Shown here: one piece after another, positions 1-24,000 of the stretch
Numbering within the stretch: position 1 is the first letter of the stretch
How the letters are laid out: the number at the start of each line of letters is the position of its first letter
Assembly: GCA_001412355.1 (NCBI GenBank)
Contig: LKUD01000033.1
Span: forward strand, 39,179 to 63,178
Origin: Methanoculleus sp. SDB
Lineage (GTDB): Archaea; Halobacteriota; Methanomicrobia; Methanomicrobiales; Methanomicrobiaceae
Reading direction: 5' to 3'
DNA: 24,000 bases
Made by a program: the position numbers and the translations under genes
Notes under the pieces: generated by a model
The model's database searches: none
The model's input: only the letters and a program-made list of their open reading frames with translations
What the model was told of the DNA's origin: nothing

Positions 1-1056
1 CGCAGTGTATGACGCATAATCATCGTCCCATGCGTCCTGCGTATCGTATGTCCCGTACTGCAGATCAGATTTCATATCTTCGATTTCCTGTTTCCACTCG
101 GCCATTGTGGCTTCCATGAAGACAAGCCTGTCCGCAATTTTTTGGTAGCTCTCCGTGATATGGCAGACGTAGTTCACCCGGGTAAAACGCTTCTCACCGT
201 TCCCGAGCGGGACAACAAAAGCCTCTGCATCCTCGTAATTCTCGGAATAAAGCCCGATATAAGTGGGGACGGTCGTTTCGATATAGAAATACTTCTCGTT
301 TTTTGAAGTCGTGAACGTCCGGAAAGGAGGATTTCCATTCGTGCTGATCCGAATGCCCGCCGTCGCATGATGCATCTCCGGAAAGAGCAGCAATGCCGCA
401 TCATAGCCCGCGCGGGACAACATTCCCAAAAGGAGAAGGCTCTTTTCATCGCAATCCCCTTTCCCGTCATAGATCACTTCGACCGGATACCGGGGGTAGA
501 CCGGGGCGCCGCTGTCATAGGGGATCTGCTGCACGAACGTAACCATCAGCTCAAGAAACTCCTCGTCATTGAGGTTGTCGCTTCGCCGGATCCGTTCCAG
601 GGGGCTGAGCACGTCGTCGAGAAATGTTACGATTGCGGGATCGCCGATAAATGAAGAGTAGTACCCGAGCATCCGATACTCGTCGTACCAGTACTCAGCG
701 GGGAGCGCCTTATCCACCGTCCGGGCGCCCTCGTATACGGACCTGTTAACGTCAATATCGATTTCATACTCCCGGGTCTCGAATTTGACGGGAAACATCC
801 GCGGTTCGGTAGCGGCAGCCCCGTCCATGACGGGTTGGATGCGCTGAAGGGCGAACCCGGTGCCGGATTCATCCTCACCGGTAAAGGCACTTTGTACGGG
901 AGTATTGAAAACTGCATCACCGGCTTCGCCGCCGGGTATGTCGGAGGACCATTGTTCCACGCCCTGTCCGCCATAATCCGTACAGCCGCACACGAACGGC
1001 AGGGAGACGGCCAGAAGAAGAAGGAATATCGTAGTACGGGGAGAACGGGAAGCCAT
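1..1056 (-). CDS. Secreted/lipoprotein with transglutaminase-like cysteine-peptidase core (C-terminus outside window)
   Basis: Not in the supplied track because it runs off the window edge. My reverse-strand translation from ATG (1054-1056) to base 1 gives 352 sense codons with no stop. It starts MASRSPRTTIFLLLLAVSLPFVCGCTDYGGQG, a signal peptide with a lipobox-like Cys. Later, ...VIYDGKGDCDEKSLLLLGMLSRAGYDAALLLFPEMHHATAGIRI resembles the Cys...His core of transglutaminase-like folds. Confidence 0.8.
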   Translation of the reverse strand, partial: MASRSPRTTIFLLLLAVSLPFVCGCTDYGGQGVEQWSSDIPGGEAGDAVFNTPVQSAFTGEDESGTGFALQRIQPVMDGAAATEPRMFPVKFETREYEIDIDVNRSVYEGARTVDKALPAEYWYDEYRMLGYYSSFIGDPAIVTFLDDVLSPLERIRRSDNLNDEEFLELMVTFVQQIPYDSGAPVYPRYPVEVIYDGKGDCDEKSLLLLGMLSRAGYDAALLLFPEMHHATAGIRISTNGNPPFRTFTTSKNEKYFYIETTVPTYIGLYSENYEDAEAFVVPLGNGEKRFTRVNYVCHITESYQKIADRLVFMEATMAEWKQEIEDMKSDLQYGTYDTQDAWDDDYASYTA

Positions 1057-1108
1057 TATGCACCTTTCAAGCAAGAACCGTCGTATCGGGGGGTGATTTT
1101 CGGACCGG

Positions 1109-1131
1109 AAAAAACAGGGATGCCTGCCCTG
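1109..1131 (-). terminator. Hairpin plus T6 downstream of the ABC operon (minus strand)
   Basis: The minus strand reads CAGGG-caggcat-CCCTG followed by TTTTTT (plus-strand A6 at 1109-1114). Two further hairpins lie upstream: CTGAACCG...CGGTTCAG near 1184-1212 and GTGCGG...CCGCAC near 1228-1257. Oligo-T is the usual archaeal termination signal. It sits only ~50 nt from the next ATG, so its role is uncertain. Confidence 0.3.
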
Positions 1132-1285
1132 AGGATCTTCCCTGTACCTGTACTGTATCTGTGACTTGCGGAAGAAAGCAGTTTCTGAACCGGCATGCCG
1201 GATATCGGTTCAGGTTCCCTGATAGTGCGGAAACGGGAGGAAATGCCACCGCACTCCCCCGTAACGACAGGAGCCGGAACCCGTG

Positions 1286-1954
1286 TCAGCGGCCGGTGGT
1301 GCCCGGCACGGCCACCTTCTTTTCGATCATGTCTGCGGCGATCGTGGTGATTGTCACCAGCACGAGGTAGATCGCACCGACCATCATAAACGTCTCGTTG
1401 TACGTGAAATATTTCGTTGCCACGATCTTTCCGGCGCCCGAGAGTTCGATAACCGTCAGCATGTAGGCAAGCGAGGAGTACTTGATGAGATAGATGAATT
1501 CGTTTGTGATGCCGGGGATTGCCCGCCTGAGCGCCTGAGGCAGCACGATAAGCCATATACCCTGCAGGCGCGTCATCCCGAGCGCCTGTGCGGCAATCAT
1601 CTGTCCTTCTTTGACGGAGAGGAGGGCGCCGCGAATATACTCGGAGTTATAGGCGGCATTGCAGGAGATGAATCCGATTACCGCGGCGACGACGGGAGAA
1701 AACGAGATGCCTGCAGACGGCAGCCCGAAGTACAGGATGAAGAGCAGCAGAAGCAGCGGGCATCCCTTGACAAACGCGACGAATGCCCGACAGAGATACG
1801 ACGTCAGGCGGCCGCCGTAGGTCCTTCCGACTGCGAGCGCAATGCCAAAGACAAAGCCGAACGGGGCCGCTGCAACGATCAGTTCAAGGGTGATGACCAG
1901 CCCCTGAAGCAGTGCCGGAATAAGCACGTCCGTCATGAATAGCATTGTGTCCAT
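1286..1954 (-). CDS. Polar amino-acid ABC transporter permease (HisM/GlnP-like)
   Basis: Track ORF of 222 aa. It is multi-TM and carries the conserved cytoplasmic loop AAQALGMTRLQGIWLIVLPQALRRAIPGITNEFIYLIKYSSLA typical of His/Glu/Gln/Arg permeases. It is adjacent to the ATPase, a second permease and the binding protein. Confidence 0.93.
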   Translation of the reverse strand: MDTMLFMTDVLIPALLQGLVITLELIVAAAPFGFVFGIALAVGRTYGGRLTSYLCRAFVAFVKGCPLLLLLFILYFGLPSAGISFSPVVAAVIGFISCNAAYNSEYIRGALLSVKEGQMIAAQALGMTRLQGIWLIVLPQALRRAIPGITNEFIYLIKYSSLAYMLTVIELSGAGKIVATKYFTYNETFMMVGAIYLVLVTITTIAADMIEKKVAVPGTTGR

Positions 1955-1966
1955 GAATACCTCCCG

Positions 1967-2725
1967 TCACTTTTCCCGGTCGAATTCCCGGAATTGTCCG
2001 ATGAAATTTTTCGTCCGGGAAAAACGCGGATCCGATAGGAGTTCCTGCGGCGATCCCTGTTCGGCAATCCGTCCCTTATCCATGAACAGGATCTCGTTCG
2101 CGACCGATGTCGCAAATCCCATCTCGTGCGTCACCACGAGCATCGTGGTTCCGTCACGGGCAAGATTCTTGATCACTTCGAGCACTTCACGGGTAAGTTC
2201 GGGATCCAGCGCCGACGTCGGTTCGTCAAAGAGCATGACATCGGGATCCATCGCGAGCGCCCGGGCGATTGATACACGCTGGGCCTGTCCTCCGGAGAGT
2301 TCGGCGGGATAGTGATCCGCCCAGTCTTCCATTCCCACCTGCCTGAGTTCCAGGAGCGCCTTTTTCCGCGCTTCCTTCGCCGGCATCCCCTTCACCTTGA
2401 TCAGGGCGATTTCCACGTTCCTGACAGCGGTCAGGTGATCGAAGAGGTAAAAGTTCTGGAAGACCATCCCCATTTTCTGGCGGAAGTAGTTGATGCGTGA
2501 ACCCGAATGTGTCACCTCTTCCCCGTTCAGCCAGACATGCCCGCTGTCGGGCACCGTCAGCTGGTTGATGCACCTGAGCAGCGTGCTTTTTCCTGTTCCC
2601 GACGGCCCGATGAACACCTTGGTGTCTCCTTTTCTGACGTTAAAGGAGACCGAGTCGAGCACGACCGTCTGACCGTACGACTTGCGGATGTTCTCGACCT
2701 TCAGGATATACTCGTCATCGTGCAT
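1967..2725 (-). CDS. Polar amino-acid ABC transporter ATP-binding protein (GlnQ/HisP-like)
   Basis: Track ORF is 1967..2776. I trimmed the start to ATG 2723-2725 ([15 protein letters not shown]) because the upstream codons are Arg-rich and overlap the permease. Motifs present: Walker [13 protein letters not shown] signature LSGGQAQRV, Walker [12 protein letters not shown] and H-loop VVTHEM. Confidence 0.95.
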
Positions 2726-3404
2726 GTGATTCCTCACTCTGATGCCCGAAACCCGGGATCTTAATCTTGTTCTCAACTACCTGCAGGCACTTCATCCCCG
2801 AATAGTTCAGGAGAATATAGATGCCGGCTGCGGCGAGGTAGATCGGCATCGTCACATACGTCTGCGAGACGATCTGCGACGTTCGTGTCAGGAGCTCCAT
2901 TACCCCGATCGCATAGCAGACAGCCGTATCCGTCAGAACGTTCGGGTATTCGTTCGACCATCCGGGAAGCGCAATGCGCATCGCCTGCGGAAGGATAATC
3001 GATCGTATCGACTGAAACCTGCTCATGCCGAGCGAACGGGCCGCGATCATCTGGCCTTCGCTGATCGACTGGATGGCGCCGCGAAAGATCTGGGACTGGT
3101 AGGCTGCCCCGCGCAGGCCGAGCACCACGATGGCGACGACGAACGCCGGCAGATCGAGGTGCAGGCTCGGAAATATCCCGTAATAGAAGAGAAACAGCAG
3201 CACCAGCACCGGCAGTCCCCTGAAAAACCAGACGAAGATCCCGACGCAGGCCCTGACGAAACGTGTCCCGTACACCTGTCCGAGGGCCATCGGGAGGCCG
3301 AACAGCACTCCGAGCCCGAGCGATGCGAGCACGAGGCCGAGTGTGAATACCACCCCGCTTAGCAGATACGGGAACCATTCAATAAGGATCGATACGGCAT
3401 CCAT
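2715..3404 (-). CDS. Polar amino-acid ABC transporter permease (second subunit)
   Basis: Track ORF of 229 aa and a paralogue of 1286..1954. It carries the loop [42 protein letters not shown]. Its stop overlaps the ATPase start by 11 nt. Confidence 0.93.
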
Positions 3405-3551
3405 GGGTAAATTCTCTGAGAGCGGATTGCAGTCTTCCGGACGTCCGCAGTACTTTCATACAATCATGCGATAACCATCACGCCCGTTCGGGAGCGGGGA
3501 ATGCGGATACCCCCCACACCGGAAACAGGCTTTTTTCATGAAAGAAAATCA

Positions 3552-4349
3552 CTACATCTCGTATTTTACGAGCAGTTCATCCCAGTAGGGATCGTTCATG
3601 AGGAGGGTAAGCCCATCGTTCATGGTTGCGAGGAGTTCGGTATCCTCCTTCCTGATGGCAACACCGTAATCCTCTCCGGTGTAGATCTCCCCGATGATGT
3701 GCAGGGGCTTCTCCGCAATCGCATTCACGTGCGGGGGTTTGTCGTAGATCGATGCATCAATCCGCTTGTTCTGGAGATCGGTAACGACAAGGGGGAAGTT
3801 GTCATAGAGTTTGAGGTTCTCCTCGGGCATGAGACCGGTCTCAATCAGGTTTTCATCCACCCAGAAAGCACCGGTCGTGCCCCTCTGGGCACCGATAATC
3901 GCGTTTCCTGCCAGAATGTCGTCCAGAGTCACTGCCGAATCGTCGTGAACGGCGAACGTCTGGTTGATCGTCTGGTACGGGATGGAGAAACTGACCATCT
4001 CCTTCCTCTCTTCGGTGATCGTCATGCCCGAATAGACCATGTCGATCTTCCCGGCATTCAGCGCGGGAATGATTCCGTCCCATGCCATTGCCTTGATTTC
4101 CACATTAAATCCCATTTTGTCGGCGATCCACCGGACCGATTCGACATCCAGTCCCAGGTAATTTCCATCCTTGTCAAGATAGGAATACGGGGGATATTCA
4201 CCGTCCACACCGACAATGTACATCGGTTTTTCCTCAACCGCCGATCCAGACTCTGCGGGAGACTGTTCCGTGCTGCCCGTACAGCCGGCGATACCGGCCG
4301 AAACGACAACTGCGATGACCAACAACACACCAAGAAATTTTATGTTCAT
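3552..4349 (-). CDS. Amino-acid ABC transporter substrate-binding lipoprotein (family 3 SBP)
   Basis: Track ORF of 265 aa. It has a signal peptide ending AGIAGCTGS (lipobox-like Cys). Family-3 SBP features include GVDGEYPPYSY and GKIDMVYSGMTITEERK. It is the first gene of the minus-strand operon. Confidence 0.93.
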   Translation of the reverse strand: MNIKFLGVLLVIAVVVSAGIAGCTGSTEQSPAESGSAVEEKPMYIVGVDGEYPPYSYLDKDGNYLGLDVESVRWIADKMGFNVEIKAMAWDGIIPALNAGKIDMVYSGMTITEERKEMVSFSIPYQTINQTFAVHDDSAVTLDDILAGNAIIGAQRGTTGAFWVDENLIETGLMPEENLKLYDNFPLVVTDLQNKRIDASIYDKPPHVNAIAEKPLHIIGEIYTGEDYGVAIRKEDTELLATMNDGLTLLMNDPYWDELLVKYEM

Positions 4350-4383
4350 TGAACCATGTGTTTGCAGGAAGGGAACTTATCTT

Positions 4384-4695
4384 TTATGAATTGTTGCGCA
4401 GGGAAAATTTCACCTCATCTCCTCTCCCGGACCTGCGCCGAAACGCGAGCGGAGCACCCGCACGCGCCCGATAACCCCACACCCGTTTCGATAATCGGGA
4501 GGGGGATGCGGCTGACAGGAGGGCGATCCGATACGGAATGAGAGATGCACCACCGCCGTTTTCGCAGTCCATGCAGGGAAAACGCCAGAGATTCCCGGGA
4601 CCGACGGCAGAGCCGATAACAGCGGGAATGCCCTGCTCGAACTCGGTACCGAATTTTCCCCATCTCTCCACCGGAGGGAGGGGGACGATCATCAC
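4384..4695 (-). pseudogene. 5' remnant of a sodium-dependent NSS/SNF-family (LeuT-like) transporter gene
   Basis: In the track ORF, the first ~65 codons read ..VERWGKFG..IGSAVGPGNLWRFPCMDCENGGGASLIPYRIALL. This matches the hallmark NSS N-terminus (R-x-W...G-x-AVGLGN-x-WRFP...ENGGGAFLIPY). Similarity then stops and the tail is Arg/Ser-rich. The ORF is 103 codons, whereas NSS proteins are several hundred residues. Confidence 0.55.
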
Positions 4696-4791
4696 TCTAT
4701 TCCTCCGTAATCCAAAGATTCGTCACGAAAGAACATGCATGCCGGGAAAGAGGGATATTTTACGGAACAGAACATATGCGTATCTGCTCGC

Positions 4792-5358
4792 ATGAACCTG
4801 CCGACACTCGTTACCATCGCCGTGAGCCTTGCCATGGATGCATTTGCCGTATCCATCTCCGGAGGCATTACCATGCGGGGTTCACGATGGAAAAACGCCC
4901 TGACTCTTGCACTCTTCTTCGGAGCTTTTCAGGCAATCATGCCCGTAATCGGCTGGGCTTTCGGGGAGGCTGTCAGCTCATACATGGAGGGCATCGACCA
5001 CTGGATCGCCTTCCTGCTCCTTGCGCTCATCGGCGTTCATATGATACGGGAAGGCAGGAAAGACGAAGAGCAAAAGAACCTGAATAGTGCAACGCTTTGG
5101 ATGATCCTTCTCCTGTCGGTTGCCACAAGCATCGATGCGCTTGCCGTGGGACTCACTTTTGCTTTCCTCAATGTCCCGATCCTTACCGCAGCACTCCTTA
5201 TCGGCGTGATAACCGCCCTGATATCATACGGCGGATTTTTCATCGGAGACAGGTGGGGCCACCATGTCGGAGAATACGCGGAGACCGGTGGAGGCCTCAT
5301 CCTCATAGGAATCGGCCTGAAAATCCTCTTCGATCACCTTGGAATACTCCCGTTCTGA
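4792..5358 (+). CDS. mntP: Manganese efflux pump MntP (DUF204 family)
   Basis: Track ORF is 4735..5358. The start was moved to ATG 4792 (MNLPTLVTIAVSLAMDAFAVSISGG). It shows the duplicated DUF204 signature (SLAMDAFAVS and TSIDALAVGLTF) and about 6 TM segments. Confidence 0.9.
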   Translation: MNLPTLVTIAVSLAMDAFAVSISGGITMRGSRWKNALTLALFFGAFQAIMPVIGWAFGEAVSSYMEGIDHWIAFLLLALIGVHMIREGRKDEEQKNLNSATLWMILLLSVATSIDALAVGLTFAFLNVPILTAALLIGVITALISYGGFFIGDRWGHHVGEYAETGGGLILIGIGLKILFDHLGILPF

Positions 5359-5366
5359 AAATTCAC

Positions 5367-5585
5367 TTAATCCGTCCCGGTATACCCGAACGCATGTGCG
5401 AGCATGAGAAAATCGGAAAGCCGATCATCGGGTTTCTCCAGAAAAAGAGCCCAAAGCCTGCGATTCAGTGCCAGACTCCGTCCGCATGCGCGGCATGTAA
5501 GGAATACGCTGTTGATGTCATGGTGTACCACCGTGAGCATTCTTTCCTCACACGTCGGGCAGTAATAGCAATCCTCGTCCTCCAT
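5367..5585 (-). CDS. Small zinc-ribbon protein, hypothetical
   Basis: Track ORF of 72 aa: MEDEDCYYCPTCEERMLTVVHHDINSVFLTCRACG. The two CxxC pairs give a zinc-ribbon pattern. It starts 16 nt after the HEAT-repeat gene stop on the same strand, and codon usage looks coding. Confidence 0.5.
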   Translation of the reverse strand: MEDEDCYYCPTCEERMLTVVHHDINSVFLTCRACGRSLALNRRLWALFLEKPDDRLSDFLMLAHAFGYTGTD

Positions 5586-5601
5586 TCCGCATTCTCCCGC
5601 A

Positions 5602-8600
5602 TCAGGTTCCGTTTACCGGACTACTCCTTTTTTTCTCAATCGCCGTTACTATCCGGTCAATAACAGGCGCACGCTTCTCATCCATCGCCGCTGCGGCCCG
5701 GAGCATAGCCACCGCGGGCTCGCCAATCTCGATCAATACCCGCTCAGCACCCATTCGTACTGCGGGTGCGGAGTCACCCAGAGTCTCGATAAGCGGTGCG
5801 ACCACCTGTGCCCCGCCGATGCGGGACATCGTCTTCATAGCGATCAGACGGACATCAATCGATTCGTCCTGAAGTGCTTCGGTGACCGGCCCGATGGCCG
5901 CCGGTCCGAGCCGGTCGAGTTCGCCCCACCGATCCTTGCCTATCAGGTAATATGCGTACTCGGTATCGTTACCCGCCTCCCATCCAAGCTGATCGAGCGC
6001 CTCGGCGACACCCTGCTTAAACTCTTTCTCGCCGTATTTCAGCGCATTGACGAGATGGTCCTGCGGGATACCCGAGGGATCCCTGAGGGCTTCGAGTGCA
6101 ACGTGCCTGACCCGGTAGTCGACATCGTTGAGAGCCTGTATCAGCGGTTCGATTGCCCGCCGATCCCCGATATATCCTAGCGAGTGGGCAGCGGCCATCT
6201 GTACCTCCTCGTCACGGTCACGGAGGGCGACAATAAGCGGATCGATCGAGCTCCGGTTGCCCATATACCCGAGTGCCTCGGCAATGACCGCACGCACCCG
6301 GTAATTCCGTTCCGTATTCATCGCCTCGATCAGGGCGTCGATAGATCGCTCGTTCCCGATCTTGCCGAGATTGCGTGCCGCCACCGTCCTCACGAACGTA
6401 TTATCGTCCCGGAGTGCGTTCATGAGAGGATCGACGGCAACCTCCCGCATCTCTCCGAGCAGCTCCGCAGCCGCCTTTTTAATTTCACTATCCTCGTTTC
6501 TCAACGCACGGATGAGCCCTTCGACCGCCGGCCTGCCCATCATCATCAGCCGCATCGAGACAGCCACCTGGGAGGTTCCGTTGCGATCTTTCAGGGCGAT
6601 AATCAGGTTTTCAATCTCCTGAGCTCCGTCCTTGTCGAACTCTTTCGCGTCGTTCTCTTCCATCGCACCGATCAGCTGCGGCTGCTCTTCCTCGACCTCC
6701 ACCCGCTTCATCCACGCATCACGCCAGACGTTGAGGATTTCGCGCTTTTTCATGACGCGTGCCGCCTTATCGCGGACCTCCTCGTCGGGATCCTGCATAG
6801 CGATCAGGATGGCCTCCTCGGCCCGGTGATCGTAAATCGTCCCGAGGGCATCGAGCGCGGCAAGGCGCTCCTTTAAAAGGCCTTTTTTCAGCACCCATGT
6901 CAGCGGCATGATGGCAGGGACTCCAATCTCGGACAGTGCCTGCGAAACCCCCCAGCGCACCTCCGCCACGTCGTCCCCGAGGTGTTCGATCAGGGCGGGG
7001 ATGGATTTGATATCGGCGAGCTTTGCAAGCGCACGGGCGGCACTGATTCGTACCAGGGCATTTGAGTTCTCCAGCGCTTTTAAGAGGGGAGTGAGTGCCG
7101 CAGTGCCGAATTCCACCAGCGCATCCGCGGCCGCGAAACGTACGCCGTTGTACTCGTCACTGAAGAGCTCCACGAGAAACGGTATTGAAAGCGGATTTTT
7201 CAGGCTCCCGAGGGAGAGAGAGGCGGAGATGCGTACATCCTCATAGGGATCGCGGAGCACCTGAATGAGAGGACCCACGCCCTTCTGGCTTCCCATCTCC
7301 CCGAGCGCATCGGAAGCCGCAAGCCGCACGGTGTACGTCTCGTCCTGCAACGCTTTGATCAGGTATTCAATCGCCGGATCACCCATTTCACGAAGCGATT
7401 CGATTGCGGTGGCACGTATCGACTCATCCCGCGATTTTAAGGCGCGGAGCAGCACTTCAACGGGGTCCTCCTTCACTGCGGGATCCTCGCCGGTGAAGGT
7501 TATCGATGTGTGCGAGTCGTAATCGATGAGATCGGCCGGCCCTTCCGCACGAGCGGCGGCTGGCGTGGCCCATACATCGTCGGCGTCTTCCGCCTCCGCA
7601 CGGGCCCGTTCCTGCGCGGCAGCCATCTCCTCCCTCTCAATCGCGGAAAAACGTTCCTTCAGGAATGTTTCCATCCCGCGAATGTCTTCAGGCGTCGGTT
7701 CGGCACCCTCCGCCGGCTTCACCGAAGGCTCCGGCTTTTCCGCACGCTGCCGTTTCCGCTCGGCTGCTGCAAGCCCTTCGTTCACTTTTCGTTCGCTCTC
7801 GGCAATCATCTGCCGGAGCTCTTTCTGCTCTGCCGGACTGGGAACCTGCTTCGGGAAGGGAGGCCGGGCATCCTCCGTTGCTTTGCCGGGACGAACCGGG
7901 AGTCTGCCCTCCAAAATCCGCTGCTCATCGAATTTTTTTCGGGCGCCCATTGAATCATCGTACTCGCGCCTGAACGTCTCCGAATCGGCGACACTCTTGC
8001 GTGCGAGGGTGGATTCCTCCTCGTTTTTCTTTTTTATCGAAGAAATCGCCCGGCGGGCCGACTCTTTCCGGACCGAATCCTGAACTGAGAGGGCGGCCAG
8101 CAGCGCTTCATGTGCGGGATTACCGATCTTCCGGAGTGCTTCCACGGCACCCAGCCGGACACCCGAATGGGCTTCCTGCAGTACCTCGATGAGCGGCTGA
8201 ATCGCGGGTTTGCCTAAGCTGGCAAGCTCGTTCCACTGCTCTTTGGCGATCAGGTACCGGATCTGCTGCCGGGCGTTCGCCGGCTTCCACCCGAGCCGGT
8301 CCAGTGCCCAGGCCGCCTCCATCCTCACCTGAGGATAGGAATCATCCAGCACCGCCATCAGATCGGGGAGTGCCCGGTTATCGCCCAGTTCCCCGTACGA
8401 CTCCGCCGATGCGGCGCGTACGTGGGCATCGTCATCAGAAAGCCCCTTCTGCAGAACCGGGATGGCGCGAAGATCATGAATCCTCCCGAGCGACCGGATG
8501 GCGAGTATCCTGACGCCGGGATCCGGATCGCCTGCCGCCTCAAGAAGAACGGGAACAGCTGCCTTTTTCAGCTTCACGCATTCTTTCCACTCCTCGCGGA

Positions 8601-9144
8601 TACAGAAGAGGTATGCCTTTTCGGTGTCGTCCTCCGGTTCCCATCCTGTCCGCGCCAGCGCATTGCCGGCTTCACGCCGGACGTCGCGGTTACTGTCGGA
8701 GCTGAGATGGCGAAGGGCGAGCAGTGCGTCCATATTTTTCTTTCCCAGGGACCCGAGCATGATCGCTGCCCCCTTCCTGACCGATGCAGATTCGTGCATA
8801 AGTGCCGGGGTGATCGCCTCAAATGCCGGCGTGCCGAGCCGTGCGACATCATCCGAAATATCTGCCGCAACCTCCCCGGGCACCTTCCCCACGAGATGCA
8901 GGAGAGCAGGAAGTGCCGGAAGGCCGGGTGACGAGAGTGCATGGGCGAGACCGGACGAACCGGAACCGCCGGAGAGGCGGGCTACGACGGCCCGGATCGC
9001 AGGCGCACCGAGAGAAAAGAGTGCGGTGGCAGCCCCGGGATGGTATTCGGTATCCGCTCCTGAAAGAATGTTCAGGAGACCGTCGATGTCCCCTGCATCC
9101 TTCAGTTTCCTGATATCCGGTGCAGATCTGCCAAAAAACGCCAT
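5602..9144 (-). CDS. Large HEAT-repeat (PBS-lyase HEAT-like) protein, ~1180 aa
   Basis: Track ORF is 5602..9516. I trimmed it to ATG 9142-9144 (MAFFGRSAPDIRKLKDAGDIDGLL) because the upstream 124 codons overlap the FTR gene and are Arg/Pro-rich. It contains dozens of ~31-aa repeats of the type D..VR..AA.ALG.iGd..Ai.pLi.aL.D. A charged low-complexity linker is encoded at about 7500-8035. Confidence 0.9.
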   Translation of the reverse strand: MAFFGRSAPDIRKLKDAGDIDGLLNILSGADTEYHPGAATALFSLGAPAIRAVVARLSGGSGSSGLAHALSSPGLPALPALLHLVGKVPGEVAADISDDVARLGTPAFEAITPALMHESASVRKGAAIMLGSLGKKNMDALLALRHLSSDSNRDVRREAGNALARTGWEPEDDTEKAYLFCIREEWKECVKLKKAAVPVLLEAAGDPDPGVRILAIRSLGRIHDLRAIPVLQKGLSDDDAHVRAASAESYGELGDNRALPDLMAVLDDSYPQVRMEAAWALDRLGWKPANARQQIRYLIAKEQWNELASLGKPAIQPLIEVLQEAHSGVRLGAVEALRKIGNPAHEALLAALSVQDSVRKESARRAISSIKKKNEEESTLARKSVADSETFRREYDDSMGARKKFDEQRILEGRLPVRPGKATEDARPPFPKQVPSPAEQKELRQMIAESERKVNEGLAAAERKRQRAEKPEPSVKPAEGAEPTPEDIRGMETFLKERFSAIEREEMAAAQERARAEAEDADDVWATPAAARAEGPADLIDYDSHTSITFTGEDPAVKEDPVEVLLRALKSRDESIRATAIESLREMGDPAIEYLIKALQDETYTVRLAASDALGEMGSQKGVGPLIQVLRDPYEDVRISASLSLGSLKNPLSIPFLVELFSDEYNGVRFAAADALVEFGTAALTPLLKALENSNALVRISAARALAKLADIKSIPALIEHLGDDVAEVRWGVSQALSEIGVPAIMPLTWVLKKGLLKERLAALDALGTIYDHRAEEAILIAMQDPDEEVRDKAARVMKKREILNVWRDAWMKRVEVEEEQPQLIGAMEENDAKEFDKDGAQEIENLIIALKDRNGTSQVAVSMRLMMMGRPAVEGLIRALRNEDSEIKKAAAELLGEMREVAVDPLMNALRDDNTFVRTVAARNLGKIGNERSIDALIEAMNTERNYRVRAVIAEALGYMGNRSSIDPLIVALRDRDEEVQMAAAHSLGYIGDRRAIEPLIQALNDVDYRVRHVALEALRDPSGIPQDHLVNALKYGEKEFKQGVAEALDQLGWEAGNDTEYAYYLIGKDRWGELDRLGPAAIGPVTEALQDESIDVRLIAMKTMSRIGGAQVVAPLIETLGDSAPAVRMGAERVLIEIGEPAVAMLRAAAAMDEKRAPVIDRIVTAIEKKRSSPVNGT

Positions 9145-9295
9145 TCCGCGACATCCTCCCGGCGCACACCGGCGGGTGTAAAAAAACAGACCGGGCTGTG
9201 CGGCGGATATGTAAATTACTGTTGTCGGGGGAGTATCTTGAATATTCTGTTCGGGGACTGTGGAGAACGGAGCGAGCCTACCCCGCACGCACGGC

Positions 9296-9808
9296 TCAGA
9301 AAAACTTTCTGAACCTCTCCCCCGTCGCATGGCAGATCGGGCAGTGTTCGGGAGGAGCGTTCCGTGCGCAGATGTACCCGCAGACCGGGCAGCGCAGGAC
9401 GGGGTATGCGAGTTTCCGGGGCACATCAGTCTCCTGCGGGCGAACGAATCCGGACCGTTCTGATGCTGCAGGCCGCCGTTCCGGAATGGGGGCCGCTTCG
9501 GCACGACCCTCAGCAATCATGTCGGAGACATACAGGGCACAGTAACACGATCCGTATTCGGCAAGATCGGGATCACGATAATCGCAGGGACAGACGATAT
9601 CCAGATCGTCCTCCCTCTTTCCTGCCGCACGCCGGCAGGGGCACGCCTGATACCCGTATCGTTTCTCATTTGCTATCAGGCCCCGGACAAGATGGCGGGT
9701 AACGGACATATCGGGATTCAGGTGGTACCCGGAATGTTCAGCCTCGTTCCGGAGACGCGCCACACGCGCCGAAATTTCATCCTCACTGACGTCAGGCAGT
9801 TTCTTCAT
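9296..9808 (-). CDS. Ferredoxin:thioredoxin-reductase catalytic-subunit-like protein fused to a C-terminal rubredoxin domain
   Basis: Track ORF of 170 aa. The FTR-type Cys pattern is ACPCRR...VCPCDYRDPDLAEYGSCYCALY (CPC...CPC...CxC). The C-terminal rubredoxin knuckles are CPVCGY...CPICHA. Confidence 0.88.
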   Translation of the reverse strand: MKKLPDVSEDEISARVARLRNEAEHSGYHLNPDMSVTRHLVRGLIANEKRYGYQACPCRRAAGKREDDLDIVCPCDYRDPDLAEYGSCYCALYVSDMIAEGRAEAAPIPERRPAASERSGFVRPQETDVPRKLAYPVLRCPVCGYICARNAPPEHCPICHATGERFRKFF

Positions 9809-10083
9809 CAGGCAAGCGCCTCCCGTATCTGGTCTTCATGAAAACCCACGATTACCCTGTCGCCGATGCGAATCACCGGAAACGACCCGCGGGGGTTGTA
9901 CCGGGTGACGTCATCAAGCACCTCTTTCATCTCATCGTCCTCCAGCAGATCGACGTATATATAGGAGAAGGCGACCCCGAGCTCGCCGAGGAGTTCTTTC
10001 GTTTTCCGGCACCACTGGCACGTGCTCAGGGCGTAGAGGATGATGTTACCCCGGTCGATCCCCTCAACCCGTTCGAATTCCAT
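9808..10083 (-). CDS. Glutaredoxin/NrdH-like small thiol-disulfide oxidoreductase
   Basis: Track ORF is 9808..10140. The start was moved to ATG 10081-10083 (MEFERVEGIDRGNIILYALSTCQWCRK). It has a CQWC active site and a Grx-like fold signature (..PVIRIGDRVIVGF). Its TGA overlaps the ATG of the FTR gene (ATGA at 9806-9810). Confidence 0.85.
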   Translation of the reverse strand: MEFERVEGIDRGNIILYALSTCQWCRKTKELLGELGVAFSYIYVDLLEDDEMKEVLDDVTRYNPRGSFPVIRIGDRVIVGFHEDQIREALA

Positions 10084-10226
10084 GGCGATTACTATCGGGG
10101 CAGAGAATAAGGATTTTTCCGTGGAATGATAGGTGCGCATCCCCCGGATTTAGGGATAGGTAATTATAGAAGGAGCCGAAAGATTCCTTTTCGTATGCTA
10201 CTGCCGCATAACCGCAGCATACCGGG

Positions 10227-10658
10227 ATGATATGCATGAGAATGATACGAGGATTGCTGCTGGTCTGCATCATGATCTCGATGTTCGCTGCCGCAGGATG
10301 CACGAACGGCGAGGAGACGACACCGGCTGCGACAGGCACTCCGGCGGTGACCGCGACACCCTCCCCGTCGCCCGGGCCGGTATTCGAGAAAAATATAATC
10401 GAATTTGAAAAGCGGTACACTCCCGAAGGCACCTGTTACTGGGAAACCCGGATTGAACTCGTGAACACCGGCACCGGGGCGGCAACGAACGTGAAAGTCC
10501 TCGTATCACTGGTCAACGAGGACTCGGGTGCAACGGCCGATTCAGAGAGCGAATTATTTACCCGGTTCAATGCCGGTGAAAGTAAAAGCTTTGTCAAGCG
10601 GTTGAACGGCGAATGCGATCAGGGATACCGGGTGGAAATCGCCATCGACTCTGATTAG
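10227..10658 (+). CDS. Small secreted lipoprotein, hypothetical (possible CARDB-like beta-sandwich)
   Basis: Track ORF of 143 aa. The signal peptide ends FAAAGCTNG (lipobox-like) and is followed by a Thr/Pro/Ala linker (TTPAATGTPAVTATPSPSPGP). The segment IELVNTGTGAATNVKVLVSLVN is reminiscent of CARDB domains. The start codon choice (10227, 10236 or 10242) is unresolved. Confidence 0.7.
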   Translation: MICMRMIRGLLLVCIMISMFAAAGCTNGEETTPAATGTPAVTATPSPSPGPVFEKNIIEFEKRYTPEGTCYWETRIELVNTGTGAATNVKVLVSLVNEDSGATADSESELFTRFNAGESKSFVKRLNGECDQGYRVEIAIDSD

Positions 10659-11173
10659 CTCCGGTCGGGATCCCCGCGGGCATCCGCGGCACACCGGAGC
10701 CGTTTTGCAAGATGTTCGGCATGGGAGCCCATCCAGTAGAGCTTCCGGCAGCGGGGGCACCAGTAAAATTCTTTTCCCTTCTTTTCCTTCGGCGAGTAAG
10801 GCGTATCCGCCACTTCATGGGGCAAGGCCGGCCGGAGAGGCGTGTTGCAGAGCGAACACCGCTGCATCCGGAGGGTCAGAGATTCGGGAAGGATCCTGTT
10901 TCGCATTAACTGCGAGATCTGTTCGATAACGTCCTCGGACTCGATGAGCAGGGCTCCCGGGCCGCCCCGCCGCGCGAGTTCGCGGTCACGGGTTAAGAGA
11001 ATACGTCCGCTTGTCTCCGCAATACCGAGGAGCCGGGTATCCTCGCGCGAATTTCCCCTGCGGATGCTGTTGGCGCTCAGGGTGTCGTACCCGAGAAACC
11101 GGAGATACCGCGTCAGCGTGCCGAGCATCCGGTCGGCAACGAAGCGAACAGGAGGGTTCGTGTCAGCCGACAT
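10655..11173 (-). CDS. Mut7-C / DUF82 PIN-like RNase domain protein with C-terminal Zn ribbon
   Basis: Track ORF is 10655..11332. The start was moved to ATG 11171-11173 (MSADTNPPVRFVADRMLGTLTRYLRFLGYDT). The family pattern is D.MLG.L.R.LR.LGYDT...ILLTRDREL...RCSLCN...FYWCPRCRKLYWMGSH. It overlaps the radical SAM stop by 11 nt. Confidence 0.85.
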   Translation of the reverse strand: MSADTNPPVRFVADRMLGTLTRYLRFLGYDTLSANSIRRGNSREDTRLLGIAETSGRILLTRDRELARRGGPGALLIESEDVIEQISQLMRNRILPESLTLRMQRCSLCNTPLRPALPHEVADTPYSPKEKKGKEFYWCPRCRKLYWMGSHAEHLAKRLRCAADARGDPDRS

Positions 11174-12197
11174 GCCTGAGGATTGGTATATTCGCCCCGC
11201 ATCCGGCGCAATTCGTCCCGTCAAGCTGCCGGAAATGCACCGAATATCCCGCCCTTTCGATAAGGAGCTCCCCGCAGTCGGGGCAGTACGTGTGCTCGTA
11301 CGGATGGCTGAAGACATTTCCCATATAGACATACCGCATGCCGATCTCCCGGGCGCGATCGCAGATCTTCTCCAGCAGCTTCACCGGAGTGGCGGGACGA
11401 TCCGTCATCTTGTAATCCGGGTGAAATGCCGTGAAATGCATGGGCGTGTCCGGGCCGAGCGTATCATATGTCCACCTGATAAGGGCATCCGTCTCCTCGG
11501 GGGAGTCATTCAGCCCGGGTATCACGAGAGTCACGGTCTCGATATGCATCCCGAGTTCATGCGCACGGACCGTGGCGTCCAGCACCGGCTGGAGGTGCGC
11601 CCCGCAGATTTTCCGGTAAAACGGGTCTGAAAACGCCTTGATATCCACGCGGAACGCATCAAGCATGGGGGAGAGGGAGGTGAGAGCCTCCTCCGTGATG
11701 TATCCGTTCGTTACATAGACCGTCCCGAGACCCCGCTTGCGTGCGAGTGCGCCCATATCGCTCGTATACTCGTGCCAGATCGTGGGCTCGTTATAGGTCC
11801 ACGCGATGCTGGCACAGCCGTTTGCCAGGGCACGTGTCACACCCTCGTCGGGCTGGAGATCACGAAGCGCGAAATCCTCAAACGAGGCTGCCGAGATGTG
11901 CCAGTTCTGGCAGTGGCGGCAGTGAAAATTGCATCCGACGCTTCCGAGGGAATATGACGTGGTTCCCGGCAGATAATGAAACAGGGGTTTTTTTTCGATC
12001 GGATCGATCGCCTCCGCACTGATCTTTCCGTAGGTCGCTGCATAGAGGATTCCCTGCCGGTTCAACCGGACGCCGCAGATTCCGTGCCCTCCCTCCCGGA
12101 TTGTGCACCGGTGGCTGCACAGCGAGCACTGCACCGTCGTTCCTTCGAGAACCGAATACTGCGTTGCCTCATGCATCGAATCGCGGTCAGACGTCAC
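11163..12197 (-). CDS. AmmeMemoRadiSam-type radical SAM enzyme (PflA-like activase fold)
   Basis: Track ORF of 344 aa with a GTG start at 12195-12197 preceded by GAGGAGG. The radical SAM cluster motif is CNFHCRHCQNW, and there is an N-terminal auxiliary Cys motif QCSLCSHRCTIREGGHGICGVR. The C-terminal CPDCG...CAGCG pattern is typical of this family. Confidence 0.9.
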   Translation of the reverse strand: MTSDRDSMHEATQYSVLEGTTVQCSLCSHRCTIREGGHGICGVRLNRQGILYAATYGKISAEAIDPIEKKPLFHYLPGTTSYSLGSVGCNFHCRHCQNWHISAASFEDFALRDLQPDEGVTRALANGCASIAWTYNEPTIWHEYTSDMGALARKRGLGTVYVTNGYITEEALTSLSPMLDAFRVDIKAFSDPFYRKICGAHLQPVLDATVRAHELGMHIETVTLVIPGLNDSPEETDALIRWTYDTLGPDTPMHFTAFHPDYKMTDRPATPVKLLEKICDRAREIGMRYVYMGNVFSHPYEHTYCPDCGELLIERAGYSVHFRQLDGTNCAGCGANIPILRHVG

Positions 12198-12373
12198 AAC
12201 GAATCCTCCTCATTCTTTCCCTGTGCGTTCGCACCTCTCTCCTCCGTATCGCGATCGTCCTCAACAACGAGAGCCCCCTCGTATCCGCACTGCTTGCACC
12301 GGTAGAGCATGCCGGTGTACCCGCCCGCAACGAGATACATTTCAGTGCTCCCGCACACAGGACAGCAGATCAT
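12194..12373 (-). CDS. 59-aa zinc-ribbon protein (unlisted in track, just under its length cutoff)
   Basis: Manual translation gives MICCPVCGSTEMYLVAGGYTGMLYRCKQCGYEGALVVEDDRDTEERGANAQGKNEEDSL. It has two CxxC knuckles and an acidic tail. Its TGA overlaps the GTG start of the radical SAM gene (GTGA at 12194-12197), suggesting translational coupling. Confidence 0.6.
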   Translation of the reverse strand: MICCPVCGSTEMYLVAGGYTGMLYRCKQCGYEGALVVEDDRDTEERGANAQGKNEEDSL

Positions 12374-12436
12374 ATGAGTGTCTGAATGAAAGCAACCGAC
12401 AAAAAAGTATCTTTCCGGGGTGGTCGCCGCCGCGCC

Positions 12437-14086
12437 TTACGGCGTCTCGAGTTCGCGGAACCGGAAAACCACACGCCAGTCCTGCTGTTCGCGAAGCGTG
12501 ACCTCATCGGCGGCCTCCAGCGCTTCCACGAGCGATCCGATTGTGCGGACCCGTTTGATCTGCAGGCCGATAATCGAGAGATGGCGGACCATATGCGCAT
12601 ATCGTTCGGAATTACGGAGATATTCGCGTTTAATCCTGATTGCGCCAAGTGCGGCCGCCACTGCAGGGAAGATGATCGTCAGCACGGCAAGGAGAGAGGA
12701 CGTGTCACCGTGGCCGACGGCCCAGATATGATCAAGGCCGTAGGCATGCATCGCCGCAAAAACAAGCGTCAGGGTAAAGAGCGTATTTCCTGCCTGCGAC
12801 AGAATTTCATGCCTCTGGCGGTTCCATCCGCTCATCGTCGTATAACTGGAAATCTGGTCGTCGATCCATGCGGAGATGATGAAATTTTTCAGCTCCTCAA
12901 ACGGCGGGGTGAGCTCGCAGTACAGCTGAGGTCGCGTCTCGAGGATCCGCGTGAACGCCGCTTCGATCCAGTCGTTCGGAGTATGGGAAAGCATCGGTTT
13001 CATGGCAGGATCCGGCGTTTCCGCCCGCACGCAGAAGAGCGAGAGGAAAAGAGCAGTCCTGAGCCTTTCGGAGAGGAACCGGTAATCCATCCATTTCCGG
13101 TGCCAGTCACCGAGACGGGACGCAATGAGAAGCACGAGAACCGTACCCATCTCCGCCACTTCGATCCAGAGTAGCTCTAAAAAATCGGGAAAGAAGAGTG
13201 TCTGGATTGCTACAGTCGCAACCGCCGCCGCTGCAAGTGCGTACACGAGCGAGCCGGCACGCATATATCTCCGTTCATACCGCTTCGTCAGGAGAACGGT
13301 GCGGGAAAAATGCGGAAGGAGTGTTTCGGCAAGGGGACGGATAACCACAGGATCCAACCCGAATATTCTGGCTTTTTCGGTAAACCTGCCGTAGATATCC
13401 CTGCACAGGCCTGTGATCTCTCCCCCGCCTACGGTTTCTCCGTTAAAGCTGTTCAGATACTCGAACGATTCGAGGATTCCATCACCATGGCGCTCTTCCA
13501 TGACCTTACCGGTCGTCAGATCGATCCAGAAGAGTGTCCGGCCGACCATGCGGGCATACTTGACCATGTCTGCCGTACCGCCGGGGATGCGGGCAGGTTT
13601 TCCATCCCAGATAGCGACGAGCACATCGCAGTACCGGACGATTGCATGCCCGACCTCTTCACAGGCACCTCTCCTGTCCGTATCTTCCGGCACCATCACT
13701 TCGACGGAGGAAGCCCGGTCCACGAGTGACCGGCACGCTTCACGCGAAGCATGCGTGGAGCATTCGGCGATATACTCGTCGACTTTCATCGGAAGGAAAA
13801 GCCGCAGTTCGGCGTCGCTCGCCATGCCGCGTCCGGGCCAGGCGAGCACCTCTCCGGAAAGGAGCCGATCGCCGCCCTCCGTAAGAGAGGAGATGGCGGC
13901 ATACCGGTGAGGAGTGTCGCGAAGGATCTGATCAAGGCGCTCCAGAACCTGCCGGATCGCCGCTGCCACCTGCTCTTCATCGGCAAGCGTCCGCTGGCCG
14001 GTGACTCCGATCCTGACCGTCGCCGGAACACGGAACCGGTCTTGTGCAGGACCGGATTTTGCGGATGATGTTTTCATTGCCATCAA
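12437..14086 (-). CDS. SLOG-like Rossmannoid domain fused to two tandem SLATT/DUF4231-type 2TM modules (predicted nucleotide-sensing membrane effector)
   Basis: Track ORF of 549 aa. The N-terminal ~200 aa read RIGVTGQRTL...SSLTEGGDRL...CDVLVAIWDGKPARIPGGTADMVKYARMVGRTLFWID, a LOG/SLOG/deoxyribosyltransferase-like pattern. Next come two TM helices (SLVYALAAAAVATVAIQTLFF, LLWIEVAEMGTVLVLLIASRLG) plus DWHRKWMDYRFLSERLR. A second module follows: WIDDQISSYTTMSGWNRQRH plus TMs TLFTLTLVFAAMHAYGL and LLAVLTIIFPAVAAALGAI. The ORF itself is confident; the function is inferred. Confidence 0.85.
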   Translation of the reverse strand: MMAMKTSSAKSGPAQDRFRVPATVRIGVTGQRTLADEEQVAAAIRQVLERLDQILRDTPHRYAAISSLTEGGDRLLSGEVLAWPGRGMASDAELRLFLPMKVDEYIAECSTHASREACRSLVDRASSVEVMVPEDTDRRGACEEVGHAIVRYCDVLVAIWDGKPARIPGGTADMVKYARMVGRTLFWIDLTTGKVMEERHGDGILESFEYLNSFNGETVGGGEITGLCRDIYGRFTEKARIFGLDPVVIRPLAETLLPHFSRTVLLTKRYERRYMRAGSLVYALAAAAVATVAIQTLFFPDFLELLWIEVAEMGTVLVLLIASRLGDWHRKWMDYRFLSERLRTALFLSLFCVRAETPDPAMKPMLSHTPNDWIEAAFTRILETRPQLYCELTPPFEELKNFIISAWIDDQISSYTTMSGWNRQRHEILSQAGNTLFTLTLVFAAMHAYGLDHIWAVGHGDTSSLLAVLTIIFPAVAAALGAIRIKREYLRNSERYAHMVRHLSIIGLQIKRVRTIGSLVEALEAADEVTLREQQDWRVVFRFRELETP

Positions 14087-14182
14087 GGGGAAATTCAGCA
14101 GTTCTTATAAGCATATCGTTTTCGAGCACCCGCTTCTCCATCTTATAGACATATATGGAAAGGGTGACAATCACTAGGTGAG

Positions 14183-14887
14183 ATGAAAACCATTGTCCTC
14201 TCCCTCGGCGGATCCGTTCTGGTTCCTTCGCTTGAATCAAACAATATCAGCCGGTATGCTTCGGTATTACGGGAAATTGCACAACGATGCCGGTTATACG
14301 TCGTCATCGGTGGCGGCGGGGAGGCACGCCGGTATATCAGCGTTGCACGTTCCCTCGGGATGGACGAGGCGGGTTCGGACGAGCTCGGCATCCAGATCAC
14401 ACGCCTCAATGCGGCGTTGCTCGCAGGAGCGCTCGGTGATAGCGCATACCCGGCAATTCCGGGCAGCTGCCGGGAGGCCAAACGCTTCGGTGAATCGGGT
14501 AAGATCGTCGTAATGGGAGGGGTTGCGCCGGCCCAGACGACCGATGCCGTTTCCGCCGTTCTCGCCGAATGCGTACACGCCGACGTGCTGGTCAACGCCA
14601 CGTCTGTCGACGGCATATACAGCGCCGATCCGAAGACCAATCCTTCGGCCCGGCGCTACGACGCCCTGACGCCCGAGGAGCTGATTGCCATCGTTGCCGG
14701 TGACCGGCTGCATGCCGGATCCAATGCGGTCATCGACATCGTGGCGGCAAAGGTCATTCAGCGGAGTTCGATCCCGCTCGTGGTGCTCGACGGGAGGGAT
14801 CCGGATACCCTGAAAAACGCACTCCTCGGAGTGACGTTTCGGGGCAGCGTTGTCAATCCCGACAAAAGGAATCCGTTGCCGCTCTGA
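14183..14887 (+). CDS. pyrH: Uridylate (UMP) kinase, archaeal type
   Basis: Track ORF of 234 aa. Amino-acid-kinase fold motifs include MKTIVLSLGGSVL, VVIGGGGEARRY, VVMGGVAPAQTTDAVSA and NATSVDGIYSADP. AGGTGAG lies upstream of the ATG. Confidence 0.93.
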   Translation: MKTIVLSLGGSVLVPSLESNNISRYASVLREIAQRCRLYVVIGGGGEARRYISVARSLGMDEAGSDELGIQITRLNAALLAGALGDSAYPAIPGSCREAKRFGESGKIVVMGGVAPAQTTDAVSAVLAECVHADVLVNATSVDGIYSADPKTNPSARRYDALTPEELIAIVAGDRLHAGSNAVIDIVAAKVIQRSSIPLVVLDGRDPDTLKNALLGVTFRGSVVNPDKRNPLPL

Positions 14888-14900
14888 AAATTCCGGTAAC

Positions 14901-14912
14901 TATTTTTATGCA
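14901..14912 (+). promoter_or_regulatory. Archaeal TATA-like box for tRNA-Pro
   Basis: TATTTTTATGCA is centred ~30 nt upstream of tRNA position 1 and is preceded by CGGTAAC (BRE-like). This spacing is compatible with an archaeal promoter giving a short leader. Confidence 0.45.
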
Positions 14913-14936
14913 CCGCATCCACAAATACTAGCACCC

Positions 14937-15011
14937 GGGGCAGTAGGGTAGCCTGGTCCATCCTAGAGCGTTTGGGACGCTTTGACGGCAGTTCGAATCT
15001 GCCCTGCCCCA
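14937..15011 (+). tRNA. tRNA-Pro (anticodon UGG)
   Basis: The cloverleaf was folded by hand. Acceptor GGGGCAG/CTGCCCC; D arm with A14, G18G19 and A21; anticodon stem GAGCG/CGCTT with loop TT-TGG-GA. The variable loop is TGAC, the T arm is GGCAG-TTCGAAT-CTGCC and the discriminator is A. There is no encoded CCA and no intron. Confidence 0.93.
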
Positions 15012-15016
15012 TTTTC

Positions 15017-15703
15017 ATGCAGCGGTCCGAAGCCTGCACGGTCTATCGCATTCTCCGGGAGTATTATGGTGTCACCCGCTCTTCAGAGCGCCATTTTCTC
15101 GATTTTAAAAACCCGTTCGAGATTCTTGTCATGACCATCCTCTCCGCACAGACGACGGACCGGACGGTTAACGCCGTAAAGGACACGCTGTTTCACCGGT
15201 ACCCGGATCCCGCCGCACTCGCCCGGGCCGATCCCGCCGAGGTGGAACGGATTATCAGGAGCACCGGGTTTTTCCGGGCCAAGGCGAGGAATATCATACG
15301 GGCGGCAGGTATTCTTGAAAGCCGCCATGGCGGAAACGTCCCGTCCTCAATGGACGAACTCCTTCTCCTGCCCGGAGTGGGAAGGAAGACGGCAAATATC
15401 GTGCTCCACCATGCCTATGACATAACCGCGGGAATTGCCGTCGACACCCATGTAAAGCGCGTTTCCACTCGTCTCGGCTTCACCGAAAAAACAGACCCCG
15501 ACGAGATCGAGAAAGACCTCACAGTCCTTTTTCCCAGAAAGGCATGGAGTGAGATCAATTATCTCTTCATCAGGCACGGGCGCAGTATCTGCGATGCAAA
15601 AAAACCGAGGTGCACGGAATGCCCCGTTTCGGGGCACTGCCGGTACTACCTGTCCGGACGGTCAGGGGATGAGGGACGTATACATGAGATAACAGCCCCA
15701 TGA
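15017..15703 (+). CDS. nth: Endonuclease III (DNA glycosylase/AP lyase)
   Basis: Track ORF is 14972..15703. The start was moved to ATG 15017 because earlier codons lie inside the tRNA. Motifs: FEILVMTILSAQTTD, HhH-GPD LPGVGRKTANIVL, and the FeS cluster loop CDAKKPRCTECPVSGHC. Confidence 0.92.
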   Translation: MQRSEACTVYRILREYYGVTRSSERHFLDFKNPFEILVMTILSAQTTDRTVNAVKDTLFHRYPDPAALARADPAEVERIIRSTGFFRAKARNIIRAAGILESRHGGNVPSSMDELLLLPGVGRKTANIVLHHAYDITAGIAVDTHVKRVSTRLGFTEKTDPDEIEKDLTVLFPRKAWSEINYLFIRHGRSICDAKKPRCTECPVSGHCRYYLSGRSGDEGRIHEITAP

Positions 15704-16840
15704 CACCACCGCCGAAGCGGGCAGCGTGATCACCCATGCAGCGACAATTTCACGGACAATCCCCCATTTCACGGCCGAATATCCGCGGGTTGCCCCGACC
15801 CCCATGATCGCCCCGCTCATGGCATGCGTGGTCGAGACCGGGACACCCAGCGCGGTCATCAGCGACAGCACCCCGCCCCCCGCAGTCGAAGCGCAAAATC
15901 CCTGATACGGCCTGATTTTCGTTATCCCCGTTGCCATCTTCTTGACCACCCTCCAGCCGCCGAAGAGCGTGCCGAGTGCGATGGCAAGACAGGAGACCAG
16001 AATTACCCAGAAAGGAACGGAAAAATCGGTGAGAAAACCCCCGGCGACGAGCATTGCCGTAATGACACCCATCGCGTTCTGTGCGTCGTTCGAACCGTGG
16101 CCGATTGCCTGAAAGGATCCCGCGAAAATCTGGAGGGGTTTGAAGGCACGGTTCAGGCGGGCGGGATGGACTTTCCGGAACCATCGCATGATGATAATGC
16201 CGAAAAAGAATGCGGAGAGGAAACCGAGCATTGGGGAGACCACGATAAACACCAGGACGGCGAGGATCCCCTTCACCGTGATAACACCCGGGATGATCAG
16301 CAGCGGCACGATAAGTGACATTCCCGCCAGAAATCCGGTCCCGAGAGTATCCCGGAGCGGGTTTCCCCGGTGAAGATTGAACGCCGTGTATACGGCGGCA
16401 CCCGCCACTCCGCCAATCACCATATACGCGAGCAGCGCCGTGACGGTCCCGATATCGGGCCACAGTATGGAAGCCGCCCCGCCTGCACCGATACCCGCAC
16501 CCACCAGCCCGCCGACGAGCGCATGGCTGCTTGAAACGGGAATCCCGAAATATGACGAGAGAAACACCCAGAGTACGGCACCGATAAGGCCCGTCAGCAG
16601 GAGGTGGGGGGTGAGGAAACCGGGATCGACGATACCCTTTCCGATCGTTGTTGCAATCGCCGTCGAGAAGATAAAAGGCCCGACAAGGTTGAATATCGAG
16701 GCGAGCAGGACGGCACGTAACGGTGAGAGGGCCCGCGTGGCGACGATGGTCGCGATCGAATTAGCCGCATCGTTCAGCCCGTTGACAAAATTGAACAGGA
16801 GGGCGATAAAAATCCCGGCGGCGATGATGACAATCTCCAT
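15662..16840 (-). CDS. Inorganic phosphate transporter, PiT family
   Basis: Track ORF of 392 aa. It is polytopic with the duplicated PHO4 signature (NGLNDAANSIAT and GHGSNDAQNAMG). The 3' end overlaps nth convergently. Confidence 0.93.
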   Translation of the reverse strand: MEIVIIAAGIFIALLFNFVNGLNDAANSIATIVATRALSPLRAVLLASIFNLVGPFIFSTAIATTIGKGIVDPGFLTPHLLLTGLIGAVLWVFLSSYFGIPVSSSHALVGGLVGAGIGAGGAASILWPDIGTVTALLAYMVIGGVAGAAVYTAFNLHRGNPLRDTLGTGFLAGMSLIVPLLIIPGVITVKGILAVLVFIVVSPMLGFLSAFFFGIIIMRWFRKVHPARLNRAFKPLQIFAGSFQAIGHGSNDAQNAMGVITAMLVAGGFLTDFSVPFWVILVSCLAIALGTLFGGWRVVKKMATGITKIRPYQGFCASTAGGGVLSLMTALGVPVSTTHAMSGAIMGVGATRGYSAVKWGIVREIVAAWVITLPASAVVSWGCYLMYTSLIP

Positions 16841-16846
16841 GGCGGT

Positions 16847-17518
16847 TCACGTATGTCTGATTGCGATGTCGGAAAGCACGTTCGCCGCATCTTCGCACTT
16901 GTCCGTCGCCATCTCGAGATTCCCGTAGATGTCCTTGAGCTTGATGATCTGGATGGCGTCATCCGAGTGGAAGAGTTTACGGAGTGCATGGCCCAGCACA
17001 TCGTCCGCGAGGTTTTCGAGGCGGTTGACCTCAATGCATCGTTCTTCAATATTCTTCGCGTTTTTCATGTTGCGAACACTGTTCACGGCACTCTCCAGTT
17101 CGGTTACCGAGAAAAGGATGAGTTTTGCGAGTTCGACCATGTATTCGTCCGATTCCGCGATGTCATAGACGTACATCTGCCTCGCCGTGCCGTCGATATA
17201 ATCCAGAATATCGTCCAGTGCCGAAGCGAGCCGCGAGATCTCCTCGGGTTCGAGCGGCGTGATGAACGTCCGGTTGAGGAGTTCGTAGATTGAGTGGGTG
17301 ATCTGGTCACCTTTGTGCTCAACCTGCTTCATCTTATGGCACTTGTTCTTGATATCCTGATAGTCTTCGACCAGAACGACAAGCTGTTCGGCGGCTATTC
17401 GCACGTTAGCCGCAAGCTCCTCGAAGAGATCGAAAAAAACCTTGTCCTGCGGGACAACCCACTCTTTGATCCCCACAACGCACCACGGTAGGATTGGTGC
17501 GGCAGAGTCATAAACCAT
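16847..17518 (-). CDS. DUF47 / PhoU-like phosphate transport regulator
   Basis: Track ORF of 223 aa, 7 nt upstream of the PiT gene, which is the usual pairing. The family N-terminus is normally M-G-x-KEW..P....FF.L. An internal GTG at 17474-17476 (giving MGIKEWVVPQDKVFFDLFEE) is therefore a plausible true start. Confidence 0.88.
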   Translation of the reverse strand: MVYDSAAPILPWCVVGIKEWVVPQDKVFFDLFEELAANVRIAAEQLVVLVEDYQDIKNKCHKMKQVEHKGDQITHSIYELLNRTFITPLEPEEISRLASALDDILDYIDGTARQMYVYDIAESDEYMVELAKLILFSVTELESAVNSVRNMKNAKNIEERCIEVNRLENLADDVLGHALRKLFHSDDAIQIIKLKDIYGNLEMATDKCEDAANVLSDIAIRHT

Positions 17519-17672
17519 GTGTTGTGCCCCAAGGCTGCTCGTAATGCGGTGGACGGCTTCCGTGCAGCATTACAGGAGAAGGTGAAATCAGGCCTGTAAT
17601 GATGCGGACGCGACTGTATGCCGCTTCCGGAGGAGATAGTTATACTCAAGACTTTCTGTAAAATCTAAAATT

Positions 17673-17704
17673 TCAGAATAATCAGAATATTTATATCATT
17701 CTGA
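17673..17704. promoter_or_regulatory. hgc operon promoter with TCAGAAT repeat set flanking the TATA box (candidate operator)
   Basis: The sequence is TCAGAAT-aa-TCAGAAT-ATTTATATC-ATTCTGA. There are two direct copies (17673-17679 and 17682-17688) and one inverted copy (17698-17704). They bracket a TATA-like ATTTATAT ~40 nt upstream of ATG 17731. Confidence 0.4.
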
Positions 17705-17730
17705 CGACATATGATGGTGCAGGAAAATCC

Positions 17731-17991
17731 ATGACAGGAGAAGACATCTCCTGCAGCTGCGCTCCTGAAGCCGGCTGCAGGATTGAGGCGGTGCTCACCG
17801 TCGACGACCGGGGGCAGATGGTGCTCCCGAAGGATATCCGCGAACGGGCGGCAATCCGCCCCGGCGAGAAGCTCGCGCTGATTGCATGGGAGAAAGACGG
17901 GAGCGTCTGCTGCCTCGCCCTGATCAAGGCCGATAACCTGAGCGGTATGGTCCGGGATGTGCTTGGCCCGCTGATGAATGCGGTGGAGTGA
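17731..17991 (+). CDS. AbrB/SpoVT-like DNA-binding protein with Cys-rich N-terminus, encoded immediately upstream of hgcA
   Basis: Track ORF of 86 aa. The looped-hinge-helix core is VLTVDDRGQMVLPKDIRERAAIRPGEKLALI. Extra cysteines: CSC-x5-C at the N-terminus and a CC pair (GSVCCLALIK). Its stop (17989-17991) overlaps a GTG in the hgcA frame and lies 20 nt before the hgcA ATG. Confidence 0.8.
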   Translation: MTGEDISCSCAPEAGCRIEAVLTVDDRGQMVLPKDIRERAAIRPGEKLALIAWEKDGSVCCLALIKADNLSGMVRDVLGPLMNAVE

Positions 17992-18011
17992 TTCCACCGG
18001 AGGACGGGAGC

Positions 18012-19088
18012 ATGAGTAAAAAGATGGGAAAGCATGAGGGCAAACAGCCGTGCTGCTGTTCCTGTTCTCCGGCAGAGCAGCCCTCCTGCGATTGCGGCAC
18101 GGAAATGCCGTCGCCTCCTGAAATCAGGAATACCGGCGGAAGTCTGACATGGGCGGATCGTTTCGACCATATTGCCGCCCGGTGGGGGTACAGGCGCATG
18201 CATCACCGCGTGGAGCCGGGACTCTACCGGCTCGGTAGCCCCTCACCCGATTCTCCGGTCTTTGCATCGGCAAATTATACCCTGAGCTTCGATGCACTCC
18301 GATCATCCCTTGCCGGGACCGACTGCTTCATCCTCGTGCTGGATACGAAGGGCATCAATGTCTGGTGTGCCGCGGGAAAGGGGACGTTCGGAACCGATGA
18401 GCTTGTATTTCGGATTGCTGTAACACGGCTCAGCGACGTCGTCCGGCACCGGACGATCATCGTTCCGCAGCTCGGCGCACCCGGGATTGCGGCGCACGAG
18501 GTGCTGAGGCGATCGGGATTTTGCGTGCAGTACGGCCCGGTGCGAGCCTCCGATCTCCCGGAGTACCTGGCAACCGGAACGGCCACACCGGAGATGCGGC
18601 GGGTCAGGTTCCCGTTCAGGGACAGGATCGTGCTGATCCCCGTGGAGCTGGTCCAGGCGCTGCCGCTCACCCTGATCGCAGCCGTTCTTCTCGGGGCGTT
18701 TATCGACATGGGGGCCGCACTCAGGGTGATCGCTGCCGTCGGGGCAGGCACCGTCCTCTTCCCGGCGCTCCTCCCGGTCCTCCCGACGAAGGATTTCACC
18801 ACGAAGGGCCTGTTTCTCGGCGTTCTCGCCATGCTCCCCTTCGCGGCTCTGGATCTCTCCGCTCCGGCGGCGGGGACCCTCGCATACCTGCAGGCCGCGG
18901 CAGGGCTTCTGCTCTTCCCGGCGATCACCGCGTACCTGGCCCTGAACTTTACGGGCTGCACGCCCTATACGTCGCGGAGCGGTGTCAGGCGGGAGATCTT
19001 CCGGTACACGAAACCGCTCGCGGGCATGGCTCTGGGAGGTATCGCCCTTGCGGCAATCCTCGGAATAGTGATGGTGGTGAACGGCTGA
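18012..19088 (+). CDS. hgcA: Mercury methylation corrinoid protein HgcA
   Basis: Track ORF is 17988..19088 with a GTG start. I prefer ATG 18012 (MSKKMGKHEG) because GGAGG lies 8 nt upstream. The diagnostic cap-helix motif is GINVWCAAGKGTFGT, within a CFeSP-like corrinoid domain (LSFDALR...ILVLDTKGINVWCAAGKGTF...IVPQLGAPGIAAHEV). A C-terminal domain of ~5 TM helices follows. Confidence 0.93.
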   Translation: MSKKMGKHEGKQPCCCSCSPAEQPSCDCGTEMPSPPEIRNTGGSLTWADRFDHIAARWGYRRMHHRVEPGLYRLGSPSPDSPVFASANYTLSFDALRSSLAGTDCFILVLDTKGINVWCAAGKGTFGTDELVFRIAVTRLSDVVRHRTIIVPQLGAPGIAAHEVLRRSGFCVQYGPVRASDLPEYLATGTATPEMRRVRFPFRDRIVLIPVELVQALPLTLIAAVLLGAFIDMGAALRVIAAVGAGTVLFPALLPVLPTKDFTTKGLFLGVLAMLPFAALDLSAPAAGTLAYLQAAAGLLLFPAITAYLALNFTGCTPYTSRSGVRREIFRYTKPLAGMALGGIALAAILGIVMVVNG

Positions 19089-19408
19089 TGGCGTTTGATT
19101 CGTACACGGAAAACACGCTCCTGTATTTCCCGGAGCGGTGCATCAACTGCGGGAAATGCAGCACCGTCTGCCCTCACGGGGTCTTCGCCGCAGGTGAGGG
19201 GTGTGCCGTTCTTGCACGCCGCGAATCCTGCATGGAGTGCGGGGCCTGCATGATAAACTGCCCGGTGCAGGCGATCACGGTGGAGAGCGGCGTCGGGTGC
19301 GCACAGGCGATGATCCATGCGGCACTCACCGGAGGCGAGGAGACCTGCGGGTGCTGCGGCGAGGAAGGAGGCGGTTCCAACGGAGCGTGCTGTTCGGGGT
19401 GGGAATAG
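19088..19408 (+). CDS. hgcB: Mercury methylation ferredoxin HgcB (2x[4Fe-4S])
   Basis: The 106-aa reading frame lies inside track ORF 18521..19408: MAFDSYTENTLLYFPERCINCGKCSTVCPHG...CMECGACMINCP. It has two CxxCxxCxxxCP motifs including the hallmark CMECGA, and a Cys-rich tail (TCGCCGEE...ACCSGWE). The ATG overlaps the hgcA TGA (TGATG at 19086-19090). Confidence 0.92.
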   Translation: MAFDSYTENTLLYFPERCINCGKCSTVCPHGVFAAGEGCAVLARRESCMECGACMINCPVQAITVESGVGCAQAMIHAALTGGEETCGCCGEEGGGSNGACCSGWE

Positions 19409-19428
19409 GTTAAATACGCCAGCCAGAG

Positions 19429-19443
19429 GGAGGATTATCCTCC
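19429..19443. terminator. Perfect hairpin between convergent hgcB and rnc
   Basis: GGAGGA-tta-TCCTCC is followed on the plus strand by GGAAAATTTTATT. It sits in the 43-nt gap between two convergent stop codons and could serve both directions. Confidence 0.35.
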
Positions 19444-19451
19444 GGAAAATT

Positions 19452-20154
19452 TTATTCACCAGATACTATCGACAGCGCCTTGCGGGCGGCTTCCGTTGCG
19501 GCTTCCCGTTTCGTGGAACCGGATCCTTTTGCAATTTTTTTATCCCCGAGAGAGAGTTCTGAAATCCATTTTTTCTGATGATCAGGGCCTTCCCAGGAGT
19601 AAATGTAATTCAGTTCACCCGGTGCATGCTTCGCGACATATTCCTGAAGTCTGCCTTTATAATTTCCATCCGGATTAAAATTCTTAATTTCATCACGAAA
19701 CATACCAAGAATGACTTCACGCGCTTTTTCCAATCCTTCAGCACATCCAAGCGCACCGATAAACGCTTCAAAGGCATCAGCAATGATTTTGTCAGTAAGC
19801 CCCGTCCCTTTCCCCAGCACTATGACCTCGTCAATTTTCAGATCATTTTTCATGACGATATCAGCCGGATTTGTATTTTCCGTCACCCTCATCCTGACAT
19901 TCATCTCACCGGGGCTATAGTCCGTCGATTCATACAGGTGCCTGGCAATAATATAATCAAGAAAATAATTTCCACAAAACTCCAATCTCTCATAATCCTC
20001 GCAAAAAAAGATTTTTCTGTTTCATTTCTTCGGCGAACGAACTGTGCGTGAGAGCACGGTCATTGAGTCCGAGAGATTCATCATGAGATGTGTCAATTCT
20101 GAATTTCGGCCCGTGGAGAATATCGAGTATCTGCTGTCTCCGCGATTCTTCCAT
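19452..20154 (-). pseudogene. rnc: Ribonuclease III gene interrupted by a +1 frameshift in a T7 run
   Basis: Manual translation from ATG 20152-20154 gives MEESRRQQILDILHGPKFRIDTSHDESLGLNDRALTHSSFAEEMKQKNLF, an RNase III N-terminus (ALTHSS). The frame breaks at the coding-strand T7 run (plus-strand A7 at 20003-20009). The next frame, which includes track ORF 19452..19985, continues CEDYERLEFCGNYFLD...ADAFEAFIGA plus a dsRBD (GPDHQKKW...GSGSTKREAATEAARKAL). The span is 703 nt, and removing one T restores a 233-codon ORF. Confidence 0.8.
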
Positions 20155-20228
20155 AATAAATCAATAAAACGGTGAGCGCATAAACGATTTCTCCGGATAA
20201 AATACCGAACCGGAGGCTACCGCCGGGA

Positions 20229-20810
20229 TTACCGGCGGATAATGCACGCCTCAAGGGAGCGCTTGGGGACATGGTGCACGCCACGTGCGTCCCGCCAGTA
20301 CCGTGTGTCGCCGGATTCGGGCAGCGGCTCGATGACGATGGTTTCTGCAGGATAGCCGAGTGCGATAACAAGCCGGATCGCGTAGTCGTCCGCGAGGTCG
20401 AGGACGGACCGCAGCGCATCCTTCCGGATCGAGCCCATCATGCAGCCGGCAAGCCCTCGTTCCGCCGCAGCGAGCAGGATCGTCTGGGCCGCGATCCCGA
20501 TGTCATAGCAGGGATCAAAGGCAGGGTTCGGTTCGGTCACGATCGTAATATATGCCGCGGGCCGCTCCCCGCGTGCCGGCCCGTCCCATTCGGGAAGATC
20601 GAGGGCCCATACCAGGCAGTCGGTGATGCGTTCGGTCTCCTCCGGATCAATCGAGAGCACGTAGCGGAGCGGCTGCCGGTTCCGGGCCGAGGGGCAGAAC
20701 CGGGCGATGTCGATGAGATCGCGGAGGGTCTCGTTGGGGATACGCTCTTTTTCACGGAAGCGGCGGGTGCTTCGTGAGGTGGTAACGAGCGTTCGGATCT
20801 GATCCTGCAT
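20229..20810 (-). CDS. Nitroreductase-family flavoprotein
   Basis: Track ORF of 193 aa. The nitroreductase N-terminal signature is TSRSTRRFREKERIPNETLRDLIDIARFCPSARNRQPLRYVL. The stop codon sits in the loop of a perfect hairpin, CCGCCGG-gatta-CCGGCGG (20220-20238). Confidence 0.9.
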   Translation of the reverse strand: MQDQIRTLVTTSRSTRRFREKERIPNETLRDLIDIARFCPSARNRQPLRYVLSIDPEETERITDCLVWALDLPEWDGPARGERPAAYITIVTEPNPAFDPCYDIGIAAQTILLAAAERGLAGCMMGSIRKDALRSVLDLADDYAIRLVIALGYPAETIVIEPLPESGDTRYWRDARGVHHVPKRSLEACIIRR

Positions 20811-21013
20811 GATGACTGGAGGGAGGGGAGGGGTAGTAAAGGGATCGGCGTTTCGGAGTGGCCTCCCGAAAAACGGGCTTTACATTACCCGGCGAGCCGT
20901 GAGCTTTACAATAATCGCAACCTGGGACGAACATCGGACCGATCAGGACAACCGAAAGCGCATCGCTTTTGAGAAATGCCGCGAAATATCTCCGTACCAT
21001 ACAGGGAGCCACC

Positions 21014-21679
21014 ATGAAAGCGGAAGAACATTTTAATGATACGGCCGACCGCTATGAAGGCCTCATCGTGAATATCATCCCGAATCCCGCTCTTTTCTTT
21101 GATTCGGCACTTGACTGCATCCCGGACGGACGGATAACCGTTCTCGAACTGGGCAGCGGAACGGGGTATGTCACAGAACAGATTCTTCGAAAAAATCCGG
21201 ACGCGGAGATTACCTGCATCGATATGACGCCGGAAATGCTTTCCATCGCCCGGAAAAAACCGACTCTTGCCGGTGTTGCGTTCCTGGAAGGCGATTTCAG
21301 GGATGTATGGCCTGACGGTCAGTTCGACGTCGTGATCACGACCCTCTGCCTTCACCATCTGCCGGATGCGGATCGGGCGACGATCGTCCGCCGTATCCAT
21401 ACGTCCCTGAACAACGGCGGGCGCTTCATCAACGGGGATGTCTTCAAACCCGACCATGCCTGGGAGGAGGCCATATACAGCACCCGATGGGGCCGGTACA
21501 TGACGGACCACGGCCTTTCCGAACCGGAGGCGGAGGGCATGCTGGCCAAGCGGGAAAAGAGCTATGGCTTTATCGACACCTTCGAACAGTACCGGCAGAA
21601 GCTCATCGATGCCGGGTTCGGGCGGATTTTCTTCCCGTATCATTATGACTTTTACGGCGTTTTCATCGCATTCCGATGA
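21014..21679 (+). CDS. Class I SAM-dependent methyltransferase
   Basis: Track ORF is 20969..21679. The start was moved to ATG 21014 (MKAEEHFNDTADRYEG), which has GGGAG upstream. Motif I is VLELGSGTGYVT, followed by the acidic post-I CIDMTPEML and motif-II-like FDVVITTLCLHHL. Confidence 0.88.
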   Translation: MKAEEHFNDTADRYEGLIVNIIPNPALFFDSALDCIPDGRITVLELGSGTGYVTEQILRKNPDAEITCIDMTPEMLSIARKKPTLAGVAFLEGDFRDVWPDGQFDVVITTLCLHHLPDADRATIVRRIHTSLNNGGRFINGDVFKPDHAWEEAIYSTRWGRYMTDHGLSEPEAEGMLAKREKSYGFIDTFEQYRQKLIDAGFGRIFFPYHYDFYGVFIAFR

Positions 21680-21696
21680 AATGCCGGGATGACAAT

Positions 21697-21936
21697 CGCT
21701 GTTTTCCGCCGGGAATCCTGCATGGAGTGGGGGGTTTGCATGAAAAAATGCCCGGTAGGGCGATCGCGGTGGAGAACAGCGTCGGATGTGCACAGGAGAT
21801 GATCCAGGCCACTCTCACCGGCGGCGAGGCAACCTGCGGGTGCTGCGGTGAGGAGGAGGGTTGCACGGGAGGAGCGTGTTGTTCCGTGTGGAAATGGCGG
21901 ATATCTTGGGCCATATTTTTTCAGGGAAACGAATAA
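21697..21936 (+). pseudogene. Degenerate partial copy of hgcB (3' half: second Fe-S motif plus Cys-rich tail)
   Basis: Nucleotides ~21697-21897 align by eye with hgcB 19205-19405, with roughly four of five bases identical. The CMECGACMINCPVQAITVE equivalent reads CMEWGVCMKKCPV, showing a Cys->Trp change (TGC->TGG). A 1-nt deletion follows (ccggtgcaggcgatc vs ccggta-gggcgatc). The tail is in frame in track ORF 21676..21936 (VENSVGCAQEMIQATLTGGEATCGCCGEEEGCTGGACCSVWK). The original stop is replaced by TGG. The first Fe-S motif and the N-terminus are absent. Confidence 0.75.
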
Positions 21937-22189
21937 ACTCCCTTTTAATGAAAGGGTGGGAACATTACTCCCTGAAATAATGAGCATATTCTTTTCTCGA
22001 TACTCAGAAAGCACCTGAATATTACACAAAATTCCAACCATTTTTCCGCCATTTCCCTTCTTGATAAATTCGGTGAGATCTGTTTGAATAACGTGAAACA
22101 TGCACGCACGGATACCCTTTATAGATCATTGGGTAATGTACTATCACGGGCAGGCTTTCCAGTCTGCATGATCTTTGGGGTGCGATGCA

Positions 22190-22423
22190 ATGAAACACCT
22201 GAATTACCGTATTCTCCTCCGGAAGGAGCCTGAAGGCGGGTATACAGTCACAGTACCGACGCTTCCCGGCTGCGTCACCTTCGGGGAGACCGTTGATGAG
22301 GCCATAGCGATGGCACGGGAGGCAATCGGGCTCTATATCGAGGACCTCCGGGAGAAGGGCGAGGACATTCCTACCGAGGAAGGACTTCTCGAATACACCG
22401 TCACAATCGAAGCCCATGCCTAA
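22190..22423 (+). CDS. hicB: HicB-family antitoxin (UPF0150)
   Basis: Track ORF is 22175..22423 with a TTG start. ATG 22190 gives MKHLNYRILLRKEPEGGYTVTVPTLPGCVTFGETVDEAIAMAREAI, the canonical HicB N-terminal fold. It overlaps hicA by 8 nt. Confidence 0.85.
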   Translation: MKHLNYRILLRKEPEGGYTVTVPTLPGCVTFGETVDEAIAMAREAIGLYIEDLREKGEDIPTEEGLLEYTVTIEAHA

Positions 22424-22637
22424 ACTTCCGGCGCTCACGCCCCAGAAAATCATTAAAATTCTGGAAAAGAGAGGATTTGTGCTAAGCCGGATCAAGGGAA
22501 GCCATCATCTGTTCTATCATCCGGAGACGAAGCGCCGGGTTGTTGTCCCCGTGCACAAACGCGATCTCCCGGCCGGTACGCTTCTGGAGATCCTCAAGCA
22601 GGCCGGAATCGATCGGGACGAAATTCTGGACCTTTAA
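22416..22637 (+). CDS. hicA: HicA-family mRNA interferase toxin
   Basis: Track ORF of 73 aa: LTPQKIIKILEKRGFVLSRIKGSHHLFYHPETKRRVVVPVHKRDLPAGTLLEILKQAGI. This is the typical HicA/YcfA dsRBD-like pattern with the catalytic GSH. Confidence 0.9.
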   Translation: MPKLPALTPQKIIKILEKRGFVLSRIKGSHHLFYHPETKRRVVVPVHKRDLPAGTLLEILKQAGIDRDEILDL

Positions 22638-22653
22638 TACAAGTTTTAATACA

Positions 22654-22676
22654 AGATCTGCCGCACAGGCAGATCT
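22654..22676. terminator. Perfect 9-bp hairpin after hicA
   Basis: AGATCTGCC-gcaca-GGCAGATCT lies 17 nt after the hicA stop. It is preceded by a tandem TTAATACAAG x2 (22634-22643 and 22646-22655). No T-run follows, so its function is uncertain. Confidence 0.35.
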
Positions 22677-23098
22677 GCTGTTATGAGAAAGGGAAAAAAT
22701 TATTCCGGGGAAACACGTACCCGGATTTTTCCCAGGCCTCACGCGTCGCCGGGTTTCTCCGGAGATACTCATCCACAATCCGTTTTTCCACGGTGTTCAG
22801 CGGGCACGAGAAGTTGATACGCATACTGCCAGTAGTAGACCTTCATAATCTGCAGAAATACCGCAGACGCCGCCAGCGTCAGCAGGAACGTGCCGACTGC
22901 GCCCGCAAGCGCAATCACCCCGCGGCCTCTACTATGTACTATGCCTAGGTCTTTGGGGAATTTTTCGGCCTGCGTTTCTGAAAAAATCAGGGAATCACAG
23001 GAATTATCCTAGGTAACATCTAGGGCACAATCCAAGGACAATTCACGAACGCGGTTCGTTCGTCGAAAGAGACTATTAACAACCCCTATAGCGATATT

Positions 23099-23347
23099 CT
23101 AACGAAAAATTCGTTTATCTGCTAATATACGGAAGGTTCTCGAAAAGAAAGCGCGTTGGTATGAAAGCGCCATGATATCGTTGTATTCATCGACTCCCAA
23201 GTAGTTCCACCAATTAGCATTCCAATTTGTCTCTGCAAGTTCCCGGTGTTCAAGCCCTTTGATGATGATATCAGCCGATGGAATAGGCGAGCCGCCCAGT
23301 GTTCGAAGAATACCGAGCATCGGGAGTTTATCCCTCTCGGTGAACAT
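23099..23347 (-). CDS. Hypothetical protein or gene fragment, no recognisable family
   Basis: Track ORF of 82 aa in a low-G+C stretch. The frame stays open ~25 codons upstream of the ATG (..RRRTGHTYIPEG-MFTERDK), so it may be the tail of a decayed longer gene. I recognise no motif. Confidence 0.3.
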   Translation of the reverse strand: MFTERDKLPMLGILRTLGGSPIPSADIIIKGLEHRELAETNWNANWWNYLGVDEYNDIMALSYQRAFFSRTFRILADKRIFR

Positions 23348-23511
23348 TCCCTCTGGAATGTACGTATGGCCTGTCCGGCGGCGAACTCTAGAGAGTCCGG
23401 ATTTTAAGCTACATCAAAAGAACTCCAGGTTATAGCGGCCCATTCCGGACCGGAACGCCAGCCCCCTTCACTGCCGGGAGAAAGCAGCATTACCGTTAAG
23501 AATCCGACGAG

Positions 23512-24000
23512 CTACAGGAGGAGCTCAAATGTCTGCTCGATCACCGGTGTTCCCCAGGTGCTGTCCTCCTGCTCGGCGATGAGGGTAAACCCGGTCTTTT
23601 CATAGAGGTGTCGTGCGGCATCCAGCCCGGCGAAGGTGGTCAGGTAGACCCTCCGGAAACCTGCGCGGGCACAGAAACCGAGCGCCTCCTGCATCAGGAG
23701 GTTTCCAAGGCCGCCCCCATGATATTCGGGTGCGACGATGAACCACCGCAGCCGTGCCTCTTTCGTCCCGGCACCTTCGCCCTCGACGGCGATCGCCCCG
23801 ACCAGCCCACCGTCCGCCTTCGCCACCCAGAAGCCGTCATGCGCCGGGTCGAAGCGGGTGAGAAACGCGGAGAGTTCACTCGCCACCTTCGCCTCGAAGT
23901 AGAGGTCGAAATTCCAGTGTTCGTGATAATATGTCGCATGGAGCGCGGTGATCTCTCGGATCAAACCGGGTGTATAGCCATGCAGTTCGAATTCCGGCAT
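23512..24000 (-). CDS. GNAT-family N-acetyltransferase
   Basis: Track ORF of 162 aa whose ATG coincides with the window end. The acetyl-CoA binding motif A region is RWFIVAPEYHGGGLGNLLMQEALGFCARAGF, followed by YEKTGF. Confidence 0.9.
   Translation of the reverse strand: MPEFELHGYTPGLIREITALHATYYHEHWNFDLYFEAKVASELSAFLTRFDPAHDGFWVAKADGGLVGAIAVEGEGAGTKEARLRWFIVAPEYHGGGLGNLLMQEALGFCARAGFRRVYLTTFAGLDAARHLYEKTGFTLIAEQEDSTWGTPVIEQTFELLL

What the first reader, a model, noticed from the sequence alone, without database searches (positions are those of the whole stretch)
12437..14086. Stand-alone SLOG-like sensor fused to two tandem SLATT-type 2TM modules: candidate nucleotide-gated membrane-disrupting effector in an archaeon
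Seen in sequence:
- One 549-aa polypeptide has an N-terminal Rossmannoid region with the pattern G-x-TG (RIGVTGQR), GGDRL, and D-x-LVAIWDG...PGGTADMVKYA...TLFWI.
- Two consecutive modules follow. Each has two TM helices plus an amphipathic W/R-rich helix (DWHRKWMDYRFLSERLR; WIDDQISSYTT...RIKREYLRNSERY).

Established knowledge: this resembles the SLOG (SMF/DprA-LOG) sensors and the SLATT/DUF4231 2TM effector domains defined by comparative genomics (Aravind and co-workers). There, SLOG-SLATT fusions are proposed to be nucleotide-activated pore-forming suicide effectors in conflict systems. To my knowledge none has been characterised experimentally in archaea.

Inference:
- It sits as an apparently independent transcription unit. 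A T6 run lies 31 nt after its stop, and it shares a divergent promoter region with pyrH.
- It is embedded between housekeeping genes, like an inserted defence or stress gene.
Basis: partly seen in the sequence, partly recalled or inferred. Interest (0 to 1): 0.72.

Follow-up and report, generated by a model that had tools for sequence, protein, structure and literature searches.

The report
Orphan SLOG–SLATT membrane effector gene
This methanogen gene encodes a predicted nucleotide-sensing domain fused to four membrane helices. It belongs to a large family that, in bacteria and some other archaea, sits next to TIR immune-signalling genes. Here it has no such partner nearby and has been inherited at a fixed housekeeping locus. 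The architecture was already predicted in the literature, so this is an ordinary member of a known kind with an unusual genomic setting.

Summary
**Observation: confirmed.** Window 12437-14086 (-) encodes a 549-aa protein. It is 100% identical to a hypothetical protein of Methanoculleus sp. SDB.

**Domains**
- The N-terminal α/β domain is a YpsA-clade SLOG domain. Its best solved-structure matches are YpsA, DprA and the ThsA SLOG domain. A profile-profile comparison with Pfam-validated YpsA proteins gave E = 1e-26.
- Two SLATT-clan 2TM modules follow. The first resembles DUF4231/SLATT_3 and the second resembles SLATT_1.

**Family and context**
- The family is large: 3,824 representatives at E ≤ 1e-30.
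- In 16 of the 35 near-full-length loci compared, a TIR-domain gene lies within 6 kb. Other loci carry RyR-domain genes. This is the layout of Thoeris-type signalling.

**The window's clade**
- The Methanomicrobiales clade is monophyletic and has no TIR gene nearby.
- Within it, the window's sub-clade keeps the gene between pyrH and a radical-SAM gene.
- The gene is under purifying selection (dN/dS about 0.2).
- It keeps the SLOG pocket motifs, with a fixed His→Gln change.
- It is absent from the same junction in another Methanoculleus genome.

**Most likely function (inferred):** a nucleotide-gated membrane effector that has been separated from its signal generator.

**Novelty:** a new member of a known, computationally predicted kind. 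A 2025 preprint already lists a "SLOG and 4TM" effector as an unvalidated Thoeris candidate.

**Interest:** moderate to low.

The parts
12437..14086 (-). Whole ORF: 549 aa from TTG 14086, or 548 aa from ATG 14083; stop TAA at 12437-12439. It encodes the SLOG–SLATT–SLATT protein.
   Evidence: ORF and translation. (P0001, 100% identical, Methanoculleus sp. SDB). (dN/dS 0.205 against L008).
13487..14029 (-). YpsA-clade SLOG sensor domain, residues about 20-200. Motifs: GVTGQR (27-32), EGGDR (70-74, the GxD signature), CDVLVAIWDG (153-162) and GGTAD (169-173).
   Evidence: 7-stranded α/β model. (Foldseek: YpsA 2nx2 at E 4e-5 and target TM-score 0.72; DprA; ThsA SLOG 7uxs). (hhalign against YpsA-family proteins: probability 99.7%, E 1e-26). 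(motif conservation).
13322..13477 (-). Helical linker, residues about 204-255. This is the most variable part of the protein.
   Evidence: helices 204-216, 221-241 and 250-254. (highest dN of any segment).
13031..13321 (-). SLATT module A (DUF4231/SLATT_3-like), residues about 256-352. It comprises a lead-in helix, TM1 (278-299), TM2 (304-325) and the amphipathic helix DWHRKWMDYRFLSERLR.
   Evidence: DUF4231 at 270-345, E 0.28. (SLATT_3, E 0.17). (this module taken alone hits DUF4231 or SLATT_3 in 10 of 10 members, 5 above Pfam's cut-off; the window's own score is 15.8 bits)..
12902..13030 (-). Cytoplasmic connector between the two SLATT modules, residues 353-395. Residues 361-367 have low model confidence.
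12452..12901 (-). SLATT module B (SLATT_1-like), residues about 396-545. It comprises a lead-in helix, TM3 (425-447, weakly hydrophobic), TM4 (463-484), the REYLRNSERY helix and the C-terminal helix ending QDWRVVFRF.
   Evidence: Pfam SLATT_1 at 409-537, E 0.0036, 17.8 bits against a cut-off of 26.3. (NCBIfam SLATT_1, E 6e-10, 39.1 bits against 41). (30 of 36 family members hit SLATT_1, best 2e-11)..
14087..14182 (.). 96-bp divergent spacer shared with pyrH. A TATA-like TTATAA lies at 14105-14110 (- strand), 22-27 nt upstream of the ATG at 14083. This fits a leaderless or short-leader archaeal transcript (inference).
   Evidence: sequence. (pyrH identified as AA_kinase). No transcript data are available.
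12401..12406 (-). T6 tract starting 31 nt after the stop. It could be an archaeal oligo-T terminator. It also lies only 27 nt upstream of the next ATG (12373), so it could instead belong to that gene's promoter.
   Evidence: sequence. (the bacterial-type hairpin terminator scan found none).

Best explanation
The gene encodes a cytoplasm-facing YpsA-clade SLOG sensor fused to two SLATT 2TM modules, giving four TM helices with both termini inside the cell. It belongs to a large family that is patchily distributed across bacteria and archaea.

In most family members the gene lies beside TIR-domain genes, and often beside RyR-domain multidomain genes. This is the layout of Thoeris-type immune signalling.

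Proposed mechanism (inferred):
1. An ADP-ribose-derived or related nucleotide binds the SLOG pocket, which is formed by the G-x-T-G loop, the GxD motif and the WDG…GGT loop.
2. Binding switches the SLATT modules into an oligomeric, membrane-permeabilising state.
3. The cell is depolarised, and growth stops or the cell dies.

In the Methanomicrobiales lineage that includes this window, the TIR partner is no longer adjacent. The gene has settled between pyrH and a radical-SAM gene and is maintained by purifying selection. Its pocket is intact but altered (GVTGHR→GVTGQR).

It is therefore an orphaned effector. Its signal must come either from a generator encoded elsewhere in the genome or from an endogenous nucleotide.

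Shown here: domain identities, family context, loss of linkage, conservation and selection. Inferred: ligand binding, gating and membrane damage.
For: **Fold and homology of the sensor**
- Foldseek's top solved-structure hits are YpsA 2nx2 (E 4e-5, target TM-score 0.72), H. pylori DprA, and the BcThsA SLOG domain bound to 3'cADPR, 7uxs.
- hhalign of the domain profile against viral proteins gave probability 99.7% and E 1e-26, with the motifs in register. Five of those nine proteins pass Pfam's YpsA cut-off.
- The GxD/E signature that PMC6459960 calls the predicted substrate-binding site of the YpsA clade is present as G71-G72-D73.

**SLATT modules**
-.
- The model is confident (pLDDT 88.9, pTM 0.87).
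- The positive-inside rule gives an N-in/C-in four-TM topology.

**Family context**
- A TIR HMM finds a TIR-domain gene (E < 1e-5) within 6 kb in 16 of the 35 near-full-length loci used for the tree.
- Single-linkage clustering of neighbours put TIR and RyR-domain proteins together in 21 of 44 loci that hold a family member.
- Pfam confirms TIR_2 fused to TPR, WD40, FGE-sulfatase, periplasmic-binding or TM regions. It also confirms TrkA_N–RyR, AAA–RyR and RelA_SpoT–TPR–SLOG–RyR proteins.

**Literature**
- SLATT is predicted to be a nucleotide-responsive pore-forming effector.
- TIR plus a SLATT effector is validated as type VII Thoeris, signalling through cADPR.
- A "SLOG and 4TM" effector is listed as a Thoeris candidate.

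**Orphan status and maintenance**
- No TIR gene was found in the window or in any Methanomicrobiales locus.
- The TIR-less clade is monophyletic on a neighbour-joining tree.
- Synteny is conserved.
- dN/dS is 0.08-0.21 overall and at most 0.34 for the SLOG domain.
- The pocket motifs are retained.
Against: **No partner and no direct functional evidence**
- No signal generator is encoded in the 24-kb window.
- PADLOC has no matching model.
- Nothing here shows ligand binding or membrane damage.

**Weak direct profile scores**
- The window protein's own SLATT scores are below the curated cut-offs: 17.8 against 26.3 bits, and 39.1 against 41 bits.
- Its SLOG domain is not hit directly by any Pfam or PDB sequence profile.

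**Experimental record for this architecture**
- The only tested TIR + "SLOG and 4TM" operons gave no phage defence in E. coli. I could not verify that they are homologues of this protein.

**Signs of a non-defence role**
- Stable placement among housekeeping genes, with divergence tracking PyrH, looks more like a resident physiological gene than a defence-island gene.
- In sister TIR-less lineages (M. taiwanensis, L015, L007) and in the TIR-less Terriglobia the SLOG motifs have degenerated while the SLATT motifs stay intact. The membrane part may therefore work without the ancestral ligand.

**Other**
- One orthologue carries an in-frame TAG.
Confidence: 0.55

Rival explanations
1. Domesticated channel or regulator. 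After losing its TIR partner, the protein was co-opted in Methanomicrobiales as a resident membrane protein. It would be gated by an endogenous metabolite or nucleotide, or be ligand-independent, and would serve stress physiology rather than antiviral suicide.
For: - The chromosomal position among housekeeping genes is fixed in at least 7 genomes.
- Divergence parallels that of PyrH.
- G+C content is normal.
- Purifying selection acts on the gene.
- The His→Gln change in the G-V-T-G-H-R pocket loop is fixed across the clade.
- Sister lineages lose the SLOG motifs but keep the SLATT motifs.
- Phosphate-transport and PhoU genes lie nearby in both archaeal contexts. This may be coincidence.
Against: - The gene is absent from the same junction in another Methanoculleus genome, and one orthologue carries a nonsense codon. 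It is therefore dispensable.
- No conserved operon partner suggests a pathway.
- The pocket motifs other than His31 are unchanged from TIR-linked relatives.
Confidence: 0.25
2. Still a working defence effector, served in trans. A TIR gene, or another nucleotide-signal synthase, elsewhere in the genome supplies the ligand. The system would then be a split Thoeris-like system.
For: - The sensor motifs are intact and under purifying selection.
- In some bacterial relatives the TIR gene lies 2-5 kb away rather than adjacent, so tight linkage is not obligatory.
- Effectors that respond to the same signal can be mixed within one operon (preprint).
Against: - No TIR gene lies within ±6-10 kb in any of about 10 Methanomicrobiales loci.
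- I could not search the rest of these genomes.
- Defence genes usually cluster, and no defence or mobile-element gene is in this window.
Confidence: 0.15
3. Membrane-anchored enzyme. The SLOG domain would be catalytic, for example a LOG-like N-glycosidase acting on a nucleotide, rather than a sensor. The TM region would only tether it to the membrane.
For: - Some SLOG clades are enzymes.
- The GGT-A-D/E loop superficially resembles the LOG PGGxGTxxE motif (my own knowledge; not tested here).
Against: - The best fold and profile matches are to the YpsA clade and to sensor-type ThsA and DprA, not to LOG.
- The TM region is a conserved double SLATT effector, and it is the most constrained part of the protein (dN/dS 0.06-0.15). 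A simple anchor would not be.
Confidence: 0.04

Closest known systems
"SLOG and 4TM" candidate Thoeris effectors (bioRxiv 10.64898/2025.12.03.692087, Table S2; Streptomyces sp. GKU 895 and Ca. Nitrospira nitrosa COMA1)
   Same: The described architecture is the same: a SLOG sensor plus four TM helices. The TIR-adjacent context matches what I find for most bacterial members of this family.
   Different: The window gene has no TIR neighbour. It is archaeal and sits at a conserved housekeeping locus. The preprint's two systems gave no defence in E. coli. I could not obtain their sequences, so homology to this family is assumed from the description and was not tested.
Type VII Thoeris effector ThsH (TIR + SLATT, signal cADPR; same preprint)
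   Same: It is a SLATT-domain membrane effector activated by a TIR-made ADPR derivative, and is predicted to oligomerise in the membrane.
   Different: [quoted passage not shown] The window protein instead has a dedicated SLOG sensor and two tandem SLATT modules. No ThsH sequence was available for comparison.
Type I Thoeris ThsA (SIR2–SLOG)
   Same: A SLOG domain senses a TIR product, 3'cADPR. The ThsA SLOG structure 7uxs is a fold match at probability 0.99.
   Different: The output domain is a SIR2 NADase rather than a membrane module. The window SLOG domain is closer to YpsA (target TM-score 0.72) than to ThsA (0.39).
YpsA family (Pfam PF06908; B. subtilis YpsA, PDB 2nx2)
   Same: It is the best fold match and shows profile-level homology. 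The G-x-T/S-G-H-R-P-type loop, the GxD/E motif and the C-D-x-L-x-A-x-W-D-G…GGT motifs are shared.
   Different: YpsA is a stand-alone soluble protein that inhibits cell division. The Pfam YpsA model does not detect the window domain directly.
SLOG–SLATT fusions of Burroughs et al. 2015 (NAR 43:10633)
   Same: The idea is the same: a nucleotide sensor fused to a 2TM pore-forming effector in conflict systems. Later papers from the same group restate it.
   Different: The paper is not in the held library, so this comparison rests on my recollection and on citations in later papers. It is a computational prediction only.

Membership tests
SLOG superfamily, YpsA-like clade | Rossmannoid α/β fold shared with YpsA, DprA and LOG | tested here: met
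   AlphaFold2 model at pLDDT 88.9. Foldseek against PDB: YpsA 2nx2 at E 4e-5, target TM-score 0.72 and rmsd 3.5 Å over 183 columns; DprA 5mll and 4ljk at probability 1.0; ThsA SLOG 7uxs at probability 0.99.
SLOG superfamily, YpsA-like clade | Direct match to a curated SLOG-clan sequence profile (Pfam YpsA, cpYpsA, DNA_processg_A, LDcluster4 and so on) | tested here: not met
   There was no SLOG-clan hit for the window protein at E ≤ 10. Profiles of the family against PDB sequences found only spurious hits. A relative reached cpYpsA at only E 0.08.
SLOG superfamily, YpsA-like clade | Profile-profile homology to validated YpsA-family proteins | tested here: met
   hhalign of alignment A2 against 9 viral proteins gave probability 99.7% and E 1e-26 over 149 columns. 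Five of the seven that were scanned pass Pfam's YpsA cut-off at 54-65 bits against 27.7. Caveat: the viral set was found by similarity to the query.
SLOG superfamily, YpsA-like clade | GxD/E signature and glycine-rich loops of the predicted nucleotide pocket | tested here: met
   G27-V-T-G30, E70-G-G-D73-R, W160-D-G and G169-G-T171 are present. They are invariant or nearly invariant in the family. The motif is defined in PMC6459960. His31 is replaced by Gln in this clade.
SLOG superfamily, YpsA-like clade | Binds a nucleotide or ADPR-derived ligand | not testable with these tools
   This needs binding assays on the purified domain.
SLATT clan (SLATT_1-6, DUF4231) | Match to curated SLATT or DUF4231 profiles above their cut-offs | tested here: inconclusive
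   Window protein: Pfam SLATT_1 17.8 bits against 26.3; NCBIfam SLATT_1 39.1 against 41 (E 6e-10); DUF4231 15.8 against 24.7. Family: 30 of 36 members hit SLATT_1 (best 2e-11) and 16 of 36 hit DUF4231. Module A taken alone hits DUF4231 or SLATT_3 in 10 of 10 members, 5 above the cut-off.
SLATT clan (SLATT_1-6, DUF4231) | Two-TM hairpin flanked by cytoplasmic helices | tested here: met
   There are two such units, at helices 256-351 and 396-542. For hydropathy and K/R distribution. TM3 is weak (best 19-residue Kyte-Doolittle window 1.39). Direct hhalign of module A against module B is only weak (E 1.5e-3, probability 17%).
SLATT clan (SLATT_1-6, DUF4231) | Genomic association with a nucleotide-signal generator (SMODS/CD-NTase, TIR) | tested here: not met
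   None was found in the window or in about 10 Methanomicrobiales loci. The feature is met for the wider family: a TIR gene lies within 6 kb in 16 of 35 near-full-length loci.
Thoeris-type TIR signalling system | TIR-domain signal-producing gene in the same operon or locus | tested here: not met
   A TIR HMM search of all ORFs of at least 70 aa in the window and the Methanomicrobiales loci found no hit. The window is therefore not filed as a Thoeris system.
Thoeris-type TIR signalling system | Effector with a dedicated sensor domain for the signal plus a toxic output domain | tested here: met
   The protein has a SLOG sensor and a double SLATT output. Toxicity itself is inferred.
Thoeris-type TIR signalling system | Recognised by a defence-system model library | tested here: not met
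   PADLOC-DB v2 gave 0 families at E ≤ 10.
Thoeris-type TIR signalling system | Protects against virus infection | not testable with these tools
   The literature reports no defence in E. coli for two "SLOG and 4TM" operons. There are no archaeal data.

The most novel reading that the evidence does not exclude
In a Methanomicrobiales lineage, a former Thoeris-type SLOG–SLATT suicide effector has been domesticated. It has been vertically inherited at the pyrH locus for a long time without a TIR partner. Its retuned pocket (His31→Gln) would now sense an endogenous nucleotide, and the protein would act as a physiological ligand-gated membrane channel. Sister lineages that lost the pocket altogether would then represent a further, ligand-independent step. 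This would be a natural series showing an immune effector turning into a housekeeping membrane protein in archaea.
Probability: 0.2. Interest if true: 0.65.

Novelty: new member of a known kind. Interest (0 to 1): 0.35.

Why it matters
TIR-derived nucleotide signalling (Thoeris) is expanding quickly in bacteria. It is barely explored in archaea, and the SLOG-plus-4TM effector type has not been shown to work experimentally.

This locus offers a compact archaeal representative with a confident structural model. It also provides a natural comparison set:
- TIR-linked relatives with the canonical pocket.
- A TIR-less clade with a retuned pocket.
- TIR-less lineages with a destroyed pocket but intact membrane modules.

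That series could be used to ask what ligand the YpsA-type SLOG domain recognises. It could also show how binding is transmitted to SLATT helices, and whether orphaned immune effectors are kept for defence in trans or are co-opted.

The protein itself is one of thousands of similar sequences and fits an existing prediction. The gain is incremental unless the co-option scenario proves true.

Tried and rejected
**Searches that found nothing useful**
- Direct Pfam and NCBIfam detection of the SLOG domain failed.
- Sequence-profile searches of PDB, with both the whole-protein and the SLOG-only alignment, gave only spurious hits to TraI, ORC2 and a serpin. The SLOG assignment therefore rests on fold comparison and on a transitive profile-profile link.
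- PADLOC returned nothing.
- A second word-indexed homologue search, using the alignment, returned essentially the same 56 proteins. It did not reach named Streptomyces or Nitrospira proteins.
- The bacterial-type promoter and terminator scan is uninformative for an archaeon.

**Tools and sources that were unavailable**
- Burroughs et al. 2015 is not in the held library.

**Ideas tested and dropped**
- Internal duplication: hhalign of SLATT module A against module B gave only weak support (E 1.5e-3, probability 17%). I do not claim a recent tandem duplication.
- TIR–SLOG–SLATT fusions: the 700-750-aa family members have N-terminal extensions with no Pfam TIR hit.
- Virus-borne copies: viral contigs carry only SLOG-only relatives and no SLOG–SLATT protein.

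**Readings rejected**
- A decaying pseudogene. dN/dS is about 0.2 in every domain.
- A recent horizontal insertion or defence island. G+C content is normal. No integrase or defence neighbours are present. The tRNA-Pro gene lies on the far side of pyrH.
Full report
**1. The observation**

The ORF at 12437-14086 on the minus strand is real. It is 549 aa from a TTG start, or 548 aa from the ATG at 14083. It is 100% identical to a hypothetical protein of Methanoculleus sp. SDB.

The T6 tract lies at 12401-12406, 31 nt after the stop. pyrH is divergent across a 96-bp spacer. The gene's G+C content (0.56-0.59) matches its surroundings.

It is a coding gene, not a chance ORF. About 55 full-length homologues exist in the word-indexed database. 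An exhaustive profile search finds 3,824 50%-identity cluster representatives at E ≤ 1e-30, and the best 150 all align over the full length. Against an 84%-identical orthologue, dN/dS is 0.205 with dS 0.41.

**2. What the protein is**

AlphaFold2, run with a 36-sequence alignment, gives a confident model (pLDDT 88.9, pTM 0.87). It has a seven-stranded α/β domain at residues 22-198, followed by long helices.

*The N-terminal domain is a YpsA-clade SLOG domain.*
- Foldseek against solved structures puts B. subtilis YpsA first (2nx2; E 4e-5; target TM-score 0.72). H. pylori DprA follows, and then the BcThsA SLOG domain bound to 3'cADPR. All three are members of the SLOG superfamily.
- Direct sequence profiles do not detect the domain.
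- A scan of viral contigs recovered small proteins of 150-170 aa that resemble residues 20-190. Five of the seven scanned pass Pfam's YpsA cut-off.
- hhalign of the family's SLOG profile against nine of these proteins gives probability 99.7% and E 1e-26.
- The motifs align in register: GVTGHR with TGHRP, EGADR with GxDQ, then CDVLIAIWDG, then GGT.
- The GxD/E motif is the predicted substrate-binding signature of the YpsA clade (PMC6459960).

*The C-terminal region holds two SLATT-clan modules.*
- Module B (about residues 396-545) matches SLATT_1: Pfam E 0.0036 and NCBIfam E 6e-10. Both scores are just below the curated cut-offs. Thirty of 36 family members hit SLATT_1.
- Module A (about residues 256-352), taken alone, hits DUF4231 or SLATT_3 in 10 of 10 members tested. 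Five are above the cut-off.
- Hydropathy and the positive-inside rule give four TM helices with both termini in the cytoplasm. TM3 is only weakly hydrophobic.
- The two modules are too diverged to show a clear mutual match.

**3. Context in this window**

The neighbours are housekeeping genes:
- an ABC transporter, MntP and a 1,304-aa HEAT-repeat protein;
- a ferredoxin-thioredoxin reductase-like gene, a glutaredoxin, a Mut7-C gene and a radical-SAM gene;
- on the other side pyrH, tRNA-Pro, endonuclease III, PiT and PhoU_div;
- further out a CdhD-like gene, RNase III and a nitroreductase.

PADLOC finds nothing. No TIR gene, other signal synthase, integrase or transposase is present.

**4. Context in relatives**

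I fetched 69 genome loci and further contigs, then clustered the neighbouring ORFs.

*TIR and RyR neighbours dominate.*
- Single-linkage clustering put TIR and RyR-domain proteins together in the largest cluster, present in 21 of 44 loci that hold a family member.
- A TIR HMM finds a TIR-domain gene (E < 1e-5) within 6 kb in 16 of the 35 near-full-length loci used for the tree.
- Pfam confirms TIR_2 domains fused to TPR, WD40, FGE-sulfatase, periplasmic-binding or TM regions.
- It also confirms three recurrent RyR-domain proteins: TrkA_N–RyR, an AAA–RyR protein of about 860 aa, and RelA_SpoT–TPR–SLOG–RyR.

*Distribution is patchy.* It covers Dehalococcoidia, Anaerolineales, Eubacteriales, Gemmatimonadota, Acidobacteriota, Methanoperedens, Methanobacteriaceae, Methanocella, Heimdallarchaeota and Methanomicrobiales.

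*The Methanomicrobiales copies form a TIR-less clade.* On a neighbour-joining tree they form one clade, placed among TIR-linked lineages. No TIR gene is found in any of their loci.

*Synteny.*
- In the window's sub-clade the gene always sits between pyrH and the radical-SAM gene. This holds for 7 loci at 58-84% protein identity.
- Its divergence roughly follows that of PyrH: 83, 72, 71, 71 and 65% for PyrH against 70, 59, 61, 60 and 58% for this protein.
- M. taiwanensis and M. frigidifontis carry the gene at a different but mutually conserved site.
- A widespread "unclassified Methanoculleus" genome has an empty junction. Its radical-SAM gene and pyrH are 172 bp apart, with no remnant of the gene.
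- One orthologue has a single in-frame TAG in place of Trp.

The gene is therefore accessory at depth, but it is a long-term vertical resident in this lineage and not a recent insertion.

**5. Sensor-pocket evolution**

The motif table shows three states:

| Lineage | Pocket motifs | SLATT motifs |
|---|---|---|
| TIR- or RyR-linked members | Almost all GVTGHR / PLAEGADR / WDG / GGT(A/Q)E | Conserved |
| The window's clade | GV(T/S)GQR / SLxEGxDR / WDG / GGTx(D/E)M; the glycines and the acidic residue are kept, with His→Gln fixed | Conserved |
| Other TIR-less lineages (M. taiwanensis group, L015, L007, three Terriglobia) | Degenerate | Essentially unchanged (HRKWIDYRFLAERLR, REYLRNSERY) |

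All segments of the window's gene are under purifying selection. The SLATT modules are the most constrained, at dN/dS 0.06-0.15.

**6. Mechanism**

The best-supported reading is a ligand-gated membrane effector. A nucleotide, ancestrally a TIR-made ADPR derivative, binds the SLOG pocket. Binding switches the SLATT modules into a membrane-permeabilising oligomer.

The following are shown here:
- the domain identities;
- the TIR and RyR linkage in relatives;
- the loss of that linkage in this clade;
- conservation and purifying selection.

The following are inferred:
- ligand binding;
- gating;
- membrane damage.

The source of the signal in this archaeon is unknown. Three rival readings remain: domestication as a physiological channel, a trans-encoded generator, and a catalytic SLOG domain. 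They are weighed in the Rival explanations section.

**7. Comparison with what is known**

- SLATT was predicted to be a nucleotide-responsive 2TM pore-forming effector, as restated in PMC7159879 and PMC9503650. The original 2015 paper could not be read here.
- A December 2025 preprint validates TIR plus a SLATT effector as type VII Thoeris, signalling through cADPR.
- The same preprint lists a "SLOG and 4TM" effector as a candidate type. Two such operons gave no defence in E. coli.
- I could not obtain those sequences, so identity with this family is likely but untested.
- The window gene fails the defining Thoeris feature of an adjacent TIR gene. I therefore file it as an orphan SLOG–SLATT effector that probably works like a Thoeris effector, not as a Thoeris system.

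**8. Verdict**

This is a new member of a known, predicted kind, and interest is moderate to low (0.35). The most novel reading still open is domestication of an immune effector in methanogens, with probability about 0.2.

Noticed in passing
window 12194-12373 (-): A 59-aa zinc-ribbon ORF (MICCPVCGSTEMYLVAGGYTGMLYRCKQCGYEG…) starts 63 nt after the SLOG–SLATT stop codon. Its TGA overlaps the GTG start of the radical-SAM gene (GTGA), which suggests translational coupling. It is conserved only in the two closest syntenic genomes (L008, L004). It is absent from the empty-site genome L077, which has an unrelated 42-aa ORF in that position.
   Followed up: partly
L010 6676-6678 (= L078), Methanoculleus sp. 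SpSt-1212: The orthologue carries a single in-frame TAG where relatives have Trp (ARM*GL against ARMWGL), which splits it into 241-aa and 289-aa ORFs. This could be real pseudogenisation or an assembly error in a metagenome-assembled genome.
   Followed up: partly
L016 7584-12119; L019 2229-4724; L025 6669-9365; L018, L022, L024, L026, L029, L031, L036, L039, L041: Three kinds of RyR-domain proteins recur next to family members in bacteria and Methanobacteriaceae: TrkA_N–RyR (about 620 aa, with N-terminal TM helices), an AAA–RyR protein of about 860 aa, and RelA_SpoT–TPR–SLOG(LSDAT_prok)–RyR (about 830 aa). They often occur together with TIR genes. This suggests a larger multi-gene nucleotide-signalling system than a two-gene Thoeris.
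   Followed up: partly
L001/L003 (M. taiwanensis, M. frigidifontis); L015; L007; L035, L037, L043: In these TIR-less lineages the SLOG pocket motifs are degenerate (for example GVIGHV / SCIDEAFE), while both SLATT modules keep their signature helices. The membrane part appears to be maintained without the canonical sensor.
   Followed up: partly
window 15662-17518; L001/L003 7782-13620: Both archaeal genomic contexts of the gene have phosphate-homeostasis genes within a few kb: PiT plus PhoU_div here, and AbrB–PhoU, PhoU and pstB/pstA in M. taiwanensis and M. frigidifontis. This may be coincidence.
   Followed up: no
P0211, P0225, P0228, P0242, P0272: Some family members are 700-750 aa long. 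They have an N-terminal extension of about 190-230 aa that gives a second match to the family profile but has no Pfam hit. It may be a duplicated or divergent SLOG domain. It is not a TIR fusion.
   Followed up: partly
window 5602-9516 (-): A very large (about 1,300-aa) HEAT/PBS-lyase-repeat protein. It is conserved in the syntenic genomes and also in the empty-site genome L077.
   Followed up: no
window 19452-19985 (-): An ORF with a bacterial-type RNase III domain plus a dsRNA-binding motif. To my knowledge this is uncommon in archaea.
   Followed up: no
window 14937-15011 (+): A tRNA-Pro(UGG) gene lies between pyrH and endonuclease III. The mechanically listed endonuclease III ORF (14972-15703, TTG start) overlaps it, so the true start is probably further downstream. 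Orthologues are 215-222 aa.
   Followed up: no
L080-L109 (viral contigs): Many phage contigs encode small YpsA-family SLOG proteins with the same CDxLxAxWDG…GGT motifs. In L094 the SLOG-like stretch lies inside a single open reading frame of about 3,500 codons. This fits the published idea that phage SLOG proteins counter ADPR-derived immune signals.
   Followed up: no

Follow-up and report, generated by a model that had tools for sequence, protein, structure and literature searches.

Direct repeats of the 3' end of a gene around extra genes are the classic footprint of integration. Tandem duplication is the commonest spontaneous rearrangement, and tandem duplication with random loss, which leaves pseudogene vestiges, is familiar from the evolution of gene order in organelles. 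For Rhs, CDI and T6SS effector loci, displaced orphan 3' regions have been explained by homology-facilitated illegitimate recombination (Kirchberger et al., 2017, PMC5361080, which cites de Vries and Wackernagel, 2002, Prudhomme et al., 2002, and Jackson et al., 2009). The gene concerned in the present study, hgcB, is a mercury-methylation gene whose ferredoxin product has two CxxCxxCxxxCP [4Fe-4S] motifs, a strictly conserved cysteine about 12 residues past motif 2 and additional C-terminal cysteines (PMC7305189).

The window analysed here, a 24-kb stretch of a metagenome-assembled genome (MAG) of Methanoculleus sp. SDB, contains an intact hgcB and, further downstream, a second and incomplete copy of its 3' end (Table 1). 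As in the Rhs, CDI and T6SS orphans, a complete gene is followed by a co-oriented, 5'-truncated version of its own 3' end, apparently pushed downstream by incoming DNA, with one homologous and one non-homologous junction and no integrase. The intact gene with its co-oriented truncated copy and the non-homologous 5' junction of that copy were both found. The hgcB case differs in that it is a single orphan and not an array, in a ferredoxin gene and not a polymorphic toxin, and in an archaeal host; the orphan is decaying, has no immunity gene or selectable function, and its mechanism is read off the geometry only. The remnant is probably the leftover of one old rearrangement, neither a mobile cassette nor a second working gene.

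Table 1. Features of the hgcCAB locus and its downstream region in the window.
Feature	Coordinates	Strand	Description
hgcC	17731..17991	+	AbrB-like HgcAB-associated gene, first of locus; NCBIfam NF040962, 123.7 bits (cut-off 70); Pfam MazE_antitoxin/AbrB
hgcA	18012..19088	+	corrinoid protein; NCBIfam NF040863 equivalog, 425.9 bits (cut-off 275); NVWCAAGK motif in translation
hgcB, intact, 106 aa	19088..19408	+	NCBIfam NF040864 equivalog, 109.4 bits (cut-off 99)
Repeat copy 1	19217..19406	+	3' 190 nt of intact hgcB; local alignment, repeat search
AT-rich rnc block	19409..20229	-	frameshifted RNase III gene, ORFs 19452-19985 and 19990-20154
Nitroreductase-family gene	20229..20810	-	Pfam PF00881, E=1.4e-22; conserved hgcB neighbour in clade
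Block absent from L171/L172	20850..22102	+	part of intergenic region, methyltransferase, remnant, AT-rich spacer
Class I SAM-dependent methyltransferase	21014..21679	+	Pfam Methyltransf_25/11/12
86-aa ORF	21676..21936	+	hypothetical protein APR53_09265 (KQC04983.1); chance reading frame over remnant
Junction/filler	21680..21706	+	methyltransferase stop to remnant, 24-27 nt
Repeat copy 2, hgcB remnant	21707..21897	+	equals hgcB codons ~44-106
AT-rich spacer after remnant	21898..22102		GC 36-42%
hicB-hicA toxin-antitoxin pair	22190..22637	+	Pfam HicB_lk_antitox, HicA_toxin; right flank common to L171/L172

Window positions 14976-24000 recur with 100% identity in an independent Logan assembly of run SRR2187629, so the arrangement is not peculiar to one assembler. 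For comparison, five related lineages were recovered (L162, L171/L172, L173, L174 and L177, 86-93% nucleotide identity), all of them MAG or metagenome contigs and several of them short. The L173 contig ends inside rnc and could therefore not be scored for a nitroreductase gene next to hgcB, and L081/L176 are the same DNA as the window.

In the resident locus hgcC lies upstream of hgcA, as in most archaeal hgcAB loci, and the hgcB start overlaps the hgcA stop (ATGA). The resident HgcB has both CxxCxxCxxxCP motifs, the conserved Cys71 and a Cys-rich tail, and is 100% identical to KQC04979.1 (NCBI protein, Methanoculleus sp. SDB).

In a formal local alignment, 19217-19406 and 21707-21895 match in the same orientation at 159 of 195 columns (81.5%), with a score of 203 against 19.1±2.3 (maximum 28) for 300 shuffles. 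A repeat search split this pair into two ungapped blocks, D4 (50 nt, 88%) and D1 (137 nt, 79%), whose offsets of 2490 and 2489 imply a single 1-nt indel near 21757/21758. The original prediction of a colinear repeat (19205-19405 with 21697-21897), for which it proposed a self-alignment of the window, was borne out in its significance, orientation, similarity and single gap; its first ~10 nt (from 19205/21697) were not supported, as the local score there equals the shuffle mean and no significant homology extends upstream of ~21703. The left boundary of the remnant thus lies at ~21703-21707, and on the right the homology ends no more than 1-3 nt from the hgcB stop codon. The junction that links the methyltransferase stop to the remnant shows no detectable homology to hgcB and does not resemble the DNA that follows the methyltransferase in four other genomes. 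The window and L162 share this junction with 83% conservation, which indicates that it was formed once.

Repeat copy 2 is an hgcB 3' end that has been truncated on its 5' side and disabled. It lacks the first Fe-S motif and an in-frame start, and in motif 2, the only one retained, the second cysteine has become tryptophan (TGC to TGG, 21728-21730). The frame is broken after GTA (21755-21757) by a 1-nt deletion at 21757/21758, and the stop codon has changed from TAG to TGG (21895-21897), while all tail cysteines are kept in the window (SVGCAQ and CGCCG...ACCS are present). The missing 5' half, the three lesions, the retained cysteines and a list of synonymous codon pairs had all been called correctly from the sequence beforehand. 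Conserved HgcB positions are thereby altered in the remnants (the Cys to Trp or a stop, NCP to KCP, CAQA to CAQE). Against NF040864, the frame-corrected remnant covers model positions 40-89, a span with motif 2, the strictly conserved Cys behind it and the paired C-terminal cysteines, with 47.4 bits, and the 86-aa ORF scores 26.4 bits, both under the cut-off of 99. By score, by its single motif and by the lack of an adjacent, co-oriented hgcA the remnant falls outside HgcB; its conserved and tail cysteines are those of the family. Apart from hgcA itself (18012-19088), the window contains no hgcA-like sequence, whether close to the remnant or further away. Among 5.8 billion proteins the nearest to the remnant is the resident HgcB, which it matches at 45/63 aa (score 252; next best of 38 HgcBs, 176), and a search with the remnant as query returned only the remnant itself and the resident HgcB.

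The 86-aa ORF that is annotated over the remnant contains no Pfam family, and its protein cluster has one member. Its frame is open only because of an extra base near 21700 and the deletion at 21757; the equivalent ATG-overlap frame of L162 stops after 17 codons at TGA. APR53_09265 is a pseudogene fragment. That the remnant still functions, as a small Cys-rich protein translationally coupled to the methyltransferase or as a xenologous hgcB under purifying selection, is hardly credible. Such a role would agree with the open ORF, its overlap with the methyltransferase stop (ATGA), the retention of every tail cysteine and a pairwise dN/dS of 0.225 between remnant and resident. It is opposed by the early closure of the frame in L162, where the Cys-rich tail is unrecognisable, by the single-member protein cluster, by the changes at conserved HgcB positions and by the accelerated, neutral-like evolution of the remnant branches. 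The low dN/dS can largely be attributed to changes in the functional resident, either synonymous or in the linker, together with GC-to-AT decay at GC-rich third positions.

The history of the remnant can be followed by comparison with L162, which has the order hgcB-nitroreductase-methyltransferase-remnant with the same 5' junction (remnant at 1942-2083). The same Cys codon reads TGG in the window and TGA in L162, the 1-nt deletion occurs in the window only, and the 3' decay is confined to L162; these are the lineage-specific disabling lesions of a pseudogene. The divergence signal comes from ~120-190 nt, so that counts are small: four-sequence site patterns gave 4 fixed remnant/resident differences, plus 3 ambiguous ones, at 121 shared sites, and 15 remnant substitutions (9+6) against 3 in the residents (3+0) after the window/L162 split (p=0.0075). 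The codon-position spectrum is 3:5:7 on the remnant branches and 5:5:22 for the residents. With 10 nonsynonymous and 6 synonymous changes on the remnant branches, resident-like constraint was rejected (p=0.002) and neutrality was not. Between the window and L162 the remnants diverge by K=0.16-0.18, compared with 0.22 for the nitroreductase-methyltransferase intergenic region, a dS of 0.22-0.45 and a dN of 0.034 for the resident 3' half; both rate and spectrum are those of unconstrained DNA. The few fixed differences and the excess on the remnant branches together suggest that the copy set out at ~95-97% identity to the hgcB of the clade itself and has been decaying neutrally since. Judged from these sequences, it decays about as fast as neutral DNA, and the mutations that disable it differ from lineage to lineage. 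The original prediction had it diverge under purifying selection within another functional hgcB, which is contradicted by the number of fixed sites and by the substitution counts and spectra. Phylogenetic placement of both tails, which it had also proposed, was carried out with six resident sequences: the remnants share states with subsets of the residents and join at the clade base.

The DNA between the two copies had been taken for a single 2.3-kb cassette. It is not one unit, as the rnc block, the nitroreductase gene and the methyltransferase with the remnant each have their own presence and absence among the relatives. The rnc block has a GC content of 41-46%, against ~63-67% in its neighbours, and encodes Pfam Ribonuclease_3 and dsrm domains with 102.8 bits for TIGR02191, under the cut-off of 166.25. 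A frame break in an A7 run divides the gene into ORFs of 54 and 177 aa, and the signature of the product reads ERLEFCGN as opposed to the catalytic ERLEFLGD, so it was not accepted as an RNase III. The block is present only in the window and L173 and absent in L162, L171/L172, L174 and L177; in rnc-less lineages, 22-25 nt lie between the hgcB stop and the nitroreductase stop. It is a separate indel that did not belong to the original duplication. The nitroreductase gene adjoins hgcB in L162, L171/L172, L174 and L177, the first four being 87-92% identical to the window protein (aa), and is the next gene after hgcB in 5/5 lineages with a contig reaching past hgcB (in the window, past the rnc block). 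The methyltransferase family is widespread in Methanomicrobiales, and in L165, which lacks hgcAB, the gene sits in the same EndoIII-Pit-PhoU ... QRPTase neighbourhood; its homologue in L162 is 88-89% identical, and L174 has the first 17 codons. Of the proposed insertion at 19409-21696, the rnc and methyltransferase blocks are thus absent in some relatives, while the nitroreductase gene is kept.

These observations make it very improbable that an integrase-mediated mobile element entered at the hgcB 3' end, left the repeats as attL and attR and later lost its integrase. Like attL/attR elements at the 3' end of tRNA or protein genes, the locus has a direct repeat of the target 3' end that brackets extra DNA, an upstream copy that keeps the gene intact and, in the rnc block, AT-rich and foreign-looking DNA. 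However, no integrase, excisionase or transposase domain (Pfam on ORFs) and no tRNA was found in the window, as had already been noticed for the integrase, and plasmid and phage collections gave no match. The nitroreductase and methyltransferase genes are host-like in GC and vary independently among relatives, and the methyltransferase gene, which is vertically distributed in Methanomicrobiales, occurs in this neighbourhood without hgcAB. The repeat itself is 190 nt long and was once nearly identical throughout, with no short identical core.

In L171/L172, 41 unrelated nt without a match in the window block stand in place of 20850..22102, and in blastn only 20230-20849 and 22103-22767 of the window align to L171 (HicB 96% and HicA 100% identical). 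For the spacer that follows the remnant, none of the relatives has a counterpart, the only blastn matches being L081/L176. Since L171/L172 lack methyltransferase, remnant and spacer as one block, the methyltransferase could have been inserted into an L171-like hgcB-nitroreductase-hicBA order by break repair or template switching, with a stretch of hgcB copied into the junction; the position of the remnant at the edge of the block and its initial near-identity to the resident would suit this origin. We nevertheless regard it as improbable, since it offers no reason for the copy to end at the hgcB stop codon, a filler of 190 nt would be long, and methyltransferase-bearing lineages lie on both sides of L171 in hgcA3'-hgcB and nitroreductase distances, which favours loss in L171.

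Duplication followed by loss is a possible but unlikely origin. It could have begun with a tandem duplication of a segment that includes hgcAB, nitroreductase and methyltransferase, or with two near-identical hgcAB copies on either side of the methyltransferase, which was the alternative in the original prediction; deletions would then have spared only the last 190 nt of the second hgcB. Copies ~95-97% identical at the window/L162 divergence are expected of an in-genome duplicate, the remnant is co-oriented and, where rnc is absent, lies at a distance of only 1.5 kb, and a partial pseudogene adjoining a functional gene after a gene-order change recalls duplication with random loss. On the other hand, at least one duplication and two deletions are needed, more events than in a one-step recombination, and the deletion ends would have to match gene ends, one exactly at the hgcB stop and another ~24 nt after the methyltransferase stop. 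Other vestiges of duplicated genes are lacking, with no remnants of hgcA, hgcC, nitroreductase or methyltransferase elsewhere in the window (E<=10), and a second hgcB tail was present in 0/160 other hgcAB loci.

We consider it probable, with some reserve, that the remnant is a non-functional orphan hgcB 3' end, made once from a source ~95-97% identical and displaced by one homologous and one illegitimate crossover. It would have arisen in the ancestor of a small Methanomicrobiaceae clade including Methanoculleus sp. SDB and L162, from the clade's own hgcB or that of a very close relative. Two arrangements of the variable PhoU-QRPTase region may have recombined, with a homologous crossover in or upstream of hgcAB and an illegitimate one between a point ~24 nt beyond the methyltransferase stop and the central part of hgcB in the recipient. 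Such homology-facilitated illegitimate recombination, or an equivalent unequal exchange, would yield a complete hgcB, then the nitroreductase and methyltransferase genes, and finally the former hgcB 3' end of the recipient, still followed by the DNA that lay downstream of it. The end of homology at the stop codon, where synteny of the two arrangements would naturally end, and the native place of the methyltransferase in the hgcAB-less L165 neighbourhood argue for this mechanism. Identity matrices among the lineages differ by region, which points to recombination at this locus. The predicted recipient order, with hgcB followed directly by spacer and hicBA without the nitroreductase gene, was seen in 0/5 lineages with contigs past hgcB, and the donor-like order only as the product itself, so neither parent was observed. 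Later, the rnc block would have been gained or lost as a separate indel exactly at the hgcB stop, and L171/L172 would have lost the methyltransferase-remnant block; loss rather than non-gain is here the parsimonious reading of mosaic, unrooted distances. The earlier idea that incoming DNA displaced the original 3' end thus still gives the best reading of the geometry, without the integrase-type integration that was part of it.

Two separate events begin at the hgcB 3' end, namely the nitroreductase-methyltransferase arrangement with its duplicated 3' end and the rnc block at the stop codon in two lineages. Speculatively, and in our estimate with little likelihood, this 3' end might be a recurrent, integrase-independent gene-capture site, where some feature promotes illegitimate joining and remodels the mercury-methylation locus. 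Candidate features are a hairpin just past the hgcB stop and the G-rich sequence coding for the Cys tail.

The remnant reveals no new system or function. In practical terms, marker-gene surveys of hgcB-like reads could score it as a second hgcB. It is a dated footprint which marks the hgcAB neighbourhood of this Methanomicrobiaceae clade as a recombination-prone, variable region between PhoU and QRPTase. Gene gain and loss in this region would proceed by illegitimate recombination and not by recognisable mobile elements, which bears on the patchy spread of hgcAB among methanogens.

The 3' part of hgcB occurs twice in the window, once in the intact gene (the resident) and once as a 5'-truncated downstream copy (the remnant). 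Local alignment of 19217-19406 with 21707-21895 gave 81.5% identity (159 of 195 columns) and a score of 203 against 19.1±2.3 in shuffled sequence, and a repeat search split this pair into two ungapped blocks with offsets 1 base apart, which confirms the direct repeat of the original prediction. The lesions claimed for the downstream copy are likewise present in a codon alignment: the second cysteine of the CMECGAC motif reads TGG (21728-21730), a single 1-nt deletion at 21757/21758 suffices to account for the frameshift, and the hgcB stop has become TGG (21895-21897), while all tail cysteines are retained as stated. The remnant begins at approximately 21703-21707, and the repeat homology runs out 1-3 nt from the hgcB stop. 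A further 10 nt of 5' repeat had been proposed but are no better than chance, and neither the upstream extension nor a possible GDER/DDNR match within it reached significance. Over 14976-24000 the window and the Logan assembly of run SRR2187629 agree completely.

Features of the hgcAB region and its surroundings in the window
Feature	Positions	Strand	Evidence
1304-aa protein, almost wholly HEAT/PBS-lyase repeats	5602-9516	-	
hgcC, HgcAB-associated, AbrB/MazE-like	17731-17991	+	NF040962, 123.7 bits (cut-off 70)
hgcA	18012-19088	+	NF040863, 425.9 bits (cut-off 275)
hgcB (resident)	19088-19408	+	NF040864, 109.4 bits (cut-off 99)
RNase III gene (rnc), GC ~42%, frameshift-split in A7 run	19452-20154 (ORFs 19452-19985, 19990-20154)	-	Pfam; TIGR02191 below cut-off
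Nitroreductase-family gene (NTR)	20229-20810	-	PF00881
Class I SAM methyltransferase (MT)	21014-21679	+	Methyltransf_25/11/12
hgcB remnant	21707-21897	+	Repeat alignment to hgcB
hicBA toxin-antitoxin pair	22190-22637 (HicB 22190-22423, HicA 22416-22637)	+	HicB_lk_antitox, HicA_toxin

The window HgcB and KQC04979.1, from the MAG Methanoculleus sp. SDB, are identical; in that MAG the ORF over the remnant is annotated as hypothetical protein APR53_09265. In most of the archaeal loci retrieved, hgcC likewise precedes hgcA, and the locus is therefore hgcC-hgcA-hgcB. The remaining window is ordinary chromosome, encoding an ABC transporter, MntP, the HEAT-repeat protein (with a counterpart of at least 1179 aa at the same place in the related contig L171), a radical SAM enzyme, EndoIII, Pit and PhoU. 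No integrase or transposase was found in the window, in agreement with the original prediction as regards integrases. An Rfam search of 17000-23000 returned nothing credible, the only match (SAM-Chlorobi, E=0.57) being noise.

A search with HgcA of genome and metagenome contigs found nothing closer than 64-66% identity, and none of its 160 loci held a second hgcB tail or shared the neighbours seen in the window. Close relatives, all of them MAG or metagenome contigs, were recovered via a methyltransferase search and the 90% HgcB cluster, and are 86-93% identical pairwise among themselves and with the window. Exact look-ups of HgcB, the 86-aa ORF and HicA led only to the same organism or to relatives known already, and cluster look-ups added a single 523-nt fragment (L177). 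The hgcB stop codon is TAG in the window (19406-19408) and L162, TGA in L171 and L174, and TAA in L173.

Gene order downstream of hgcB in the window and its close relatives
Lineage	Source	Order after hgcB
Window	Methanoculleus sp. SDB	rnc (pseudogene) - NTR - MT - remnant - spacer - hicBA
L162	JGI 3300068087	NTR - MT - remnant
L174	Logan SRR25893895	NTR - MT start, contig end
L173	JGI 3300068098	rnc, contig end
L171/L172	GCA_016926855.1 / SRR13394437	NTR - hicBA - GNAT
L177	ENA fragment	NTR

The repeat had been read as bracketing one 2.3-kb cassette of rnc, NTR and MT, a unit that dissolves in this comparison, each gene having its own distribution among the relatives. The rnc block (19409-20229), found in the window and L173 only, stands in place of the 22-25-nt spacer between the hgcB and NTR stops of L162, L171, L174 and L177; NTR comes after hgcB wherever the contig reaches far enough; and where the window has 20850-22102, comprising part of the intergenic region, MT, the remnant and an AT-rich spacer of 205 nt, L171/L172 have 41 unrelated nt instead. 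Since rnc, NTR, and MT with the remnant are distributed separately, the three genes did not arrive together. Nothing in plasmid or phage collections matched the interior, rnc yielding only phage RNase III hits of 26-33%. The repeat resembles the attL/attR duplications of elements inserting at the 3' ends of genes, but no integrase accompanies it and the cargo, rather than forming a unit, is host-type and varies independently in its parts among the relatives, which makes a decayed integrative element highly improbable.

The rnc block begins right after the hgcB stop and encodes a bacterial-type RNase III with a dsRNA-binding domain, in which the catalytic signature has become ERLEFCGN (Asp to Asn). 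At the amino acid level this rnc is 79% identical to that of L173 (L173 4703-5002); four sister lineages lack it. The spacer between the hgcB and rnc stops is unalignable between the window and L173, and contains a hairpin in both.

Among NCBIfam models MT comes closest to CpaM, a corrinoid protein-associated methyltransferase, but at 68.8 bits it falls short of the cut-off (180). Class I methyltransferases approximately 30% identical to MT lie within a few kb of hgcAB at about 12 unrelated bacterial and archaeal loci (L035, L041, L052, L056, L088, L107, L120, L138, L142, L143, L147, L154). SAM is reportedly the methyl donor for HgcAB, according to a recent report; the proximity may be meaningful or may reflect chance, such methyltransferases being common. 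An HgcB-like YGVFIAFR at the MT C-terminus (tblastn) is a coincidence, native to that methyltransferase family.

In L162 the remnant lies at the same junction as in the window, and thus the truncated copy is older than their split; the 30 nt from the MT stop to the remnant are 83% identical. Site patterns were compared over the 121-nt core common to the two residents and two remnants, a short informative stretch in which the residents are mutually 95.9% identical and the remnants only 85.8%. Four sites, plus 3 ambiguous ones, separate remnants from residents, while 9 changes (plus an indel) are specific to the window remnant and 6 to that of L162, against 3 and 0 for the residents (15:3, p=0.0075). 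Changes on the remnant branches are distributed 3:5:7 over the codon positions, and variable sites in six resident genes 5:5:22. Including hits on Cys codons, the remnant branches show 10 nonsynonymous against 6 synonymous changes, incompatible with resident constraint (p=0.002) but not with neutrality (p=0.12). K between the remnants is 0.16-0.18; the window-L162 comparators are 0.22 for the NTR-MT intergenic region, 0.22-0.45 for dS of four genes and 0.034 for dN of the resident 3' half. The shared Cys codon reads TGG in the window remnant and TGA in that of L162, the 1-nt deletion is confined to the window, recognisable similarity in the L162 remnant is gone after LTGGE, and the ORF overlapping the MT stop spans 86 codons in the window and only 17 in L162.

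Divergence of the second copy under purifying selection had been proposed, and the pairwise dN/dS of 0.225 (bootstrap 0.10-0.49; codon-position differences 7:8:21) seemed supportive, but the four-sequence analysis overrode it. The pairwise value is low because it includes changes in the functional resident as well as GC-to-AT decay at GC-rich third positions; a three-sequence decomposition of the four-sequence distances assigns approximately 9 private changes to the window resident tail. Gene conversion left no signal in the four-sequence patterns, in which 0 sites group the copies by genome. The Gly/Glu/Ser-rich linker from CGCCG to ACCS evolves fast even in functional hgcB genes. The similarity between window and L162 breaks inside the remnant (L162 2084-2241, window 21847) and is followed in L162 by approximately 160 AT-rich nt, so that a further rearrangement has its breakpoint within the remnant. 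Neither this end nor the 41 nt unique to L171 matched anything in the searched sequences, so that both are unusable for polarising events.

Among all retrievable HgcBs the nearest relative of the remnant is the resident protein, and a donor search with the frame-corrected remnant against 5.8 billion proteins recovered nothing beyond the remnant and the resident HgcB. Set against six residents, the pair of remnants have only four private states in common, and at variable sites they match some of the residents, for instance in GCG at the hypervariable AI-x-VE codon (shared with L174) and in GAA (shared with L174 and L177). It follows that the copy came from hgcB of the clade itself, or of a very close relative, around the time of the clade's first diversification. 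A distant xenologue is excluded, as the remnants share resident states and have the resident as their nearest retrievable HgcB.

Closest pairs among the lineages differ from region to region, and the locus is thus mosaic, a pattern that suggests recombination among these lineages at hgcAB. The segments compared (window, L162, L171, L173, L174) were hgcC-hgcA-hgcB, NTR and Pit-PhoU; L173 and L174 are 93.3% identical over hgcCAB versus 87.8% over the hgcA 3' end and hgcB, and L162 is an outlier for NTR only. The more distant L165 (JGI 3300068091), which is without hgcAB, has the same EndoIII-Pit-PhoU and QRPTase-PNP_UDP-amidohydrolase flanks as the window with MT between them (window 14972-24000, L165 1449-12750, L171 5922-18909), so that this is a variable region in which MT is at home. 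Between PhoU and QRPTase, L165 carries MJ0711_N, an MFS transporter and the methyltransferase, and L171 carries hgcCAB, NTR, hicBA, GNAT and a GIY-YIG gene. In this family hgcAB looks like island content. HicA and HicB are 100% and 96% identical in protein to those of L171, the neighbouring genes 87-95%; hicBA is either unusually conserved or recently exchanged.

What has to be explained is a complete hgcB upstream and an orphan that begins mid-gene approximately 24 nt past the MT stop, with no homology found across the MT-remnant junction, together with the end of homology at the hgcB stop, the lack of a recombinase and an MT native to the region. The simplest account would be one recombination between two arrangements of the PhoU-QRPTase variable region, with a first, homologous crossover in or upstream of hgcAB and a second, illegitimate one joining DNA just past MT to the recipient's mid-hgcB. 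The incoming strand would have carried a complete hgcB 3' end with NTR and MT after it, displacing the recipient's old hgcB 3' end and its own downstream DNA behind them. Similarity would stop at the hgcB stop because the two arrangements cease being syntenic there. We infer this mechanism from the end points; the recipient arrangement was seen in none of the lineages recovered. A duplication and then two or three deletions at exact positions could produce the same geometry, but this is unlikely given that the window holds no other vestiges. Less probable again is that the remnant is templated filler, acquired while MT was inserted into an L171-like state; in the unrooted distances L171 falls between MT-bearing lineages, so that the L171 state is more simply a later loss, a polarity drawn from mosaic data.

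In its geometry the remnant corresponds to the "orphaned 3' regions" known from Rhs, CDI and T6SS loci and ascribed there to homology-facilitated illegitimate recombination (PMC5361080). From the HgcB family, with features taken from PMC7305189, it departs in score, first Fe-S motif, one cluster ligand, frame and hgcA adjacency. The observation behind the original prediction stands and its interpretation holds in part, without the unit cassette and the purifying selection. The remnant is not a new system, but the relic of a single old rearrangement, decaying neutrally and useful for correcting annotation and for marking recombination at the methanogen hgcAB locus.
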